Notes under the pieces: generated by a model | Told to the model about the DNA's origin: nothing | What the model saw: the letters and a program-made list of their open reading frames with translations, nothing else | Database searches by the model: none | Part shown: positions 1-40,754 of the stretch, piece by piece | Layout of the letters: each line of letters begins with the position of its first letter | Position numbering within the stretch: the first letter of the stretch is position 1 | UHGV virus genome: UHGV-1474357 | Length of the DNA stretch: 40,754 bases | Origin: a virus | Reading direction: 5' to 3' (one strand) | Made by a program: the position numbers and the translations under genes

Positions 1-80
1 TTATCAATGAAGTGAACGGTATTTCCCGCGTGGTGTATGACATCAGCGGCAAGCCACCAGCGACTATTGAGTGGGAATGA
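1..80 (+). CDS. guaA: 3' end of host gene (5' truncated by window); translation ends ...INEVNGISRVVYDISGKPPATIEWE*, recognised as GMP synthase C-terminus
   Basis: In-frame translation of 3-80 ending at TGA 78-80; C-terminal peptide recalled from memory as GuaA, not searched. Stop codon lies inside the att repeat. Confidence 0.7.
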   Translation, partial: INEVNGISRVVYDISGKPPATIEWE

Positions 81-82
81 TT
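66..82. repeat. attL core, 17-bp direct repeat ATTGAGTGGGAATGATT
   Basis: Exact 17-bp match to 40700-40716; lies just upstream of the integrase gene and overlaps the guaA stop codon. Confidence 0.8.
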
Positions 83-126
83 AACAGCTAACTCATAGCA
101 ACTCATTCCTATTCAGATACTAATTT

Positions 127-160
127 AACCCTCTGTTTTTACAGAGGGTTTTTGTTTTTA
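127..160 (+). terminator. Intrinsic terminator on the phage side of attL (AACCCTCTG-TTTTTA-CAGAGGGTT followed by TTTTGTTTTT)
   Basis: 9-bp perfect stem plus T-run immediately downstream of the guaA stop. The truncated host copy of a similar hairpin (AAACCCTCTGTT...) is seen after attR at 40733-40754. Confidence 0.6.
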
Positions 161-215
161 TGTATTCATTTCTATTCACTCTACACCATATTTTTCGTCG
201 GTACAGGTGACGGTA

Positions 216-230
216 TTACCTTAAAGGTAT
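216..230. promoter_or_regulatory. TTACC-N5-GGTAA-type dyad (TTACCTTAAAGGTAT), imperfect
   Basis: Member of the dispersed dyad family; upstream of the integrase start. Overlaps a second palindrome GGTAT-N6-ATACC. Confidence 0.3.
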
Positions 231-272
231 ACTCTCATACCGTCATGAAAATGGTTTCTATACGGGTGAATT

Positions 273-1529
273 GTGCTTACCGATACAAAATTAAAAAACC
301 TCAAGCCGCAGGACAAACTGTACAAGGTCTCCGATCGTGACGGGCTGTATGTAGCTGTGCTTACGTCAGGCACGGTCTCGTTTCGCTATGACTACCGTAT
401 CAACGGTCGCCGCGAAACACTGGTAATCGGGCAGTATGGGCGTGACGGTATCAGCCTGGCAGAAGCGCGAGAAGAACTGATTGCTGCAAAGAAGCTGCTT
501 AAAGCAGGCCAGTCACCGGCTGCGGCTAAACGTGACGGTATTAAAAAGATTCGTGGTGCCGAGACGTTTGCGGTACATACCGACAGTTATATGAAACACG
601 TCATCCTGGCTGACAGTACCCGCGCAATGAAGCAGGCGGTGATCGACCGTGACATACTTCCGGTTCTTGGCAACAAAATGATGGCTGAAATTACCACATC
701 AATGGTTCGTGATTTGTGTGACCGGATTGTCGAACGCGGTGGTCGGGCAACAGCAGTACAGGCCAGGGAGATCATCAGCAGCGTATACCGTCACGCCAAT
801 GACCGTGGTCATGGTTTGTTTAATCCTGCGGCTGACATTAAACCTTCGTCTATCGCCATATTTAAACCACGAGAGCGAACACTGACACCAGAAGAAATTG
901 GCCTGTTCTTCCGCACGCTGGATGCCATTGGTGCTATGGGCACTATGAAAATGGCTTTAAAGCTGGTGCTTATCACCATGGTTCGTAAGGGAGAATTCAC
1001 CAATGCAACGTGGGATGAAATAGATTTTAAAAAATGGACATGGACAATTCCTTCAGACCGCATGAAGGGAAGTCGGGCGCACGTTATTTACCTGCCTAAA
1101 CAGGCACAGGATATATTAGTCGGGTTGCAGATGTGCGCTGGTGGAAGTGAATATCTGGTTCCTGGTCGTTACAATTTCCGGAAGCCATTATCTAATGCCG
1201 CGCTGAACTCTCTGATCGACAGAACGGTGAAAATAATAAATGAAGATGGTGAGCATATTCAGGATTTTACTGTACATGATATGCGCCGTACAGCCAGTAC
1301 ATTGTTGCATGAGGCTGGTTATCCTTCAGACTGGATTGAAAAGGCTCTGGCACACGAGCAGAAAGGTGTGCGCGCCGTATATAACAAAGCGGAATACGCC
1401 AGACAGCGCGCCTACATGTTGCAGCAGTGGGCCGATATGATTGATTCCTGGATTAACGGGGAGCATACGGATCTGATTCCGTTCTCCCCGTCGAAGTTTG
1501 AGAAGTGGATGGAAGACAGTAATAAATAA
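273..1529 (+). CDS. int: Tyrosine site-specific integrase (GTG start)
   Basis: 418-aa ORF; N-terminus LTDTKLKNLKPQDKLYKVSDRDGLYVAV typical of P4/lambda-type integrase arm-binding domain; C-terminal HxxR...Y catalytic-type region (HDMRRTASTLL...YNKAEYARQRAYMLQQW); adjacent to attL. Confidence 0.93.
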   Translation: MLTDTKLKNLKPQDKLYKVSDRDGLYVAVLTSGTVSFRYDYRINGRRETLVIGQYGRDGISLAEAREELIAAKKLLKAGQSPAAAKRDGIKKIRGAETFAVHTDSYMKHVILADSTRAMKQAVIDRDILPVLGNKMMAEITTSMVRDLCDRIVERGGRATAVQAREIISSVYRHANDRGHGLFNPAADIKPSSIAIFKPRERTLTPEEIGLFFRTLDAIGAMGTMKMALKLVLITMVRKGEFTNATWDEIDFKKWTWTIPSDRMKGSRAHVIYLPKQAQDILVGLQMCAGGSEYLVPGRYNFRKPLSNAALNSLIDRTVKIINEDGEHIQDFTVHDMRRTASTLLHEAGYPSDWIEKALAHEQKGVRAVYNKAEYARQRAYMLQQWADMIDSWINGEHTDLIPFSPSKFEKWMEDSNK

Positions 1530-1531
1530 TT

Positions 1532-2191
1532 CTATCCTTCCTGGACTTTGGTAAGCGTCAGATTTCCGCAGAACACTGCGCCGGTGTCGATGTACATTTG
1601 GTTTGCATACACCAGTGGGTGATGTGCTGGCGTATGACCGAAGATGAACAAATCGGCACCGGTTATCTCCGAGACAATACCGTCCTGCGCGTCGCTAACC
1701 CGCTCACGATTCCATATCACCATTTCTTCCGGTACTGGCTTATCGAATGCGTATTCGTTGTGCGGGTAGTCTGCGTGGCAGATGACGACCTTCTTATTGC
1801 CGGTAACCAGTTCGATAATCATCGGGAGGTTGGTAACCTTTGGCAGAAGGTATTTGAGTTGCACATCCTGCTCAGAATCAAGTTGGTGCCACCATCCACC
1901 GCCGTTTGACATCCAATGTCCGAAACTTCCGCCGTTGACCAGTGCATCCAGCATCATCTGCTCATGGTTGCCACGAACAGCTCGGAACCACGGCATAGTA
2001 ATCAAATCCAGGCATTCGACGTTTTCAGCGCCGCGGTCAACAAGGTCACCAACGGAAATAAGCAAATCGCGCGCCGGGTCGAATGAAACTTTGTCGAGTT
2101 CGTTCATCAGCAGCGTGTAGCACCCATGCAGATCGCCGACGACGAAGATATTGCACCAGTCAGCGCCATTGATGCGTTGATATAGGTTCAT
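1532..2191 (-). CDS. Ser/Thr protein phosphatase (calcineurin-like metallophosphoesterase, lambda PP-like)
   Basis: Motifs [20 protein letters not shown]. Start set at internal ATG (MNLYQRING...) because ATG 2191-2189 overlaps the upstream TGA 2190-2188 (ATGA coupling). Confidence 0.85.
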
Positions 2192-2838
2192 GCTGCACGC
2201 TCCCGCCCCTGGTTGTCTGTTGGTGACAGCGGAGCATTGCTGAATGCATTTGTTAATCCGCCGATATCCAACGCGTATCCAGGGTGTAGTTGCACTGCCG
2301 GGTCTTCGCACTGATTACCCCAAACATCGAAGCCATGAGACGTCTGGCGGGCGAACAGTTCAATGCGAGAAACATCGCCTAATAATTGCACAAGTTTTTC
2401 ACGAACGATATCTGGCTTTCTTGAATGCTCAAGCCGCGGTGCGGTAAATGACTGAACGATCCCTGCATTAATGCGCGTAGGTAGTTTTCCCTTTACCGCA
2501 AACAGGCAATCTTCACTATTGGCGCGAGTCATGTGTCCCATACCCATAACCAGTTTATCTGGTTGTCGACTACCACATTTTATCCACGTGAAGCCCTTCA
2601 TCGTCATCAGACGGAATCCCCAGGCTTCAACAACTTTTAGTGCTTCGAGTGGTTGTGTTGGCACCCACCACATGGCCAACAGACAGTTTTCATCGGCCAA
2701 ATCCCACACAGGAAGGCGGCAGATATCCAGCACACTCATAACCGGATATTTAAAACCGGCACCGCGATTACCATCTGCGGCTTTGTCCCGGTATACCCAG
2801 GGTGGATCTGCATAGATTAGTGTGTATTTCTTAGTCAT
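2188..2838 (-). CDS. DNA N6-adenine methyltransferase, MT-A70 family
   Basis: Catalytic motif IYADPPW near N-terminus. ATG at 2838 chosen; an alternative GTG start at 2850 is possible. Confidence 0.8.
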
Positions 2839-3130
2839 AAACCACCCCACAACATCCTATGCCGCTATAGTCGCCACGGCGAAGGCCGTTACCTTTTGTG
2901 ATACATTGGTCCCTGCGAACCGCGATCCTTGCACGTTCAACATCACCAGAAGCAACATCCATACACTGAAGCCAAAGGTGAGCGGCAATGCGGAATTGCC
3001 CTTTTTTCTCTCTTTCAATCGCGCGTTTTTCGATCTCTATCGCCGCAGGAGTAACGGCGACAATCTTTGACGGACTGCGCATTGAAACCTTATTCATGTG
3101 ATATTTTTCAAGTCGGCTTAACTTTCTCAC
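2831..3130 (-). CDS. Hypothetical protein (99 aa, GTG start; alternative ATG at 3097)
   Basis: ORF co-oriented with the leftward operon; AGAGGG about 9 nt upstream of GTG 3130; no recognisable domain. Confidence 0.4.
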   Translation of the reverse strand: MRKLSRLEKYHMNKVSMRSPSKIVAVTPAAIEIEKRAIEREKKGQFRIAAHLWLQCMDVASGDVERARIAVRRDQCITKGNGLRRGDYSGIGCCGVVYD

Positions 3131-3239
3131 TTAATCCAACCCTCTCTGAAAATTAATGCCAGCAGATAAAGCCATGCTGAAACAGAGGCCAGGAATAAGT
3201 ACCATCCTGACCATTTGCTCCAGTGCCTTAGCAGCGCAC

Positions 3240-3488
3240 TCATGCAGCGTTGCTCACGGGACGATATACACGTTGCTGAACAGGAGGCTTTTTACCCTGG
3301 AACTCTGCCGGGCTTGCTGCCTGACGTTCATCAAGCCAACGCTCAACTTCATCACGGTTCCATGCGCAGCGTTTATCGGTGATATACCAGCGTTTAGGAA
3401 ATTCCCCTGCGCGCTCCATACGGTCGATAGTGCTCCATGACAGTGGCACCACCGCCAGGAGTTCTTTCTTACCTAATGCACCTTTCAT
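3240..3488 (-). CDS. AlpA-family DNA-binding protein, putative excisionase
   Basis: Sequence LLAVVPLSWSTIDRMERAGEFPKRWYITDKRCAWNRDEVERWL matches the AlpA/Xis winged-helix family; strong SD AGAGAGG before the ATG. Confidence 0.8.
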   Translation of the reverse strand: MKGALGKKELLAVVPLSWSTIDRMERAGEFPKRWYITDKRCAWNRDEVERWLDERQAASPAEFQGKKPPVQQRVYRPVSNAA

Positions 3489-3537
3489 GAATACCTCTCT
3501 TGGTTGCAGTGCGGCGCACGTGGCGCCGCGGTGGTGG

Positions 3538-4479
3538 TTACATAGATGTTTCGTTTAATTCTTCCCGACGAACGCTGTAAACGTCGGTTGCTTTTGCCAG
3601 CAGTTCGTCATCATCTGAAAGTTTTTGTGCAATGTATTTGTAAGCCTTATCCAGTTCGGAGACAGTGCTGTAATTCATCGCTGCGCTGGTAAAGGCCATC
3701 AGCATTTCTTCTGGATCACGGCTGTCCGATTTACGCGTTTGCTCATCAGGCTTTTTCGCTGGTTTAGCGTTGATCAGACTGTTCATTCCCGCAGCAGTGG
3801 TCGTTTGCGGAGTAATGTCTCGCTCAACGCGCGGTGCCGTTTCCTGTAATTCGTCTGGGGTGTAGACGCCCATGATTACGTCAGGACAGTGCAGGCGAGA
3901 CCAGCGTTTTGTCGCAAGGTATGCGAGTTGTTGTTTCGGATCACTGGCCCAAAGTGTGGAGTTTCTTACCTGTGCTTGAGACAGCATTAACTCAAGCACT
4001 CGAGGTTGATCCTCGCCCTTCATGGTTGCCCATACGCGAACACCGCAGCCTTCTTCGTCTTTTAGAGTCCAGCCTGGTGCGATATATGGATTGCCGTTTT
4101 TGGATGTTTTCTCAACAAACTTACCGATCACGCGTTCCCACGGCCCGAACCACTCGTAGTTGATGCGATCTTTTGTTGGCGACATCGTTGAGATAACTGC
4201 GTTTACTAATTGGGCTTCATAACCTAGCGTGCCGTTCACAACATGGGTTTTCTGAGCCACGGCAAACGGGTTCATTCCCCACTGCGCAGCCTGCATTGCC
4301 ACGGCCATGCAATCAGCTGGTTTCCCGGCGAGGTGCGCCGGTACCGTTACGCGGCTTTGCGCCATTACCTCGGCGAATTTCATCAGTTGGTTCAAGCCGT
4401 CTGGGCTGAAAATAGTTGCAGCAGTTCCAGCGATTGCTGTGTCTACTGGTGCGTTGATGTTTGCGATGTCGTTGCTCAT
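3538..4479 (-). CDS. recT: RecT-family single-strand annealing protein
   Basis: 313-aa product with RecT-like core (MAVAMQAAQWGMNPF...GYEAQLVNAV). Start ATG 4479-4477 overlaps the upstream gene stop (ATGA). Confidence 0.8.
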   Translation of the reverse strand: MSNDIANINAPVDTAIAGTAATIFSPDGLNQLMKFAEVMAQSRVTVPAHLAGKPADCMAVAMQAAQWGMNPFAVAQKTHVVNGTLGYEAQLVNAVISTMSPTKDRINYEWFGPWERVIGKFVEKTSKNGNPYIAPGWTLKDEEGCGVRVWATMKGEDQPRVLELMLSQAQVRNSTLWASDPKQQLAYLATKRWSRLHCPDVIMGVYTPDELQETAPRVERDITPQTTTAAGMNSLINAKPAKKPDEQTRKSDSRDPEEMLMAFTSAAMNYSTVSELDKAYKYIAQKLSDDDELLAKATDVYSVRREELNETSM

Positions 4480-5297
4480 ATGTACATATCCTGTTTGCGT
4501 GCCCACTCAGGGCGTTTAATGATTTCCACACCGCCCCATTCATCATTGATGCGGCATTCGTGATAGGTATTCAGATCCCGGCGGAACAGAGCGTGCCCGG
4601 CATCGACATCCGGCGCATCCAGCCCGAACACGCGTACCGGATACCGACCACAATCAATGCTTTCGCTCACGGCAAGAAAGAAAAAACCATGCGGCTGACC
4701 AGTAACCCTCATTGCGCCTTCGCGGTACATTGCGTCCTGCACGTGGTAGCGGAATTCCTCGATGTGACGTGCAAAACGGTCCATATCTGCAACCTTTTTC
4801 ACGTCGACGATCACGTTGTGCTCGTTCAGCCATTTGTCTGGACGAATTCGGCACAACTCACCCGTCTCTTCATCGTTCCAGTACATTGATGCTTCGCAGT
4901 AACCAGGTGCTTCCAGCATCCAGCGTGCCGCCGGGTGAGCCATTGCGCTATCACGCATCAGCTCCAGTTTCCGCCACTGCTCGGCATCAAGTACCGTAAT
5001 CCCCATATCCGCTACATCACGAAGAAATGCTTCTTCGTCAGCTTTACCTTGTTTCGTCCGACGATCGAACTTCGGTGAAACAATGAAGCGTTTGTCGAAT
5101 TCTCCAGGCTCCAGAAGCAGACAGTGCAATGCGGTTCCCATATCCAGTGCAGACTTTTTCTCTTCGTCTTCTGGTGCTGCCTGAACCCATTTAAGAAGCG
5201 CCGGATTCTTGGCAACCATGTCCAGTTGCGACTTACTCACGCCGTCACCGGCGTGGTAGTCTTCGTTGCTGATGTCGAAATAAATTCCCGGTTTCAT
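4476..5297 (-). CDS. PD-(D/E)XK-type exonuclease (RecE/DUF3799-like partner of RecT)
   Basis: N-terminus MKPGIYFDISNEDYHAGDGVSKSQL characteristic of the exonuclease-VIII-like family; positioned immediately upstream of recT, translationally coupled. Confidence 0.75.
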   Translation of the reverse strand: MKPGIYFDISNEDYHAGDGVSKSQLDMVAKNPALLKWVQAAPEDEEKKSALDMGTALHCLLLEPGEFDKRFIVSPKFDRRTKQGKADEEAFLRDVADMGITVLDAEQWRKLELMRDSAMAHPAARWMLEAPGYCEASMYWNDEETGELCRIRPDKWLNEHNVIVDVKKVADMDRFARHIEEFRYHVQDAMYREGAMRVTGQPHGFFFLAVSESIDCGRYPVRVFGLDAPDVDAGHALFRRDLNTYHECRINDEWGGVEIIKRPEWARKQDMYI

Positions 5298-5593
5298 GCC
5301 GCGTCCCTCTGCCCATCAAGCTGATCAGCCAGATCCCAGCGGGCGATAATTGCCATTGCCTCGCGCCGGTAGGCATCCATTAGTTCTTCGAACTCAGGGC
5401 TGTCTTTAGCGGCCTCCAGTACTTCCTGGCGAACGCCTTTAACTGTTACAACGTCGAAAGTTGATGCCAGTTGATGAAGCCGGATACTCTCAATCAGTTC
5501 AACTTGTCGGTCATATAGCTGTTCTGACAGACGGTAGTCCTTGTCGAATGCCAGCATGATTTTTTGAAGATTTTTCTGCTGATTAACGTTCAT
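5294..5593 (-). CDS. Hypothetical protein (99 aa)
   Basis: ORF in leftward operon; start MNVNQQ... at ATG 5593; stop overlaps exonuclease start. Confidence 0.55.
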   Translation of the reverse strand: MNVNQQKNLQKIMLAFDKDYRLSEQLYDRQVELIESIRLHQLASTFDVVTVKGVRQEVLEAAKDSPEFEELMDAYRREAMAIIARWDLADQLDGQRDAA

Positions 5594-5595
5594 TA

Positions 5596-5748
5596 TCAGC
5601 CCTCCCATATCTCGTTATCGTTGGCTACATCGCGAGCTTCTTTGCTGACGAAAGCCCACTTAATGCCTTCCTGTAAGGTGCGGAACTTCCAGCTCATGAA
5701 TCCGCATGCAGTAACGCAGTACCAACCGTTGATGATTTTCCACTGCAT
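5596..5748 (-). CDS. Hypothetical small protein (50 aa), first gene of leftward operon
   Basis: ATG 5748 preceded by GAGGT SD; stop TGA directly abuts next start (TGATAATG). Below the 60-aa ORF-track cutoff, found by manual translation. Confidence 0.35.
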   Translation of the reverse strand: MQWKIINGWYCVTACGFMSWKFRTLQEGIKWAFVSKEARDVANDNEIWEG

Positions 5749-5829
5749 AACTTGTTACCTCGGTCTGTTACCGTTGAGGTAATAATTATGCGTATATGGT
5801 TTGATGTCAATAGATATGAGTTAAAAAAA

Positions 5830-5844
5830 TTACCCGTTAGGTAA
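5830..5844. promoter_or_regulatory. TTACC-N5-GGTAA dyad (TTACCCGTTAGGTAA), candidate left operator
   Basis: Perfect dyad arms; sits just upstream of a minus-strand TTGACA -35-like hexamer (about 5813-5818) at the head of the leftward early operon. Confidence 0.45.
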
Positions 5845-5855
5845 TCGAATAGGCA

Positions 5856-5880
5856 ATAAAAAAGCCGCCATAAGGCGGCT
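5856..5880 (-). terminator. Intrinsic terminator downstream of repressor gene
   Basis: Hairpin AGCCGCC-ATAA-GGCGGCT followed on the minus strand by TTTTTTATT. Confidence 0.6.
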
Positions 5881-5901
5881 TACTTACTGAAAAATATGGT
5901 T

Positions 5902-6486
5902 TTATTGTTTGTTTTTTTCGTTCTGGTTGATGACAAATTCAATGTAACTTTCGATCTTTGCTTTCTCGGTTTCGGGTAACAATGCGTAGCGCGAGCGATC
6001 ATAGTTGATGGTCGCAGGGTCGTGCGGGTGAATCAGTAATTCATAGCCGTGACGCCCGAATGCGGATGCAACATTCTCCAGGGTGGAAATGGAAACGCTG
6101 ACCTCATTGTTTAACAGGCGGCTGATTGTCACCTGGGCTACGCCGGATGCGCGGTGAAGTTTTCCCTGTGTTGAAAGGTCGCGGCTTTCGCTCATCCAGC
6201 GTTCCAGGTTGTGAGCCGCCAGCTGGCCAATGTCGCTTGGGCCGACAGGCTGAAAACCTTCCTGAGAAAGCGAGCGATCGATATCAAGCCAGTTACGGGG
6301 TTTATTGGCGGCAGCTTCAATTTTTCGTGCAACCTGGTCGCCGATAACCTTCTTGCCAAGAGCCCAGCGGTTTACCAGATTTGCCTGAGTTCCAAGTTTT
6401 TCAGCCATCCGCGTCTGAACACCATTGAATTCACGGTCGATCAAGTCGTTGAGATTTTGCCTGCGGACGTCCTGGATACTTTTCAT
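5902..6486 (-). CDS. Prophage repressor (CI-like), two HTH-like segments, no S24 peptidase domain
   Basis: 194 aa; HTH-like segments (QTRMAEKLGTQANLVNRWALGKK and VAQVTISRLLNNEVSVSISTLENVASAFG); divergent from the Cro-like gene; no Ala-Gly/Ser-Lys LexA-like autocleavage module recognisable. Confidence 0.75.
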   Translation of the reverse strand: MKSIQDVRRQNLNDLIDREFNGVQTRMAEKLGTQANLVNRWALGKKVIGDQVARKIEAAANKPRNWLDIDRSLSQEGFQPVGPSDIGQLAAHNLERWMSESRDLSTQGKLHRASGVAQVTISRLLNNEVSVSISTLENVASAFGRHGYELLIHPHDPATINYDRSRYALLPETEKAKIESYIEFVINQNEKNKQ

Positions 6487-6541
6487 TTTCTGGAAAATCG
6501 CCTCATATATGAATCAGTAGATGATTCAATTTAAAGCAATA

Positions 6542-6556
6542 TTACCCAACAGGTAA
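6542..6556. promoter_or_regulatory. TTACC-N5-GGTAA dyad (TTACCCAACAGGTAA), candidate right operator 1
   Basis: Perfect dyad arms in the repressor/cro intergenic region. Confidence 0.5.
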
Positions 6557-6589
6557 ATGCACCCCACAGGTAACTATCCTTGATTTTTG

Positions 6590-6604
6590 TTACCTTATGG
6601 GTGA
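6590..6604. promoter_or_regulatory. TTACC-N5-GGTGA dyad (TTACCTTATGGGTGA), candidate right operator 2
   Basis: Imperfect dyad located between the -35-like and -10-like hexamers of the putative rightward promoter. Confidence 0.4.
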
Positions 6605-6640
6605 ATATTTATTATCTGAAATAAATATCAGGCAATAGCT

Positions 6641-6871
6641 ATGAGCGATAACGGACATTTCGATTTCAAAAAGCACTGGCTTGCACTTACTCCGGATGAG
6701 CGTGAAGCCTTCGCACAGGAAGCCGGAACGACGAGTCACTATATCCAGACTCACTTAACAGGTAAGCGCAAAATGCCAGGTAAGGTATTGATGAATGGGC
6801 TTTTTAAAGCCTGTAAAACAAGACAATGGCTGCGCTCAAAAGCAGAACTGGCATACTTCTTCTACTCATGA
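6641..6871 (+). CDS. Cro-like HTH regulator
   Basis: 76 aa, HTH-like segment AQEAGTTSHYIQTHLTGKRKMP; first gene of rightward operon, divergent from repressor. Confidence 0.7.
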   Translation: MSDNGHFDFKKHWLALTPDEREAFAQEAGTTSHYIQTHLTGKRKMPGKVLMNGLFKACKTRQWLRSKAELAYFFYS

Positions 6872-6893
6872 TATCCAGCCACAACCCTCTGTA

Positions 6894-6916
6894 GACCGCC
6901 ATCCGGCGGTCTTTTC
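6894..6916 (+). terminator. Intrinsic terminator immediately after cro-like gene (tR1-like)
   Basis: Hairpin GACCGCC-ATCC-GGCGGTC followed by TTTTC. Confidence 0.65.
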
Positions 6917-6926
6917 ATATCTATTC

Positions 6927-6941
6927 GTACCTCAAAGGTAA
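6927..6941. promoter_or_regulatory. GTACC-N5-GGTAA dyad (GTACCTCAAAGGTAA)
   Basis: Dyad-family member placed just downstream of the tR1-like terminator and upstream of the zinc-finger ORF and replication genes. Confidence 0.35.
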
Positions 6942-7021
6942 TAAAAAACCAAATCTGGTTGATCTTTTTTTTGTGTCAGCACAAAATGACCGTAATCCCA
7001 ATACTAATAACAGGGCTTACC

Positions 7022-7222
7022 ATGGAAATCATTACACGTATTGATGCCGCAAAGCGCGGACTTAAACGCTACTACACCGGAAAAACATGTAAGCACGGAC
7101 ATGACAGTGAACGCTGGGTTTACAACGGACACTGTGTTGAGTGCACCATGGAATCAAACCGTCGTATCAGGGCAGAGATTAAGCAGATCATGATTAATTC
7201 CTCCCCACAACATTCAAGCTGA
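7022..7222 (+). CDS. Small zinc-finger-like protein (66 aa), function unknown
   Basis: Cys/His pattern KTCKHGHDSERWVYNGHCVEC; ATG at 7022 inside the longer track ORF; position between cro and the replication initiator. Confidence 0.45.
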   Translation: MEIITRIDAAKRGLKRYYTGKTCKHGHDSERWVYNGHCVECTMESNRRIRAEIKQIMINSSPQHSS

Positions 7223-7237
7223 TAGCGGAGATTAATC

Positions 7238-8071
7238 ATGAGCAGACATGCAACAGATTGGGCCTGGGAGACAGATCCAGGTAGCTCATCATTAAAGCTC
7301 ATACTGCTCTCGATGGCTGACAGAGCCGATGAATATAACCTCTGCTACCCCAGCATAGAACGCCTCGTTAAAGACACTTGCCTGAATAAAAAAACCGTGC
7401 AGGCCGGGCTTATATCGCTCATGAAAATGGGGCTTATTTCAGATACCGGAGAGAGAAAGGGAGCGACAAAAAGAGTGCGGGTTTTCTCTCTTAATATAAC
7501 CAAAAACGGGAACATTAAAGGCAACCGGGAGGGGGGCAATGAACCCGAAAACGGTAATGTTACCGAAAACGGGAATATACCCAAAAACGGGATGTTGAAT
7601 GATCCCAAAAACGGGATGTTGAATGATCCCAAAAACGGGATCCAGAACCAGTCATATAACCAGTCATTTAACCAAGAGAGGGAGAGCAGGACAAAAACCG
7701 GGGATTCTGTTCCTCATGACCCCGGCGCAAACAACGCCGTGATGAATAACTTTGTTCCTCCTGGTGGGCCAGGGCAATTAGGTAAATTTGTCATGCATGA
7801 ACAATGGCAGCCATCAGATGACTTTCTTCGGAAAAGCTCATTGCAGGGAATCTACCTGGACAGTCTGCCAACGGCACAGGAACTTGCAGAGTTCAGAATT
7901 TACTGGATGGCTGAGGGTAAGGCATACCATCAGGCACAGTGGGAGCAGAAGCTGGCAAGGCGCATCCAGTTCTGTAGACAGAAATCAGGTGAAGTCAGAA
8001 AGAGCCTTGACTGGCATAACACTGACTGGATAGATGAGGTGTGGGATGAAATCAACTCCAGAACTTCTTAA
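7238..8071 (+). CDS. Replication initiation protein (O-like; N-terminal winged-helix, C-terminal DnaT-like region)
   Basis: N-terminus ATDWAWETDPGSSSLKLILLSMADRADEYNLCYPSIERL resembles phage replication-protein HTH; internal peptide repeats (PKNGMLND) coincide with DNA iterons; followed by P-like gene. Confidence 0.7.
   Translation: MSRHATDWAWETDPGSSSLKLILLSMADRADEYNLCYPSIERLVKDTCLNKKTVQAGLISLMKMGLISDTGERKGATKRVRVFSLNITKNGNIKGNREGGNEPENGNVTENGNIPKNGMLNDPKNGMLNDPKNGIQNQSYNQSFNQERESRTKTGDSVPHDPGANNAVMNNFVPPGGPGQLGKFVMHEQWQPSDDFLRKSSLQGIYLDSLPTAQELAEFRIYWMAEGKAYHQAQWEQKLARRIQFCRQKSGEVRKSLDWHNTDWIDEVWDEINSRTS
7500..7643. repeat. Iteron array (6 copies of CC(C)RAAAACGGRA, last three on a 24-bp period), putative origin of replication
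   Basis: Copies at 7500, 7544, 7563, 7580, 7604, 7628; embedded in the initiator gene as in lambda ori; adjacent inverted repeat GAGAGAGAAA / TTTCTCTCT at 7449-7491. Confidence 0.6.
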
Positions 8072-8828
8072 TGAGTACGATCGCTTTCGTGGTGGGCATG
8101 ACCACTCGACGGCGGTTGCTTCTGCTGACGATGAAAGGGCAAAGAAGGAGCAGGTTGCAAGAATTTTCAACGAAATGTTTGTCCAGTTACAGGCTGCATT
8201 TCCAGGCAGCATCGCTGCTATCAGCGAGCAAGGAAAGCTAAACGAATTTCGAAAACAATGGATGCTTGCGTTTCTGGAGAATGGGATCACAACAATGGAA
8301 CAGGTTAACGCTGGTATGCGCCACGCCCGCGCCAGTGAATCTCCGTTCTGGCCGTCGCCTGGGCAATTCATCAAGTGGTGCAAAGACAGCAAGATGGTTC
8401 TTGGCGTCACCATTGACGATGTGATGGCGGAGTTTCACCGGTACAGCAAGGAAAAAAGTTTATATCCTGGTGGTCCCGAAAGATTCCCGTGGCGACATCC
8501 GGTTATGTACTGGGTCGTATGTGATACCCGCCGTGCAATGTATCAGCGCCAGCTTAGCGAGATTGAGGTTGAGAAACACGCGCGCAGGCTGCTCGATGAT
8601 TGGGCGAAAAAGGTGGCTTCCGGACAGCAGATACCCGATCCGGTGATCAGCATACAGGCAAAGCCAGAACCCATGAGTACACCTCCGGACACAGGGAGAG
8701 ACGTTTACCATCCACCAGGGCGAAGTTTCGGGTGCATGCCTAACGCCGCCACCCTTGGGGGAATAACACCGGCGCAGTGGCTGATGGAGGAATACAGGCG
8801 GGGAAAGGCGGCAGGATTTATCAAGTAA
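8046..8828 (+). CDS. Replication protein P-like (helicase loader family)
   Basis: 260 aa; start at ATG 8046 (GAGG SD) overlapping the end of the O-like gene; sequence character consistent with the lambda P family; follows the initiator. Confidence 0.65.
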   Translation: MKSTPELLNEYDRFRGGHDHSTAVASADDERAKKEQVARIFNEMFVQLQAAFPGSIAAISEQGKLNEFRKQWMLAFLENGITTMEQVNAGMRHARASESPFWPSPGQFIKWCKDSKMVLGVTIDDVMAEFHRYSKEKSLYPGGPERFPWRHPVMYWVVCDTRRAMYQRQLSEIEVEKHARRLLDDWAKKVASGQQIPDPVISIQAKPEPMSTPPDTGRDVYHPPGRSFGCMPNAATLGGITPAQWLMEEYRRGKAAGFIK

Positions 8829-8832
8829 TACC

Positions 8833-8856
8833 AGCGCGATAGCGCATTTTTTTACG
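8833..8856 (+). terminator. Weak intrinsic terminator after P-like gene
   Basis: Short GC stem (GCGC-GATA-GCGC) followed by 7 T; the stem is only 4 bp. Confidence 0.35.
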
Positions 8857-8865
8857 TCTCGATGA

Positions 8866-8880
8866 TTACCTGATGGGTAA
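8866..8880. promoter_or_regulatory. TTACC-N5-GGTAA dyad (TTACCTGATGGGTAA)
   Basis: Perfect arms; about 20 bp upstream of TTGATT -35-like hexamer (8900-8905). Confidence 0.45.
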
Positions 8881-8927
8881 TAAAATATTCTAAAATCTAT
8901 TGATTTAGTGTCTTGTGTGGTTTTTAA

Positions 8928-8942
8928 TTACCTCAGGGGTAA
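8928..8942. promoter_or_regulatory. TTACC-N5-GGTAA dyad (TTACCTCAGGGGTAA)
   Basis: Perfect arms; begins at the last base of the TTTAAT -10-like hexamer (8923-8928), 4 nt before ATG 8946. Confidence 0.45.
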
Positions 8943-8945
8943 ATC

Positions 8946-9290
8946 ATGAGAAAACAGATACAGGCTCTTGGTCGACTCAAAACAGGCCAGATGAACAAAA
9001 CAGAATCTGCGTATTGCCAGCACCTTGAGCAGCGTAAACGTGCAGGGGAAATCGCCTGGTATCGGTTCGAGGGTATCAAGCTGCGGTTAGCTGATAACAC
9101 GTTTTATACGCCCGATTTCGCTGTGATGCTCGCCACCGGAGAGATGGAACTGCACGAAGTGAAAGGTTTCTGGACCGACGACGCCAGAGTGAAAACCAAA
9201 GTCGCCGCAGATCAGTATCCGTTCCGAATAATCGGGGTAACGGTTAAACCAAAGAAAGCAGGTGGCGGCTGGAACATCGAAGAGTTCTGA
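8946..9290 (+). CDS. DUF1064-like small phage nuclease-fold protein (VRR-NUC-like), putative
   Basis: 114 aa with pattern KTESAYCQHLEQRKRAGEI...LHEVKG recalled as DUF1064-like; assignment by pattern recognition only. Confidence 0.55.
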   Translation: MRKQIQALGRLKTGQMNKTESAYCQHLEQRKRAGEIAWYRFEGIKLRLADNTFYTPDFAVMLATGEMELHEVKGFWTDDARVKTKVAADQYPFRIIGVTVKPKKAGGGWNIEEF

Positions 9291-9351
9291 ATCGACGATC
9301 TTTTTAGTTATCAATGTAATCAATAAGTTATGTGGATAAGCGAGGGTAAAG

Positions 9352-9789
9352 ATGGAAAGTAATATCAAAGGGTTAGTTGCCGCCGGGCATGAGATGGCTT
9401 CGGAACTGAAAGCAGAATGTGGTGCCGTTGATATGCGCAGTGTGGCAAAGCTGATCAGCGATTTGGCAACGCAACTGGAAGTGCAACTGGTGCGTGCTAA
9501 TGCGCTGGCGGCGGAGAATGCGCTGGCTCGTAAAGCAGTTCAGGCATTTTGCGATGTTGTTGGCGACAGCACCGAGGTTATCTGCGAGGAGATTGGGCGA
9601 GATGGCGTTCTGGTTATTTTGGAGGCAATGAAGGCAACAGGAAATATGCCAGCCACCGATGCTTTCCTGTCTGAAGTGCGGGCGCAGGGGGTAGAGATGA
9701 TGCGCGAACATCCATCAATCAAACTTTGTTCTTTGACGCACATATGTGATGAGTTAGCCGCCCAGCTTCGCAAAGGAGGCAGCCAGTGA
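9352..9789 (+). CDS. Hypothetical protein (145 aa)
   Basis: ORF with GAGGG SD; no recognised domain. Confidence 0.55.
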   Translation: MESNIKGLVAAGHEMASELKAECGAVDMRSVAKLISDLATQLEVQLVRANALAAENALARKAVQAFCDVVGDSTEVICEEIGRDGVLVILEAMKATGNMPATDAFLSEVRAQGVEMMREHPSIKLCSLTHICDELAAQLRKGGSQ

Positions 9790-10484
9790 GCGAAATTAAT
9801 TACCAGGCACTGCGTGAGGCGGCAGAGAAAGCAACGTGTGGCGAGTGGTCGCTCGAATATGGAGATGGCCGATTTGATGGTGATGATGCACTAATTCATC
9901 GTGAAGTTGCTGGATATATTCCCATTTGCAGAATTGAAGGAGCGCATCCAGAAAGCCGTTTCTATGAAGATTTCCAAATGGAGCAGCAGGCCAATGCTGA
10001 ATTCATCGCCGCAGCCAATCCAGCTACCGTGCTGGCACTGCTGGATGAACGGGAAAGAAACCTGCAATACATCAAAAGCCGCGATCAGGAGAACGAGGAT
10101 ATTGCGCTTACGGTTGGGAAGCTGAGAGTTGAGCTTGAGGAGACAAAATCAAAACTCAACGAGCAGCGTGAGTATTACGAAGGTGTTATCTCGGATGGGA
10201 GTAAGCGCATTGCTGAACTAGAGGAGCGGGAAATAAAACCAGCCAAAGGTGAAGTTCTGGTCGTTGTATCTGGTTTTACTGGTTGCGGAAAAAGCGCCAT
10301 TGCCGGGGAAATAGAAATCGCGATGAAGGCTATTGGTGTACCGGTTAAGTGGACTAATGGCGATGCAGAAAAGCGCATGACTGGCGCTGACTGGCTGACT
10401 GCGATTGAGATGTACAAACCAACTGTGCGCATCGTGGAAGTTAATGTGCCACGCGCCCCTGGCATTCGCATCAAAGGAGAGTGA
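9786..10484 (+). CDS. Ead/Ea22-like protein with coiled-coil centre and C-terminal Walker-A-like motif
   Basis: GTG start overlapping previous stop; N-terminal CGEWSLEY motif typical of Ea22-like proteins; C-terminal GFTGCGKS (GxxGxGKS). Confidence 0.6.
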   Translation: MSEINYQALREAAEKATCGEWSLEYGDGRFDGDDALIHREVAGYIPICRIEGAHPESRFYEDFQMEQQANAEFIAAANPATVLALLDERERNLQYIKSRDQENEDIALTVGKLRVELEETKSKLNEQREYYEGVISDGSKRIAELEEREIKPAKGEVLVVVSGFTGCGKSAIAGEIEIAMKAIGVPVKWTNGDAEKRMTGADWLTAIEMYKPTVRIVEVNVPRAPGIRIKGE

Positions 10485-10485
10485 G

Positions 10486-10677
10486 ATGAACGGACAAATC
10501 TCAATTGTTCGGCCGGGAGCATGTGACGATCGCGAGATACGAATGATTATTCGTCTGGCGATGGGGAAAACAATAACGGCTCTCATTACTCCAGAAAATC
10601 TCGCATTAGCATTAACCGGAAAGTCAGACCTGCCAGTAGAGCTAAAGCTGCGAAATGTTGAGATTAAGGTGAAATAG
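10486..10677 (+). CDS. Hypothetical small protein (63 aa)
   Basis: ATG 10486 two nt after previous stop with AAAGGAGAG SD. Confidence 0.5.
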   Translation: MNGQISIVRPGACDDREIRMIIRLAMGKTITALITPENLALALTGKSDLPVELKLRNVEIKVK

Positions 10678-10679
10678 CT

Positions 10680-11867
10680 ATGACCACTATTACCAAAGAA
10701 CGTATCGAATTATTCATTAAAAATCCGCTTGATAACGGGCTTACCCGTGGCGAACAAATGGAAGTGGCACGAATTGCACTGGCATCGCTTGAGACAAAAC
10801 CAATAGGTGCATTCCACATTGCTGAACAGCAAGTTGACGGCACAAGTGACTACATCAAGGATGGAGAGTGGCCTATTGATAATGGGATTATTGAAGTCTA
10901 CGCCGCTCCGCCAGTACCGGTAGTACCTGCTGCATTACCTGAGAACGACGATGAGGACGGGCATGACATTGATTATCTTGAGCCATCTGAAGTTTACGCG
11001 CTTGGGCGAACAGCTGGATGGAACGCCTGCCGCGCCGCCATGCTTCAGTCCGGAAACTTTCGGGAAAACAAGAATTCGTCAACCAATAATTTTCGGGAAA
11101 TCGCGGAAACGTCAACCAACTATCCGGTAATTCCTAGTGAGGTGTTGTCCGCAATCCTGAAGGTTGCCAAGATTCGTGCCGATTTCGATGATTTTGACGG
11201 TGACAGGCGAGGTATCGGTGATTGTCTGGATGAGGCTGAGCAAGAGCTTATCGTTACCATTAACAAATATGCCAGTCAGTTGGCAGCAGAACCGATAGCG
11301 ACTAATGACGTTCGAGAGCAAACAGCCGTTCCGCCAGTTCCTGTAATACAGGCTGATGTCGCGCAGGCAATTGAAAAACTCAAACGGAAATTAGTGGAAT
11401 GCAATCGCTATAACTACTGCGCAGATGCAGTTAAGGGCGTTGAGTATGCCTGCCACGCTGCCATGCTTCAGGGTAGCCAACCTGTAAGCCAAACTTACAA
11501 GTTTCCAGTTAATACACCTTGCCAGGATGCGCCAGCCCATATCTGGCTGCAAACAGCTGGAGTATGGCCAGAAGATGGCGAGTTAAGCGAATTAACGTGG
11601 TGCAGCCACAATCAGCACCATGATGACACGCTATATGTTCGAGCTGACTTGGTAAATGGCAATTCTCCGGGAACTCCGGATGGTTGGATAAGCTGTAGTG
11701 AGCGAATGCCGAACGACGCGCAGTGGTGCGTAGTGAACACAGAATACGGGTATTACGTGCAATGCTGGTCTGAAGGTCAAGGGTGGCTTGGTGATGATAT
11801 CAGCATACCTGAATGCGATGTAATCAATTGGATGCCGCTACCAGAACCGCCGCAGGAGGCGAAATGA
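10680..11867 (+). CDS. Hypothetical protein with C-terminal DUF551-like domain
   Basis: 395 aa; C-terminal WISCSERMPNDAQWCVV...GQGWLGDD...NWMPLPEPP resembles DUF551 of prophage proteins; internal duplicated segment (AGWNACRAAMLQSG / YACHAAMLQGS). Confidence 0.65.
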   Translation: MTTITKERIELFIKNPLDNGLTRGEQMEVARIALASLETKPIGAFHIAEQQVDGTSDYIKDGEWPIDNGIIEVYAAPPVPVVPAALPENDDEDGHDIDYLEPSEVYALGRTAGWNACRAAMLQSGNFRENKNSSTNNFREIAETSTNYPVIPSEVLSAILKVAKIRADFDDFDGDRRGIGDCLDEAEQELIVTINKYASQLAAEPIATNDVREQTAVPPVPVIQADVAQAIEKLKRKLVECNRYNYCADAVKGVEYACHAAMLQGSQPVSQTYKFPVNTPCQDAPAHIWLQTAGVWPEDGELSELTWCSHNQHHDDTLYVRADLVNGNSPGTPDGWISCSERMPNDAQWCVVNTEYGYYVQCWSEGQGWLGDDISIPECDVINWMPLPEPPQEAK

Positions 11868-12124
11868 TGGATGTAAAAGAGAAGGTTTTGCAGGTGATGC
11901 GTTCCCGGGCTGCCCTGCAAGATAAAGCTCTCGGCGGGGAATATCCATTCAGGATGGCAACCTGGAATCTGCGGTTGGCAATGGAGAAGGAATTTCCTGA
12001 TGAAGAATGGCGTTCGGCGGATTTGCGCAAAATTCTTATGGAGCTGGCTAAAGACGGAACAGTATCCAAAGATACCCATGCCAGCCGGATTGGTCAGGCG
12101 GTATGGAGACTGGAGGTGAGGTAA
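11864..12124 (+). CDS. Hypothetical protein (86 aa)
   Basis: ATG 11864 overlaps the previous stop (ATGA), GGAGG SD at correct spacing. Confidence 0.6.
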   Translation: MMDVKEKVLQVMRSRAALQDKALGGEYPFRMATWNLRLAMEKEFPDEEWRSADLRKILMELAKDGTVSKDTHASRIGQAVWRLEVR

Positions 12125-12161
12125 TGGCTAACCTGCAACTTGCCGTCAAAGGTGAAAAGAT

Positions 12162-12350
12162 TTGAGGATTCGCATCATTAATAACACCGACAAGCATCCG
12201 GAAGATTATTTGGATTGCTCGTTAGCAGAGTGCGGTATTTCCGTATGGGATGAGTTCGATGTGATGCGTAAAACCGCTTACGGCTATGTCGTAATTCATA
12301 ACGGAGAAGAATTATTTGTTCGTCGGTCAGAATGCGTGGAATTGATATAA
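12162..12350 (+). CDS. Hypothetical small protein (62 aa, TTG start)
   Basis: ORF with AAGGTGA upstream; non-ATG start lowers confidence. Confidence 0.35.
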   Translation: MRIRIINNTDKHPEDYLDCSLAECGISVWDEFDVMRKTAYGYVVIHNGEELFVRRSECVELI

Positions 12351-12410
12351 GAGAATCTCCGCACATCGGCAACACACAGCTAAATATGTTCGCGATAAAG
12401 GTAAATATTG

Positions 12411-12749
12411 ATGGCTAAATCAGCAGCAGAGCGCAAAGCCGCTCAGAGAGCCAGACAAGCTGCATCTGGTGTGCGTAAGCTGGAAATTGTGCTTGATGCT
12501 CAGGAAATTGAAATGCTGGAGCGTAGCTGTGCCACGCGTCGCCCCGGGCGTGCGCCTTACGAATTTGGTGAGTATATTGCGTTACTGATCCGCCAGGATG
12601 ATGCACGCGTGCGCGGGCGTATAAAATCGATCAGCAGAAAACGTTGCGGTAAGTGTGGCGAGAGAGTTCCTGTGAATTCATGCCCGTGTAATGGTGACTC
12701 GCAATGCTGGGTGACCAAAGGCTGGCATGAAACGAAATTAATATTGTGA
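12411..12749 (+). CDS. Small zinc-ribbon protein (C-x2-C...C-x-C), possible late-gene regulator
   Basis: 112 aa; C-terminal CGKCGERVPVNSCPCNG; last gene before the terminase cassette. Confidence 0.5.
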   Translation: MAKSAAERKAAQRARQAASGVRKLEIVLDAQEIEMLERSCATRRPGRAPYEFGEYIALLIRQDDARVRGRIKSISRKRCGKCGERVPVNSCPCNGDSQCWVTKGWHETKLIL

Positions 12750-12755
12750 CATGTC
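12741..12755. repeat. 15-bp repeat TTGTGACATGTCACG (copy 1), contains perfect palindrome GTGACATGTCAC
   Basis: Exact 15-bp match to 15008-15022; the two copies bracket the terminase genes. Confidence 0.6.
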
Positions 12756-12798
12756 ACGAGTGGGTTATGCATGATGAATTTGATGGGCTTTGAATACT

Positions 12799-12824
12799 GC
12801 CGCCAACTATGGCGGCTTTATTTT
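12799..12824 (+). terminator. Intrinsic terminator immediately upstream of terminase small subunit
   Basis: Hairpin GCCGCC-AACTAT-GGCGGC followed by TTTATTTT. Confidence 0.65.
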
Positions 12825-12867
12825 GCATGGTACTATTACCACAACGGTAACTATTACCACGGTGGTT

Positions 12868-13464
12868 ATGATGCCTGCTGAACCTAAAACCTATAAACGC
12901 AAATCAACGCAATTTAAGCCACTAACAGCAATGCAGGAGGCTTATTGCCAGTCATACATCAAAACTCCTGAAAACCAGACTCAGGCAGCGATTAACGCAG
13001 GATTCTCCCCAAATACAGCGGCAGTTAAAGCCAGTGTCATGATGCGCGATGAACGCATTCAAAAACGCATTGCCGAGTTGATGGAGGAGCGCAACAAACG
13101 AATGCGTGTCAGTGCTGATTACGTTCTCATGCGCCTGGTGGAGATCGACCAGATGGACGTGATCGACATCCTCAACGACGATGGGAGCCTTAAACCAATC
13201 CGTGAGTGGCCGAAAATCTGGCGCACTACGCTTAGTGGCTTTGATCTGTCATCGACCATCATGAACATGAACGAGGATTCAATAGAGACAATCCTCAAAA
13301 AAATTAAATGGCCTGACAAGGTGAAGAACCTTGAGCTGATTGGTAAGCATGTTGATGTCAACGCATTCAAAGAACGTCTGGATGTTAATGTGAATGTGAC
13401 AATTGCTGATCGCATAGCAGCAGCCAGGAAGCGACTCAAAGAACGTCAGGATGGTAATCAGTGA
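12868..13464 (+). CDS. Terminase small subunit
   Basis: 198 aa from ATG 12868; position immediately upstream of and overlapping the large terminase (GTGA); helix-rich N-terminal region typical of TerS. Confidence 0.65.
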   Translation: MMPAEPKTYKRKSTQFKPLTAMQEAYCQSYIKTPENQTQAAINAGFSPNTAAVKASVMMRDERIQKRIAELMEERNKRMRVSADYVLMRLVEIDQMDVIDILNDDGSLKPIREWPKIWRTTLSGFDLSSTIMNMNEDSIETILKKIKWPDKVKNLELIGKHVDVNAFKERLDVNVNVTIADRIAAARKRLKERQDGNQ

Positions 13465-14936
13465 CAGATACAGCGTTATCTCCTGAAGAGCAGTTAATCG
13501 AGGATATTGCAGGGTTCACTCACGATCCGCTTGGCTATGCCCTCTATGCGTTCCCGTGGGGGGAAGATGGGACTGAACTGGCACATGCCACCGGTCCACG
13601 TCAGTGGCAGGCTGATGCGTTCCGAGAGATACGTGATCACCTGCAGAATCCAGAGACGCGCTATCAGCCGCTTATGCTGGCACGCGCTTCGGGTCACGGT
13701 ATTGGTAAATCCGCATTCATCTCAATGCTGATCAACTGGGGCATGTCCACTTGCGAGGATTGTAAGGTTGTGGTGACCGCCAACACCGACAACCAGCTAC
13801 GAACGAAGACCTGGCCGGAAATTATCAAGTGGTCGAACCTTGCTATCACGAAAGACTGGTTTACCTGTACCGCTACCGCGATGTACAGCAATGATCCTGG
13901 ACACGACAAGCGGTGGCGAGCTGACGCAATACCCTGGTCTGAGCACAACACTGAGGCATTCGCCGGACTACACAACGAGCGCAAACGCATCATCGTGGTA
14001 TTCGATGAAGCGTCGAACATTGCGGATCTGGTGTGGGAAGTTGCCGAGGGTGCACTAACGGACGAAGACACTGAGATTATCTGGGTGGCGTTCGGAAACC
14101 CGACGCGTAATACCGGACGTTTCCGCGAATGTTTCCGCAAATATAAACACCGCTGGAAAACTGCGCAGATTGACAGCCGAACGGTGGAAGGCACTAACAA
14201 ACAGCAGTTGCAGAAATGGGTTGATGACTACGGGGAAGACAGCGACTTCGTTAAAATCCGTGTGCGCGGCATATTCCCTGATGCATCTGAATTGCAGTTT
14301 ATCCCTACCGGTCTTACTGACGAGGCAATGAAACGGGTGGTAACCGCTGCGCAGGTGGCACATGCTCCGGTGATAATCGGCGTTGACCCGGCATACTCCG
14401 GCGTTGATGACGCGGTGATATACCTGCGGCAGGGGCTACACAGTAAGGTGCTGTGGACTGGCAACAAGACTACCGACGATCTGATTATGGCGAAGCGTAT
14501 CGCTGACTTTGAAGACCAGTATCAGGCTGACGCGGTGTTCATCGACTTCGGTTACGGAACCGGTTTGAAGTCAATCGGTGATGGCTGGGGTCGTACATGG
14601 CAACTTGTTCCGTTCGGTGGCGCGTCTACTGACCCGCAGATGCTCAACAAGCGTGGGGAGATGTTCAACTCATGCAAGACATGGCTGAGGCTGGGCGGCA
14701 TGCTGGATGACCAGGAAACAGCGGACGACCTGTCTGCGGCAGAGTACAAAGTTCGAGTGGACGGTAAAATCGTTATCGAACCGAAGGAAGATATCAAGGA
14801 GCGGCTTGGGCGTTCTCCTGGTAAAGGCGATGCGCTACTGCTGACGTTTGCGTTCCCTGTGTCGAAGCGTCTGCGAATTCCCGGGCAGCAGAACCAGCAA
14901 GGCAAGGCCATCACAGATTACGATCCATATGCTTAA
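13461..14936 (+). CDS. Terminase large subunit
   Basis: 491 aa; Walker-A-like region (LARASGHGIGKSAF), DEAS-type Walker B (VVFDEASNI) and C-terminal nuclease-like region; GTG start overlapping TerS stop. Confidence 0.88.
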   Translation: MTDTALSPEEQLIEDIAGFTHDPLGYALYAFPWGEDGTELAHATGPRQWQADAFREIRDHLQNPETRYQPLMLARASGHGIGKSAFISMLINWGMSTCEDCKVVVTANTDNQLRTKTWPEIIKWSNLAITKDWFTCTATAMYSNDPGHDKRWRADAIPWSEHNTEAFAGLHNERKRIIVVFDEASNIADLVWEVAEGALTDEDTEIIWVAFGNPTRNTGRFRECFRKYKHRWKTAQIDSRTVEGTNKQQLQKWVDDYGEDSDFVKIRVRGIFPDASELQFIPTGLTDEAMKRVVTAAQVAHAPVIIGVDPAYSGVDDAVIYLRQGLHSKVLWTGNKTTDDLIMAKRIADFEDQYQADAVFIDFGYGTGLKSIGDGWGRTWQLVPFGGASTDPQMLNKRGEMFNSCKTWLRLGGMLDDQETADDLSAAEYKVRVDGKIVIEPKEDIKERLGRSPGKGDALLLTFAFPVSKRLRIPGQQNQQGKAITDYDPYA

Positions 14937-14986
14937 TCCGCTGGTGGGGATAATGTCGTTGATATCCTCTGATGAGGATAAAACAA

Positions 14987-15010
14987 AGCCAGCTCATCGG
15001 CTGGCTGTTT
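14987..15010 (+). terminator. Hairpin with short T-run after terminase large subunit
   Basis: AGCCAGC-TCATC-GGCTGGCT followed by GTTT; weak T-run. Confidence 0.4.
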
Positions 15011-15022
15011 GTGACATGTCAC
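15008..15022. repeat. 15-bp repeat TTGTGACATGTCACG (copy 2)
   Basis: Exact match to 12741-12755; lies between convergent terL and the minus-strand orphan gene. Confidence 0.6.
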
Positions 15023-15026
15023 GGTG

Positions 15027-15446
15027 TTACTTAATGGCATTAAATCCAGCGTTGATGGCTTCCGCAATATTGATGGCACTTGTTTTATCGAAGTGCCCAT
15101 TCTGAATAAGCGCCGCATGCAGGCATTGTAACTTCATGTTGTATAAGTGTTCGCTCATGTAATCATTATCACTTTTTGCTTTAGCGTAAACAGCGCGAGA
15201 AATATCAAAAACATCGCCTTTTTCCATTTCAGAACGTTGTGCTGTTATCCAGTCATGGAACGTAACGCTAGTACCATGGTCTTCGCTAAGAGTTAACCCG
15301 GCCAGTCCCTCACTCTGAATTACTTCGTAATGCATTTCATTACCAGCAAAAACGCCATAAAAAATGCAGTCTTCAGCCTGAACGATACGAGAATATTTTA
15401 ATGGCCATTCATTTAGATACTTAGCCAACATATCAATTGTCTTCAT
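15027..15446 (-). CDS. Hypothetical protein (139 aa), orphan minus-strand gene inside the late region
   Basis: Strong SD AAGGTGAG before ATG 15446; opposite orientation to all flanking late genes; no recognised domain. Confidence 0.6.
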   Translation of the reverse strand: MKTIDMLAKYLNEWPLKYSRIVQAEDCIFYGVFAGNEMHYEVIQSEGLAGLTLSEDHGTSVTFHDWITAQRSEMEKGDVFDISRAVYAKAKSDNDYMSEHLYNMKLQCLHAALIQNGHFDKTSAINIAEAINAGFNAIK

Positions 15447-15455
15447 GATCTCACC

Positions 15456-15481
15456 TTAAAAAATGCCCGGCGAACCGGGCG
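15456..15481 (-). terminator. Intrinsic terminator 10 nt upstream of the orphan gene SD
   Basis: Minus-strand hairpin GCCCGG-TTCG-CCGGGC followed by ATTTTTTAA. Confidence 0.55.
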
Positions 15482-15555
15482 AACTGGAAGCAATGAGTTA
15501 TGCCTTCCGTGGCTGTACGGGTTTACAGCATGAAGTCATCGCAATGGCGTCCTGC

Positions 15556-15600
15556 TGTAAAAAGGGCGGTGATAGTCCTTCAAGGGAAACTATCACCGCC
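15556..15600 (-). terminator. Intrinsic terminator downstream of tRNA-Arg
   Basis: 12-bp stem (GGCGGTGATAGT / ACTATCACCGCC) followed on the minus strand by CTTTTTAC. Confidence 0.6.
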
Positions 15601-15643
15601 AAGCACCTGGAACTTCTGGCATCACGGTCCTTAGGCGTGATTC

Positions 15644-15720
15644 TGGCGTGGCATGCAGGATTCGAACCTGCGACCAACCGCTTAGAAGGCGGTTGCTCTG
15701 TCCGACTGAGCTAATGCCAC
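15644..15720 (-). tRNA. tRNA-Arg (anticodon UCU), argU-like, CCA encoded
   Basis: Minus-strand sequence GTGGCAT-TA-GCTC-AGTCGGACA-GAGC-A-ACCGC-CTTCTAA-GCGGT-TGGTC-GCAGG-TTCGAAT-CCTGC-ATGCCAC-G-CCA folds as a canonical cloverleaf with all four stems Watson-Crick paired; anticodon loop CU-UCU-AA. Confidence 0.9.
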
Positions 15721-16042
15721 AACGCTGAGAGCACTTAGCCTGTTAAGGCGCCACACTTTGTCGCGGCTCCATAAATGCTCTCATCGTTGTACCCTCGTCT
15801 CTTCCGAGGTGTCACACCGAATCGCCGGGATGGTGAATCCCCGTGCGCGGAATAAAACCGCTCGACTTGCACATTCCGGCTACCTGGTTCGTTTGCCCGA
15901 GCAAGGGAGGGTGCCCCTTAAACGTATCCAGACAGCTATCGGCGCATGTGCCATACACCGTACTGCTCAAAATAAAAGCTCACCCCACCTGTTCAATTTA
16001 ACGACAAGCCAGTCAGGTTAATAACCGGAATGAACTCTTTGC

Positions 16043-16057
16043 TTACCTGAAGGGTAA
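16043..16057. promoter_or_regulatory. TTACC-N5-GGTAA dyad (TTACCTGAAGGGTAA)
   Basis: Perfect arms; about 90 bp upstream of the small gene preceding the portal. Confidence 0.4.
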
Positions 16058-16147
16058 TAATTCGTGCGTTAAATGTCAACTGTCTACGATAAATAAATCA
16101 TATGTGGTTAAATTGGTAATAATTTAATTGCGTACGGAGTCATTGAT

Positions 16148-16354
16148 ATGTGCATGGGTAGCTCACCATCAGTGCCTGCAACACCAGAAGTTCAGGCAGC
16201 ACCACAGGAGCAGGATGCCGCCGTTGTTGATGCCCGCGACGAAGAAACACGTCGCCGTCGCGCTGCTGCTGGTCGTAGTTCTACGCTGCTTACCGGTTCT
16301 CAGGGCGACACATCAACCGCTAATACCAGCGGTAAAACGCTGCTTGGTCAGTAA
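16148..16354 (+). CDS. Hypothetical small protein (68 aa) upstream of portal
   Basis: GGAG SD before ATG 16148; low-complexity Arg/Ala/Thr-rich product; co-oriented with portal. Confidence 0.4.
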   Translation: MCMGSSPSVPATPEVQAAPQEQDAAVVDARDEETRRRRAAAGRSSTLLTGSQGDTSTANTSGKTLLGQ

Positions 16355-16368
16355 CCGGAGTCATTGAA

Positions 16369-18048
16369 ATGGCGGAAACAACTAAAGAGCGATTGAACAA
16401 ACAGTTCGCACAACTTGAAAGCGAGCGTCAGTCGTTCGAGCCGCACTGGCGCGAGTTGAGTGATTACATCAACCCGCGTGGTTCCCGCTTTCTGACTTCT
16501 GAGGTTAACCGTAACGATCGACGCAATACACGCATTATTGATTCGACCGGGACTATGGCGGCGCGCACTCTCGCCAGCGGCATGATGTCAGGCATCACAA
16601 GCCCCGCGCGTCCGTGGTTTCGCCTGGCTACGCCAGATCCTGAAATGATGGATTATGGCCCTGTTAAGTTGTGGCTTGAGGCGGTGCAGAACCGCATGAA
16701 CGATATGTTCAATAAGTCGAATCTCTATCAGTCGCTGCCGCAGTTATACGGAAGCCTCGGCACATACAGCACTGGTGCAATGGCAGTGCTGGAGGATGAC
16801 GAGGACATCATTCGCACAATGCCATTCCCGATAGGCAGTTACTACCTGGCTAACTCACCTCGTGGCAGTGTGGACACCTGTTTTCGCAAGTTCTCTATGA
16901 CTGTTCGTCAGCTTGTTCAGGAGTTCGGGCTAAATAACGTCAGCGAATCCGTAAAAAGCATGTGGGAAAGCGGCACCTACGAGAAGTGGATTGAAGTGAT
17001 GCATTCGGTTTACCCGAACATTGACCGCGATACATCGAAGCTGGATAGCAAGAACAAGCCATTCAAATCGGTTTATTACGAGGTTGGTGGCGATAACGAC
17101 AAGTTGTTGCGTGAGTCCGGATTCGATGAGTTTCCAATTATGGCCCCGCGCTGGGAAGTTAACGGCGAAGATGTTTATGGATCATCATGCCCGGGTATGC
17201 TGGCGCTTGGACCTGTTAAGGCATTGCAGCTTCTCCAGAAGCGCAAGTCGCAGTTGATTGATAAAGCCACCAATCCGCCGATGGTTGCTCCGAATTCCCT
17301 CAAGAATCAGCGTGCCTCCCTTCTTCCTGGCGACATCACGTATATCGATCAGATTACTGGTCAGGATGGTTTCAGGCCTGCTTATCTGGTTAACCCCAGT
17401 ACAGCAGATTTGGTGGCAGACATTCAGGACACTCGTCAAATCATTAACAGCGCCTACTTTGTCGATCTGTTCATGATGTTGCAGAACATCAATACCCGCT
17501 CGATGCCTGTGGAAGCGGTGATCGAAATGAAAGAAGAAAAACTTCTGATGTTGGGGCCGGTTCTGGAGCGCCTGAACGACGAATGTCTTAATCCTCTCAT
17601 TGATCGCTCTTTCTCGATGATGGTGCGTAAAAACATGCTGCCGCCACCGCCTGACGCGATGGAAGGCATGCCCCTGAAGGTCGAATACATTTCCGTCATG
17701 GCTCAGGCGCAGAAGTCTATCGGCCTGTCCAGTCTGGCGTCCACGGTTAACTTCATTGGTCAACTTGCGCAAGCGAAACCAGAAGCTCTCGACAAACTCA
17801 ACGTTGATCAGGCGATCGATGCATTCGCTGATATGTCCGGAGTGTCTCCAACCGTCATTGTTCCGCAGGAACAGGTTGAGCAGGCTCGCCAGCAACGGGC
17901 ACAGCAACAACAGCAGCAACAAATGATGGCGATGGGGATGGCGGCGGCACAGGGTGCCAAGACGCTAAGCGAAGCTAAAACTTCGGATCCGAGTGTTTTG
18001 TCAGCTATGGCGAATGCAGTTAGTGGTCAGGGTGGGCAATCACAATGA
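16369..18048 (+). CDS. Portal protein (T7 gp8-like head-to-tail connector)
   Basis: 559 aa, size and position (before scaffold and capsid) as in T7-like modules; Gln-rich C-terminal tail; sequence recognised as head-tail connector family from memory. Confidence 0.75.
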   Translation: MAETTKERLNKQFAQLESERQSFEPHWRELSDYINPRGSRFLTSEVNRNDRRNTRIIDSTGTMAARTLASGMMSGITSPARPWFRLATPDPEMMDYGPVKLWLEAVQNRMNDMFNKSNLYQSLPQLYGSLGTYSTGAMAVLEDDEDIIRTMPFPIGSYYLANSPRGSVDTCFRKFSMTVRQLVQEFGLNNVSESVKSMWESGTYEKWIEVMHSVYPNIDRDTSKLDSKNKPFKSVYYEVGGDNDKLLRESGFDEFPIMAPRWEVNGEDVYGSSCPGMLALGPVKALQLLQKRKSQLIDKATNPPMVAPNSLKNQRASLLPGDITYIDQITGQDGFRPAYLVNPSTADLVADIQDTRQIINSAYFVDLFMMLQNINTRSMPVEAVIEMKEEKLLMLGPVLERLNDECLNPLIDRSFSMMVRKNMLPPPPDAMEGMPLKVEYISVMAQAQKSIGLSSLASTVNFIGQLAQAKPEALDKLNVDQAIDAFADMSGVSPTVIVPQEQVEQARQQRAQQQQQQQMMAMGMAAAQGAKTLSEAKTSDPSVLSAMANAVSGQGGQSQ

Positions 18049-18341
18049 CAGATTACGAAGACGATCAACTGAAAGAAGAAAACGCCCGTAAGCAACGTGA
18101 CATGGCACAGCGTGAAATTGATGACATTCGCTTTGTCATGAGCAGTGAACAGGGGCGTCGCGTTGTCTGGTCGGTGCTGGAGAAAGGCCGTGTGTTTTCC
18201 GCTATCTCACCGATGGACGCTATGGCAATGGCATTTAATGAGGGGCAACGCAATCTGGCGCTGGAACTGTTTCAGCGCGTTATGGCGCATTGCCCTGAAC
18301 AGTATTTGAAGATGGCCAAAGAGGCCAGTGAACAGGAGTGA
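18045..18341 (+). CDS. Hypothetical protein (98 aa)
   Basis: ATG overlaps portal stop (ATGA); acidic N-terminus. Confidence 0.55.
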   Translation: MTDYEDDQLKEENARKQRDMAQREIDDIRFVMSSEQGRRVVWSVLEKGRVFSAISPMDAMAMAFNEGQRNLALELFQRVMAHCPEQYLKMAKEASEQE

Positions 18342-18343
18342 TC

Positions 18344-19039
18344 ATGAATTTATTTGAGCGTTTGCTGTATCGCCGTCTTTGCAATGAGCAACCAGTCGAT
18401 GGTGGAGCAGCTCCGGCTGCGTCAGAACCGTCAGCGCCTGCAGGTGATAACCCTGCTCCAGTTGGTGATCCATCACAACAGGAAGGTGATAAGCCACAAC
18501 CTGTTGCTGATGGCGATAAACCTGCTGATGACAAAAAGCCTGAAAACGATAAGCAGGATGAAAAAAAGGACGGCGATAAACCAGAGGGTGCGCCTGAAAA
18601 GTACGAGTTTCAGGCTGCCGAAGGCGTAGAGCTGGATACAGAAGCGTTGAAGGAATTCGAGCCGGTGGCGCGAGAACTAAACCTGACCAACGAGCAAGCG
18701 CAAAAGCTGGTTGATGCTTATCCGAAGATTCTGGCAGGTGTTCAGCAGCGCCAGGCAGAAGCCTGGCAGAAAACAACCGAGCAGTGGGCTGCGGATGTAA
18801 AAGCTGACAAAGAAATCGGTGGCGACAAGTTGATTTCTAACCTTAGCGCCGCACAGCGTGCGCTTGACCAGTTCGGGACACCTGAACTCAAAGAATATCT
18901 GAACACCACCGGGCTGGGTAATCACCCTGATCTGGTCAAAACGTTCGTGAAAATCGGAAAGGCGATGTCTGAAGATGGCATGGTCACCGGTGGTAATGAA
19001 GGCCAGCGTAGTGCGGCCGAAGTGCTCTATGGCAAATAA
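18344..19039 (+). CDS. Scaffolding protein (putative)
   Basis: 231 aa, highly acidic/Pro-Ala rich N-terminal half and helical C-terminal half; located between portal and capsid; GGAG SD. Confidence 0.6.
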   Translation: MNLFERLLYRRLCNEQPVDGGAAPAASEPSAPAGDNPAPVGDPSQQEGDKPQPVADGDKPADDKKPENDKQDEKKDGDKPEGAPEKYEFQAAEGVELDTEALKEFEPVARELNLTNEQAQKLVDAYPKILAGVQQRQAEAWQKTTEQWAADVKADKEIGGDKLISNLSAAQRALDQFGTPELKEYLNTTGLGNHPDLVKTFVKIGKAMSEDGMVTGGNEGQRSAAEVLYGK

Positions 19040-19053
19040 GAGAGGAAATGACA

Positions 19054-20040
19054 ATGGCTGTTAAAGGCTTAACTGCGCTAACGCTGGCTGACTGGGGTAA
19101 GCGCGTCGATCCAAACGGGAAAGTCGATAAGATTATCGAGCTTCTCGGTCAAACTAACCCGATCCTTCAGGATATGCCCTTTGTCGAAGGGAACCTTCCT
19201 ACCGGACACCGAACCACCATTCGTTCTGGTTTACCTTCAGCTACCTGGCGTTTGCTGAACTATGGCGTACAGCCAAGCAAATCAACCACAGTGCAGGTAA
19301 CCGATTCCGTTGGCATGCTGGAAACCTATGCTGAAGTCGATAAGTCACTGGCTGATCTGAACGGCAATACCGCTGAATTCCGCCTGTCTGAAGACCGCGC
19401 ATTTATTGAAGCGATGAATCAGCAGATGGCGCAGACGCTGTTTTATGGTGATTCCAGCGTTAACCCTCAGCAGTTTATGGGACTGTCCTCCCGCTATTCC
19501 AGCCTGTCTGCGGGTAATGCTCAGAACATCATTGATGCTGGTGGCACGGGTACAGATAACACCTCAATCTGGTTAGTGGTGTGGGGCGAAAACACCGTGC
19601 ATGGCATCTTCCCGAAAGGGCAGAAGGCTGGCATCCAGATGGAAGATAAAGGCCAGGTGACACTGGAAGATGCTAATGGCGGCAAGTACGAAGGCTATCG
19701 CACCCATTACAAATGGGATAACGGACTTGCTCTGCGTGACTGGCGTTATGTTGTTCGCATTGCAAACATCGATGTCAGCAATCTTTCAGAACCATCCTCT
19801 GCCGCAAATATTGCCAAGTTGATGGTTAAGGCACTGCATCGCATTCCAAACCGTGGCATGGGCCGCCCGGTGTTCTACATGAACCGCACTGTAGGCCAGG
19901 CTCTTGATCTGCAATCTCTGGAGAAAACATCTCTGGCTATCAGCGTAAAAGAGACAGAAGGCGAGTGGTGGACTTCATTCCGTGGTGTACCAATCCGTGA
20001 AACTGATGCGCTTCTGGAAACAGAAGCCCGCGTGGTGTAA
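19054..20040 (+). CDS. Major capsid protein
   Basis: 328 aa; position after scaffold; followed by a hairpin. Alternative ATG at 19048. Confidence 0.75.
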   Translation: MAVKGLTALTLADWGKRVDPNGKVDKIIELLGQTNPILQDMPFVEGNLPTGHRTTIRSGLPSATWRLLNYGVQPSKSTTVQVTDSVGMLETYAEVDKSLADLNGNTAEFRLSEDRAFIEAMNQQMAQTLFYGDSSVNPQQFMGLSSRYSSLSAGNAQNIIDAGGTGTDNTSIWLVVWGENTVHGIFPKGQKAGIQMEDKGQVTLEDANGGKYEGYRTHYKWDNGLALRDWRYVVRIANIDVSNLSEPSSAANIAKLMVKALHRIPNRGMGRPVFYMNRTVGQALDLQSLEKTSLAISVKETEGEWWTSFRGVPIRETDALLETEARVV

Positions 20041-20056
20041 CGCCTGTTATTAACCT

Positions 20057-20076
20057 GTGGGTCGTAACAGACCCAC
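20057..20076 (+). promoter_or_regulatory. Stable hairpin after capsid gene (no T-run), possible processing site or partial terminator
   Basis: GTGGGTC-GTAACA-GACCCAC perfect 7-bp stem 17 nt after the capsid stop. Confidence 0.35.
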
Positions 20077-20091
20077 TAATGGAGAAAGAAG

Positions 20092-20529
20092 ATGATCACC
20101 GACAAACTGTTGATGTTCTCCGAAGCTCAGGCGGTTACGAATACCGCGGCTTCTACTGACGTAATCGATCTCGGTCCAATTGACGGAAAACGTCGTGATA
20201 TCGGCGTGGGTTACCCGCTTGAGTTTTGGGCGCTGGTTAACACAGCCGCCGCGGCAAGCGGTGATGCAACTGTAAACATCCAGTTGCAGACGAGTGAGAA
20301 TAACAGCTCATGGACCACTATTTATGATAGTGGCGCACTGGCAAAGACCGCCCTGACAGCAGGTAAACGAGTTGTTTCTGCAAAGGTGCCTGCCGGTGTT
20401 CAGCGATATCTGCGTGTTAACTACTCCGTCGCAACTGGCCCACTAACGGCTGGCAAATTCACTGCGGGTATCAGTCTGGATGTTGATGCCAATACGCCGT
20501 ACCCGATCCGCTCAAAAGTAACTGGTTAA
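20092..20529 (+). CDS. Hypothetical virion protein (145 aa), possible capsid decoration protein
   Basis: Located immediately after major capsid gene; Ala/Thr/Gly-rich beta-type composition. Confidence 0.5.
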   Translation: MITDKLLMFSEAQAVTNTAASTDVIDLGPIDGKRRDIGVGYPLEFWALVNTAAAASGDATVNIQLQTSENNSSWTTIYDSGALAKTALTAGKRVVSAKVPAGVQRYLRVNYSVATGPLTAGKFTAGISLDVDANTPYPIRSKVTG

Positions 20530-20539
20530 GGTGATATCG

Positions 20540-20875
20540 ATGTCAGGTGAGAAACCAAGATACCGCGTTCTGCGCCTCTCTCATATCCATAACACTCTGT
20601 GGCCGGAGGGGGCAGAAATCGAATACGAAGGTGAGCCTGGTAGCGCACTGGAACCTGTTAACGATGCAGCCAGACAGGCAAAAGCAAAAGTTGCAGGAAA
20701 GGTGTCAATGGCAGCAACCAGCACCAAAATCATCAACGATGTGTCAGATGATGGTGAACTGGATAAGCTCCGTGAAGAGTACGAATTGCTCTTTAACGAG
20801 AAGCCACACCATAACGCCAAAGCCGAAACGCTACGCGAGAAGATCGCAGATAAGCGTAAAGAACTGGGCGTGTAA
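20540..20875 (+). CDS. Hypothetical protein (111 aa)
   Basis: ATG 20540 with AAGGTGA SD; followed by intrinsic terminator. Confidence 0.5.
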   Translation: MSGEKPRYRVLRLSHIHNTLWPEGAEIEYEGEPGSALEPVNDAARQAKAKVAGKVSMAATSTKIINDVSDDGELDKLREEYELLFNEKPHHNAKAETLREKIADKRKELGV

Positions 20876-20893
20876 GCCTCGCGAATCAGACAA

Positions 20894-20913
20894 GGGGCTT
20901 CGGCCCCTTTATT
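20894..20913 (+). terminator. Intrinsic terminator between head and tail gene blocks
   Basis: GGGGC-TTCG-GCCCC followed by TTTATT. Confidence 0.65.
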
Positions 20914-20931
20914 GCAGGAGTATAGAAACTT

Positions 20932-21537
20932 ATGGCCTCTGTAGTAGAGATCTGCAATCGTGCGCTGTCCAATATTGGCAACAGCCGCAGCATTAACAGC
21001 CTGACGGAAGCCAGCAAGGAAGCGGGGGAATGTTCGCTGCACTTTGAGGCCTGCCGTGATGCTGTGCTTTCTGATTTTGACTGGAACTTTGCTACCAAAC
21101 GCGTGGCGCTTGCAGATACGAGCAATCCACCGCCTGACTGGGAATATGCGTACCAGTACCCGTCAGATTGTCTGCGCATTACTGAAATTATGCTTCCTGG
21201 TGTACGCAATCCAACAGCAGCAATGCGCGTTCAGTACGAAGTTGGTGCAGACACCAACGGAACAGGAAAGTTGATCTACACAGACCAGCCGCAGGCATGG
21301 CTCAAGTATGTCTCTCGCGTTTCAGATGTGAACATGTTTGATGCCATTTTTATGGAGGCGTTGGCCTGGCGTCTTGCGGCAGCTATTAACATGGCGCTGA
21401 CTGGGAATGCAGACCTCGGTACGTTTGCCCTCAATATGTACAATCGCGTGATTCTTAGTGCTGGCTCGCATAGCCAGAATGAATCACAGGAACCACAGCC
21501 ACCGGTTGATGAGTTTACCATTGCGAGGTTGTCCTGA
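20932..21537 (+). CDS. Tail tubular protein A-like (T7 gp11-like), putative
   Basis: 201 aa; size and position match T7 gp11 in a gp11-gp12-gp13-gp14-gp15-gp16-gp17 syntenic series. Confidence 0.55.
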   Translation: MASVVEICNRALSNIGNSRSINSLTEASKEAGECSLHFEACRDAVLSDFDWNFATKRVALADTSNPPPDWEYAYQYPSDCLRITEIMLPGVRNPTAAMRVQYEVGADTNGTGKLIYTDQPQAWLKYVSRVSDVNMFDAIFMEALAWRLAAAINMALTGNADLGTFALNMYNRVILSAGSHSQNESQEPQPPVDEFTIARLS

Positions 21538-24008
21538 TGGCTATCAGTTGGATCCAGCCCAGCTTTGCCGGTGGTGAGATTGGACCGTCGTTGTACGGGC
21601 GTATTGACATGGCGAAGTACCAGGTGGCATTGCGCAAGTGCGATAACTTTATCGTGCGGCAGTATGGCGGTGTTGAGAATCGACCTGGTACGCGTTTTGT
21701 CGGTGCCGCCAAATACCCAAATCGGAAATGCCGCCTGATCCCGTTCCAGTTCTCGACTGTTCAGACCTATGCTCTGGAGTTCGGACACCAGTACATGCGC
21801 GTTATCAAAGATGGTGCGTTGGTGCTGAACAGCAGCAATGTTATTTATGAAATTGCCACGCCATATACTGAAGCCGATCTGTTCCGAATTAAATTCACGC
21901 AAAGCGCCGACGTGCTTACGCTGGTTCATCCGGCATACCCGCCGAAAGAGTTGCGTCGCTATGCGCATGACAACTGGCAACTGGTTGATGTGGTAACGAA
22001 GAACGGGCCATTTGAAGATATCAATATTGACGAGTCAGTGACGGTTTATGCCAGCGCCAGCACCGGGACAATTACGTTAACGGCAAGCGCCTCTATTTTT
22101 GGCGCGGAGCAGGTAGGCAAATTGTTCTATCTGGAACAGCCTGCAGTGGATTCTGTGCCAGTATGGGAAACCAGTAAGAGTACGTCAATTGGCGATATTC
22201 GCCGTGCAGACAGTAACTACTATCGCGCCGTTACAGTAGGCAAAACAGGCACTTTGCGCCCTTCGCATACAGAAGGCACATCATGGGATGGCTGGGGCGG
22301 ATCCGGTGATGATGATACCGGCATTGAGTGGGAGTATCTGCACAGTGGTTTTGGCATTGCCCGTATCTCTGCTGCAAATGGAACTACTGCAACTGCCGAG
22401 GTGATTTCCTATATCCCTTCGCAGGTAGTTGGCGAGGATAATGCCAGCTATAAATGGGCTAAATATGCCTGGAACAGTGTTAATGGTTATCCTGGCACTG
22501 TTGTTTATTATCAACAACGTCTTTACTTCGCCGCATCGACTGCGTTTCCTCAGACTATCTGGGCCAGCCGTACCGGGGATTATAAGGATTTTGGCAAAAG
22601 CAATCCTACGCAGGATGACGACAGAATTATCTACACCTATGCCGGGCGTCAGGTTAATGAGATCCGTCACCTGATTGATGTTGGTTCGCTGGTGGCGCTG
22701 ACTTCCGGAGGTGAGTACGTCATCACTGGCGACCAGAACAAAGTGCTTACCCCATCATCATTTGCATTCAGCTCTCAGGGATCAAATGGCTCGAGCAATG
22801 TCCCACCAATTGCCGTGGCGAATATTGCTCTGTTCGTCCAGGAGAAAGGCAGTGTTGTCCGTGATCTGGCCTACTCATTCGATGTTGACGGCTATCAGGG
22901 GAACGACCTTACTATCCTTGCCAATCATCTTTTTCAGAAGCACAGCATTGTTGACTGGTGCTTCTCAATAGTCCCTTACTCCAGCGCCTTCTGCATCCGT
23001 GATGACGGTAAATTACTGGTGATGACCTATTTGCGTGATCAGCAGGTTTTTGCATGGGCACCACAATCCAGTACTGGAAAATATGAAAGCACATGCAGTA
23101 TCAGCGAAGGCAATGAAGATGCGGTGTATTTCGTCGTTAACCGAACCGTTAACGGGCAAACAGTGAGATACATCGAGCGACTGTCCAGCCGTTTATTTAC
23201 CAGCGATGAAGATGCTTTCTTTGTTGATTCTGGCCTTAGCTATGATGGAAGAAATACGTCTGACAGAACGATGATCATCACTGGTGGTTCTGGCGAATGG
23301 GATTACCGCGCGGAATATACAATCAGTGTTTCTGGTGGTGCGTACTTCACCAGTAGTGATGTCGGCGCGCAACTACAGTTCCCTTATACCGGAACTGATC
23401 CTGATACTGGCGATGAGGTGTCAAAAGAATTACGTTGCGACATTATTTCTGTAACCAGCAATACCGCTGTAGTGGTTCGTGCTAACAGGAACGTCCCGCC
23501 ATCCCTCAGGAATGTGGCCACCACGAACTGGCAGATGGCGCGCCGGACATTTGGAGGCCTGTCTCATCTTGAAGGCCAGACCGTAAACATTCTCTCTGAT
23601 GCGAACGTGGAACCACAGAAAGTGGTTTCCGGAGGTGCCGTCACGCTGGAATCACCGGGGGCTGTAGTGCACATCGGCCTGCCAATAACTGCTGAATTCG
23701 AAACACTGGATATCAACATTAACGGACAGGAAACGCTGCTGGACAAAAAACAGGTGATCCCGTCCGTTACTCTGGTTGTGAATGCCAGTCGCGGCATCTG
23801 GGCGACTACGCCCGGCGGTAAATGGTACGAATATCCACAGCGTGAATTCGAGTTCTACGATGATCCTGTTGATGATGCTACCGGAAAAGTAGAAGTGAAA
23901 CTGGACAGTAACTGGGGCAAAAACGGACGTGTAAAAATCCGTCAGCTTGATCCGTTGCCGCTGTCTGTTCTTGCCGTTATTCCTCGCCTTACTGTTGGTG
24001 GGTTCTGA
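21537..24008 (+). CDS. Tail tubular protein B-like (T7 gp12-like), putative
   Basis: 823 aa; size and position match T7 gp12; start overlaps previous stop. Confidence 0.65.
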   Translation: MAISWIQPSFAGGEIGPSLYGRIDMAKYQVALRKCDNFIVRQYGGVENRPGTRFVGAAKYPNRKCRLIPFQFSTVQTYALEFGHQYMRVIKDGALVLNSSNVIYEIATPYTEADLFRIKFTQSADVLTLVHPAYPPKELRRYAHDNWQLVDVVTKNGPFEDINIDESVTVYASASTGTITLTASASIFGAEQVGKLFYLEQPAVDSVPVWETSKSTSIGDIRRADSNYYRAVTVGKTGTLRPSHTEGTSWDGWGGSGDDDTGIEWEYLHSGFGIARISAANGTTATAEVISYIPSQVVGEDNASYKWAKYAWNSVNGYPGTVVYYQQRLYFAASTAFPQTIWASRTGDYKDFGKSNPTQDDDRIIYTYAGRQVNEIRHLIDVGSLVALTSGGEYVITGDQNKVLTPSSFAFSSQGSNGSSNVPPIAVANIALFVQEKGSVVRDLAYSFDVDGYQGNDLTILANHLFQKHSIVDWCFSIVPYSSAFCIRDDGKLLVMTYLRDQQVFAWAPQSSTGKYESTCSISEGNEDAVYFVVNRTVNGQTVRYIERLSSRLFTSDEDAFFVDSGLSYDGRNTSDRTMIITGGSGEWDYRAEYTISVSGGAYFTSSDVGAQLQFPYTGTDPDTGDEVSKELRCDIISVTSNTAVVVRANRNVPPSLRNVATTNWQMARRTFGGLSHLEGQTVNILSDANVEPQKVVSGGAVTLESPGAVVHIGLPITAEFETLDININGQETLLDKKQVIPSVTLVVNASRGIWATTPGGKWYEYPQREFEFYDDPVDDATGKVEVKLDSNWGKNGRVKIRQLDPLPLSVLAVIPRLTVGGF

Positions 24009-24472
24009 TGATCGATGTTCAAATTATTCCCGCAACCGAAGAGCATCTTCAGATGATTTTGCCGGATGTTCGTCAGGCTGATATTGACGAACTGTATGCG
24101 GTATCACTGATGACTACCGAAGATGCGCTGCGTGTTGGTCTGCGTACTTCGACTATGGCCTGGTCAGGATTTGCGAACGGAGAACTGGTAACCATGTTTG
24201 GCGTATCTCCGGCGTCAATGATCGGTGGCAATGGTACGCCCTGGCTGGTAGGAACCAGCCGTATTGAAAAATATCAGAAGACATTTCTTCGCCACTGCCG
24301 CCCTGTATTGCAGCAGATGCTGGCAGTTTATCCGCGCCTGGAAAACTACGTCGACGAGCGAAACCATGTTGCCAAAGCATGGCTGCACTGGCTTGGATTC
24401 AGGCTTGAAGAAGCCGCGCCTTATGGTGCTCTTGGTCTTAATTTCCACAGATTTCACATGGAGAGAAAATAA
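24008..24472 (+). CDS. Internal virion protein A-like (T7 gp13-like), putative
   Basis: 154 aa; synteny only. Confidence 0.5.
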   Translation: MIDVQIIPATEEHLQMILPDVRQADIDELYAVSLMTTEDALRVGLRTSTMAWSGFANGELVTMFGVSPASMIGGNGTPWLVGTSRIEKYQKTFLRHCRPVLQQMLAVYPRLENYVDERNHVAKAWLHWLGFRLEEAAPYGALGLNFHRFHMERK

Positions 24473-25047
24473 TGTGCGATCCGGTTATTGCTGGTGGCGC
24501 AATGCTCGCCATGAGTGGCATTCAGGCATACACCCAGTACCAACAGGGAAAGTATGCCTCGAAGGTTGCAGAAGCGAACGCAGATATAGCCACTGCTCAG
24601 GCAAATGATGCAATAAACAGAGGTAACGCTGAAGCTGAGCAACGGCGCAGAGAGACCCGACAGCGGCTTGGTACACAGGCGGCGACAATGGGGGCGACCG
24701 GCGCCGATTTATCTACAGGTAACGCGCTGGATATATTTGGTGACACTGCTCAGTTCGGCGCTCTTGATTCGCTGACGACGGTGAATAACGCGCAACGCGA
24801 GGCTTACGGTTATCAGGTTCAGGCTGCCAACTATAAAGCAGAAGCCAGTTCAGCCCGTAAACAGGGGAATGTGGGAGCAGCAACAACATTGCTCACTGCG
24901 CCTCTGAAGGCATACGGTGCGTACCAGATGTTTGGTGGGACGTGGAGTCCGTTCTCTAAAGGAAGTACATCTAGTGGTGGGACGCCAATGTTATCTAACT
25001 CAGGTTTTATGAATTCTGACTCCCGATTCAAAATAGGAGGTTACTGA
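24472..25047 (+). CDS. Internal virion protein B-like (T7 gp14-like), putative
   Basis: 191 aa, begins MC..., Ala/Gln-rich; size and order match T7 gp14. Confidence 0.55.
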   Translation: MCDPVIAGGAMLAMSGIQAYTQYQQGKYASKVAEANADIATAQANDAINRGNAEAEQRRRETRQRLGTQAATMGATGADLSTGNALDIFGDTAQFGALDSLTTVNNAQREAYGYQVQAANYKAEASSARKQGNVGAATTLLTAPLKAYGAYQMFGGTWSPFSKGSTSSGGTPMLSNSGFMNSDSRFKIGGY

Positions 25048-27794
25048 TGCCTGTTGTTCCTACTACATCCGGACGCCAGGTGCAAAGTCGTGGTGTGCAA
25101 ACCGGTGGTTTTCAAACCTTCGATGTTCCTCAAGCAGGTCAGGTGCTGGCGAATGTCGCAGATCAGTATGCGGTGGCATATGGTGAAGCCAGGCAGAAAG
25201 CGAATGTTGCTATGGCCCAGGAGGCGTTACTGCAATTTAACCAATTTGCAGATGACCAGATTAACAACCCAGAAAATGGGCTGATTTCTAAACAGGGTAA
25301 AAACGCTCTTGGTCAGAGTGACGCTGTTATGAAAAATATGCAGGAAAGGGCTCAGGCATTATTAGGCTCAATTCCTGAAAGTGAGGAAAGGAATAAATTA
25401 TCCTTTCAACTCCAGCAGTCTATGCAGTCTTATTACAATCAGGCACGTCGATATGAAGTTGGGCAGTTTCAGCAATTCCAAGATCAAACGTATTTGTCAG
25501 GAAATGCATTGGCTGTCACTCAGTCTGCGGGGCTATATAGCGATAACCAAGCATTTGTCGATTTAGCCAAGCAGCGATTTGAATCTATTGATCAATACGC
25601 TGATGCGCATGGGCTTCCTGATGAGTGGCGTGTTCAGCAGAAAACTCAGCTCAAGGAACAAATGGGGCAGCAAGCATGGATAGGAAATATCGCTCAAAAA
25701 TACAACGAGTTTCTTCAGGTTAATGGAGAGCCAGGGGATCTTGACGGTGTGAGCCGTGCAATGTCACATGGTAATTCATTGGATGCTCGTGGTTTACGTA
25801 ATAATAATCCTGGTAATATTGAAGCGAGCAAATCTAACCCGTGGGAAGGTCAGATCGGTAGCGATGGACGTTTTGCAACGTTTGCTACCCCTGAGCATGG
25901 AATCCGCGCGTTGGGTAAAAATATGTTGTCTTACCAGCGTCAAGGCTATGACACCGTTAGCGAGATTGTTAATCGTTATGCTCCGGCTAGTGATGGTAAT
26001 AATACTGATGCTTATATTAGGGCATTGTGTGGTGAGCTTGGTGTTGGGGAGAATGATCAGCTTGATATCTCTAACCCAAAGACACTAGCTGCTTTATGTG
26101 CTGGGATTATTAAACACGAAAATGGCAGTATGCCTTATAGCACCGAACAGCTTGAAACTGGTATCTCGGCAGCCCTTGGTCTAACTAACCTTGATTCACC
26201 TAAGCGTTATACGGGCAATGCGGCATTTGATGCTATGAGCCCTCAAATGCAAATACAGGCATTGAGGCAGGCTAATGAGCTGAGAAATCAGTACCGCCAG
26301 CAGTATGCGGACCAGCTTAGCACCGTAGTTAAAGATGCATATTCAGCCCTTGATGAAGGATTGAAACCTGAGCAGTTACCTTCTGAGGACGATTTTATCC
26401 GGGCCAATGGTCCGCGCATTGGCGCTATGAAGTGGAAGGATATGCAGGCGCAGATACAATATGGAGGTGTCATTGGTGCCGCTAAAGACCTCACTCCAGA
26501 AGGACGACAAGACATTCTTGAACGTTTACGTCCACAGGATCCAAACGCTCCTGGATTTGCAGCTAACCAGCAACGCTGGGAGAAAATGCAGGCCAAATTT
26601 AAAGAGATGGATAGGGAGTGGGAGATTCAGCAGGGAAGAAACAGGTTCGTGTCTTCAATGCAAAATAACTTCCCGCTGGACCCGAACGACAAAAACAATC
26701 AGGCAGCGGTAGACCGTTATTTCGCGCAGGATATCGCGCCTTCGTTTTCCATATCTGATCCGCAGAGCATCAATACACTGGTCACCGTCACAACTAAAAG
26801 CGGCATGATACCAACTCAGGTTAAAACAATGCTTAACAGTGGAGCAACATCAAGAGATCCTGCGCTGGTTGTCCCGATGGCAAAATTCTACGGTCAGTTA
26901 TTCGATAATAATCCGGCGGCAGCGGCAACACTTGATAAAAGTACGATGGCATTTTACGGCAAGGTTTACGATTATTCCCGCGCTGGCGTGCCGGAGGATA
27001 AGGCTGTTGATATGGCTTACAGCCAGGTGTTCCAACAGGATGACCGAATGAAACAGATGCTTTCCACTGCCATGCGAGACAAAAAATATGTCGCGGCGAG
27101 GGCAACTGCTGCACAAAATAACGCCAGCAGTCTGACTTCCTTTGGTTCGTGGTCTCCGGATATTACCGATCCAGGAAAATCAAATGCGGCCTATCAGCGA
27201 GATTACCAGACAATTTACGATGCTAACTTTGTACAGACAGGTGGCGATGCAGAACAGGCTGAGAAAATGACCAATGCCATGATCAGAACCACTTGGGGAG
27301 TTTCTACGGTTAATGGCAAAGCAGAGGTTATGAAGTATGCACCTGAGGCATTGTACGGAGTAAATAATGGTGCTGGTAACTGGATACAGGGGCAGTGGGA
27401 GCAGGAAAAACGCGAGCTTAAATCAAAATCCTTTGGCGGTCCTCGCAGTGATACGGACTTAATACTTGTTTCTGATGGCCTTACGGCAAGGGATAGGAGT
27501 TATGCTGTTATGGTTTTACAGCCTGACGCAAACGGAGCGATAGAACCGAGAAATTATATTGGAGAAAATGGTCTCCCTGTTCGTTTCAAGCCGGATCAGC
27601 TGACATCTCCAATGTACAGGCAAACCATTCAGTTCCAGCAACAGCGTGTTGATGAGGCTAGAGTGCGGAGAGAAGGCAATCCGCTGCCGCAGTTCAGCAA
27701 TAAAGATGGATATACTCCTCCAGATCTGACCAAACCATTCGGTTATGGTTCAGCCAATTACCTTCCGAGCAATATATACGCAGGGGGCAAATAA
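25047..27794 (+). CDS. Internal virion/ejection protein C-like (T7 gp15-like), putative
   Basis: 915 aa; synteny and size; contains NNPGNIE...GSDGRFATFATPEHGIRALGKNMLSY segment reminiscent of virion-associated peptidoglycan hydrolase motifs (unverified). Confidence 0.6.
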   Translation: MPVVPTTSGRQVQSRGVQTGGFQTFDVPQAGQVLANVADQYAVAYGEARQKANVAMAQEALLQFNQFADDQINNPENGLISKQGKNALGQSDAVMKNMQERAQALLGSIPESEERNKLSFQLQQSMQSYYNQARRYEVGQFQQFQDQTYLSGNALAVTQSAGLYSDNQAFVDLAKQRFESIDQYADAHGLPDEWRVQQKTQLKEQMGQQAWIGNIAQKYNEFLQVNGEPGDLDGVSRAMSHGNSLDARGLRNNNPGNIEASKSNPWEGQIGSDGRFATFATPEHGIRALGKNMLSYQRQGYDTVSEIVNRYAPASDGNNTDAYIRALCGELGVGENDQLDISNPKTLAALCAGIIKHENGSMPYSTEQLETGISAALGLTNLDSPKRYTGNAAFDAMSPQMQIQALRQANELRNQYRQQYADQLSTVVKDAYSALDEGLKPEQLPSEDDFIRANGPRIGAMKWKDMQAQIQYGGVIGAAKDLTPEGRQDILERLRPQDPNAPGFAANQQRWEKMQAKFKEMDREWEIQQGRNRFVSSMQNNFPLDPNDKNNQAAVDRYFAQDIAPSFSISDPQSINTLVTVTTKSGMIPTQVKTMLNSGATSRDPALVVPMAKFYGQLFDNNPAAAATLDKSTMAFYGKVYDYSRAGVPEDKAVDMAYSQVFQQDDRMKQMLSTAMRDKKYVAARATAAQNNASSLTSFGSWSPDITDPGKSNAAYQRDYQTIYDANFVQTGGDAEQAEKMTNAMIRTTWGVSTVNGKAEVMKYAPEALYGVNNGAGNWIQGQWEQEKRELKSKSFGGPRSDTDLILVSDGLTARDRSYAVMVLQPDANGAIEPRNYIGENGLPVRFKPDQLTSPMYRQTIQFQQQRVDEARVRREGNPLPQFSNKDGYTPPDLTKPFGYGSANYLPSNIYAGGK

Positions 27795-30700
27795 TGCCGA
27801 TATATGAACAGGATCCTAAAGAGTTGCTTGGCGAGGATATTCAGCAAATAGCAGCACCTGATGACAGTAATTTCTATATGGAAACACCTTCTTTGCTTTC
27901 TGCTGTGAACCCATTTACCAGTGATCAACGCGTTCAAAGGTCTAGACAAGCAGCATTTCGTATAGATAACACGCTGGGTAGCTTTATTGCCAGTGCTCCT
28001 TTCAGTCAGTTTGACAGGGTTGAAGGATATAACCCATTTGATAACGATGCAGCAGATATTAAAGGCTATGAAGATTTTGCAGATTCGTTTATCAACTCCG
28101 GTTCGCATGAAGAAACAATGGCAATTAAACATCGAATCGATAAGCAAAGAACAGATAGAGAATATCTATCTGAAATGGGTGGTGCTGGTACTATTTCAAG
28201 CTTAGCAATGGGAATGATAGACCCGGTTAATGTGGCTGCAATGTTCATCCCTGTAGGGGCGGTAGCGCGTGGAGGAAGTATTGCTGAGACGGCAGGGCGT
28301 TTTGCCCTGGCGAATGCTGCTGGTGGGGGAGTATCAGAAGCCGCATTACAGGCCACTCAGGAAGCTCGCTCACCGATGGAGAGCGTATCGAACGTTGTTG
28401 TTGATGCTCTCGTTGGTGGGATCCTTGGTGCTGGTGCACAGCTACTTGCTGGACCTAGCGCGCGCGAGGCAGTGGTTAACTCAGTAGGTAATCATTTGCG
28501 AGGTATGGATTCTCCTCAAAGCATTGGTGCAGCTCAGGTTTTCAATACCACACTCGATCAGGAACAGCTCGCTGGACTTGGACTTGCTAACAAAACGTTG
28601 AGTGTCACTCCTGCTGGCCGCTTGGCGCAATCACCATCTCTTGTCTCCCGTCAGATTAACCAGCAGCTTGCCGAAAATAACTATTTCTTCGCCAAAAATG
28701 ATGAGGGGTTGGCTACGTTTACGGCAGTCGAGACTAAGATTAAGCAATACGACGCCATGCTTTATAAGCAGATGGAAGCCACTCGTGATGCTTATCAGCA
28801 GTACAGCAAATCTGTTAGCGCCCGCGGCGTGAAGAGGATGAACTTTATTGATTTCAATGAAGCTGTTGGCATGGCCATGCGCCGTGGTGATCAGAGTGAT
28901 ATTCCTGAGGTTTCACAAGCAGCCGCCAGAATCCGCCCCATTTTCGAGATCACAAAAGCCCGTATGCAGGAACTGGGGATCCTTCCTGAGGATATCGATG
29001 TCGTGACGGCGAAAAGTTATCTTCCCCGCATTTATAAGTTCGATAAGATACTTTCCGACCGCACTGAATTCAGAGGGCGAATTGCCAACTGGATACAAGG
29101 GATTAGTGCCAAAGGTGCTGACAAGGCAGGTCAGCGAATTGAAAGGATAAATTCATTGCTAAAAACTGCAGAGGAATCGGCACCGCGCGCTGATGCTCTC
29201 GCTAGTGAAATCGCTGAAGCGGAGAAATGGTCTGGTAAAAAAATTCTACTCATGGAAGAACTGGATAAACGAAATAAGCTTATATCTCAGGAGACTGACA
29301 CACAGGCGCGTCTTACAAGAATAGAAAAAGAGTTGGCCGAGACTTCATCAGAAAAACTTCAGGCAAGAATGATGAAAGAAAGCTCTGACCTTAAAACACG
29401 CCTTGATGATATAGCGCAGGCAAAGAGTGAGCTTCCTGTCTATCAGCGCCATATGGAGTTGCTGGATAATCCACGGAAATATCGTTCTGAGCTTCGCCGA
29501 CTGCAAAAACGGGCAAATTCAACCACAAGGCTGAATGCAAGCCGCGAACGAGCACTGAAGCAGATGGAGCCTCTATCCCGAGAGGAAGCAGAGGACGCTG
29601 CTGACGAGATCGTGAATAAAATAATAGGCGCACCTTCCGGGCTTGTACCAGCCGATATTATCCCAGAGAGACTCGTTGGTCGGGCTGGTTTCACTAAAAG
29701 CAGAACGCTGCTTATTCCTGATGAGCGTATAGAAGATTTTCTTGAATCAGATGTTAACTACATCATGGAAAGTTATCTCCGGCAGGTGGCACCAGAAATT
29801 GAGCTGACTGCGCAGTTTGGCCGTAAAGATATGGGGGAGCAAATCCGTCAGGTTAGTGAGGAATATACCCGGCTAATAAAAGAGGCTAAAACACCTAAAC
29901 GACGTGCAGTTCTTGAGAAGCAACGGGAGGCTGATATTAGGGATATTACGGCTATGCGTGATCGACTGCTTGGTACTTACGGTGCACCTCAAGATCCACG
30001 CAGTTTCTTTGTTCGTGCCGGGCGAGTTGCTAGGAATATTAACTTCCTCCGTTTGCTTGGTGGAATGACTGTCTCCGCTGCAACTGATCTGATGCGACCG
30101 ATGATGCAGCATGGCCTGAGAAAATCTCTCGGACCAATGGTAAGCATGCTTAAAAATATGGACTCAGTGAAAATTGCAACCAGGGATTTGCGAGAAATGG
30201 CCGTTGGGCTTGATTATGTCCTGTCTACGCGTACAAAGGCTATAGCGGATCTTACTGACCCCTATAGCCGGAGAAGCGCCGCTGAGCGAGGTCTGAACTG
30301 GATGACGCAGAAATTCGGTAACTGGACGCTGATGAATCAGTGGAACAGCGCACTTAAATCATGGTCTGGGATGATAGTGCAGTCGAGGATACTTGACGCG
30401 GCTCGCCAAGTTTCTGCTGGTGGCACGCTCTCCAAAAGTGAAATGCGGAAGATGGCACAGGTCGGCATCAATGAAGATGTTCTGCGTCGAATCGGGGAGC
30501 AATTCGGGAAGCACGGAGAGGATATGGACGGGCTGTTAACCGGGCATAGTCATCTGTGGGATGACCGTTTCGCTAGAGAGATTTTCCAGTCTGCAGTGCT
30601 GAAAGATGTAGACTCAGTGATTGTAACGCCTGGCGTAGGTGATACACCGCTGTTTTTTAGTAAAGAAGGCTGGAAGATGATCACGCAGTTCAAAACGTTT

Positions 30701-31183
30701 ATCTTCGCACAGCATAACAGGGTGCTGGTATCTGGTATCCAGCAGGGCGATGCTGCATTCTATCTTGGTGCGCTTGGCACGATTGCGCTTGGCTCAATGG
30801 TCTATATGATGAAACAGAAGTTAAGCGGTCGCGATATTGACTACAGCTGGAATAACCTTGTGAAAGAGGGGATCGACCGGGGCGGAATGCTTGGCTGGCT
30901 CTCTGAGCCGCTGAATACCGTTGAGAACATAAGCGGTGGTAGGTTTGGTCTTGGCGCGATGTTTGGTGCGCCTCCGGTATCAAGGTTTCAGAGTCGTAAT
31001 GCTATTGGTGCTTTACTTGGTCCTACCTTTGATCTTGGCGGTGATGCCGCGACGGTTGCGAATGGTGTACTTAACGGAGAATTTGACAGCCAGCAAACCC
31101 ACGCGGTCCGTAAAATGCTACCTTTTCAGAACCTGTGGGCGATATCACCATTACTAAATAAAGTTGAAGAGCAGATGAAATAG
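27794..31183 (+). CDS. Internal virion/ejection protein D-like (T7 gp16-like), putative
   Basis: 1129 aa; synteny and size; hydrophobic segment near C-terminus (AFYLGALGTIALGSMVYMM). Confidence 0.6.
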   Translation: MPIYEQDPKELLGEDIQQIAAPDDSNFYMETPSLLSAVNPFTSDQRVQRSRQAAFRIDNTLGSFIASAPFSQFDRVEGYNPFDNDAADIKGYEDFADSFINSGSHEETMAIKHRIDKQRTDREYLSEMGGAGTISSLAMGMIDPVNVAAMFIPVGAVARGGSIAETAGRFALANAAGGGVSEAALQATQEARSPMESVSNVVVDALVGGILGAGAQLLAGPSAREAVVNSVGNHLRGMDSPQSIGAAQVFNTTLDQEQLAGLGLANKTLSVTPAGRLAQSPSLVSRQINQQLAENNYFFAKNDEGLATFTAVETKIKQYDAMLYKQMEATRDAYQQYSKSVSARGVKRMNFIDFNEAVGMAMRRGDQSDIPEVSQAAARIRPIFEITKARMQELGILPEDIDVVTAKSYLPRIYKFDKILSDRTEFRGRIANWIQGISAKGADKAGQRIERINSLLKTAEESAPRADALASEIAEAEKWSGKKILLMEELDKRNKLISQETDTQARLTRIEKELAETSSEKLQARMMKESSDLKTRLDDIAQAKSELPVYQRHMELLDNPRKYRSELRRLQKRANSTTRLNASRERALKQMEPLSREEAEDAADEIVNKIIGAPSGLVPADIIPERLVGRAGFTKSRTLLIPDERIEDFLESDVNYIMESYLRQVAPEIELTAQFGRKDMGEQIRQVSEEYTRLIKEAKTPKRRAVLEKQREADIRDITAMRDRLLGTYGAPQDPRSFFVRAGRVARNINFLRLLGGMTVSAATDLMRPMMQHGLRKSLGPMVSMLKNMDSVKIATRDLREMAVGLDYVLSTRTKAIADLTDPYSRRSAAERGLNWMTQKFGNWTLMNQWNSALKSWSGMIVQSRILDAARQVSAGGTLSKSEMRKMAQVGINEDVLRRIGEQFGKHGEDMDGLLTGHSHLWDDRFAREIFQSAVLKDVDSVIVTPGVGDTPLFFSKEGWKMITQFKTFIFAQHNRVLVSGIQQGDAAFYLGALGTIALGSMVYMMKQKLSGRDIDYSWNNLVKEGIDRGGMLGWLSEPLNTVENISGGRFGLGAMFGAPPVSRFQSRNAIGALLGPTFDLGGDAATVANGVLNGEFDSQQTHAVRKMLPFQNLWAISPLLNKVEEQMK

Positions 31184-31184
31184 G

Positions 31185-32036
31185 ATGAAAAAAATAAATT
31201 TGTTTTTTGGCATAGTGCTTTCAATAGTCTCTGTAAATCCTACAGCTGCCAGTTCATTGCAATGCAATAAGGATAACTTTGATGCATGCAAAACGTGTGA
31301 ACAATTATCAAAGGCTATCGACTTAAAAGAACCTAATCGTGGCGATTACTATAGAGGGGCTTTATGGAATGGGCTTTACGCCTCTTATGTAATTAATTGC
31401 CCTGTGGTTGCTGAGAAGTTACTGAGCCATGGTGCTATACCATCATATGGCGGATATATGGGGTCTATGGGGGCGGTTCTGACAGGAAAATGGCCTCATA
31501 ACAATGAATCAATAAATCTTTCATGGGCAGATTTGCTTATAAAACATGGATTTGATGTTAATAGGCATACGGGGAATTATAAATCAGCTACTGAAGTATG
31601 GGCTATAGATAAAAAACAGATTGAATATAAGTCAGTTTTTGACAAGTTAATTCAATCCAGCGAAGTAAAACCACTCGATCCTTCAAGAAATTTAGAATGG
31701 TGTGCGTCTGAAGGGTATCGCTCAGTTGTCGTTTATTCCCTTAACTCATGTATAGAAAATGCTATAAAACGTTTGGATGATGGTGTTTCTTCAGCGTCTG
31801 ATATTTCATCAGCAGCCGTAAATTCCTGTACTAGCGATGTAGAAAATTTCAATAAGCATTTGGCATGCAAAGCAGCTGTTAAAGAAAACTCTGATAAAGA
31901 GAGAAGCGACGTTTACCAGTTATTAACCAGTGATAGTCAAATGAATAAAAATGTTATTGATATGCTGAAGGAAAGAAATATTGAAACGGTTCTTGAATTT
32001 AGAGCTGAAAATCGATCAGCGAAAACTGCACAGTGA
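31185..32036 (+). CDS. Secreted protein with ankyrin-like repeats (AT-rich cargo gene)
   Basis: N-terminal signal peptide (MKKINLFFGIVLSIVSVNPTAAS); repeat-like segments LLSHGAIPS and LLIKHGFDVNRHTGN; clearly lower GC than flanking virion genes; strong terminator follows. Confidence 0.55.
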   Translation: MKKINLFFGIVLSIVSVNPTAASSLQCNKDNFDACKTCEQLSKAIDLKEPNRGDYYRGALWNGLYASYVINCPVVAEKLLSHGAIPSYGGYMGSMGAVLTGKWPHNNESINLSWADLLIKHGFDVNRHTGNYKSATEVWAIDKKQIEYKSVFDKLIQSSEVKPLDPSRNLEWCASEGYRSVVVYSLNSCIENAIKRLDDGVSSASDISSAAVNSCTSDVENFNKHLACKAAVKENSDKERSDVYQLLTSDSQMNKNVIDMLKERNIETVLEFRAENRSAKTAQ

Positions 32037-32057
32037 TCAAACAGGCCGCTTTCGCGG
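32033..32057 (+). terminator. Intrinsic terminator after secreted ankyrin-like gene
   Basis: AGGCCGC-TTTC-GCGGCCT followed by TGTTTTT. Confidence 0.7.
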
Positions 32058-32065
32058 CCTTGTTT

Positions 32066-32227
32066 TTAACGAATGCCACCGCCACCCGGGCGGGAATCCG
32101 CAGAACGCCCACCGCAGCGGGAGCCGTCAGCAGCAGTGTCGCTGTCGTGCTGACAACGACCGGCAAAGGCCTGAGTTGAAGCTACCAGAGACAACAAAAC
32201 GAACAGTGCAGCAAATGCTTTTTTCAT
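32066..32227 (-). CDS. Putative small secreted protein (53 aa)
   Basis: Internal ATG gives MKKAFAALFVLLSLVASTQAFA signal-peptide-like N-terminus; -35/-10-like TTGACG / TATAGA upstream; weak SD, so low confidence. Confidence 0.3.
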   Translation of the reverse strand: MKKAFAALFVLLSLVASTQAFAGRCQHDSDTAADGSRCGGRSADSRPGGGGIR

Positions 32228-32300
32228 TGTGAAATTTCCATCTATAAGCCACCTCAATGTGGCGTCAATGAGTGTAGCACTGACTTTTGTTTCGTCCATA

Positions 32301-32323
32301 AAAAAGCCCTCAGTGCGGGCTTA
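32301..32323 (-). terminator. Intrinsic terminator after the two-gene cassette
   Basis: Minus-strand hairpin AAGCCCGCACTGAGGGCTT followed by TTTTT. Confidence 0.5.
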
Positions 32324-32698
32324 ATTAACTTCGAGGATAATAGAATCTTTAGACTTGAATCCCACTTTCCTCATGGCTGTAATGACGTTTTGGATAACCC
32401 ACGTTTTCCCAAACTCTCTTTCGTGTACAATGGCGCAAGGAAAATGAAGGGCGCTTTTGTTGCACTTTATGGTGAAAGTTGTACCTTCAGCAAAATCCAA
32501 AACAGTCTGCAGATGTGCAGATATAAACGATTTAAACACATCTTCAAGCTCAGCAAGAGTAATTGGCGGTTTGTTCCTCTCGTCGTTCAGGCGTTCATAT
32601 GCTGCGTGAAATGAAAAGTGAATTCTTGCCGCATCTTCTTGCAAGATCTCGTTAATCTCATCCTCAAGATCAATGAGTTGTTGTTCTGTTATAGACAT
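32321..32698 (-). CDS. Hypothetical protein (125 aa), second gene of overlapping two-gene cassette
   Basis: ATG 32698 overlaps the upstream gene end by 10 nt; acidic helical N-terminus; AT-rich. Confidence 0.55.
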   Translation of the reverse strand: MSITEQQLIDLEDEINEILQEDAARIHFSFHAAYERLNDERNKPPITLAELEDVFKSFISAHLQTVLDFAEGTTFTIKCNKSALHFPCAIVHEREFGKTWVIQNVITAMRKVGFKSKDSIILEVN

Positions 32699-32907
32699 AG
32701 ATAACGGGAGGTCGCCTCACTTATTTTTTGATTTAATTCATCATCATTGGATGCACGTACAGTAGCAACATGCTTACTTTGGCGTAGGGTCCCAATTCTG
32801 ATATCAAATTCTTCATTATCGAAAGAGTCAACGAAAACAGCTTTACCAGTTTCTGGATGGTAAAAAGAGGCATAGTTTTGGTTGAGTTGCATATCAAATT
32901 TAAACAT
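32689..32907 (-). CDS. Hypothetical protein (72 aa), first gene of overlapping two-gene cassette
   Basis: Strong SD GGGAGGA before ATG 32907; dyad operator about 118 bp upstream. Confidence 0.55.
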   Translation of the reverse strand: MFKFDMQLNQNYASFYHPETGKAVFVDSFDNEEFDIRIGTLRQSKHVATVRASNDDELNQKISEATSRYLCL

Positions 32908-33024
32908 ATCATCCTCCCATACGGGAACAGACGTGACTTACATACGGTGTGATTTTGACTAGTTAACTTTCTGCAGCAAAACCATCACGGTAACTACAAA
33001 CTAAAATGTTACAAATCAACTTTC

Positions 33025-33039
33025 TTACCTTTGGGGTAA
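33025..33039. promoter_or_regulatory. TTACC-N5-GGTAA dyad (TTACCTTTGGGGTAA)
   Basis: Perfect arms; on the minus strand it sits 5 nt upstream of a TTGATT -35-like hexamer ahead of the two-gene cassette. Confidence 0.45.
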
Positions 33040-33065
33040 TAGTACGCTATTCACCTGCAATCTGT

Positions 33066-33090
33066 ACAGAATTATTTAAAGGCACATCCC
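33066..33090 (-). terminator. Hairpin after antirepressor-like gene
   Basis: Minus-strand GGCACAGGGATGTGCC followed by TTTAAATAATT. Confidence 0.4.
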
Positions 33091-33105
33091 TGTGCCGCCG
33101 TTCTG

Positions 33106-33762
33106 TCAGAAGACCCCTGCCTTGTCGTTGATGTATTCCGCGTGGGTCTGGATATCACGCAGGCATTTACTCACACCGACGATGTAGCAGAACATGGTAG
33201 TCAGCTCCGCCGCCGCGCCCGATACGTCGTGCCCGTCGTCCTGTAACTGGTTCAGCAGATTCATCAGCAGTGAGTTCTCCGTCAGGCCGAGAACACCAGA
33301 TGGGGAATGAATCAGGCTGCGGTAGCCGGGCTTCAGTGGGGCGCTGTATTCTTTTTTGTCTTCCAGCTTGATCGCCTCCATAATGGCGGGCATGAAGCCT
33401 GACAAGACCTTCTCCACTTTTGTTTCTTGTTGTCTTAAACGTTTCTCGCATTCAATGAAGTAGCGTCGCACCTGGCGACCTTTTTCGTTACGCTCGACCA
33501 TCGCCAGCTCTTTGGCTGTATCAAGGGTGAGGTGGTACTCTTTGCGGTTGTGGCCGCCTCTACCAGATGTTTGCTTTCCCAAATTGGAAAGCAAAATATA
33601 GTCTTGATTTTCAATGAATTCGTATTCTGATATGCGATTTGTAATCCATGCTGCAAACACCTTTTTAACACCTAAAAAAGCGTGCAGATCGCGGGCATTA
33701 CAAAGTAGGGCTGTTTCGTTAGATATAGTGCCGTTGAATACGGGGATGAGTTGAGCGTTCAT
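33106..33762 (-). CDS. Antirepressor-like protein (Bro-N/AntA-like N-terminal domain, Ant C-terminal domain)
   Basis: 218 aa; N-terminus [27 protein letters not shown] and central [26 protein letters not shown] resemble phage antirepressor families; GGAG SD; C-terminal 70 aa homologous to the small gene at 34913-35170. Confidence 0.7.
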
Positions 33763-33920
33763 GATGGCGTCTCCACTTAGCGAATTACATCACCACCGCT
33801 GAGACCAATCAGATGGTGGTGAACTGAACGGAGTTGGTCTTACCGGCCTAAGTGGTACCGGCGTCCTTTCGGACCCCCATTCAGCCCACCATAATTCTGG
33901 CATGACTGTGCTATACGCAT

Positions 33921-34030
33921 AAAAAAACCACGTCTGGCGTGGTATGCGCCACTTAGTAATCCGGGAGACCAATCCCGGCACTGGATTTTGCCAGTGCCCG
34001 ATTACTATGGCACAAGAGGAGTGCAATGTA
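33921..34030 (-). ncRNA. Candidate structured leader / small RNA with intrinsic terminator upstream of antirepressor gene
   Basis: Minus-strand hairpins GGCACTGG-CAAAAT-CCAGTGCC and CCGGGA-TTGGTC-TCCCGG, then terminator ACCACGCC-AGA-CGTGGT plus TTTTTTT (33921-33943); promoter-like TTGATT / TTATCA hexamers at about 34081-34049 and a dyad operator at 34034-34048; no credible ORF. Confidence 0.3.
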
Positions 34031-34033
34031 AAT

Positions 34034-34048
34034 TTACCGCAAAGGTAA
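34034..34048. promoter_or_regulatory. TTACC-N5-GGTAA dyad (TTACCGCAAAGGTAA)
   Basis: Perfect arms; directly abuts the -10-like hexamer of the putative leftward ant promoter. Confidence 0.45.
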
Positions 34049-34126
34049 TGATAAACGCGAAGAAATATTAAAATCAACCGTATTTGGTTGATTGCGTTTA
34101 ACGCTTGATCACCTGAAAGCAAGATA

Positions 34127-34141
34127 TTACCTTTAAGGTAA
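34127..34141. promoter_or_regulatory. TTACC-N5-GGTAA dyad (TTACCTTTAAGGTAA)
   Basis: Perfect arms; 20 nt upstream of ATG 34162. Confidence 0.45.
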
Positions 34142-34161
34142 TGTTATTGTGAGGAAAAGCA

Positions 34162-34890
34162 ATGGAAGTTTTCTGGATAGTTGTTGGTGTGGTTGCGGTG
34201 ATTATTTACGTTATCAACCAGAACAAGACTAAGATCTCTGATCGTACGGTCGTTAATCATAACAAAACGATAAAGACCGAAGATGGGGAGATAACGATTA
34301 ATCGTACACAGGTGATAGAACACACCTCTACTCAGTTTCAAAAAACTGGAGGTAATGCGCCTAATATTTCCGCACCTCCTGCTTATGATAGTGCGGTAAT
34401 CCAGACATATTATAAACAGCAGGAGTTAGCAAAAGAGAGGCAACTGATTCAGCCAAAGCCGTTTACAGCTGAGCTTCCACCTGGAGTGTCAACGCGTCCG
34501 GCATATCATGGAAGATTCCCTGGTGATGACATATCGTCTCAGTCATCTAAAAAAGCACCTCAGGCAGTATCAGAGCCAGCAAGAATACCTTCTGTATCGC
34601 CGCCAAAAGAAGAATCAGCTAACAGAGTTTCAAGTGGTAGCAAGCAGTGCTTGCGATGCAGAATAAACCTACCATATGAAAAATTCAGGAAATCGTCAAA
34701 AAATCCAGATGGATTGACTAAGTGGTGTGCAAGGTGTCTCGATGGCCCAAAGAATACACGCCATATGAAGTGGTGCCCAATTTGTAATGTCCGCAGAAAA
34801 CGAACAAGCTTTTACCCTAATAATCAAAATGCGGATGGCTTAATGGCATGGTGCAAAACGTGCTGGGACGAGCACAAAGCGAAACGATAG
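34162..34890 (+). CDS. Membrane-anchored protein with repeated zinc-ribbon-like motifs
   Basis: N-terminal TM helix (VFWIVVGVVAVIIYVI); C-terminal repeats of C-x2-C...NPDGL..WC..C (CLRCRINLPYEKFRKSSKNPDGLTKWCARC; CPICNVRRKRTSFYPNNQNADGLMAWCKTC); AT-rich; bidirectional terminator follows. Confidence 0.6.
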   Translation: MEVFWIVVGVVAVIIYVINQNKTKISDRTVVNHNKTIKTEDGEITINRTQVIEHTSTQFQKTGGNAPNISAPPAYDSAVIQTYYKQQELAKERQLIQPKPFTAELPPGVSTRPAYHGRFPGDDISSQSSKKAPQAVSEPARIPSVSPPKEESANRVSSGSKQCLRCRINLPYEKFRKSSKNPDGLTKWCARCLDGPKNTRHMKWCPICNVRRKRTSFYPNNQNADGLMAWCKTCWDEHKAKR

Positions 34891-34914
34891 GCCGCTCTTG
34901 CGGCCTTTAAATTT
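34890..34914. terminator. Bidirectional intrinsic terminator between convergent genes
   Basis: GGCCGC-TCTT-GCGGCC flanked by A/T runs; stem nearly identical to the terminator at 32033-32057. Confidence 0.6.
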
Positions 34915-35170
34915 ACCGGGTTTGTTTTCGTAATTGTTCGGCACAATAGTCGAGATGTGTTTGCAGATCCTGCATAGACATCTGTGAGCTGGTGACGTAG
35001 TTAATCAGTGCAGTCAGTTCGGCAAGTGGGCCATCGACATTAAATCCATCCTTATCGAGATCCCGGAGTAATTTCATCAAGTGCGATCCCTCCACCAGTG
35101 ACCTGACGCCTCCCGGCGTGTGAATCCTTTCGGTAAATCCGTCTTCCAGTGGATAGTGATACTGCTGCAT
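34913..35170 (-). CDS. Small protein (85 aa) homologous to the antirepressor C-terminal domain; candidate SOS-controlled antirepressor
   Basis: About 40% identity by eye to residues about 150-218 of the 33106-33762 product (shared PL, IH.P.GV, LM.LL, DG..V.G, AELT, D.QTH..Y); GGAG SD; LexA box 19 bp upstream of the ATG. Confidence 0.6.
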   Translation of the reverse strand: MQQYHYPLEDGFTERIHTPGGVRSLVEGSHLMKLLRDLDKDGFNVDGPLAELTALINYVTSSQMSMQDLQTHLDYCAEQLRKQTR

Positions 35171-35188
35171 CTTATCTTCTCCATGCAA

Positions 35189-35210
35189 TAACTGTATGTT
35201 TATACAGTAA
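35189..35210. promoter_or_regulatory. LexA (SOS) box TAACTGTATGTTTATACAGTAA
   Basis: Matches CTGT-N8-ACAG with AT-rich spacer and TA flanks (consensus TACTGTATATATATACAGTA); contains TATAAA -10-like hexamer on the minus strand; positioned 19 bp upstream of ATG 35170. Confidence 0.6.
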
Positions 35211-35246
35211 CAAATAATTTGTTTGCTATCCAGCACGTTTTGCAAA

Positions 35247-35261
35247 TTACCCGAAAGGTAA
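35247..35261. promoter_or_regulatory. TTACC-N5-GGTAA dyad (TTACCCGAAAGGTAA)
   Basis: Perfect arms; between the LexA-boxed small gene and the tailspike gene. Confidence 0.45.
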
Positions 35262-35365
35262 TATCTATTGGTATTTACAGTCTTTTTATCCATATATGGT
35301 TTTTCAGGTAATAGAATAACCAGATATGCGGCGCAACGGGTGCTGCGACTATCTGGAGATTTAAC

Positions 35366-38300
35366 ATGACGGTCTCAACCGAAGTTGACCACAACGAATA
35401 CACCGGTAACGGCGTTACGACATCGTTTCCGTATACTTTTCGAATTTTCAGAAAATCAGACCTGGTTGTTCAGGTGTCTGACCTGAACGGGAACGTAACA
35501 GAATTGGTCCTGGATACCGGTTATACGGTAACTGGGGCGGGCACTTATAGTGGCGGTTCTGTGGTTCTTCCGTCTCCGCTTGCTACTGGATGGCGAATTA
35601 CGATAGATCGTGTGCTTGATGTAGTGCAGGACACAGACCTTCGCAATCAGGGAAAATTTTTCCCCGAAGTGCATGAAGATGCCTTTGACTACCTGACGAT
35701 GCTGATCCAGCAATGTTTTGGGTGGTTCAGACGTGCATTGATGAAACCATCTTTGCTTGCAAAATATTACGATGCAAAGCAAAACAAAATTTCTAACCTT
35801 GCAGATCCATCATTTGAGCAGGACGCTGTAAATAATCGCTCAATGCGTAATTATGTCGATGCTGCAATCGCCGGAGTTGTTGGTGGTTTTGGTTGGTTTA
35901 TTCAGTATGGTTCTGGGGCTGTGTACCGAACGTTCCAGGATAAAATGCGTGATGCTATTAGCCCCAAAGATTTTGGAGCTGTTGGTGATGGTATAAATGA
36001 CGATTCCACTGCAATAAGCGCGTGCCTTGAAGCCTCATCTCCAGGTTATAAAATTGACGGATTAGGGCTTACTTTTAAAGTATCAACTCTTCCGGATGTC
36101 AGTCGATTTAAAAATGCTCGTTTTTTATTTGAGAGAATACCGGGCCAGCCTCTTTTTTATGCTTCTGAAGATTTTATCCAGGGAGAGTTATTTAAAATTA
36201 CAGATACACCGTGGTACAACGCCTGGACGCAGGATAAAACGTTTGTATATGACAATGTCATCTATGCGCCTTTTATGGCTGGAGACCGCCATGGTGTAAA
36301 TAACCTCCATGTTGCATGGGTTCGCTCAGGAGATGACGGGAAGACCTGGACAACGCCGGAATGGCTTACAGATTTACATGAAAACTATCCCACAGTTAAC
36401 TATCACTGCATGAGTATGGGGGTTGTCAGAAATCGCCTTTTTGCTGTAATTGAGACGCGGACCGTGAGAGGAAATAAACTGCAGGTTGCAGAGTTGTGGG
36501 ATCGCCCAATGAGTCGCAGCCTTCGCGTTTATGGTGGTATAACGAAAGCAGCAAATCAGCAAGTCGCTTATATTCGCATTACTGATCACGGATTATTTGC
36601 TGGTGATTTTGTCAACTTCTCAAACTCTGGTGTTACAGGTGTTACCGGGAATATGACGGTGACTACTGTTATTGATAAAAATACCTTTACAGTTACGACG
36701 CAAAATACCCAGGATGTGGATCAGAATAACGAGGGTAGATACTGGAGTTTTGGCACATCATTTCACTCGTCACCATGGAGAAAAACCAGTCTTGGAACTA
36801 TTCCTTCTTTTGTTGACGGAAGCACTCCTGTTACTGAGATTCACAGTTTTGCGACGATTAGCGATAACAGTTTTGCTGTTGGCTACCATAATGGTGATAT
36901 TGGTCCACGCGAGCTTGGGATACTCTATTTCTCTGATGCTTTCGGTTCTCCTGGTAGCTTTGTTCGCAGACGCATACCTGTAGAATATGAGGCGAATGCA
37001 TCTGAGCCATGTGTAAAATATTATGATGGCATTCTGTATCTGACGACCAGGGGGACATTAAGTACTCAACCCGGTAGTTCATTGCACAGAAGCTCTGATT
37101 TAGGTACATCATGGAATTCTCTTCGCTTCCCAAATAATGTTCATCACTCAAACCTTCCTTTTGCCAAAGTTGGCGATGAGCTGATTATTTTTGGCAGTGA
37201 GCGCGCATTTGGTGAGTGGGAAGGAGGAGAACCTGATAACCGTTATGCAGGAAATTATCCAAGAACATTTATGACCAGAGTTAACGTCAATGAGTGGAGT
37301 CTGGATAATGTAGAGTGGGTTAATGTTACTGATCAGATTTATCAGGGCGGAATAGTTAACTCTGCGGTTGGTGTTGGTTCAGTTTGTATCAAAGACAACT
37401 GGCTGTACTACATTTTCGGTGGGGAAGACTTTCTAAACCCATGGAGCATAGGGGATAACAACAGAAAATATCCTTATGTTCACGATGGTCACCCGGCTGA
37501 TTTGTATTGTTTCAGGGTGAAAATTAAACAGGAAGAATTTGTTTCAAGGGATTTTGTCTACGGAGCCACTCCTAACAGAACGCTTCCTACTTTTATGTCG
37601 ACGTCAGGCGTGAGGACGGTTCCTGTACCCGTTGATTTCACAGATGATGTTGCCGTCCAGTCACTGACTGTCCATGCAGGTACATCAGGACAAGTTCGCG
37701 CGGAAGTCAAACTTGAGGGTAATTACGCCATTATTGCGAAGAAAGTACCGTCTGATGATGTTACCGCTCAGAGATTAATCGTTAGCGGCGGTGAAACAAC
37801 GTCTTCAGCAGATGGTGCAATGATAACGTTGCATGGTTCCGTAAGCAGTACTCCACGTCGCGCGGTATATAACGCACTCGAACATCTTTTTGAGAACGGA
37901 GATGTTAAACCTTATCTTGATAATGTAAATGCTCTTGGTGGTCCGGGAAACAGGTTCTCGACAGTTTATCTTGGCTCCAATCCTGTGGTTACCAGTGACG
38001 GAACATTAAAGACAGAGCCGGTCTCTCCTGACGAAGCATTGCTGGATGCCTGGGGTGACGTCAGGTATATCGCTTATAAATGGCTGAACGCTGTCGCTAT
38101 AAAGGGGGAAGAAGGGGCGAGGATACATCATGGTGTAATCGCGCAGCAACTTCGTGATGTTCTTATTTCTCACGGACTCATGGAAGAAGAAAGCACAACA
38201 TGCCGCTATGCCTTTCTTTGCTATGACGATTATCCCGCAGTATATGATGACGTCATTACTGGCCAAAGGGAAATGCCGCTGACTGATAATGAAGGGAGCA

Positions 38301-38485
38301 TCATTGTTGATGAGGATGATAATCCAGTGATGGTAATGGAAGACATCATTGAGCGCGTTGAAATAACGCCAGCAGGATCTAGATGGGGGGTCAGACCTGA
38401 TCTCTTATTCTATATCGAGGCGGCATGGCAGCGCAGAGAAATGGATAAGATAAAAGAGCGGATTCAGTCTCTGGAAGAACGTTAA
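35366..38485 (+). CDS. Tailspike/tail fibre: T7 gp17-like N-terminal adaptor, sialidase-fold domain with Asp-boxes, C-terminal intramolecular chaperone domain; endosialidase-like
   Basis: 1039 aa; N-terminal conserved particle-binding pattern (FPYTF...DLRNQGKFFPEVHEDAFDYL); Asp-box motifs SGDDGKTW and SSDLGTSW; C-terminal segment (GVIAQQLRDVLISHGLMEEESTTCRYAFLCYDDY...) typical of auto-cleaving chaperone domains; GGAG SD. Confidence 0.8.
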   Translation: MTVSTEVDHNEYTGNGVTTSFPYTFRIFRKSDLVVQVSDLNGNVTELVLDTGYTVTGAGTYSGGSVVLPSPLATGWRITIDRVLDVVQDTDLRNQGKFFPEVHEDAFDYLTMLIQQCFGWFRRALMKPSLLAKYYDAKQNKISNLADPSFEQDAVNNRSMRNYVDAAIAGVVGGFGWFIQYGSGAVYRTFQDKMRDAISPKDFGAVGDGINDDSTAISACLEASSPGYKIDGLGLTFKVSTLPDVSRFKNARFLFERIPGQPLFYASEDFIQGELFKITDTPWYNAWTQDKTFVYDNVIYAPFMAGDRHGVNNLHVAWVRSGDDGKTWTTPEWLTDLHENYPTVNYHCMSMGVVRNRLFAVIETRTVRGNKLQVAELWDRPMSRSLRVYGGITKAANQQVAYIRITDHGLFAGDFVNFSNSGVTGVTGNMTVTTVIDKNTFTVTTQNTQDVDQNNEGRYWSFGTSFHSSPWRKTSLGTIPSFVDGSTPVTEIHSFATISDNSFAVGYHNGDIGPRELGILYFSDAFGSPGSFVRRRIPVEYEANASEPCVKYYDGILYLTTRGTLSTQPGSSLHRSSDLGTSWNSLRFPNNVHHSNLPFAKVGDELIIFGSERAFGEWEGGEPDNRYAGNYPRTFMTRVNVNEWSLDNVEWVNVTDQIYQGGIVNSAVGVGSVCIKDNWLYYIFGGEDFLNPWSIGDNNRKYPYVHDGHPADLYCFRVKIKQEEFVSRDFVYGATPNRTLPTFMSTSGVRTVPVPVDFTDDVAVQSLTVHAGTSGQVRAEVKLEGNYAIIAKKVPSDDVTAQRLIVSGGETTSSADGAMITLHGSVSSTPRRAVYNALEHLFENGDVKPYLDNVNALGGPGNRFSTVYLGSNPVVTSDGTLKTEPVSPDEALLDAWGDVRYIAYKWLNAVAIKGEEGARIHHGVIAQQLRDVLISHGLMEEESTTCRYAFLCYDDYPAVYDDVITGQREMPLTDNEGSIIVDEDDNPVMVMEDIIERVEITPAGSRWGVRPDLLFYIEAAWQRREMDKIKERIQSLEER

Positions 38486-38492
38486 AAAAAAG

Positions 38493-38512
38493 CCCGCAAT
38501 ATTTTGCGGGTA
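38493..38512. terminator. Hairpin after tailspike gene (GCCCGCAA-TATT-TTGCGGGT), possible terminator
   Basis: 8-bp stem preceded by an A-run on the plus strand; no T-run follows on the plus strand, so activity is uncertain. Confidence 0.35.
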
Positions 38513-38791
38513 TCAAAAACGGAGTTTGTGAAAAGTTATCTTTGAATTCTATCATGAATCAGTACGTATTTTAAATACATGTTCAGGTTTATTACACCAT
38601 AGCATTATTAAATACAAAATTAAGTCTATGGTTCCTGTACAACTGCCCCCACTCTGCTGGCTCGTTCTGTAAAATCATTAGTACTTTTATTGAGATATAT
38701 GATATGGAACAATAATGATTCATATATGGTTTACTATGCGGGGTTAGTCATCAATAATTGACTGGCTTATAGATAGTAAACAGGAGAAAGT

Positions 38792-39196
38792 ATGTCTGCT
38801 CAAGTAACAAGTGAGCAATTAAATCAGTTGCTTAGTTTTGGTTCTCTTGCTGCAGTTATTGCAGGTGTCCCTCCGGAGGTTGCTTTAGGGGCTTTGGCTG
38901 GGGCGGTAATTTTTGTTACCTCTGCAGTAGAGTACCCCATCCGTCGCCGGGTGCTCCTGTCGATGCTCAGCTTTCTTTGCGGCCTTCTCTTTTACAAACC
39001 AGCAGCATCAATTCTTATCGGCATAGCCAGCCTGATCCCTACCATCACGCAGGACTCTTTTGAAAAAGGGATTGTTTTCTCTGCAGGCGCATTCGTGTCA
39101 GCAATTGTCGCTGTGCGTATTGGTATATGGCTCTATCACCGTTCCGATAATCCACGCGAGTTAATTCCGGGGAGAAAAGACGATGGTAACGCATGA
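38792..39196 (+). CDS. Membrane protein, putative holin/antiholin
   Basis: 134 aa with several hydrophobic helices; first gene of lysis cassette; GGAGAAAG SD. Confidence 0.5.
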   Translation: MSAQVTSEQLNQLLSFGSLAAVIAGVPPEVALGALAGAVIFVTSAVEYPIRRRVLLSMLSFLCGLLFYKPAASILIGIASLIPTITQDSFEKGIVFSAGAFVSAIVAVRIGIWLYHRSDNPRELIPGRKDDGNA

Positions 39197-39491
39197 GTTT
39201 TTTTTGCTTATCACTAATGCAGTTATTTGCACTGGCATAGCAATTCGCGTTGTCACATTCCGGCGTAACGGCTCTCAACATCGAAGGTGGGGAGGATGGC
39301 TTGCTTATTTCCTGATTGTTGCTGCGGCCAGTATTCCTGTTCGAGTCGCCTATGCAATCTGGTTACGTACGCCAATGGCTGTGGATTTATCTGAGGTCAT
39401 TATCAACGCTGTCATGCTGGCTGCGGTTATTAAAACGCGCGGTAACGTCGTTCAAATTTTTAAAGTATCGAGGTCTAAACATGGAGATTAA
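39183..39491 (+). CDS. Putative holin (three predicted TM segments)
   Basis: 102 aa, three hydrophobic segments and charged C-terminus; overlaps previous gene by 14 nt and endolysin by 11 nt. Confidence 0.55.
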
Positions 39492-40110
39492 ACAATTCCA
39501 GCGAGCTGCTGGTATCAGCGAGGCACTGGCCGCACGCTGGTTCTCGCATATAACTTCTGCGATGAAAGAGTTTGGTATCAGCAAAGCAGAAGATCAGGCA
39601 ATGTTTATTGCTCAAGCCGGGCATGAGTCTGGGGGCTTCACCAGGTTGCAGGAGAATTTCAACTACAGTGTCAGCGGACTGGCTAACTTCGTTCGGGCTG
39701 GGCGTCTCACTCAGGGGCAGGCTAATGCACTGGGGCGCCGTGCTGGTGAACCACCATTGCCACTTGAGCGCCAGCGCGCAATCGCAAATCTGGTATACAG
39801 CAAACGCATGGGGAACAATGCCCCTGGTGATGGCTGGAATTACCGAGGGCGCGGACTTATCCAGATTACCGGTTTGAATAACTATCGTGATTGCGGAAAC
39901 GGTCTGAAGGTTGACCTGCTGGAGAGCCCTGAACTGCTGGCGCAGGACGAATATGCGGCTCGTAGCGCGGCGTGGTTCTTCGCCAGCAAAGGATGCATGA
40001 AGTATACCGGCGATATTGCACGTGTAACTCTGATTATCAATGGTGGCCGGAACGGCATCGACGACCGGCGAGCGCGGTACATCACTGCCAGTAAGGTGCT
40101 GGCGGTATGA
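39481..40110 (+). CDS. Endolysin, glycoside hydrolase family 19 (chitinase-like lysozyme)
   Basis: 209 aa from ATG 39481 (GAGGT SD); motifs [12 protein letters not shown] and [16 protein letters not shown] typical of GH19 phage endolysins. Confidence 0.8.
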
Positions 40111-40589
40111 TCTGGGCATTCGTAAAAGCATACTGGAAACAGTTTCTTATCGTGGCAGTGCTTGCTGTTCTGGTCATATCAGGAGTGGTTGCTTGGAATA
40201 TACACGGCAGTCGCCAGTACGATGCCGGGTATGCTCAGGCGGAAGAAGACCGCAAAGCCGAAGAAGACAAAGTTCGTCAGTACTACGAACAGGAGAAAGT
40301 GACCAATGAACGTGAAGCTCAGCAGAGGATCGACCAGGCGCGCAATGATGCTCTTGATGCTGCCGCTAGCGCTGGCCGGTTGCAGCAACAACTCTTTGCC
40401 ATCCGTGAGCAGCTCAGGCAGTATAACGCCATTGTCGGCGCTGGGTCGTCAGCCGCAGACACCGGAGTTTTGCTTGCCGACGTGCTCAGCAAATCTCTCG
40501 AGAGAAACAGACAACTGGCAGAGTATGCTGACCGGGCAGCCGAAGCCGGAAGAGTCTGCGAAAAACAGTACGACACTTTGACCAGATAG
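40107..40589 (+). CDS. Rz-like i-spanin
   Basis: 160 aa; N-terminal TM ([17 protein letters not shown]) followed by coiled-coil-like helical region; ATG overlaps endolysin stop; embedded lipoprotein ORF in +1 frame. Confidence 0.7.
40345..40581 (+). CDS. Rz1-like o-spanin lipoprotein, embedded in Rz in +1 frame
   Basis: [13 protein letters not shown] lipobox, Pro/Ser-rich mature region; entirely inside the Rz ORF. Confidence 0.55.
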   Translation: MMLLMLPLALAGCSNNSLPSVSSSGSITPLSALGRQPQTPEFCLPTCSANLSRETDNWQSMLTGQPKPEESAKNSTTL

Positions 40590-40699
40590 CATGGCATTTT
40601 TCATGGTACTGATTTCCGGTGACGGTATATAAAACGGTACGGGAAAAATTGAGATTTGGAAAAATGTTATCACTCAATTGGTTATGGTTATCGTAAATA

Positions 40700-40716
40700 A
40701 TTGAGTGGGAATGATT
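40700..40716. repeat. attR core, 17-bp direct repeat ATTGAGTGGGAATGATT
   Basis: Exact match to 66-82; followed by a sequence resembling the native host terminator. Confidence 0.8.
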
Positions 40717-40754
40717 TGACCCTGCACTATGAATGAACAAAACCCTCTGTTACT

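Follow-up and report, generated by a model that had tools for sequence, protein, structure and literature searches.

The window, that is, the whole 40,754-nt stretch of DNA analysed (UHGV virus genome UHGV-1474357), represents an epsilon15-like (Uetakevirus) temperate phage of E. coli with a K1 endosialidase tailspike, in which one SPC32H-type repressor (Rep) is probably countered by two antirepressors with a Rep-binding, tetramer-forming domain in common, each governed by a different switch. The shorter antirepressor is an 85-aa stand-alone protein with a LexA (SOS) box in its promoter, and the longer one, of 218 aa, carries the domain at its C-terminus and is preceded by an antisense-RNA cassette. 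Both genes belong to known kinds, and the dual control of the shared domain appears to be unreported. The relationship between the two proteins suggests that both act through the same protein domain, whereby two well-studied induction logics would converge on one repressor in one small phage.

Rep is encoded on the minus strand at 5902-6486 (194 aa) and matches the SPC32H repressor over its full length (PDB 5D50 chain A, E 4e-42) at 42% identity, while phiV10, ZX5 and further E. coli relatives encode the very same protein (100% identity). A cognate SPC32H-type rep gene is present in the same phage as short ant, and Rep is presumably the common target of both antirepressors. The dyad TTACC-N5-GGTAA occurs 15 times in the window, where 0.68 sites would be expected, including 6542 and 6590 in the rep-cro intergenic region as well as 34034-34048, 34127-34141 and 35247-35261. 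A pattern with an N6 spacer returned chance matches only, N5 being the correct spacer. Searches of NCBIfam and PADLOC gave no match for the neighbouring genes or either Ant.

The short ant gene (34913-35170, minus strand) encodes an orthologue of SPC32H Ant, which has been crystallised in complex with its own repressor (PDB 5D50). Against chain E of this entry, the alignment reaches E 4e-47 with about 88% identity over 83 aa (residues 2-84 with residues 3-85 of the SPC32H protein of about 86 aa); tblastn likewise returns 88% identity, and the position and orientation of the gene beside the tailspike gene are those of the annotated SPC32H ant. The protein matches PHROG 450 and has no AntA domain, and the gene serves as core ant throughout the Uetakeviruses, the Salmonella members without the long copy included. 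Its 85-aa start is correct: SPC32H Ant begins at the corresponding ATG, which follows the conserved GGAGAAGA. A 126-aa ORF extended upstream was rejected, as the extension would include the LexA box and the promoter. Most records list the gene as "hypothetical" or as this 126-aa ORF, and their annotation can be amended.

Apart from the coding sequence, the promoter region of short ant is also conserved. The LexA box CTGTATGTTTATACAG (35192-35207) lies 22-37 nt upstream of the ATG and is the sole intergenic CTGT-N8-ACAG with an AT-rich spacer in the window; it overlaps a -10-like TATAAA at 35199-35204, as judged from the sequence. Conservation of the box extends to SPC32H, phiV10 and TL-2011b, and the SPC32H box aligns with it. 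One base upstream of the -35-like TTGCAA (35240-35245) lies the dyad TTACCCGAAAGGTAA (35247-35261), a putative Rep operator, and SPC32H carries the same dyad in the corresponding position. On the other side of the gene, a GC-rich terminator-like hairpin (34889-34906) lies between short ant and the convergent gene for a 242-aa protein (34162-34890). PMC7380047 cites LexA-controlled Ant of Salmonella phages, and PMC9638917 describes SPC32H Ant as a tetramer which engages two Rep dimers and disrupts the tetramer of Rep.

The long ant gene (33106-33762, minus strand) sits in a variable inserted island. Its product matches PHROG 377 'anti-repressor Ant' over its full length, and proteins 85-98% identical to it, named antA/AntB antirepressor, are found in thousands of E. 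coli genomes. Residues 22-92 (33487-33699, minus strand) form an N-terminal AntA domain (Pfam PF08346, 91.8 bits against a gathering score of 27), whereas the match to SPC32H Ant (5D50_E, E 8e-14) is confined to the C-terminal residues 137-213 (33124-33354, minus strand), with residues 135-216 matching PHROG 450. The AlphaFold2 monomer of the long Ant, built on a 39-sequence alignment, is poor (pLDDT 43.5, pTM 0.32), so the fold identity is drawn from sequence alone; the low pLDDT is probably explained by the domain being an obligate tetramer.

An alignment by eye in the initial annotation had put the 85-aa product at roughly 40% identity with the C-terminus of the longer protein. BLASTP bears this out with 31 identities in 74 gap-free positions (42%, E 7e-20), covering residues 137-210 of the 218-aa protein, and the Smith-Waterman score of 162 stands far above the shuffled controls (27.3 +/- 4.5, maximum 61 in 2000 shuffles; z = 30). 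Exactly two copies of the domain were found in the window, with no third detected by tblastn; a 218-aa antisense ORF at 39475-40131 is spurious and lies inside the endolysin gene. Across the two paralogue families together, 28 positions are invariant or nearly so. Among E. coli, Klebsiella and Salmonella phages, identities are 58-86% between short forms, 51% between long forms and 36-37% between short and long; since the proteins group by type across all these hosts' phages, the split is, on these identities, an old one, with the long form being a domain fusion. The supposed local duplication of the C-terminal module is therefore not upheld, as the paralogues group by type and the short gene is core to the Uetakeviruses; a recent in-situ event is opposed by the identity matrix and by the Salmonella relatives devoid of the long copy.

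The companion proposal, that this module is the functional repressor-binding unit, has gained support. It is very probably so, because the stand-alone form is 88% identical to the crystallised SPC32H Ant; constancy of the module points the same way. The family of the shared domain is small, and in its fusions the domain is always C-terminal, joined to AntA, Bro-N, Rha or ORF6N. Among relatives, this module is near-constant while the N-terminal one is swapped (AntA in the window, Bro-N in TL-2011b and ZX5, Rha and ORF6N elsewhere), and the C-terminal domain of the Bro-N-type Ant of TL-2011b is nearly identical to that of the long Ant.

The two genes had also been predicted to stand under different control, and the regulatory regions agree with that prediction: the LexA box foreseen before the short copy is present and conserved in relatives, whereas the region upstream of the long gene (33763-34160) holds no CTGT-N8-ACAG LexA site and carries a C4/isrK antisense-RNA cassette instead. 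The "structured leader" noticed earlier, now matched to the Rfam families isrK and C4, is a cassette of the P1 immI / Gifsy-1 isrK type, arranged on the minus strand in the order promoter, isrK-like a1/b1 decoy with terminator, C4 antisense RNA and a2/b2 targets. The predicted sigma-70 promoter (TTTACA-17-TG-CATAGT, 34004-34032) would start transcription near 33997, where the isrK model begins, and its -10 region is conserved in five cassettes. The isrK-like element (33921-33997; RF01394, 67.7 bits against a gathering score of 50) contains the decoy targets a1 (33966-33972) and b1 (33949-33956), scores 39.9 bits with c4-a1b1 (RF03163), which is below the gathering score, and ends in an intrinsic terminator (stem 33927-33943 followed by a T run).

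The C4-type antisense RNA (33812-33896) matches RF01695 over the full model (61.2 bits against a gathering score of 45), and its minimum-free-energy fold agrees with the family consensus. Its a' site AGACCAA (33834-33840) and b' loop CCACUUAG (33848-33855) are perfect complements of the targets a1/a2 (7 nt) and b1/b2 (8 nt). The second pair of targets, a2 (33802-33808) and b2 (33773-33780), lies in the ant leader (33771-33808), where b2 overlaps the ant Shine-Dalgarno GGAG (33771-33774), 8 nt before the ATG at 33762. In four relatives the C4 loops differ and the targets have changed to match them perfectly; in total, five phages show four combinations of C4 specificity, in each of which all three members of a1/a'/a2 and of b1/b'/b2 compensate perfectly. 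The 49 nt between the C4 end (33812) and the ant ATG (33762) contain no icd gene and no ORF, and P1-like coupling therefore cannot be assumed. A 110-aa ORF running across the leader (33790-34122) was rejected, the region being accounted for by two covarying Rfam RNAs. In ZX5, the C4 RNA is labelled as a protein ("ash family"), which calls for correction.

The dyad operators reported upstream of both copies are present as TTACC-N5-GGTAA sites, with one reassignment. The proximal dyad of the long copy, TTACCGCAAAGGTAA (34034-34048), lies one base upstream of the cassette -35, is kept in relatives without the 242-aa gene and is a putative Rep operator. The distal dyad TTACCTTTAAGGTAA (34127-34141) lies 20 nt upstream of the divergent 242-aa gene and goes with that inserted gene, not with the ant cassette, because relatives without the gene (L007, L012 and phiV10, in which gene and distal dyad are missing together) retain the proximal dyad only.

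In the circuit that would follow from this arrangement, LexA would occupy the box at 35192-35207 and hold short ant off; DNA damage would remove LexA, and the short Ant thereby made would bind Rep and dismantle the Rep tetramer, leading to prophage induction. For the window phage, this step is modelled on the SPC32H orthologue, in which Ant-driven disassembly of the Rep tetramer is said to have been shown to cause induction; the Rep-Ant antirepression is reportedly the work of Kim & Ryu in 2013 and Kim et al. in 2016, with PDB entries 5D4Z and 5D50. As for the long copy, the single promoter at 34004-34032 would transcribe decoy, C4 RNA and ant mRNA in that order, with the terminator after the isrK-like decoy halting part of the transcripts. 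In a lysogen, C4 would pair with a2/b2 and block ant translation. Escape from this block might come from surplus decoy RNA or from an incoming cassette with another C4 specificity, upon which long Ant would be made and Rep inactivated. The sequences establish the anatomy of the RNA cassette and its covariation, while we infer both what triggers it physiologically and that long Ant binds Rep; by analogy with P1 immI, this circuit, earlier suggested as a second inducing input, may serve mainly the lysis/lysogeny decision and superinfection immunity. The long Ant could have a different target specificity, since its C-terminal domain and the short Ant share only 36-42% identity.

Of the other explanations, it is unlikely that the long Ant spares the resident Rep, its C-terminal domain being tuned to the repressors of other prophages (crosstalk or anti-immunity), although P22 Ant and the Fels-1 protein FsoA, which acts on the Gifsy-2 repressor, provide precedents. 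Short and long domains, only 36-42% identical, have remained distinct clades in the phages of E. coli, Klebsiella and Salmonella, and this long separation suggests non-redundant targets. Further, the island collects additional antirepressor modules in relatives (P22_AR_N with Arc or sar), and trans-acting antirepressors which ignore their own phage are documented (PMC3121763). Nevertheless, ORF4 of ZX5, with its near-identical C-terminal domain, cut lysogeny in ZX5 itself, which has the same Rep as the window, and AntA-type copies elsewhere co-occur with the 194-aa Rep: the 216-aa AntA form, which is the common one, is found in prophages that also encode it. Distinctly improbable is the notion that the shared domain serves the long protein for oligomerisation only, the activity residing in the AntA, Bro-N, Rha or ORF6N module. 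All four N-terminal partners do belong to phage regulatory domain families, SPC32H Ant is itself a tetramer, and the residues conserved between the paralogues could be those of the core or of the tetramer interface; yet the same C-terminal domain is joined to four unrelated N-terminal modules, the domain alone suffices as an antirepressor in the sole structurally studied case (PDB 5D50), and the phiV10 copy is truncated within the C-terminal domain in a pseudogene-like manner. There is next to no chance that the similarity is accidental or compositional, a reading refuted by the alignment statistics (E 7e-20, z = 30) and the PDB matches, or that one of the ORFs is no gene, as both proteins are conserved as families with Shine-Dalgarno and promoter context.

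With two antirepressors acting on one Rep as the preferred reading, a further proposal, unlikely in itself, is that the constant Rep-binding domain together with fast-diversifying C4 specificities (at least four, with the a and b sites reassorting) makes an anti-immunity weapon among phages with the same Rep. If so, an incoming phage whose ant mRNA is unrecognised by the resident C4 would make long Ant and inactivate the identical resident Rep, so that the newcomer would grow lytically and the competitor would be induced; integrating podophages would then have RNA heteroimmunity of the P1/P7 style in addition to protein homoimmunity. In the same speculative vein, long and short Ant might form mixed tetramers, with the RNA switch tuning the SOS threshold. 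More generally, the locus offers a clean system for studying how prophages integrate SOS and non-SOS signals, and permits one to ask where modular "Ant/Bro/Rha" proteins carry their repressor specificity. K1-specific endosialidase prophages with this locus are found in extraintestinal pathogenic E. coli, making their induction routes of some practical interest.

Among known systems, vB_EcoP_ZX5 resembles the window phage in genus, in identical Rep and short Ant, in the island and in the isrK and C4 leader. The C-terminal 80 aa of its ORF4 are almost identical to those of the long Ant (2 differences), whereas the N-terminal module is Bro-N instead of AntA and the C4 specificity is ACGCCAA/CCUUUUAG against AGACCAA/CCACUUAG in the window. 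Overexpression of ORF4 reduced lysogens from 1e9 to 1e6, about 1000-fold, in an assay of the whole protein as a GST fusion, which does not tie the activity to the C-terminal domain (PMC9782041); the short Ant and the RNA cassette went unrecognised in that paper. Counterparts are annotated as 'putative anti-repressor' in TL-2011b and as 'anti-immunity protein' in phiV10 (p23). The SPC32H Rep-Ant pair is alike in its short Ant (about 88% identity, length, tailspike-side locus, LexA box and dyad), while the Rep homologue of the window is just 42% identical; SPC32H and epsilon15 are without the long copy and the C4/isrK cassette, both of which the window has.

The immI locus of P1 and P7 likewise places a C4-family RNA within the transcript of its own targets, with a1/b1 upstream and a2/b2 downstream over the ribosome-binding site and an antirepressor as payload, following the logic described for P1 (PMC8198154); compensating specificity variants distinguish P1 from P7, as among the window relatives. 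However, icd lies between c4 and ant1/2 in P1/P7, whereas in the window b2 lies directly on the ant Shine-Dalgarno; furthermore, P1 and P7 are plasmid prophages with a C1 operator, while the window phage is a 40-kb integrating podophage whose cassette has the TTACC-N5-GGTAA dyad. In Gifsy-1, the isrK-orf45(STnc1160)-anrP cassette drives induction: acting in trans, IsrK raises the translation of anrP 140-fold, and the AnrP protein triggers prophage induction (PMC4825925). AnrP works via antQ expression, and in the published model IsrK activates a long mRNA, with no titration of a C4-like RNA; the repressor and antirepressor also belong to protein families different from those of the window. Nevertheless, the layout is much the same, with an isrK-family element and its terminator, a processed small RNA after it and then an antirepressor-like gene, and with the small LexA-controlled antirepressor GfoA elsewhere in the prophage (PMC3121763), Gifsy-1 has two antirepressor routes, as the window phage probably does.

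The two antirepressor genes share a homologous C-terminal domain, of which the window holds these two copies and no others. The 85-aa short Ant (34913-35170, minus strand) aligns without gaps to residues 137-210 of the 218-aa long Ant (33106-33762, minus strand) at 42% identity (E 7e-20), with a local alignment score of 162 against 27 +/- 4.5 (maximum 61) for 2000 shuffles. The resemblance proposed in the initial annotation is therefore upheld, and the LexA box (35192-35207), dyads and structured RNA leader that it described are each present. Its further claim, that the C-terminal module was duplicated and its control rewired, does not hold as a recent local event in either direction. The Klebsiella Uetakeviruses Kp4865-1 and ST512-KPC3phi13.3 carry a short Ant along with an isrK/C4 leader and a Bro-N-type long Ant. 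Since pairwise identity is 58-86% among short copies and 51% between long C-terminal domains, as against 36-37% between short and long, the copies cluster by type and not by phage. Because of this grouping, and because the Salmonella Uetakeviruses carry the short gene alone, recent local duplication is ruled out. On these comparisons, the long gene is an old paralog travelling as a fusion within a variable island.

The DNA surrounding both genes matches the E. coli phages TL-2011b, phiv142-3, ZX5 and phiV10, relatives of Salmonella epsilon15 and SPC32H in the genus Uetakevirus, and the tailspike (35366-38485) is a complete K1 endosialidase with an S74 chaperone domain. The 194-aa repressor Rep (5902-6486, minus strand) aligns along its whole length with the SPC32H repressor in PDB 5D50 (E 4e-42). 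The repressors of phiV10, ZX5 and other E. coli members share its sequence exactly (100% identity), but SPC32H Rep is just 42% identical. The short Ants of the window and SPC32H are nevertheless 86-88% identical; either Ant is a generalist antirepressor acting on a conserved Rep surface, or recombination moves the ant-tailspike block separately from the immunity region. Elsewhere, the phage carries a tRNA gene (15647-15720, minus strand, 73.3 bits), and an ORF adjoining the integrase gene (1532-2311, minus strand) resembles, by eye, a lambda-type Ser/Thr phosphatase.

The short Ant is orthologous to SPC32H Ant (E 4e-47 and 88% identity to PDB 5D50 chain E), and its gene occupies the same place as the annotated SPC32H ant, divergent from the tailspike gene. 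The upstream region, aligned with SPC32H, phiV10 and TL-2011b, has a mean column identity of 89% and holds the LexA box, the Shine-Dalgarno GGAGAAGA and a TTACC-N5-GGTAA dyad. On every feature that the analysis covered, the short gene belongs to the SPC32H Ant family. The 126-aa reading of this ORF by many gene callers is wrong, as it would take in the LexA box and the promoter. At 90% identity the family comprises just 136 clusters, all from Enterobacteriaceae and mostly labelled hypothetical. SPC32H Ant is described as tetrameric, engaging two Rep dimers and disrupting the Rep tetramer (PMC9638917), and LexA-controlled Ant of this kind is cited as the route by which several Salmonella prophages are induced (PMC7380047).

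The long Ant combines a Pfam AntA domain (residues 22-92) with a C-terminal region (residues 137-213) matching SPC32H Ant (E 8e-14) and PHROG 450, to which the short Ant belongs. This full-length architecture is common: thousands of E. coli assemblies encode proteins that are 85-98% identical to the long Ant and carry the name antA/AntB antirepressor. At the same locus, TL-2011b and ZX5 encode a protein whose N-terminal module is of Bro-N type and whose C-terminal 80 residues differ from those of the window at two positions, and in phiV10 the C-terminal domain is truncated by a frameshift. A domain profile search of 1.84 billion representative proteins gave only 62 matches, mostly stand-alone proteins of 80-100 aa; in the fusions, the domain always lies C-terminal to AntA, Bro-N, Phage_pRha or ORF6N. 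Given this near-constant domain and its varied partners, the C-terminal part is the unit that stays constant, and it is the N-terminal module that can be exchanged.

The long Ant is an AntA-family antirepressor sitting in a C4/isrK cassette, which lies on the minus strand. A promoter predicted at 34004-34032 (TTTACA-17-(TG)CATAGT) would place the transcription start near 33997, where the isrK model begins. Rfam matches above gathering score cover isrK (33921-33997) and C4 antisense RNA (33812-33896), and the "a1, b1 targets of C4" model matches below threshold (33958-34010). The isrK-like element ends in a terminator (hairpin and T run, stem 33927-33943). Two C4 segments, the loop CCACUUAG of its hairpin (33848-33855) and the linker AGACCAA (33834-33840), have perfect complements in two target sets with the same words, UUGGUCU and CUAAGUGG, one within the isrK-like element (33966-33972 and 33949-33956) and another between C4 and ant (33802-33808 and 33773-33780). 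The downstream CUAAGUGG overlaps the GGAG Shine-Dalgarno, 8 nt ahead of the ant ATG. Five cassettes display four specificity combinations: TTGGTCT with CTAAGTGG (window), TTGGCGT with CTAAAAGG (TL-2011b and ZX5), TTGAGAC with CTACAAAGG (Kp4865-1) and TTGGTCT with CTACAAAGG (ST512phi13.3). In every one, upstream targets, downstream targets and C4 segments co-vary and complementarity stays perfect. An 'ash family protein' CDS of ZX5 (1779-1892) overlaps its C4 RNA (1821-1906) and a 110-aa ORF of the window (33790-34122) covers the entire leader; neither is likely to encode a protein.

A 216-aa AntA-type long Ant (~86% identical) occurs in HEMP4 (2870-3654) and in relatives L015-L018 (9870-10651), at the end nearest the integrase in hundreds of guaA-integrated Uetakevirus-like prophages. 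An sRNA-Xcc1 family RNA precedes it in place of C4/isrK; the loop of this RNA, CUUUGAAG, is complementary to CTTCAAAG, which occurs once at the ribosome-binding site of ant and again upstream. The logic is that of the C4 cassette, with a different RNA family.

The TTACC-N5-GGTAA dyad occurs at 15 sites in the window against 0.68 expected (~20-fold over-represented), nearly all intergenic (216, 5768, 5830, 6542, 6590, 6927, 8866, 8928, 12836, 12854, 16043, 33025, 34034, 34127 and 35247), two of them in the rep-cro intergenic region. Of the 18 sites in SPC32H, three lie between the cro-like gene and rep, and one precedes ant. The dyad is probably a Rep (and/or Cro) operator across the whole genus, in which case operator specificity would be shared despite the 42% identity of the two repressors. 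Both ant promoters have the same geometry of dyad, one base and -35 hexamer (34034-34048 then TTTACA for the cassette; 35247-35261 then the -35-like TTGCAA for short ant, within the conserved alignment). Rep or Cro bound at these putative operators could repress or activate, the sequence being compatible with both.

The distal dyad (34127-34141) belongs with a 242-aa gene (34162-34890, plus strand) inserted between the ant modules. In close relatives and phiV10, which are missing this gene, the short-ant stop directly precedes the proximal dyad and cassette promoter. Its product (PHROG 6762, function unknown) has a hydrophobic N-terminus, and its C-terminal part holds two zinc-ribbon-like repeats similar to endonuclease VII/Lar/Stc1 motifs; the gene is absent from some otherwise identical prophages. 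The island from the last virion gene to the tailspike (31185-35365) accumulates antirepressor modules. Among the intervals compared (L006 and L008-L010, 7771-9507; L001, 399-1412), close relatives hold a third system, a P22_AR_N antirepressor with an Arc-like gene, and TL-2011b has a sar RNA above Rfam gathering score; the window has instead a 283-aa protein (31185-32036), its N-terminus signal-peptide-like by eye. Two small overlapping genes (32321-32907, minus strand; 72 and 125 aa; PHROGs 14630 and 14518, function unknown) follow long ant behind the dyad at 33025-33039. They are kept with the cassette in a Klebsiella phage (L019, 6634-7307) and have no match in Pfam, NCBIfam or PADLOC.

The most likely mechanism has two routes to Rep inactivation. 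In the SOS route, established for the SPC32H ortholog and inferred here by analogy, LexA cleavage would release short Ant, which would disassemble the Rep tetramer and induce the prophage. In the RNA route, the cassette transcript would yield decoy, C4 and ant mRNA, and C4 would block translation of long ant in the lysogen. Long Ant would be made when the decoy, or fresh transcripts early after infection, outnumber C4, or when an incoming cassette has a different C4 specificity, and would inactivate Rep via the shared domain. The RNA anatomy and covariation are direct observations; Rep binding by long Ant is suggested by homology and by ZX5, where overexpression of ORF4, the Bro-N form, lowered lysogen yield from 1e9 to 1e6 (PMC9782041). 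The Rep and short Ant of ZX5 are the same as those of the window, and the short Ant went unnoticed in that study. Two less likely readings are that long Ant is aimed at the repressors of other prophages, or that the C-terminal domain serves it only for oligomerisation.

Both genes belong to known kinds, with close relatives already annotated and one tested. Taken together, the findings form a synthesis that is useful but not surprising. In the searchable literature, we found no report of E. coli or Klebsiella Uetakevirus long antirepressors ending in a paralog of the same phage's crystallised-type SOS antirepressor, of the domain joined to four different N-terminal modules, or of the cassette in several compensating RNA specificities alongside an invariant Rep.

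The co-changing targets and C4 segments reproduce the P1/P7 pattern. In P1 immI, C4 RNA is required to hold the secondary antirepressor Ant silent (PMC8198154), and its RNA features are all found in the long-ant cassette; unlike P1, the window has no icd gene, and C4 therefore covers the ant ribosome-binding site directly. The layout is the same as that of Gifsy-1 isrK-orf45(STnc1160)-anrP, where translation of anrP rises 140-fold when IsrK is provided in trans and the prophage is induced by AnrP (PMC4825925), and where lysogens contain abundant IsrK and STnc1160 in all conditions tested (PMC7067206). Gifsy-1 also encodes the LexA-controlled small antirepressor GfoA (PMC3121763), and thus provides a precedent for SOS- and isrK-controlled antirepressors in one prophage.

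Follow-up and report, generated by a model that had tools for sequence, protein, structure and literature searches.

On the evidence of its sequence, the leader upstream of the antirepressor gene ant reproduces a phage RNA switch that is already known, the c4 antisense RNA of phage P1 together with an IsrK-like partner, and it is not annotated as such. The DNA analysed is a stretch of 40,754 nucleotides (UHGV virus genome UHGV-1474357), called the window in what follows, and the host element is a Uetakevirus (phiV10/epsilon15-like) prophage of E. coli. With a probability of roughly 85%, the leader is a homologue of the immI RNA module of P1 and P7 that is fused directly to the antirepressor gene, with C4 blocking ant and a short RNA competing. 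A preliminary description of the locus had suggested RNA-based immunity with the logic of P1 c4 or P4 CI. This interpretation is supported because the Rfam families C4 and isrK match above gathering, the elements stand in the same order as in P1 immI, and the boxes covary across phages. It should be said that the leader module contains no new principle. Both families are curated in Rfam, the isrK and C4 tandem has been annotated in APSE phages, and the P1 mechanism has been known since 1990. What is new here is the instance only: an unannotated Uetakevirus copy, in a minimal form without a leader ORF and with its own box specificity.

Two RNA families and their boxes in the ant leader

The features of the locus are as follows; coordinates run in the direction of the minus strand and the boxes are named as in P1.

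34077-34048, minus strand: possible upstream promoter TTGATT-18-TATCAT, 9 of 12 consensus positions
34048-34034, no strand assigned: operator-like palindrome TTACC-N5-GGTAA, abutting the -35 hexamer of the main leader promoter
34032-34004, minus strand: main leader promoter by pattern scan, with -35 TTTACA (34032-34027), a 17-nt spacer and extended -10 TG-n-CATAGT (34009-34004)
33997-33921, minus strand: IsrK-like leader RNA (a1/b1 segment; Rfam isrK), 77 nt, ending at the intrinsic terminator
33997-33978, minus strand: hairpin 1 of the isrK match
33977-33962, minus strand: hairpin 2 of the isrK match, with box a1 in its loop
33974-33965, minus strand: box a1, GAUUGGUCUC (GATTGGTCTC as DNA), in the hairpin-2 loop
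33956-33949, minus strand: box b1, CUAAGUGG (CTAAGTGG as DNA), single-stranded, just 5' of the terminator
33943-33921, minus strand: intrinsic terminator ACCACG-CCAGA-CGTGGT plus T-run by pattern scan, 6-bp stem and 5-nt loop
33896-33812, minus strand: C4 antisense RNA homologue (Rfam C4)
33890-33815, minus strand: predicted mature C4, 76 nt, its ends placed by alignment to the annotated c4 of P1 (77 nt)
33855-33847, minus strand: box b', CCACUUAGG (CCACTTAGG as DNA), in the loop of the second C4 hairpin, complement of b1 and b2
33840-33834, minus strand: box a', AGACCAA, in the single-stranded C4 junction, complement of a1 and a2
33810-33801, minus strand: box a2, GAUUGGUCUC, 2 nt past the C4 match
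33797-33790, minus strand: conserved box GGUGGUGA, complement of UCACCACC (33822-33815), which is the 3' strand of the C4 closing helix
33780-33771, minus strand: box b2, CUAAGUGG (33780-33773), fused to the Shine-Dalgarno sequence GGAG (33774-33771), 8 nt before the AUG
33762-33106, minus strand: ant, 218 aa, with an AntA/AntB antirepressor domain (Pfam PF08346, E = 4e-26)

Family membership, fold, box layout and the covariation of all pairings are shown by the present analysis. When the whole window was scanned with Rfam at curated thresholds, three matches were obtained, one tRNA and the adjacent isrK and C4. The isrK family (RF01394) scored 67.7 bits against a gathering threshold of 50 over model positions 1-77, and C4 (RF01695) scored 61.2 bits against 45 over the full model, positions 1-87. 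At relaxed thresholds the c4-a1b1 motif (RF03163), which represents the a1/b1 targets of C4, reached 39.9 bits at 34010-33958, just below its gathering value of 46.7; these bases are also covered by the stronger isrK match, and P1 itself scores 51.0 on c4-a1b1.

Two hairpins and a terminator had been noticed in the transcript before; together they make up the IsrK-family RNA, and the terminator was found independently by the pattern scan. The terminator hairpin alone has an energy of -7.2 kcal/mol, and such a modest value is compatible with partial read-through, which is itself assumed by analogy to the IsrK of Gifsy-1 (PMC4825925). In the minimum-energy fold of the short RNA, box b1, which immediately precedes the terminator stem, becomes part of a lengthened terminator hairpin. 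The terminated species of about 100 nt envisaged in the preliminary description needs a correction. The terminator stands upstream of the antisense RNA, and therefore the short RNA, predicted here at about 77 nt, would carry target-like and not antisense boxes.

A check of the minus-strand sequence placed the boxes, their complements, the terminator and the ant ATG (33762) exactly where they had first been described. The layout of identical boxes upstream and at the ribosome-binding site with a complement between them was confirmed, and the complements lie inside the C4-family RNA. In the 40.7-kb window the 10-mer GATTGGTCTC has no further copy on either strand, and on the minus strand the 8-mer CTAAGTGG occurs only at 33956-33949 and 33780-33773. 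A search of the window for extra box copies as trans targets gave one plus-strand CTAAGTGG at 34718 and a few TTGGTCT 7-mers, which is chance frequency, and none of these was paired with a second box.

Folding of the leader

The 281-nt leader folds better than all 200 of its dinucleotide shuffles (z = -4.77). In isolation the 76-nt C4 RNA adopts a tRNA-like fold of -40.7 kcal/mol, in which a 16-bp closing helix carries two hairpins; CCACUUAGG is found in the loop of the second hairpin and AGACCAA in the single-stranded 3' junction. In the minimum-energy fold of the 253-nt read-through RNA (-100.3 kcal/mol), a1 is matched to a' and b1 to b' at every base. When the modular IsrK and C4 folds are enforced on the same RNA, the energy is -85.5 kcal/mol.

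The duplex energies with the C4 loop are -12.6 kcal/mol for b1 and -12.4 kcal/mol for b2, and those with the C4 junction are -9.2 kcal/mol for both a1 and a2. These are loop-only duplex energies, which were used in place of co-folding. Co-folding mature C4 with either the ant leader or the short RNA yielded no net stabilisation, but loop-loop pairs are beyond the reach of nested co-folding. The a1/b1 and a2/b2 duplexes are equally strong, and therefore the outcome would depend on the relative amounts and stabilities of the RNAs. Competition between the upstream and the downstream boxes is physically plausible according to these models. A further helix between UCACCACC and GGUGGUGA is also present in the minimum-energy fold of the read-through RNA, and there is a possibility that this alternative hairpin would put a2 in a hairpin loop.

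Covariation of the boxes across phages

Twenty phage loci with similar leaders were compared, from phages that differ in morphotype and genome type and whose hosts are Escherichia, Klebsiella, Enterobacter, Hafnia, Yersinia, Salmonella and Hamiltonella; P1 was added for the box comparison. C4 was above gathering in all 20 phages and isrK was above gathering directly upstream in 19 of them, with a gap of 22-25 nt. In all 20 of them, the gene downstream of the isrK-C4 tandem is of antirepressor type or regulatory.

In all 20 phages and in P1, the C4 loop has two complementary boxes at conserved positions, one 40-45 nt into the upstream RNA (at position 41 in the window) and one where the gene that follows has its Shine-Dalgarno sequence or start codon. 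Similarly, the complements of the C4 junction are found in all of them in the hairpin-2 loop and in a box 2-6 nt past C4. The set contains 15 distinct loop variants and 5 junction variants, and each loop matches its own b1 and b2. On average the loop paired with its own partners at -11.8 and -12.1 kcal/mol and the junction with its own at -9.8 and -9.9 kcal/mol, as against non-cognate averages of -6.6 to -7.2 kcal/mol; self-pairing is thus better by 3-5 kcal/mol. When partners were permuted, none of 10000 permutations reached the observed self values, and this held in each of the four comparisons.

Pair counts were made on the 20-sequence alignment. The a1:a' helix is 95.8% pairable with three of six pairs changed on both sides, and the a':a2 helix is 95% pairable with four of five core pairs changed on both sides. 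The 16-bp closing helix of C4 is 100% paired, seven of its 16 pairs being changed on both sides, and hairpin 1 has compensatory changes in six of seven pairs. The UCACCACC/GGUGGUGA hairpin is 95% pairable in the 20 phages and displays almost no covariation, as it is too conserved. The observed structure was far above shuffled and slid controls. Column counts were low for the terminator (44%) and for the first C4 hairpin (56%). This is taken to be an alignment artefact of columns that are out of register, because the window's versions of both differ in length from the majority; Rfam aligns both hairpins.

The box repeats are not the product of chance, since two Rfam families match and both boxes covary three ways. 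Thus the covariation that the preliminary description had asked of homologous prophages was found, with compensatory changes in the helices. It was observed that related phages differ in their boxes. The window has UUGGUCU as box a and CUAAGUGG as box b. HEMP4 has UUGGCGU with the same box b as the window, EC.W1-9 has the same box a as the window with CUACAAAGG, and phiV10 has UUGGCGU with CUAAAAGG. Such variety suggests RNA-based heteroimmunity groups among otherwise similar prophages. It parallels the heteroimmunity of P1 and P7, which is based on control by C4 (PMC12197685).

Promoters and operator

The predicted +1 of the main leader promoter, at about 33997, coincides with the first position of the isrK model. 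The -10 hexamer of this promoter precedes the first G of hairpin 1 by 6 nt, as it does in all homologues and in P1c4, the annotated sigma-70 promoter of P1, and the start was placed at about 33997 because of this shared geometry. The preliminary description had put the leftward promoter at about 34081-34049; the isrK model start and the P1c4 geometry make 34032-34004 the likelier site. The candidate at 34077-34048, whose -10/+1 region is covered by the palindrome 34048-34034, may at best be a second, upstream promoter, in a position analogous to the C1-controlled P2c4 of P1.

Sites of the type TTACC-N5-GGTAA occur 15 times in the window against 0.68 expected, all of them intergenic, and several lie between an HTH_3 repressor candidate and its divergent neighbour. 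The palindrome at 34034-34048 is therefore presumably one that the repressor would bind. A LexA box was searched for at the leader promoter and none was found.

Comparison with known systems

The immI region of P1 is one of the closest known counterparts of the leader. In the P1 record the order is Oc4, P2c4, P1c4, a1 (TTGACAG), b1 (GTTAGTGC), c4 of 77 nt, a2, b2, icd and ant1/ant2, and b2 reads GTTAGTGA followed by GG, the icd ribosome site (NC_005856). In both, an operator and one or more promoters come first, followed by a1, b1, a hairpin with a U-run, a tRNA-like C4 RNA of the same Rfam family (b' in the loop, a' in the junction), a2, and b2 on the ribosome site of whichever gene comes first in the antirepressor operon. 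Over the P1 hairpin and U-run between b1 and c4 the isrK model aligned in full with 35.1 bits (E = 6e-6), which is sub-threshold, as compared with 67.7 bits, above gathering, in the window. As P1 also has a hairpin and U-run before c4, a terminator ahead of C4 belongs to the ancestral layout.

The two systems also differ. P1 has icd, with b2 on the icd ribosome site, whereas the window has no icd and its b2 lies on the Shine-Dalgarno sequence of ant. Box a is UUGGUCU in the window and UUGACAG in P1, and box b is CUAAGUGG and GUUAGUGA, respectively. Ant of the window is an AntA-domain protein of 218 aa, where P1 has Ant1/Ant2, and the window phage is an integrating podovirus while P1 is a plasmid prophage. 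In P1 and P7, C4 is processed from the leader, pairs with a2 and b2, blocks translation and so prevents antirepressor synthesis (NC_005856; PMC12197685, citing Citron and Schuster 1990).

Gifsy-1 provides the second precedent. As in the window, an IsrK-family RNA, a leaky terminator and a structured read-through region stand before an antirepressor gene (Hershko-Shalev et al. 2016, PMC4825925), and an alternative cis fold in which the upstream and downstream parts pair is predicted for both. Transcripts from the isrK promoter of Gifsy-1 stop at the IsrK terminator or read through, the latter giving the stable processed RNA STnc1160 (PMC4825925). The read-through mRNA is translationally silent; when IsrK is supplied in trans, anrP translation goes up 139-fold, and there is an 8-fold rise in transcription (PMC4825925). 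The stable processed RNA is known in Gifsy-1, and that of the leader is predicted. Hfq binding and trans activation by the short form are known only for the IsrK of Gifsy-1 (PMC4825925). Gifsy-1 depends on the translation of orf45, whereas in the window orf45 is closed and the ant Shine-Dalgarno sequence is overlapped by b2. No isrJ or AntQ homologue was found near the leader by Rfam.

Compensatory mutations in Gifsy-1 prove the pairs G28:C162 and G31:C159 of IsrK with the downstream region (PMC4825925). In the homologues a1 runs from position 25 onwards, and on this alignment G28 and G31 would fall in a1, and C159 and C162 in the a' junction. If so, the published IsrK-orf45 pairing would be the a1:a' pairing of the C4 family, which is not stated in the paper; in the published Gifsy-1 model the downstream RNA is not regarded as a homologue of C4 (PMC4825925).

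Two further systems are of interest. The APSE phages of Hamiltonella (LR794147) have, like the window, an isrK and C4 tandem before a Bro-N/antirepressor-type gene, although box sequences, phage lineage and host all differ. In APSE the tandem is already annotated, a' and b' included (Rouil et al. 2020, PMC7313666); in that paper IsrK and C4 are two separate sRNAs and the loop box is named a' (PMC7313666). The sar RNA of P22 immI also limits antirepressor synthesis in a podovirus immI region beside the tailspike gene, but it is transcribed on the strand opposite to ant, over the ribosome site of that gene, and belongs to a different family. Rfam gave no match to sar in the window, and TL-2011b has a sar match elsewhere.

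Proposed mechanism and alternatives

For processing, the direction of regulation and the decoy role, the model follows the experiments made in P1 and Gifsy-1. Transcription would start at about 33997, from the promoter beside the repressor-type operator. Most transcripts would probably end at 33943-33921 and yield the IsrK-like RNA of about 77 nt, with a1 in a loop and b1 single-stranded. Read-through would yield the tRNA-like C4 of 76 nt (about 33890-33815). By homology to P1 this RNA would be cut out of its precursor, by RNase P at the 5' end, and be stable. Its loop b' and junction a' would then pair with a2 (33810-33801) and with b2 on the ant Shine-Dalgarno sequence (33780-33771). Such pairing would block the ribosome, so that C4 would repress ant in trans and Ant would stay silent in the lysogen, and likewise when a phage with the same box specificity enters, in other words immunity. 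The short terminated RNA, which has the same two boxes as the mRNA target, would most likely titrate C4 and turn Ant translation on. One finding in Gifsy-1 counts against a simple decoy. When STnc1160, the C4 homologue, was co-expressed with IsrK, growth arrest became stronger and not weaker (PMC4825925), which a decoy model does not predict. The 3' end of C4 is 52 nt from the ant AUG; no icd ORF fits in this interval, ant has its own Shine-Dalgarno sequence, and a P1-type icd frame translationally coupled to ant is not present between C4 and ant. As neither an icd nor an orf45 frame is available, C4 would act directly on the ribosome site of ant.

A broader reading can be put forward tentatively, at somewhat less than even odds. 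IsrK and C4 could be the two halves of one all-RNA switch, in which the terminated IsrK-type RNA is a dedicated C4 decoy and the frequency of terminator read-through sets Ant, the window being its minimal form. If this broader reading is true, the independent assortment of a and b boxes among Uetakeviruses would be a combinatorial code of secondary immunity. The one-switch reading concerns the whole family and is not peculiar to the window.

It is unlikely, though well worth weighing, that the C4-like RNA acts mainly on transcription. The P4 CI RNA (seqA-seqB-seqC) and the N15 CA RNA are processed from the leader of their own operon, have complementary sites upstream and downstream, and work by ending transcription prematurely in replication or anti-immunity operons. 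In P1, as Biere et al. reportedly found in 1992, C4 repression also lowers downstream transcription via Rho. In the window the sites likewise lie on both sides of the small RNA (a likeness taken up for IsrK in the discussion of PMC4825925), and pairing with the nascent leader could cause premature termination, either at a1/b1 beside the intrinsic terminator or at a2/b2 with subsequent action of Rho. Box b1 adjoins the terminator stem and enters the extended hairpin of the short RNA, so that pairing with C4 could alter termination. The authors of the IsrK study raised an effect on termination for STnc1160 and noted the likeness of IsrK to P4 seqA, and the 8-fold rise in Gifsy-1 transcription with IsrK in trans points the same way (PMC4825925). 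However, b2 lies on the Shine-Dalgarno sequence or the start codon in every homologue examined, a placement that is needless for pure termination. A pattern scan revealed no second intrinsic terminator between C4 and ant, and no P4- or N15-specific RNA model of Rfam matched in the window. Termination control and the translational block of ant preferred here may coexist.

The mechanism as published for IsrK and orf45 of Gifsy-1, in which a small leader peptide is switched on by the short RNA and coupled to the antirepressor gene, is very unlikely for this phage. The conserved AUG at 33892-33890, within AUGGUGG, does correspond to the start codon of orf45, position 107 in the transcript of Gifsy-1, where orf45 translation and its coupling have been demonstrated (PMC4825925). 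In the window, however, the frame reads AUG GUG GGC UGA (MVG-stop) and is closed after three codons; therefore leader-peptide translational coupling cannot apply, and a read-through orf45 coupled to the antirepressor, as in Gifsy-1, is absent. Across 21 phages this frame runs from 3 to more than 100 codons, seven still being open at the 300-nt limit of the scan, and no conserved peptide was seen. Moreover, ant has its own Shine-Dalgarno sequence 8 nt before the AUG, and the helices co-vary as RNA. A leader peptide in the window was thus rejected on the ORF evidence.

It is still more improbable that the leader encodes a protein, of the 'Ash family' or hypothetical, as some phage records have it. 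In ZX5 an 'ash family protein' CDS extends across the 3' half of the C4 match and the a2/b2 boxes downstream of it, and in Hafnia phage yong2 a CDS of this name covers the isrK-C4 stretch. The annotation at this place is an 'immunity region' CDS in Ayreon and a feature 'similar to SF0880' in phiV10. Within the yong2 and Ayreon ORFs, the match to Pfam Phage_ASH coincides with the part that spans isrK and C4. It had been stated that the leader of the window contains no credible ORF, and this needs qualification. A TTG ORF of 110 aa (34122-33790) does span the leader, but it is the only long one, it starts upstream of the promoter and it has no Pfam match. The Ash/orf45 frame is shut after three codons, and conservation tracks base pairs and not codons. 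An Ash-family protein was accordingly rejected on the ORF and Pfam evidence.

A plain attenuator, with a terminator-like site between promoter and ant that merely lowers ant transcription and boxes left by chance or by an old duplication, can hardly be entertained, as the three-way covariation of the boxes over 15 and 5 variants refutes chance repeats and two curated RNA families match.

Provenance and annotation of the locus

The window is 98.5-99% identical to phage phiv142-3 over the matched part of this region, which comprises ant and most of the leader; further relatives are TL-2011b, HEMP4, ZX5 and phiV10. No RNA feature is annotated over the leader in the records of these five phages, and the phiV10 record has a putative terminator marked here. 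In RefSeq, identical chromosomal copies are annotated with Ant alone, as 'phage antirepressor Ant'. IsrK and C4 are treated separately in the literature searched. No published link of IsrK or STnc1160 to C4, and no published report of a C4 or isrK RNA in Uetakeviruses, was found there, though neither absence is thereby proven.

The present analysis offers a concrete, testable account of antirepressor silencing in phiV10/epsilon15-like prophages. With its closed leader-peptide frame, this copy is a clean system in which to ask whether the C4 homologue is an antisense RNA and the IsrK homologue its competitor. If both are so, the models for P1 and Gifsy-1 would be reconciled.

Evidence on the gene itself comes from the Uetakevirus ZX5. 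Overexpression of the gene at the same locus lowered lysogeny and reduced the prophage titre about 1000-fold (PMC9782041), which by analogy supports an antirepressor role for the locus. The product in ZX5 is a Bro-N protein that is reported to be only 39% similar to the phiv142-3 antirepressor (PMC9782041), and the ant gene of phiv142-3 is 98.5% identical in DNA to that of the window. Of 5426 complete E. coli genomes, 465 contain the leader, with an identity of at least 99% in 49 records.

Operator-like palindromes and a possible second antirepressor

The palindrome (A/T)TTACC-N5-GGTAA(A/T) is present in 15 copies in the window, as compared to 0.68 expected, and all 15 are intergenic, frequently in pairs.

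15-bp palindrome sites (starts in the window): 216, 5768, 5830, 6542, 6590, 6927, 8866, 8928, 12836, 12854, 16043, 33025, 34034, 34127, 35247

Several of these sites fall in the interval that separates the HTH_3 gene (5902-6486, minus strand), the repressor candidate, from the divergent 76-aa gene next to it; others precede late genes. The palindrome looks like a repressor operator scattered over the whole genome. In P1 the C1 operators are likewise dispersed across the genome.

Two further features lie close to each other.

35192-35207, minus strand: near-consensus LexA box TACTGTATAAACATACAGT
34913-35170, minus strand: 85-aa gene

The LexA box is located 22 nt upstream of the 85-aa gene and is kept at the same position in phiV10, TL-2011b, phiv142-3, Tyrion and ZX5. 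Residues 137-210 at the C-terminal end of Ant, the protein predicted to be under C4 antisense RNA control, are 42% identical (E = 7e-20) to the 85-aa protein, and no S24 peptidase domain was found in the repressor candidate. Taken together, it is therefore possible that the phage has two antirepressors, a small one under SOS control and Ant, which would be controlled by RNA.

Another gene separates the 85-aa gene from the RNA leader of ant; upstream of this other gene one palindrome copy (34127-34141) is found.

34162-34890, plus strand: 242-aa gene

Its product is hydrophobic at the N-terminus and rich in Cys at the C-terminus, and matches Stc1 only weakly (E = 5e-4, below the cut-off). The gene is present in E. 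coli TW10722 and missing from the corresponding position in phiV10, phiv142-3 and ZX5; in the TL-2011b record a misc_feature is its only annotation.

The isrK/C4 RNA region

A box lies directly after a2, the copy of the first repeated box downstream of C4.

33790-33797, minus strand: almost invariant box GGUGGUGA

The helix that closes C4 has, in its 3' strand (33815-33822, minus strand), the complement of this box. The alternative hairpin so formed would compete with the formation of C4 and would display a2 in its loop. Across 20 phages this hairpin is 95% pairable, with useful covariation being absent.

Phage P1 (L021, 8231-8312) contains an isrK-like segment of full model length (35.1 bits, E = 6e-6), which includes a hairpin and a U-run between b1 (the second box upstream of C4) and c4. 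In the P1 record no terminator is annotated at this segment.

In Hafnia phage yong2 and phage Ayreon, long annotated ORFs match Pfam PF10554 (Ash protein family) exactly where they overlap isrK and C4.

L011 989-1271: PF10554-matching ORF part, Hafnia phage yong2
L019 918-1197: PF10554-matching ORF part, phage Ayreon

The equivalent frame in the window (33997-33763) is shut after 3 codons. It may be that at least part of the family is a conceptual translation of the non-coding isrK/C4 region.

Other RNAs

TL-2011b has a match to the P22-type sar antisense RNA (L002, 313-380, minus strand; 44.8 bits vs gathering 43), about 2.9 kb away from its C4 module. A whole-window Rfam scan at curated thresholds gave no match to sar. 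The window phage carries a tRNA gene between its early and late regions.

15644-15720, minus strand: phage-borne tRNA-Arg (anticodon UCU)

What the first reader, a model, noticed from the sequence alone, without database searches (positions are those of the whole stretch)
34162..34890. Membrane-anchored protein with three tandem C-x2-C ... W-C-x2-C zinc-ribbon repeats
A single N-terminal TM helix is followed by a Pro/Ser-rich linker and repeated cysteine motifs each containing NPDGL/NADGL. The gene has its own dyad operator and a bidirectional terminator and is AT-rich. The architecture (membrane anchor plus zinc ribbons) is unusual for a phage moron and could mediate superinfection exclusion or membrane-associated nucleic-acid binding.
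Basis: inference. Interest (0 to 1): 0.5.

Follow-up and report, generated by a model that had tools for sequence, protein, structure and literature searches.

The report
Membrane-tethered double zinc-ribbon phage protein
A real, well-conserved accessory gene of an E. coli epsilon15/phiV10-type prophage encodes a protein anchored in the inner membrane whose very basic tail of two (not three) zinc ribbons faces the cytoplasm; it sits under an operator of the phage's own repressor, and its function, most plausibly acting on DNA at the membrane, is still unknown.

Summary
The ORF (34162-34890, +, 242 aa) is real. All 56 copies examined are intact, and pN/pS is 0.07 in the zinc domain against 0.72 in the linker. 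It has an N-terminal TM helix, a Pro/Ser-rich linker and TWO C-x2-C-x22-C-x2-C units, not three.

It lies in a cassette of about 870 bp (about 34050-34919) that is absent from phiV10 and phiv142-3, with its own promoter and terminator, so it is a true moron.

Its "dyad operator" is one of 11 intergenic copies of TTACC-N5-GGTAA (0.07 expected by chance). This is the prophage's dispersed operator, and here it overlaps the -10/+1. The gene is therefore predicted to be repressed in the lysogen and switched on at infection or induction.

The zinc module is a sub-threshold Stc1-like unit. It resembles the accessory zinc fingers of viral HNH/EndoVII nucleases, lacks catalytic residues and carries a net charge of +14.

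Distant relatives keep the same architecture and usually abut cI, sometimes with a secreted nuclease gene following.

The family is uncharacterised (phrog_6762). My best guess, at low confidence, is a membrane-tethered DNA-binding exclusion or defence factor. Rivals are a tether for the phage's own genome and a protein-sequestering adaptor.

The parts
34050..34919 (.). Accessory cassette (moron): promoter, operator, gene and terminator. It replaces about 45 bp of the 'empty site' in phiv142-3 and phiV10.
   Evidence: blastn breakpoints 34054/34913. The junction alignments put the ends at about 34050 and 34919. Present in 133 of 5426 complete E. coli genomes, always chromosomal.
34105..34110 (+). 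Putative -35 hexamer TTGATC
   Evidence: TTGAnC-17 nt-TACCTT is kept in four lineages (E. coli; Enterobacter/Citrobacter/Salmonella type; L076; Serratia) although the spacers are unrelated. The pattern occurs once in the whole window. This is inference; no transcription start site is mapped.
34128..34133 (+). Putative -10 hexamer TACCTT, embedded in the left half-site of the operator
   Evidence: It is a weak match to the consensus (3 of 6), so the generic promoter scan did not list it.
34126..34142 (.). 17-bp perfect palindromic operator ATTACCTTTAAGGTAAT
   Evidence: One of 11 TTACC-N5-GGTAA sites in the window, against 0.07 expected. An equivalent site lies 32-39 nt before the ATG in the 66 loci that have it, spanning 100% to about 48% aa identity; 24 loci in the same identity-sorted table, from about 54% identity downward, lack it.
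34151..34155 (+). Shine-Dalgarno GAGGA
   Evidence: Read directly from the sequence.
34162..34890 (+). CDS, 242 aa, family phrog_6762
   Evidence: phrog_6762 E=1.1e-150 over 1-242/242. 56 of 56 copies are intact; pN/pS is 0.26 overall.
34168..34221 (+). Codons for the TM helix (residues 3-20, VFWIVVGVVAVIIYVINQ), predicted N-out/C-in
   Evidence: AF2 helix 3-20, pLDDT about 90. Hydropathy analysis. The flank charges are -1 on the N side and +3 over residues 20-35 on the C side. The helix sequence is nearly invariant across genera.
34222..34335 (+). Conserved basic juxtamembrane segment (residues 21-58), predicted beta-hairpin at low confidence
   Evidence: Alignment conservation. AF2 strands 27-39 and 42-54 with pLDDT below 50.
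34336..34635 (+). Variable Pro/Ser/Gln-rich disordered linker (residues 59-158)
   Evidence: Variable in length and sequence among homologues. pN/pS 0.72. pLDDT below 50 apart from a helix at 77-93.
34648..34737 (+). Zinc-ribbon unit 1 (C163-x2-C166 ... NPDGL ... W-C189-x2-C192)
   Evidence: The Cys are invariant. pLDDT above 92. Sub-threshold Stc1 hit on 161-193.
34774..34863 (+). Zinc-ribbon unit 2 (C205-x2-C208 ... NADGL ... W-C231-x2-C234)
   Evidence: As for unit 1. The PHROG endonuclease VII, Lar-like and HNH profiles hit 197-242. pN/pS of residues 159-242 is 0.066.
34889..34916 (+). Intrinsic-terminator-like hairpin AGGCCGC-TCTT-GCGGCCT plus TTAAATTTAC. It belongs to the cassette and lies between convergent genes.
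   Evidence: + strand only. Absent from the empty site of phiv142-3 and phiV10.
5902..6486 (-). Presumed trans-acting factor: the prophage repressor (194 aa, HTH_3)
   Evidence: Pfam HTH_3 E=1.2e-9. One consensus and two degenerate operators lie at 6542-6604, between this gene and a divergent cro-like ORF; two more lie just downstream at 5768 and 5830. The same repressor was shown experimentally to block lytic genes in phage ZX5 (PMC9782041). Binding to this motif is inferred.

Best explanation
**Anatomy (about 0.85 confidence)**

The gene is an accessory cassette in an E. coli Uetakevirus (epsilon15/phiV10-type) prophage. It encodes a bitopic inner-membrane protein.
- A two-residue N-terminus lies outside, followed by one conserved TM helix.
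- Next come a conserved basic juxtamembrane segment and a flexible Pro/Ser-rich tether of about 100 residues.
- In the cytoplasm sits a compact tandem of two Cys4 zinc ribbons with a net charge of about +14.
- These are the non-catalytic, Stc1-like zinc modules that viral HNH/endonuclease VII enzymes carry as accessory domains.

**Regulation (inferred, about 0.6)**
- Transcription starts from a weak promoter, TTGATC-17-TACCTT.
- Its -10/+1 lies inside a perfect copy of the prophage's dispersed 17-bp operator.
- The immunity repressor should therefore keep the gene off in the lysogen. The gene should fire when repressor is absent, that is, early after infection and on induction.
- An intrinsic terminator then stops transcription.

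**Function (inferred, about 0.3)**
- The tether holds a polyanion-binding zinc domain at the cytoplasmic face of the membrane.
- There it could capture or obstruct DNA (or the ejection machinery) of another phage entering the cell. This would be an exclusion or defence factor comparable in logic to early-expressed T4 Imm.
- In lambdoid relatives the same protein is instead co-transcribed with cI, in the rexAB slot. In some of them a secreted nuclease gene follows.
For: **Real, selected gene**
- 56 of 56 copies are intact.
- pN/pS is 0.066 in the zinc domain, 0.27 in the TM plus juxtamembrane part and 0.72 in the linker.

**Cassette**
- It is an indel relative to phiV10 and phiv142-3.
- It is present in only 133 of 5426 E. 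coli genomes.

**Topology**
- TM helix 3-20.
- Positive-inside charge bias, with a +14 C-terminal domain.
- The same zinc unit occurs in soluble cytoplasmic enzymes: HNH, SF1 and ResIII helicases, and REase_MTES_1575.

**Zinc module**
- pLDDT above 92.
- BFVD hits to Zn-finger and HNH proteins of giant viruses and actinophages, down to E=1.6e-7.
- PHROG endonuclease VII and HNH profiles at 1e-5 to 2e-11.
- The basic charge is conserved in 85 relatives: median +14, minimum +7.

**Operator**
- 11 sites against 0.07 expected, all intergenic and clustered around the repressor gene.
- The promoter/operator geometry is conserved across lineages.

**Architecture**
- It is kept even where the TM and linker sequences are unrelated.

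**Context**
- The gene lies directly after cI in the Aeromonas phage phiARM81mr and in the relatives L097-L101 and L106. It is convergent with cI in L104.
- Antirepressor families are the commonest neighbours.
- A signal-peptide SNase+Excalibur gene overlaps its 3' end in L097-L101.
Against: - There is no experimental datum and no similarity to any known exclusion or defence protein (PADLOC 0 hits; Sie-like phrog E=0.88).
- If the gene is repressed in the lysogen, it cannot protect the lysogen from heteroimmune phages. That weakens a classical Sie role in this prophage and sits uneasily with the cI-operon position of distant relatives.
- DNA binding, zinc binding, topology, the promoter and repressor binding are all unmeasured.
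- The -10 is a poor consensus match (one search did not list it).
Confidence: 0.35

Rival explanations
1. Tether for the phage's own genome. An early protein attaches the infecting or replicating phage DNA (or its replication or packaging machinery) to the inner membrane. This is what phi29 p16.7 does with an N-terminal TM helix and a C-terminal DNA-binding domain.
For: - Same overall architecture: N-terminal anchor plus a C-terminal basic domain.
- Predicted early, repressor-controlled expression.
- p16.7 is a membrane protein that recruits phi29 DNA and terminal protein to the membrane (PMC4974454).
Against: - The gene is absent from very close relatives that replicate normally (phiV10, phiv142-3, ZX5).
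- In lambdoid relatives it lies in the cI operon, so it is expressed when the phage is not replicating.
- There is no sequence or fold relation to p16.7.
Confidence: 0.17
2. Protein-binding adaptor in the immunity circuit. The tandem zinc fingers act like LIM or Stc1 modules and sequester a protein at the membrane. The partner could be the repressor, an antirepressor or a host factor, and the effect would be to bias the lysis-lysogeny decision or to take over a host function.
For: - Persistent adjacency to cI or to antirepressor genes in unrelated phage types.
- Stc1 is a protein-protein adaptor with a LIM-like tandem zinc finger (PMC2875855).
- The TM helix sequence is unusually conserved, which suggests a specific intramembrane contact.
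- ZipA-like anchor-linker-globular layout; JGI names one relative 'ZipA'.
Against: - Immunity regions are generic insertion slots for morons, so adjacency may carry no functional meaning.
- No partner gene is conserved next to it.
- An extreme positive charge conserved across the family fits a polyanion ligand better than a protein surface.
- The closest structural relatives are nuclease accessory domains.
Confidence: 0.2
3. Opposite topology. The helix is an uncleaved N-in/C-out signal anchor, and the eight cysteines form disulfides in a periplasmic domain that acts on the envelope or on incoming virions.
For: - Many Sie proteins act outside the cytoplasm.
- In two contexts the neighbouring genes encode secreted Excalibur-domain proteins.
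Against: - The N-terminus is acidic (ME-) and the C-flank is basic. The C-terminal domain carries +14, which strongly disfavours export.
- The same unit is found in cytoplasmic nucleases and helicases.
- The regular CxxC...CxxC spacing is typical of zinc sites.
Confidence: 0.05
4. Cryptic membrane-bound nuclease. The units are HNH-derived beta-beta-alpha modules that retain catalysis through non-canonical residues (for example the conserved Tyr218 or His201) and cut DNA at the membrane.
For: - N198, T199, H201 and Y218 are nearly invariant in the close family.
Against: - No HNH or Endonuclease_7 Pfam hit.
- Neither beta-hairpin contains His or Asp-His.
- H201 and Y218 are not conserved in the wider family.
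- The PDB profile search matches only PacI residues 2-41 at E=6.7. I take this to be its N-terminal zinc motif rather than its active site; I did not check that.
- In related nucleases the unit is additional to a separate HNH core.
Confidence: 0.04

Closest known systems
phrog_6762 (PHROGs v4, 'unknown function') / NCBI 'hypothetical protein' cluster P0001 (424 member sequences)
   Same: Full-length match over 1-242/242, E=1.1e-150. TL-2011b carries a 97% identical ORF.
   Different: Nothing differs. This is the family itself, and it has no described function. In TL-2011b the ORF is not even annotated as a CDS, only as a misc_feature.
Stc1 domain, Pfam PF12898 (LIM-like tandem zinc finger of S. 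pombe Stc1; PMC2875855)
   Same: Each unit aligns to the second half of the profile (positions 52-83 of 84). Relatives found with the window protein as query pass the curated threshold (P0099 and P0113 at about 60 bits; P0194 at 25.0 bits).
   Different: The window protein scores 21.0 bits against a cut-off of 24.8. Stc1 is a soluble eukaryotic RNAi-chromatin adaptor. Here the module is bacterial or viral, strongly basic and membrane-tethered.
Accessory Cys4 zinc modules of viral HNH / endonuclease VII and beta-beta-alpha-Me restriction enzymes (Hpy99I 3fc3, PacI 3m7k)
   Different: There is no nuclease core and there are no catalytic His/Asn residues. The unit is joined to a membrane anchor instead of an enzyme.
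Bacillus phage phi29 p16.7 (membrane-anchored DNA-binding early protein)
   Same: N-terminal TM helix plus a C-terminal nucleic-acid-binding domain; an accessory early gene (PMC4974454). This is the closest analogue in how it might work.
   Different: The DNA-binding fold is unrelated. There is no coiled coil, a long disordered linker takes its place, and the host and phage type differ. No homology.
E. coli ZipA
   Same: Layout is the same: N-out/C-in single-pass anchor, then a charged segment, a Pro/Gln-rich flexible tether and a C-terminal globular binding domain. This description of ZipA is from my own knowledge. JGI labelled one relative 'ZipA'.
   Different: No ZipA domain hit. The C-terminal domain is a zinc-ribbon tandem, not the FtsZ-binding fold.
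Small inner-membrane exclusion proteins (T4 Imm, P22 SieA, lambda RexB) and the cI-rexAB gene slot
   Same: A small membrane protein encoded by an accessory gene. Relatives occupy the slot directly downstream of cI. What these exclusion proteins do is stated from my own knowledge.
   Different: No sequence similarity. Those proteins lack a cytoplasmic zinc domain. In this prophage the gene is predicted to be repressor-controlled rather than lysogen-expressed.

Membership tests
phrog_6762 | Significant full-length match to the family profile | tested here: met
   E=1.1e-150, 501 bits, 1-242 of 242.
Pfam Stc1 (PF12898) | Whole-protein score at or above the gathering threshold (24.8 bits) | tested here: not met
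   21.0 bits, E=5.1e-4. Full-length relatives are borderline (24.7 and 25.0 bits). More distant multi-repeat relatives pass clearly (33.9-60.9 bits). The homology is transitive only.
Pfam Stc1 (PF12898) | Eight conserved cysteines forming two Cys4 sites | tested here: met
   C163, 166, 189, 192, 205, 208, 231 and 234 are invariant in the domain alignment of 30 diverse relatives, and all eight are also invariant in the 23-sequence full-length alignment. Zinc binding itself was not measured.
HNH / endonuclease VII (beta-beta-alpha-Me) nucleases | Catalytic His at the end of beta-1, plus Asn and His/Asn as metal ligands; a hit to PF01844 or PF02945 | tested here: not met
   No such Pfam hit at E up to 10. 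The segments C166-C189 and C208-C231 contain no His. Only fold resemblance was found.
Phage moron (extra gene with its own promoter and terminator, absent from close relatives) | Indel relative to closely related genomes | tested here: met
   About 870 bp replace about 45 bp of phiv142-3 and phiV10.
Phage moron | Own promoter and own terminator flanking the gene | tested here: inconclusive
   The terminator-like hairpin is found. The promoter is inferred from the conserved TTGAnC-17-TACCTT but is weak, and no transcription start site is mapped.
Phage moron | Expressed from the repressed prophage | tested here: inconclusive
   The operator overlaps the -10/+1, which argues against it. No expression data are available.
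Known anti-phage defence / superinfection exclusion proteins | Similarity to a described defence or Sie family | tested here: not met
   PADLOC-DB gave 0 hits at E up to 1. The Sie-like phrog_8545 scored E=0.88 on the TM region only.
Known anti-phage defence / superinfection exclusion proteins | Reduces infection by other phages when expressed | not testable with these tools
   Needs plating and DNA-entry assays.
phi29 p16.7-like membrane DNA organisers | N-terminal TM anchor with the C-terminal domain in the cytoplasm | tested here: met
   By prediction only.
phi29 p16.7-like membrane DNA organisers | Demonstrated DNA binding; homology to p16.7 | not tested
   No p16.7 sequence was compared. 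The zinc-ribbon fold differs from p16.7's helical domain (stated from my own knowledge). DNA binding is not testable here.
Zinc-binding anti-sigma factors (ZAS) | N-terminal cytoplasmic H-x3-C-x2-C domain followed by a TM segment | tested here: not met

The most novel reading that the evidence does not exclude
The family may define a previously unrecognised way for temperate phages to act on DNA at the membrane. A flexible, membrane-anchored 'fishing line' would end in a nuclease-derived but catalytically dead double zinc finger that seizes DNA as it emerges at the cytoplasmic face of the inner membrane.
- In Uetakeviruses it would be gated directly by the immunity repressor.
- In lambdoid phages it would be co-expressed with cI and teamed with a secreted nuclease.

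Together these would form a new envelope-level superinfection-exclusion or defence module.
Probability: 0.15. Interest if true: 0.7.

Novelty: new variant of a known kind. Interest (0 to 1): 0.42.

Why it matters
- Small membrane proteins encoded beside phage immunity genes have repeatedly turned out to be exclusion or defence factors. This family is widespread in Enterobacterales, Aeromonas and metagenomic phages: 412 representative clusters share the zinc module, and dozens share the full architecture.
- It is under strong purifying selection and has no annotation at all.
- It offers a simple, testable case of a nuclease-associated DNA-binding module re-used without the nuclease and fixed to the membrane.
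- The prophage around it shows a P1-like network of dispersed operators combined with an isrK/C4 antisense-RNA antirepressor switch. That makes it a compact model for multi-layer immunity in podoviral prophages of pathogenic E. coli.

Tried and rejected
- **Three repeats.** Rejected. There are only four CxxC motifs, which make two units.
- **A private operator for this gene.** Rejected. The dyad is one of 11 copies.
- **Known domain assignment.** Pfam gives only sub-threshold Stc1. NCBIfam gives nothing. PADLOC gives nothing.
- **Solved structures by sequence.** Nothing significant with the single domain or with a 30-sequence profile (best E=0.08, PacI E=6.7).
- **Species-representative genomes.** Only 2 loci were found, because the gene is a sporadic prophage gene.
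- **A conserved partner gene.** Pfam statistics on 80 neighbouring ORFs from 17 non-redundant loci found none, only recurrent antirepressor families, lysis genes and toxin-antitoxin modules.
- **Literature.** No paper was found on this protein, on Stc1 domains in phages, or on the Uetakevirus operator. The epsilon15 genome paper could not be opened. My recollection that it reports a similar 17-bp operator is therefore unverified.
- **PF27269 'YonG_N'.** Faint precomputed hits exist in distant relatives, but the family is not in the Pfam copy I could scan, so it remains uninterpreted.
- **First structure job.** It was repeated with alignment A2.
Full report
**1. The observation**

Its ATG follows a GAGGA Shine-Dalgarno by 6-7 nt.

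- Residues 3-20 (VFWIVVGVVAVIIYVINQ) form a strongly hydrophobic helix (hydropathy; AF2 helix with pLDDT about 90).
- About 100 residues follow that are rich in Pro, Ser and Gln, with pLDDT mostly below 50.
- The last 83 residues hold eight cysteines: C163/C166, C189/C192, C205/C208 and C231/C234.
- These cysteines make two units of identical spacing, C-x2-C-x22-C-x2-C. One unit contains NPDGL and the other NADGL.

"W-C-x2-C" does occur three times, which probably explains the count. The dyad (34126-34142) and the hairpin (34889-34906) are real. The AT-richness is mild: 43.5% GC against 48.3% for the window, the 9th percentile.

**2. A real gene under selection**

- The window is a Uetakevirus (epsilon15/phiV10-like) prophage of E. 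coli.
- The 858-bp query covering the cassette (34055-34912) is 100% identical in E. coli TW10722. It occurs in 133 of 5426 complete E. coli genomes, always on the chromosome.
- All 56 copies examined are intact, and they fall into 39 alleles.
- pN/pS is 0.26 overall: 0.066 in the zinc domain, 0.27 in the TM plus juxtamembrane part, and 0.72 in the linker.
- The protein is a full-length member of phrog_6762, "unknown function".
- In phage TL-2011b the 97% identical ORF is intact but annotated only as a misc_feature.

**3. A moron cassette**

- Against phiv142-3 and phiV10, homology stops at 34054 and resumes at 34913.
- The junction alignments show that about 870 bp (about 34050-34919) replace about 45 bp of the empty site.
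- The cassette carries the promoter region, the operator, the gene and the hairpin terminator.
- On its left it abuts the control region of an antirepressor operon.
- On its right it is convergent with an epsilon15 gp19-like ORF.

**4. The "own dyad operator" is the phage's general operator**

- TTACC-N5-GGTAA occurs 11 times in the window, against 0.07 expected by chance. The 17-bp consensus is ATTACCnnnnnGGTAAT.
- All 11 copies lie between genes, taking the likely true starts of the small-terminase and gp19-like ORFs:
  - two just downstream of the repressor gene;
  - one consensus copy plus two degenerate copies between the repressor gene (5902..6486, HTH_3) and a divergent cro-like ORF;
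  - the rest upstream of a DUF1064 gene, the small terminase, the portal gene, the ant operon, this gene, and the gp19-like/tailspike divergent pair.
- This is the pattern of a repressor with dispersed operators, as in P1 C1 (my knowledge).
- The same repressor was shown experimentally to shut down lytic genes in the related phage ZX5 (PMC9782041). Its binding to this motif is my inference.

The copy in front of this gene is the most symmetrical of all. TTGATC (34105-34110), a 17-nt spacer and TACCTT (34128-34133) form a sigma-70-like promoter whose -10 lies inside the operator's left half-site. The same geometry, TTGAnC-17-TACCTT within the operator, is kept in homologues of 48-63% protein identity from Enterobacter/Citrobacter/Salmonella-type, Serratia and other prophages, although the spacer sequences are unrelated. 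The pattern occurs only once in the window.

An operator lies 32-39 nt before the ATG in 66 of the 90 loci tabulated, which span 100% to about 48% identity. The other 24 loci, from about 54% identity downward, lack it.

An operator over the -10/+1, only 20 nt from the ATG, can only repress. So in this prophage the gene is predicted to be silent in the lysogen and expressed when repressor is absent, that is, early in infection or on induction. This is inference; no transcription data exist.

**5. What the protein is**

*Topology.* The N-terminus is acidic (ME-), the flank after the helix is basic, and the C-terminal domain carries a net +14. The predicted orientation is therefore N-out/C-in, with the zinc domain in the cytoplasm. 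This fits zinc-bound cysteines, and it fits the occurrence of the same unit in cytoplasmic enzymes.

*The unit.*
- It scores below threshold on Pfam Stc1 (21.0 against 24.8 bits).
- An exhaustive search of 1.84 billion cluster representatives found 412 proteins at E<=1e-3.
- Those hits fall into two classes:
  - proteins of about 180-240 aa with an N-terminal hydrophobic helix and two C-terminal units;
  - soluble proteins with 3-10 units.
- Some of the multi-repeat proteins pass the Stc1 threshold. Several of the hits scanned carry HNH, SF1-helicase, ResIII/DEAD, REase_MTES_1575 or HEAT domains alongside the unit.
- PHROG profiles annotated endonuclease VII, HNH endonuclease, Lar-like and primase match the unit.

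*Structure.*
- The AF2 model of residues 160-242 is confident (pLDDT above 92).
- BFVD returns Zn-finger and HNH proteins of giant viruses and actinophages, an E. coli phage endonuclease VII and a phage "Stc1 domain" protein, down to E=1.6e-7.
- Neither beta-hairpin contains His and there is no HNH Pfam hit, so the module is non-catalytic.
- No solved structure matches by sequence.

*Charge and architecture.*
- The strong positive charge is a family trait: median +14 and minimum +7 in 85 relatives. This points to a polyanionic ligand, most simply nucleic acid.
- The layout of anchor, tether and tandem zinc domain is kept even in relatives whose TM and linker sequences are unrelated, for example one with a coiled-coil linker.
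- Tethering the domain to the membrane is therefore the selected feature.

**6. Context elsewhere**

- In podoviral prophages of Serratia and Salmonella the gene is again a lone, oppositely oriented cassette. In the Serratia loci it lies next to a KilA-N/ANT antirepressor gene.
- Bro-N, ORF6N, KilA-N and ANT antirepressor families are the commonest neighbours in 17 non-redundant loci. No partner gene is conserved.
- In lambdoid relatives of 26-30% identity the gene lies 18-19 bp downstream of a cI (Peptidase_S24) repressor gene on the same strand. These are the Aeromonas phage phiARM81mr, L106 and L097-L101.
- In L104 it is convergent with cI.
- In L097-L101 its 3' end overlaps a gene for an SNase+Excalibur nuclease with a typical signal peptide.

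That position is lambda's rexAB slot, so those relatives should be expressed in the lysogen. The family thus shows two regulatory regimes, and both are tied to the immunity system.

**7. Mechanism**

What is shown or strongly predicted:
- a selected accessory gene;
- a single-pass anchor;
- a flexible tether;
- a basic, non-catalytic double zinc ribbon of the kind that accompanies viral nucleases;
- an operator of the prophage's own network over the promoter.

What is inferred: the domain binds DNA (or RNA) at the cytoplasmic face of the inner membrane.

| Reading | Probability | Main support | Main weakness |
|---|---|---|---|
| Exclusion or defence against other incoming phage DNA (in this prophage during the repressor-free window, as with T4 Imm; in lambdoid relatives in the lysogen) | about 0.3-0.35 | Moron status, sporadic distribution, the cI slot, the nuclease partner | Predicted repression in this lysogen; no similarity to known systems |
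| p16.7-like tether for the phage's own DNA | 0.17 | Architecture and predicted early timing (PMC4974454) | Dispensable in close relatives; cI-operon position in others |
| LIM/Stc1-like protein adaptor in the immunity circuit | 0.2 | Adjacency to cI and ant; conserved TM helix; Stc1 precedent (PMC2875855) | Conserved extreme positive charge |
| Inverted topology (periplasmic domain) | 0.05 | Secreted Excalibur-domain neighbours | Charge bias; same unit in cytoplasmic enzymes |
| Cryptic membrane-bound nuclease | 0.04 | Best structural neighbours are nucleases | No catalytic residues; no HNH hit |

**8. Novelty and verdict**

The gene is already in databases as an anonymous hypothetical protein. 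Its parts (a TM anchor, an Stc1-like zinc ribbon, a repressor operator, a terminator) are all known kinds. The combination is uncharacterised and unlike any described exclusion, defence or DNA-organising protein, so I file it as a new variant of a known kind.

Interest is moderate at 0.42. The candidate is clean and widespread, and cheap decisive experiments exist.

Noticed in passing
window 5768, 5830, 6542 (plus degenerate copies at 6560 and 6590), 8866, 8928, 12836, 16043, 33025, 34034, 34127, 35247: Eleven intergenic copies of TTACC-N5-GGTAA (0.07 expected) form a dispersed operator network around the 194-aa HTH repressor gene (5902..6486, -). They sit in front of early, packaging, portal, antirepressor and tailspike-region transcription units. 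This recalls P1 C1 operators. I recall from memory, unverified, that a similar 17-bp motif was reported for epsilon15.
   Followed up: partly
window 33812-33896 (-) and 33921-33997 (-), upstream of 33106..33762 (-): Rfam finds a C4 antisense RNA (61 bits) and an isrK Hfq-binding RNA (68 bits) in the leader of an AntA-type antirepressor gene. This is a P1 immI / Gifsy-1 isrK-anrP-like RNA switch in a Uetakevirus. The 110-aa ORF 33790..34122 (-) that overlaps them is therefore probably spurious. The operator at 34034-34048 is centred about 44 bp upstream of the predicted isrK start, a position that could activate rather than repress.
   Followed up: partly
window 33106..33762 (-) versus 34913..35170 (-): The C-terminal 74 residues of the antirepressor are 42% identical (E=7e-20) to the whole 85-aa epsilon15 gp19-like ORF on the other side of the cassette. 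This is a duplicated small domain of unknown role flanking the insertion site.
   Followed up: partly
L097-L101 (about 7001-8307 in L097); also L102/L103 3783-4495: In lambdoid relatives the order is cI(S24), then the TM-zinc-ribbon gene, then an overlapping gene for an SNase+Excalibur nuclease with a signal peptide. In another phage type a small Excalibur-domain ORF sits immediately upstream of the relative. This may be a two-gene module.
   Followed up: partly
window 34033-34049 and 34910-34919 (cassette junctions): The left junction of the cassette lies directly after the ant-operon operator. The right end contains a TTTACC half-site. This suggests the cassette may have been acquired by recombination at operator-like sequences.
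   Followed up: no
distant relatives P0199, P0203, P0205, P0074 and others: These carry precomputed faint hits to Pfam PF27269 'YonG_N', a family newer than the Pfam copy I could scan. What it covers in these proteins is unknown.
   Followed up: no
window 15644-15720 (-): tRNA-Arg (anticodon TCT) lies inside the prophage, between the packaging and portal gene blocks.
   Followed up: no
L077 / L082, about 80 nt upstream of the homologue: Two homologues of about 54% identity to the window protein (I did not establish their host organism) lack the TTACC operator. In the equivalent upstream region they carry a different perfect dyad, TTAACC-N5-GGTTAA. This suggests the cassette's operator is swapped to match the immunity specificity of the resident phage.
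   Followed up: no

Follow-up and report, generated by a model that had tools for sequence, protein, structure and literature searches.

A probable SOS-responsive Rep-Ant switch of the SPC32H type in an E. coli epsilon15/phiV10-type prophage

Results

Genes and Sequence Features at the ant Locus

The window, that is, the whole stretch of DNA analyzed here (40,754 nt; 40.7 kb), contains a short minus-strand gene, ant, that diverges from a tailspike gene, with two palindromes in the intergenic region between them. The prophage repressor gene, rep, and an operator-like palindrome beside it lie in a separate immunity region. The features on which the following analyses draw are:

34913-35170, minus strand: ant, encoding an 85-aa small antirepressor of the SPC32H Ant family (tblastn, match to PDB 5D50 chain E, phrog_450)
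35179-35182, minus strand: Shine-Dalgarno sequence GGAG, 8 nt before the ant ATG, read from the sequence
35190-35209, no strand assigned: putative LexA (SOS) box AACTGTATGTTTATACAGTA, with the core CTGT-N8-ACAG at 35192-35207
35204-35232, minus strand: candidate ant promoter proposed from conservation, with -35 TGGATA at 35232-35227, a 17-bp spacer, and -10 TACTGT at 35209-35204
35246-35262, no strand assigned: perfect palindrome ATTACCCGAAAGGTAAT (ATTACC-N5-GGTAAT), located upstream of the proposed -35 in the ant-tailspike interval and presumed to be a Rep operator
35366-38485, plus strand: tailspike gene, K1 endosialidase with an S74 chaperone domain, divergent from ant
5902-6486, minus strand: rep, encoding a 194-aa prophage repressor of the SPC32H Rep family (match to 5D50 chain A, Pfam HTH)
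6541-6557, no strand assigned: operator-like palindrome ATTACCCAACAGGTAAA in the rep/cro-like intergenic region

A scan of the window recovered the 17-bp att core ATTGAGTGGGAATGATT as direct repeats at 66-82 and 40700-40716, with about 65 and 38 bp of host DNA beyond them. The same sequence is the attP core published for phiV10, epsilon15, and vB_EcoP_ZX5 (PMC9782041). The presence of the att core at both ends identifies the window, at the sequence level, as one complete integrated prophage of the epsilon15/phiV10 type (Uetakevirus), belonging to the guaA-site type. DNA around the ant locus was 89 to 98% identical to that of the E. coli uetakeviruses TL-2011b, phiv142-3, ZX5, and phiV10.

The ant ORF starts at the minus-strand ATG at 35170-35168 and ends at 34913, and the Shine-Dalgarno block TTGCATGGAGAAGA was kept in six of nine relatives. 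A longer, 126-aa ORF starting from 35293 was rejected as ant because the homologs of ant, including the crystallized protein, are 85 to 86 aa long and because the LexA box and the operator would then fall inside the coding sequence. In tblastn searches, the 85-aa protein matched 35 phage records, all of them uetakevirus-type. It was 97.6 to 100% identical to the products of genes at the same locus in phiV10 (gp24), ZX5 (QZE12053), and TL-2011b, each annotated only as "hypothetical protein", and 88% identical to the product of the gene that Salmonella phages SPC32H and SPC32N have annotated as "ant: anti-repressor protein" (SPC32H KC911856; tblastn). Among solved structures, the sole match was chain E of PDB 5D50, "Anti-repressor protein" (E = 4.1e-47, residues 2 to 84), and the protein also matched phrog_450 (9e-48). 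Pfam assigned the 85-aa protein to no family, with no match to PF08346, PF03374, or PF02498 (AntA/KilAC/Bro-N); a DUF724 hit (17.6 bits vs. a cutoff of 38.4) was set aside as sub-threshold noise. A protein-database search added further enterobacterial homologs of 85 to 86 aa, labeled either "hypothetical" or "anti-repressor", and no new architecture. Of 5426 complete E. coli genomes, 532 (~10%) carried the ant locus, which RefSeq annotates there as hypothetical.

The Repressor Lacks a Recognizable Autocleavage Module

Rep matched chain A of PDB 5D50, "Repressor" (E = 4e-42, residues 1 to 190), as well as chain A of 5D4Z, which comprises the C-terminal domain alone (E = 4e-20). Since Ant matches 5D50 chain E and Rep matches 5D50 chain A, both partners of the crystallized SPC32H complex are present in this prophage. 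A preliminary description of the locus, made from the sequence alone, had read the 5902-6486 product as a repressor with HTH-like segments and no S24 peptidase, and the Pfam domains agreed with this reading: HTH_3, HTH_26, HTH_31, and a YdaS-like HTH were found, and no Peptidase_S24 match appeared even at E ≤ 0.1. The SPC32H Rep itself is, according to what Kim & Ryu reportedly found in 2013, not cleaved upon SOS induction. Phage records bearing Ant and those bearing Rep were essentially one set.

Rep was 98.5 to 100% identical to the repressors of E. coli uetakeviruses, reaching 100% with phiV10 and ZX5. Its identity to SPC32H Rep was 41.8%, or 43% by count over the HMMER alignment, where the N-terminal domain reached 53% and the C-terminal domain 39%. 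Relative to SPC32H, then, conservation is much higher for Ant (88%) than for the protein it presumably targets (53% and 39% for the N- and C-terminal domains of Rep). This gap could stem from the linkage of ant to a conserved structural module, or from cross-reactivity between heteroimmune phages as in Gifsy. Given that Rep is ~43% and Ant 88% identical to their SPC32H counterparts, contact between Ant and Rep in the present phage is assumed here by analogy.

A Putative LexA Box Upstream of ant

The preliminary description had placed a near-consensus SOS box at 35189-35210, 19 bp upstream of the ATG of the 85-aa gene, and both the site and its spacing were confirmed. The plus strand reads TAACTGTATGTTTATACAGTAA at 35189-35210. 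Of all sites in the window, the box at 35190-35209 alone differed from the palindromic consensus TACTGTATATATATACAGTA at three positions or fewer, and a site this close never arose in 100 shuffles. Its distance of 19 bp from the ant ATG compares with 156 bp from the tailspike ATG. Scoring by position weight matrix, a check that the same description had proposed, likewise set the site apart: with a symmetrized, approximate LexA matrix derived from 21 E. coli SOS boxes, 35190-35209 scored 26.1 bits, level with the strongest training sites, vs. 13.3 bits for the runner-up in the window and a maximum of 20.1 bits across 200 shuffled windows. For the core motif CTGT-N8-ACAG, the 40.7-kb window had three copies, compared with an expectation of 0.56. 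The copies at 15513 and 20055 were rejected as LexA sites, scoring no more than 10.5 bits and having GC-rich spacers.

When upstream regions were aligned, the box fell exactly onto TTACTGTATGTTTATACAGTG of SPC32H. In nine phages from E. coli, Salmonella, Enterobacter, and Klebsiella, the four central bases varied between the conserved half-sites TACTGTAT and ATACAGT. The six from E. coli, Salmonella, and Enterobacter had both half-sites intact, and the three Klebsiella phages had ATGT in the left half. Conserved half-sites around a variable center are the pattern predicted for a LexA operator, and the alignment displays this pattern. In the box region, SPC32N differed from SPC32H by a single base change, ACAG to AAAG, in the right half-site of the homologous box. 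The two phages are said, in the 2013 work of Kim & Ryu, to differ by two nucleotides, and one of the SPC32N changes reportedly falls within the consensus for LexA binding that overlaps the ant promoter, yielding constitutive Ant and a lytic phage.

The ant promoter assignment is uncertain, since a search of 34850-35400 for the sigma-70 consensus revealed none. Conservation points to the candidate at 35204-35232, for which CTGGA(T/A)A with the 17-bp spacing was kept in all nine aligned relatives. The -10-like TATAAA to which the preliminary description had drawn attention is indeed present inside the box (35204-35199, minus strand) and could serve as the -10 instead, although SPC32H and phiV10 do not share it. 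Either candidate -10, both being weak hexamers, would sit inside the LexA box, an overlap that we infer from the sequence.

Presumed Rep Operators Across the Prophage

Besides the LexA box, the ant-tailspike intergenic region carries the palindrome at 35246, which belongs to a family dispersed over the prophage. With up to two mismatches allowed, ATTACC-N5-GGTAAT was found at 16 sites in the window vs. 1.2 expected, and positions of the 17-mer palindrome include 5767, 5829, 6541, 6926, 8865, 8927, 12835, 12853, 16042, 33024, 34033, 34126, and 35246. Ten of the 16 fell within the 10% of the window that is free of any ORF of at least 90 aa, and several others were in spurious ORFs. The palindrome at 35246 was kept in all nine relatives. 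In the epsilon15 GenBank record, homologous sites are annotated as "repressor" protein_bind features, including one between gp19 (the ant homolog) and the tailspike gene. The half-sites were identical in epsilon15/SPC32H-type and phiV10-type phages, even though their Reps are only ~42% identical. ATTACC-N5-GGTAAT is most likely the Rep operator, and the presumed operator at 35246 would then most likely place the ant promoter, the tailspike promoter, or both under Rep as well, an arrangement already implied by the epsilon15 annotation.

Proposed Mechanism of Prophage Induction

Taken together, the sequence data make it very likely that this locus serves an E. coli epsilon15/phiV10-type prophage as the SOS-sensing arm of its lysis-lysogeny switch and is orthologous to the Rep-Ant system of SPC32H. 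Direct support comes from the homology of both proteins to the crystallized pair, the quality and conservation of the box, the lack of an S24 domain in Rep, and the conserved synteny. By extension from the SPC32H work, in whose primary papers ant is reportedly repressed by LexA, LexA would bind the box in this phage, ant would be SOS-induced, Ant would bind Rep, and the promoter hexamers would lie as proposed.

In the lysogen, host LexA would occupy 35190-35209, overlapping the ant -10 region, and keep ant off, and Rep, with two HTH-type domains and no autocleavage module, would shut the lytic promoters through the ATTACC-N5-GGTAAT operators. Upon DNA damage, activated RecA would promote self-cleavage of LexA, and ant would be transcribed. 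The 85-aa Ant is predicted to bind Rep and take it off the DNA; once Rep has left its operators, lytic genes would be switched on and the prophage induced. The chain put forward in the preliminary description, running from LexA through a small antirepressor to a noncleavable repressor, is thus supported by the homology to SPC32H Ant and Rep (5D50) and by the aligned box. For the last step, the mechanism established in SPC32H has Rep binding DNA as a tetramer and the Ant tetramer binding two Rep dimers and breaking the Rep tetramer (summarized in PMC9638917); in a preprint, Ant is likewise cited as an antirepressor (bioRxiv 10.1101/2025.11.27.690993).

This is an already known switch, namely an ortholog of the SPC32H system with near-identical copies in published E. 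coli phages, and it entails no new mechanism. The SPC32H system is said to have been characterized genetically in 2013 by Kim & Ryu and structurally in 2016 by Kim et al. The main value of the present assignment lies in annotation, given that about one complete E. coli genome in ten, as well as phiV10, ZX5, and TL-2011b, lists the gene product as a "hypothetical protein". A switch of the SPC32H type predicts that these prophages would be SOS-inducible through LexA and Ant, not through repressor cleavage.

Comparison with Known Antirepressor Systems

SPC32H is the closest characterized counterpart. Its Ant is orthologous (88%), its Rep is orthologous over the full length, and it shares with the present phage the genus Uetakevirus and the att site. 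SPC32H ant (19676-19936) diverges from the tailspike gene, tsp, and has its LexA box in the same place before ant, as here. The present phage differs in its diverged Rep (~43%), in the four central nucleotides of the box, in its K1 endosialidase tailspike, and in the cassettes that it additionally carries downstream of ant, with a 242-aa gene and, accompanied by isrK and C4 RNAs, a large antirepressor gene. The gene ant also diverges from the tailspike gene in epsilon15, phiV10, Tyrion, BUCT554, and Klebsiella relatives. Hence, the location about 29 kb from the immunity region and next to the tailspike, which the preliminary description had singled out, is correct as to position but standard for the genus and not peculiar to this phage. 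Neither SPC32H nor LexA is mentioned in the ZX5 paper (PMC9782041).

The preliminary description had further likened the locus to Gifsy prophages, phage 186 (Tum), and N15 (AntC). The regulatory logic is indeed the same, but these systems are analogs and not homologs. In Gifsy-1 and Gifsy-3, GfoA and GfhA are small LexA-controlled antirepressors encoded outside the immunity region that act on a noncleavable repressor (Lemire et al. 2011, PMC3121763). They share this logic with Ant; the Gifsy phages, unlike the present one, are lambdoid siphoviruses with a different repressor family (GfoR/GtgR), and tblastn of the phage collection detected no sequence similarity between them and the small Ant. 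186 Tum and N15 AntC are LexA-repressed antirepressors that act on a repressor, again with the same logic and again not homologous. The 186 record annotates a LexA site at p95 and tum, and Tum is 146 aa long; its homology to Ant was rejected as not significant (BLASTP, 16.5 bits, E = 0.06). At E ≤ 1e-3, tblastn gave no Ant match outside uetakevirus-type phages in a collection that holds both 186 and N15. P22 immI (Ant beside tailspike gene 9) and P1 immI (c4-icd-ant) are also reminiscent of this region, in that the secondary immunity region adjoins the tailspike (P22) and C4 RNA signatures are present. The likeness to P22 and P1 (C4 antisense RNA and a1b1-target signatures) concerns the neighboring large gene, not the 85-aa ant. 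In P22 and P1, Ant is a large protein regulated by Mnt/Arc/sar or by C4 RNA rather than by LexA.

A Second, Larger Antirepressor Gene and Its RNA Cassette

Downstream of ant lies a cassette with a second antirepressor-type gene, comprising the following features:

33106-33762, minus strand: large antirepressor, 218 aa, with an AntA N-terminal domain (Pfam) and an Ant-like C-terminal domain
33812-33896, minus strand: C4 antisense RNA (Rfam, 61 bits, above the gathering score)
33921-33997, minus strand: isrK Hfq-binding RNA (Rfam, 68 bits, above the gathering score)
33958-34010, minus strand: c4-a1b1 target (sub-threshold)
34162-34890, plus strand: 242-aa gene, convergent with ant and located between the two antirepressor genes

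The C-terminal ~80 residues of the 218-aa protein were 42% identical to the small Ant, with a phrog_450 match at residues 135 to 216, and within the phage collection this Ant-like domain occurred in uetakevirus-type phages only (32 records). The N-terminal domain has been swapped, being AntA here and Bro-N in ZX5 and phiV10, with the C-terminal domain still 96 to 98% identical. The C4 and isrK RNAs are immediately upstream of the large gene, and operator palindromes at 34033 and 34126 flank this gene; the cassette is of the P1 immI/Gifsy-1 isrK-anrP type (PMC4825925). Core-motif and matrix scans of the window found no LexA box at the large antirepressor gene; it therefore cannot alone couple induction to SOS. 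These features support, without proving, the idea that the 33106-33762 product is another antirepressor directed at Rep and responding to a different input.

On this basis it is conceivable, if rather doubtful, that uetakeviruses of E. coli, Enterobacter, and Klebsiella carry two paralogous antirepressors that both target Rep. SOS-triggered Ant would then derepress the second one in a feed-forward manner, and the RNA layer would provide an SOS-independent route. The much stronger conservation of Ant than of Rep (88% vs. 39 to 53%) could also point to cross-induction between heteroimmune uetakevirus prophages, as known for the Gifsy phages. If this were true, the LexA-controlled 85-aa Ant and the RNA-controlled large protein would represent different inputs to Rep.

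As for the 242-aa gene, its product has a hydrophobic N terminus, repeated CxxC zinc-ribbon motifs, a phrog_6762 assignment, and weak Stc1/endonuclease VII/Lar-like matches. An operator palindrome, the one at 34126, precedes the gene. Of the phage records returned for the 33000-35400 query, only TL-2011b (two accessions) covered at least 80% of it in one place.

Alternative Explanations

The larger 33106-33762 protein, under C4/IsrK control, might be the effective antirepressor in E. coli phages, with the small Ant redundant or poorly matched to the diverged Rep. Overexpression of its homolog in ZX5, ORF4, lowered lysogen counts ~1000-fold, and this large Bro-N protein was the only antirepressor examined in that study (PMC9782041). 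The Ant paralog at the C terminus of the large protein fits such a role, as does the identity of only 39% between the Rep C-terminal domain and that of SPC32H. However, small ant and its LexA box have been kept in all E. coli uetakeviruses at 97 to 100% protein identity, including PAS61, which is devoid of the large antirepressor, and the frequency of the ant locus among complete E. coli genomes (532 of 5426) argues for selection on it. With the large gene lacking a LexA box in addition, we regard this explanation as unlikely.

Still less probable are two explanations that do away with either the LexA site or the antirepressor as the trigger. That the palindrome arose by chance or serves a regulator other than LexA, for instance one of the tailspike gene, and that the 85-aa ORF has some other function, would accord with the failure of the consensus scan to reveal a promoter near ant and with the location of the box in an intergenic region shared with the tailspike gene. 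Against this stand the matrix score, which is on a par with the best SOS boxes and was not reached in any of the 200 shuffles, the proximity of the box to the ant ATG (19 bp) rather than to that of the tailspike gene (156 bp), the conservation of the LexA half-sites across genera, and the 88% identity of the 85-aa protein to a crystallized antirepressor, so that we give this reading hardly any credence. Inactivation of Rep by RecA-stimulated cleavage through an unrecognized module, as in lambda CI, with Ant merely accessory, is similarly improbable: nothing was found in its favor, no S24 match was obtained in Rep at E ≤ 0.1, and Rep aligns over its whole length with SPC32H Rep, reportedly uncleaved in the 2013 work of Kim & Ryu. 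Control of Rep by a LexA-repressed Ant, as in SPC32H, is the reading we retain.

Tailspike and Other Prophage Cargo

The tailspike encoded at 35366-38485 combines a K1-capsule endosialidase and an S74 intramolecular chaperone domain with an epsilon15-type N-terminal adaptor, and the closest chromosomal copies were found in K1-type ExPEC/APEC strains, e.g., O2:K1:H7. Some prophages with this switch, like the present one, carry a K1 endosialidase tailspike and reside in ExPEC/APEC strains. The prophage also contains a tRNA gene on the minus strand at 15647-15720 (Rfam, 73 bits).

Follow-up and report, generated by a model that had tools for sequence, protein, structure and literature searches.

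What the protein encoded near the right end of this prophage recognises on the bacterial surface, what it does to that receptor, how it is held on the virion and where its parts came from are the questions raised by the gene at positions 35366..38485 of UHGV virus genome UHGV-1474357, a stretch of 40,754 nucleotides that was analysed whole and is referred to here as the window. The first-pass annotation had read the gene as a tailspike joining a T7 gp17-type adaptor, a sialidase-like Asp-box domain and a C-terminal auto-chaperone, with specificity for a polysialic acid capsule of the K1 type. The protein is almost certainly, as judged from its homologies, the receptor-binding and receptor-destroying spike of a Uetakevirus that has integrated at the guaA 3' end of an Escherichia coli with a K1 capsule. 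The reading as a K1 endosialidase tailspike is thereby supported as correct but already known, because phage ZX5 has a published gene that is 99.7% identical and of the same three-part architecture (PMC9782041).

The gene and the signals at its two ends are the following:
35366..38485, plus strand: whole endosialidase (endo-N-acetylneuraminidase) tailspike gene, taken from the ORF list, 1039 aa plus stop, ATG start
35355..35359, plus strand: Shine-Dalgarno-like GGAGA, 6 nt 5' of the tailspike ATG, read from the sequence
38493..38510, no strand assigned: GC-rich, terminator-like hairpin directly 3' of the tailspike stop codon

The ORF is matched end to end by PHROG 1171, 'tail spike protein' (E = 0), and a search of NCBIfam with the tailspike returned no meaningful family. 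The hairpin shows its T-run on the minus-strand side and has an A-run before it on the plus strand, and at the equivalent place epsilon15 carries an annotated rho-independent terminator. The gene lies upstream of genes for a membrane protein, a holin, a GH19 endolysin and a DUF2514 protein, a position that it shares with its counterparts in epsilon15 and phiV10. The backbone around it is 97% identical to the Uetakevirus phages PAS61, phiv142-3 and ZX5 and is related to phiV10 and epsilon15, its structural module being 98% identical to the former and 77% to the latter. An ORF of integrase size is found at 273..1529, and a 17-bp att core, ATGAGTGGGAATGATT, preceded by AT (ATTGAGTGGGAATGATT), occurs at 66-82 and again at 40700-40716, where chance would be expected to give no repeat of this length in the window. 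Both att repeats are intact and the structural ORFs are full-length. These observations confirm that the window prophage is a temperate podovirus of the epsilon15/phiV10-like group (Uetakevirus), and the earlier proposal that the architecture of K1-phage endosialidases is here carried by a temperate phage was borne out. Flanking DNA outside the prophage amounts to only ~65 bp and ~38 bp within the window.

At the N-terminus, two segments precede the enzyme:
35366..35860, plus strand: particle-binding (adaptor) domain of the epsilon15 gp20 type, aa 1-165, by homology to epsilon15 gp20
35861..35977, plus strand: linker or neck between adaptor and enzyme, aa 166-204, from pairwise and three-way alignments, still common to the phiv142-3 tail fibre

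The particle-attachment pattern noted at this end was upheld, since aa 1-165 are 70.9% identical to aa 1-161 of epsilon15 gp20 (E 2e-66). The N-terminus is also 67.9% identical to that of phiV10 and, over aa 1-227, 91.6% identical to that of phiv142-3, and a solved homologue (28lx/8ck1) matches the adaptor domain with an E-value of 2.9e-33. An adaptor of the epsilon15 gp20 kind fits the Uetakevirus backbone of the prophage. The proposed relationship to T7 gp17 stood as distant homology and failed as direct membership. A profile built from 13 sequences of the adaptor family aligns end to end with the T7 gp17 N-terminus (7boz, E 4.5e-5; profile 11-157 on gp17 10-151) and also matches 8e4g/8dsp in the PDB at about 1e-6, while PF03906 (Phage_T7_tail) is matched by 11 of the 13 family members, the best at 9.4e-11, and in the publication on ZX5 the domain is described as T7-like (PMC9782041). 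These matches are what could be expected if the domain truly belonged to the T7 gp17 family, in which case the spike would be attached to a T7-type tail through the gp11/gp12 interface as in K1F, yet this stronger version appears rather improbable. The N-terminus of the protein itself scores only 16-16.8 bits against PF03906, under the Pfam cutoff of 25.2 and over profile positions 123-149 only, and a Pfam search with the whole tailspike gave no PF03906 match at E <= 1. Likewise, blastp of the tailspike against T7 gp17 was not significant (E = 0.3) and the K1F N-terminus could not be aligned with that of the tailspike. Moreover, the genome is that of a Uetakevirus with integrase and att sites and not of an Autographiviridae member; given 71% identity to epsilon15 gp20, common fold ancestry with the T7 domain is likely, but the docking partner would be an epsilon15-type tail. 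The adaptor is thus likely a distant homologue of T7 gp17 whose immediate family is that of epsilon15 gp20, and its homology to the phage-binding domain of the latter suggests that this N-terminal stretch of ~165 aa attaches the spike trimer to the tail.

The enzymatic part of the protein extends from aa 205 to aa 876 and comprises:
35978..36178, plus strand: endosialidase N-terminal extension (End_N_terminal), aa 205-271, PF12218, E 5.8e-32; holds the 5' recombination junction
36179..37528, plus strand: catalytic six-bladed beta-propeller (End_beta_propel), aa 272-721, PF12217, E 1.7e-232, profile 1-367 of 367
36326..36349, plus strand: Asp-box 1, SGDDGKTW, aa 321-328, found by regular expression and aligned with endoNF SGDDGQTW
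36512..36760, plus strand: beta-barrel inserted in the propeller (End_beta_barrel), aa 383-465, PF12195, E 3.2e-46
37091..37114, plus strand: Asp-box 2, SSDLGTSW, aa 576-583, found by regular expression and aligned with endoNF SRDIGQTW
37529..37993, plus strand: stalk (End_tail_spike), aa 722-876, PF12219, E 1.7e-77

All five endosialidase domains of Pfam (PF12218, PF12217, PF12195, PF12219 and, further on, PF13884) are present far over threshold, in keeping with a bacteriophage endosialidase (endo-N-acetylneuraminidase), an activity that we take to correspond to CAZy family GH58. The expression S.D.G..W has exactly two matches in the tailspike, which are the two Asp-boxes that had been pointed out from the sequence, and their alignment with the endoNF motifs in the PDB alignment indicates that they occupy conserved positions and did not arise by chance. 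Comparison with the endoNF structures, which the first-pass annotation had proposed as a check, gave matches to 1v0e and 3gvl over aa 205-876 with E = 0, and the phi92-type endosialidase 4hiz was matched as well (E 2.3e-270). The catalytic residues of K1F endoNF are H350, R549, E581, R596 and R647 (PMC12632334), and they correspond to H309, R515, E547, R562 and R613 of the tailspike, all identical, so that the sialidase-like domain that had been claimed is recovered together with its catalytic residues. By domain, identity to K1F is 70% in the propeller, 67% in the beta-barrel and 56% in the stalk. The beta-barrel of endoNF is a polysialic acid binding site. A further site lies in the stalk, where R837, S848 and Q853 of endoNF are presumably the residues involved; the first two are conserved in the tailspike as R803 and S814 and the third is replaced by M819, suggesting that processivity or binding may differ from those of endoNF.

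The enzyme is followed by one more domain:
37994..38482, plus strand: intramolecular chaperone (peptidase S74), aa 877-1039, predicted self-cleavage at S877 with partner K882

The auto-chaperone that had been recognised at the C-terminus is confirmed by a Pfam match to PF13884 (Peptidase_S74) at aa 877-937 (E 1.7e-10) and by an alignment of aa 757-1038 with the K1F chaperone structure 3gw6 (E 1.5e-93). In the endoNF chaperone S911 and K916 form what we take to be the pair of cleavage serine and partner lysine, and both are conserved as S877 and K882. On the grounds of this homology and of the conserved Ser/Lys pair, aa 877-1039 would assist folding of the trimer and would then be removed by a cut at Ser877.

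With regard to the substrate, the closest enzyme with a known activity is SiaK1 of CUS-3 (CP000711), which is 95.2% identical in amino acids, without gaps, over aa 193-1039, and whose GenBank record annotates endo-alpha-sialidase activity by direct assay, citing PMID 16689790 (Stummeyer et al. 2006). Its 95% identity to this assayed enzyme, together with the conservation of all known catalytic residues, suggests that the region formed by the propeller, the inserted barrel and the stalk (aa 205-876) is an endo-acting enzyme that binds alpha-2,8-polysialic acid and cuts within the chain, by which the virion would make its way across the K1 capsule and reach the outer membrane. The K1 (polysialic acid) specificity predicted earlier is supported by the resemblance to the CUS-3 enzyme and by ZX5, which forms plaques on an O87:H52:K1 strain and can also lysogenise it, integrating at guaA (PMC9782041).

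The prediction of an encapsulated host was also sustained by the genomes in which the gene resides. It is carried by 72 complete E. coli genomes, under the RefSeq name endosialidase, and the carrier IAI39 has a complete K1 locus (kpsFEDUCS, neuS-E-C-A-B-D and kpsTM). The association with neuS, which is present in 329 of 5426 complete genomes, was assessed by hypergeometric tests on the overlaps between genome lists that were sampled and not exhaustive: 6 of 25 listed carriers were among 60 listed neuS-positive genomes (P = 2e-7), as were 9 of 60 sampled endosialidase-positive genomes (P = 1.3e-8), both values being calculated under independence. In the sampled carriers neuS is thus strongly enriched, and overlaps of this size would be expected were every carrier K1. 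The carriers that could be named, CE10 O7:K1, APEC O1:K1:H7, UTI89 and NU14, belong to K1 strains, and in those carriers that were checked neuS matches the IAI39 allele with 100% identity. The tailspike gene is a reliable marker of a host that is K1-encapsulated now or was so recently. As to modification of the capsule by the prophage, the window holds no AAGACTC heptad array of the kind that would denote neuO-type cargo, the ten ORFs neighbouring the spike gave no acyltransferase or other informative Pfam match and PADLOC gave no defence matches, so that such a role is unsupported. An influence of the prophage on capsule-dependent susceptibility to phages, as had been suggested earlier, would be conjectural.

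These host data bear on a second alternative, namely that the true target is another sialic-acid polymer and not plain K1, be it K92, in which alpha-2,8 and alpha-2,9 linkages alternate, or polysialic acid with heavy O-acetylation. The replacement of Q853 by methionine and a stalk only 56% identical to that of endoNF would be compatible with such a shift, and deep mutational scanning of K1F has indicated that loops of the stalk and the barrel adjust how the phage discriminates between K1 host strains (PMC12632334). Nevertheless, the catalytic and stalk regions are only a handful of residues away from CUS-3 SiaK1, which is a K1 enzyme, the host of ZX5 was typed K1 (PMC9782041), and the serotypes and neuS alleles of the carriers given above all agree with K1; a different polymer is accordingly very improbable. 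Equally slight is the chance that the spike only binds, or is an endosialidase relic that has lost its activity, within a prophage no longer functional, so that polysialic acid would not be cleaved nor infectious particles formed. It is true that the prophage in IAI39 is decayed by IS elements and that the gene itself is split by them in FY26, SF-088 and N32. In the window, however, the ORF is intact with its five catalytic residues, the att repeats on both sides of the prophage are undamaged and its structural ORFs are of full length. The 99.7% identical gene belongs, moreover, to the viable ZX5, for which plaques on a K1 host and spontaneous induction to 10^7 PFU/mL have been described (PMC9782041). 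The decay observed in some genomes such as IAI39 does mean that presence of the gene is no guarantee of a functional phage.

With a polysialic acid-cleaving spike as the preferred reading, there is still its origin to be accounted for, and here the relevant feature is:
36064..38456, plus strand: catalytic and chaperone cassette of ~2.4 kb, near-identical to CUS-3 siaK1, the horizontally exchanged module, with 18 nt differences

Megablast of the tailspike gene against CUS-3 gave 99.3% identity over gene nt 699-3091, with near-identity beginning at window position 36064. The gene is a mosaic in which a Uetakevirus-type adaptor is joined to a cassette near-identical to that of the P22-like CUS-3. 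Recombination between two parents, with the 5' end taken from phiv142-3 and the 3' end from CUS-3, was rejected as an exact description, given that in the alignment of representatives gene nt ~590-698 and the final ~45 nt match neither of them. The 5' junction (gene nt ~590-698), being unlike either sampled parent, hints at a third, unsampled donor. Both versions of the spike, the epsilon15-like and the CUS-3 type, apparently occur together in about 35 or more of 191 endosialidase-positive complete genomes. It can be speculated, though we regard it as doubtful, that the identity of the cassette across two unrelated podovirus lineages reflects gene conversion or exchange that is still going on between prophages residing together, K1 E. 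coli acting as a mixing vessel. If this were true, one receptor-destroying module would be passed among adaptors in real time. The co-residence figures might seed a small comparative study of prophage cassette exchange.

Among known systems, the nearest is vB_EcoP_ZX5, whose ORF7 (MW722083) is 99.7% identical in nucleotides over the full 3120 nt of the tailspike gene and which shares with the window prophage the Uetakevirus backbone and the 17-bp att core at guaA, its host being K1 (PMC9782041). The spike of ZX5 was described in a 2022 paper in Pathogens as a T7-like N-terminus followed by an endosialidase and an intramolecular chaperone, and lysogeny by this phage had no effect on the phenotypes tested (PMC9782041). 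The window prophage differs from ZX5 in its internal-virion-protein region, of which it has another variant, and on the 5' side of the spike it bears additional cargo ORFs (31185-32036, 34162-34890 and neighbours), ZX5 matching that half of the window only from about 32.2 kb onward. The combination of an epsilon15-like adaptor with an endosialidase has already been deposited in GenBank and published with ZX5. The practical value is limited.

CUS-3 and the window prophage are both temperate podoviruses of K1 E. coli, but CUS-3 belongs to Lederbergvirus and its spike has a head-binding N-terminus of the P22 gp9 type (aa 1-133), which has no counterpart in the tailspike, the alignment beginning at aa 193 of the latter; the window spike carries an epsilon15-type N-terminus instead. 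The final 14 aa of the two spikes differ, and in CUS-3 the spike gene is adjoined by neuO with its heptanucleotide repeats, whereas the window is without the neuO repeat. In the case of K1F, endoNF (1v0e, 3gvl, 3gw6) and the window spike have their domains in one order, beginning with the End_N_terminal extension and ending with the chaperone, at 62-63% identity over aa 196-1039, and the window spike differs from endoNF by a 7-aa insertion in the FVDGSTP region. The phage K1F itself is lytic and T7-like, and the N-terminus of its spike genuinely belongs to the T7 family (41% identity to T7 gp17, E 1e-19). The tailspikes of epsilon15 (gp20) and phiV10, finally, resemble the window spike in their N-terminal ~165 aa (68-71% identical), but their catalytic parts target O-antigen (that of epsilon15 being of the endorhamnosidase type) and are unrelated to endosialidase, and the O-antigen conversion genes found downstream of the spike in epsilon15 are absent from the window. 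Endosialidase tailspikes are useful reagents to detect or remove polysialic acid and a textbook case of modular host-range evolution, in which the window represents the catalytic cassette on a third, epsilon15-like type of adaptor, beside the T7-like one of K1F and the P22-like one of CUS-3.

The tailspike of this virus is an endosialidase of the kind carried by K1 phages, and the first-pass annotation, which had proposed this from the sequence and placed the ORF at exactly the position found here, is confirmed in its observation and supported in its interpretation, with the refinement that the adaptor is of the epsilon15 gp20 type. A Pfam search recovered the complete set of five endosialidase domains (amino acids and gene nucleotides are counted from the start of the ORF, other coordinates along the window):

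35366..38485 (+), tailspike ORF, ATG start, 1039 aa
6 nt upstream of the tailspike ATG (+), ribosome-binding site GGAGA, read from the sequence
aa 205-271, End_N_terminal (Pfam E 5.8e-32)
aa 272-721, End_beta_propel (Pfam E 1.7e-232)
aa 383-465, End_beta_barrel, inserted (Pfam E 3.2e-46)
aa 722-876, End_tail_spike (Pfam E 1.7e-77)
aa 877-937, Peptidase_S74, 'chaperone of endosialidase' (Pfam E 1.7e-10)
38493-38510, GC-rich hairpin 3' of the tailspike stop codon

Among solved-structure sequences, endoNF, the endosialidase of the lytic T7-like phage K1F, matched aa 205-876 (1v0e and 3gvl, E = 0), while its C-terminal chaperone domain (3gw6) matched aa 757-1038 (E 1.5e-93). In pairwise alignment the spike and the K1F protein are 62-63% identical over aa 196-1039, with 70% identity in the propeller. 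The auto-chaperone foreseen at the C-terminus is equally recognizable in single residues, as S911 and K916 of endoNF, which we take to be the chaperone cleavage serine and its partner lysine, are conserved as S877 and K882. The pattern S.D.G..W occurs twice, at SGDDGKTW (aa 321-328) and SSDLGTSW (aa 576-583), and since both line up with K1F endosialidase Asp-boxes in a PDB sequence alignment, these previously noticed motifs represent conserved positions and not chance occurrences. In a recent deep mutational scanning study of K1F, H350, R549, E581, R596 and R647 of the spike are named as key catalytic residues (PMC12632334), and all five are kept in the alignment, as H309, R515, E547, R562 and R613. 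The hairpin behind the gene has an A-run upstream and a T-run on the opposite strand, and only on the minus strand does it score as a terminator; it may work in both directions or mainly halt transcription from the lysis-gene side.

The N-terminal adaptor had been described as T7 gp17-type, a view that holds as distant homology but not for the immediate family. Over its first 165 aa the spike shares 70.9% identity with gp20 of Salmonella phage epsilon15 (E 2e-66), and over aa 1-227 it shares 91.6% with the phiv142-3 tail fibre. In a tblastn search of a phage collection, the matches to this module came from Uetakevirus phages, with more remote ones in BPP-1-like, Pelagibacter, Pseudomonas and Xanthomonas podophages and none in T7-like phages. 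By itself, the spike sequence fell short of membership in the T7 gp17 N-terminal domain family: PF03906 scored 16-16.8 bits, below the 25.2 cutoff, T7 gp17 gave E = 0.3 by blastp, and the K1F and spike N-termini did not align in pairwise comparison. On the other hand, in an alignment of 13 adaptor family sequences, 11 members matched PF03906 (best 9.4e-11), and the family profile aligned end to end with the T7 gp17 N-terminus 7boz (E 4.5e-5) and also matched the tail-fibre N-termini 8e4g and 8dsp (about 1e-6). Thus, 'T7 gp17-type' is correct as distant homology. The immediate family of the adaptor is that of epsilon15 gp20, the likeness to T7 being distant only.

From aa 193 to its end the spike aligns gap-free, at 95.2% identity, with SiaK1, the endosialidase of the P22-like prophage CUS-3 (Lederbergvirus), whereas CUS-3 aa 1-133 are P22-like and unrelated to the spike N-terminus. 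At the nucleotide level the gene is a mosaic:

Gene nt 1 to ~590, ~98% identical to phiv142-3
Gene nt ~590-698 (window 35955-36063), unlike both phiv142-3 and CUS-3
Gene nt 699-3091 (window 36064-38456), differing from CUS-3 at only 18 positions
Last ~45 nt, 14 aa (window 38441-38485), diverging again and matching neither CUS-3 nor phiv142-3

These matches indicate that a ~2.4-kb catalytic and chaperone cassette recently moved between the Lederbergvirus and Uetakevirus lineages and, as its flanks match neither CUS-3 nor phiv142-3, that the sampled phages are not direct parents of the mosaic. A third donor or an older divergence is implied behind the unmatched flanks. The stretch around FGAVGDGINDDSTAI (window 35918-36049, aa ~185-228) is reminiscent of the cap motif at the N-terminus of beta-helix depolymerases. 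It weakly matches the Sf6 tailspike, Pfam PF12708 and an alginate epimerase, and is found again in the phiv142-3 fibre, in its unrelated catalytic part. This conserved seam may be a swap point for different catalytic modules.

An encapsulated K1 host had been predicted, and several lines of evidence agree with this. The Uetakevirus phage vB_EcoP_ZX5 (MW722083), whose gene is 99.7% identical to the spike gene, has as its host strain YO1, of type O87:H52:K1 (PMC9782041). The full gene is present at 99.7-99.9% identity in 72 complete E. coli genomes, including CE10 (O7:K1), IAI39 and APEC O1:K1:H7 strains, and in IAI39 the pheV island was located along with a complete K1 locus in the order kpsFEDUCS, neuS (polysialyltransferase) and neuE, C, A, B and D, followed by kpsT and kpsM. 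neuS is present in 329 of 5426 complete genomes; with 60 of these neuS-positive genomes listed, association was tested by overlap of listed genomes: 6 of 25 listed spike carriers fell within these 60 (P = 2e-7; expected 0.28 if independent, 4.6 if all carriers were K1), as did 9 of 60 evenly sampled endosialidase-positive genomes (P = 1.3e-8; expected 0.66 and 10.9, respectively).

The phage is temperate, as anticipated. The 17-bp ATTGAGTGGGAATGATT forms a direct repeat at window 66-82 and 40700-40716 (chance expectation none) and is exactly the published att core of ZX5, which integrates at the guaA 3' end (PMC9782041). Within the window, this repeat delimits a complete ~40.6-kb Uetakevirus-type prophage with an integrase-sized ORF at 273..1529; host DNA accounts for just ~65 bp and ~38 bp on its two sides. 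Over its first 25 kb the window shares ~97% identity with the Uetakevirus phages PAS61, phiv142-3 and ZX5, and it is related there to phiV10 and epsilon15 as well. On the 3' side of the spike come two holin-family genes and the genes for a GH19 endolysin and a DUF2514 protein, an arrangement likewise found in epsilon15. The window contains no neuO-type heptad repeat, and the spike-neighbouring ORFs no acyltransferase or defence-system signature. Two further ORFs were characterized:

31185-32036 (+), 283-aa ORF of low GC content (38%), N-terminus signal-peptide-like, PHROG 6118 (function unassigned) end to end
34162-34890 (+), 242-aa ORF between antirepressor-like genes, PHROG 6762 (function unassigned)

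The former begins directly 3' of the gene for a 1129-aa internal virion protein, gave neither a Pfam nor a PADLOC match, lies in a region (window 25-32 kb) without a match in ZX5, and could represent a moron or encode secreted cargo. The latter has a hydrophobic segment at its N-terminus and two paired CxxC motifs of zinc-finger-like type at its C-terminus; endonuclease VII and Lar-like proteins match it more weakly through their zinc-binding ends, and Pfam Stc1 is sub-threshold; in IAI39 and ZX5 the antirepressor-tailspike interval lacks a gene of this size. The IAI39 prophage (NC_011750.1 2733512-2776631) is a decayed copy of the window prophage, in which the gene for a large virion protein is split by IS3-family elements, and IS elements and a group II intron lie just past the lysis genes; its endosialidase gene is still intact (99.8% identity).

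Neither this kind of spike nor the specific gene is new. ORF7 of ZX5 has been described with a T7-like N-terminal domain, an endosialidase middle and a C-terminal endosialidase intramolecular chaperone, and ZX5 lysogeny left growth, biofilm formation, serum resistance, adhesion and virulence unchanged (PMC9782041), while RefSeq names the product in the 72 carriers 'endosialidase catalytic beta-propeller domain-containing protein'. Among 5426 complete E. coli genomes, 191 contain the catalytic part with any adaptor (253 places, at most 4 per genome, almost all with identities of 99% or more), 154 the CUS-3-type 5' junction and 72 the epsilon15-type full gene. From these totals (154 + 72 - 191 = 35), both adaptor versions appear to reside together in approximately 35 or more genomes, and such near-identical cassettes are a possible substrate for gene conversion between prophages. 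One endosialidase module on two adaptors, T7-type in K1F and P22-type in CUS-3, has been reported before (Stummeyer et al. 2006, reviewed in PMC5380687); what is mildly new here is only how widely the cassette co-resides, and how nearly identical it is, between two prophage lineages.
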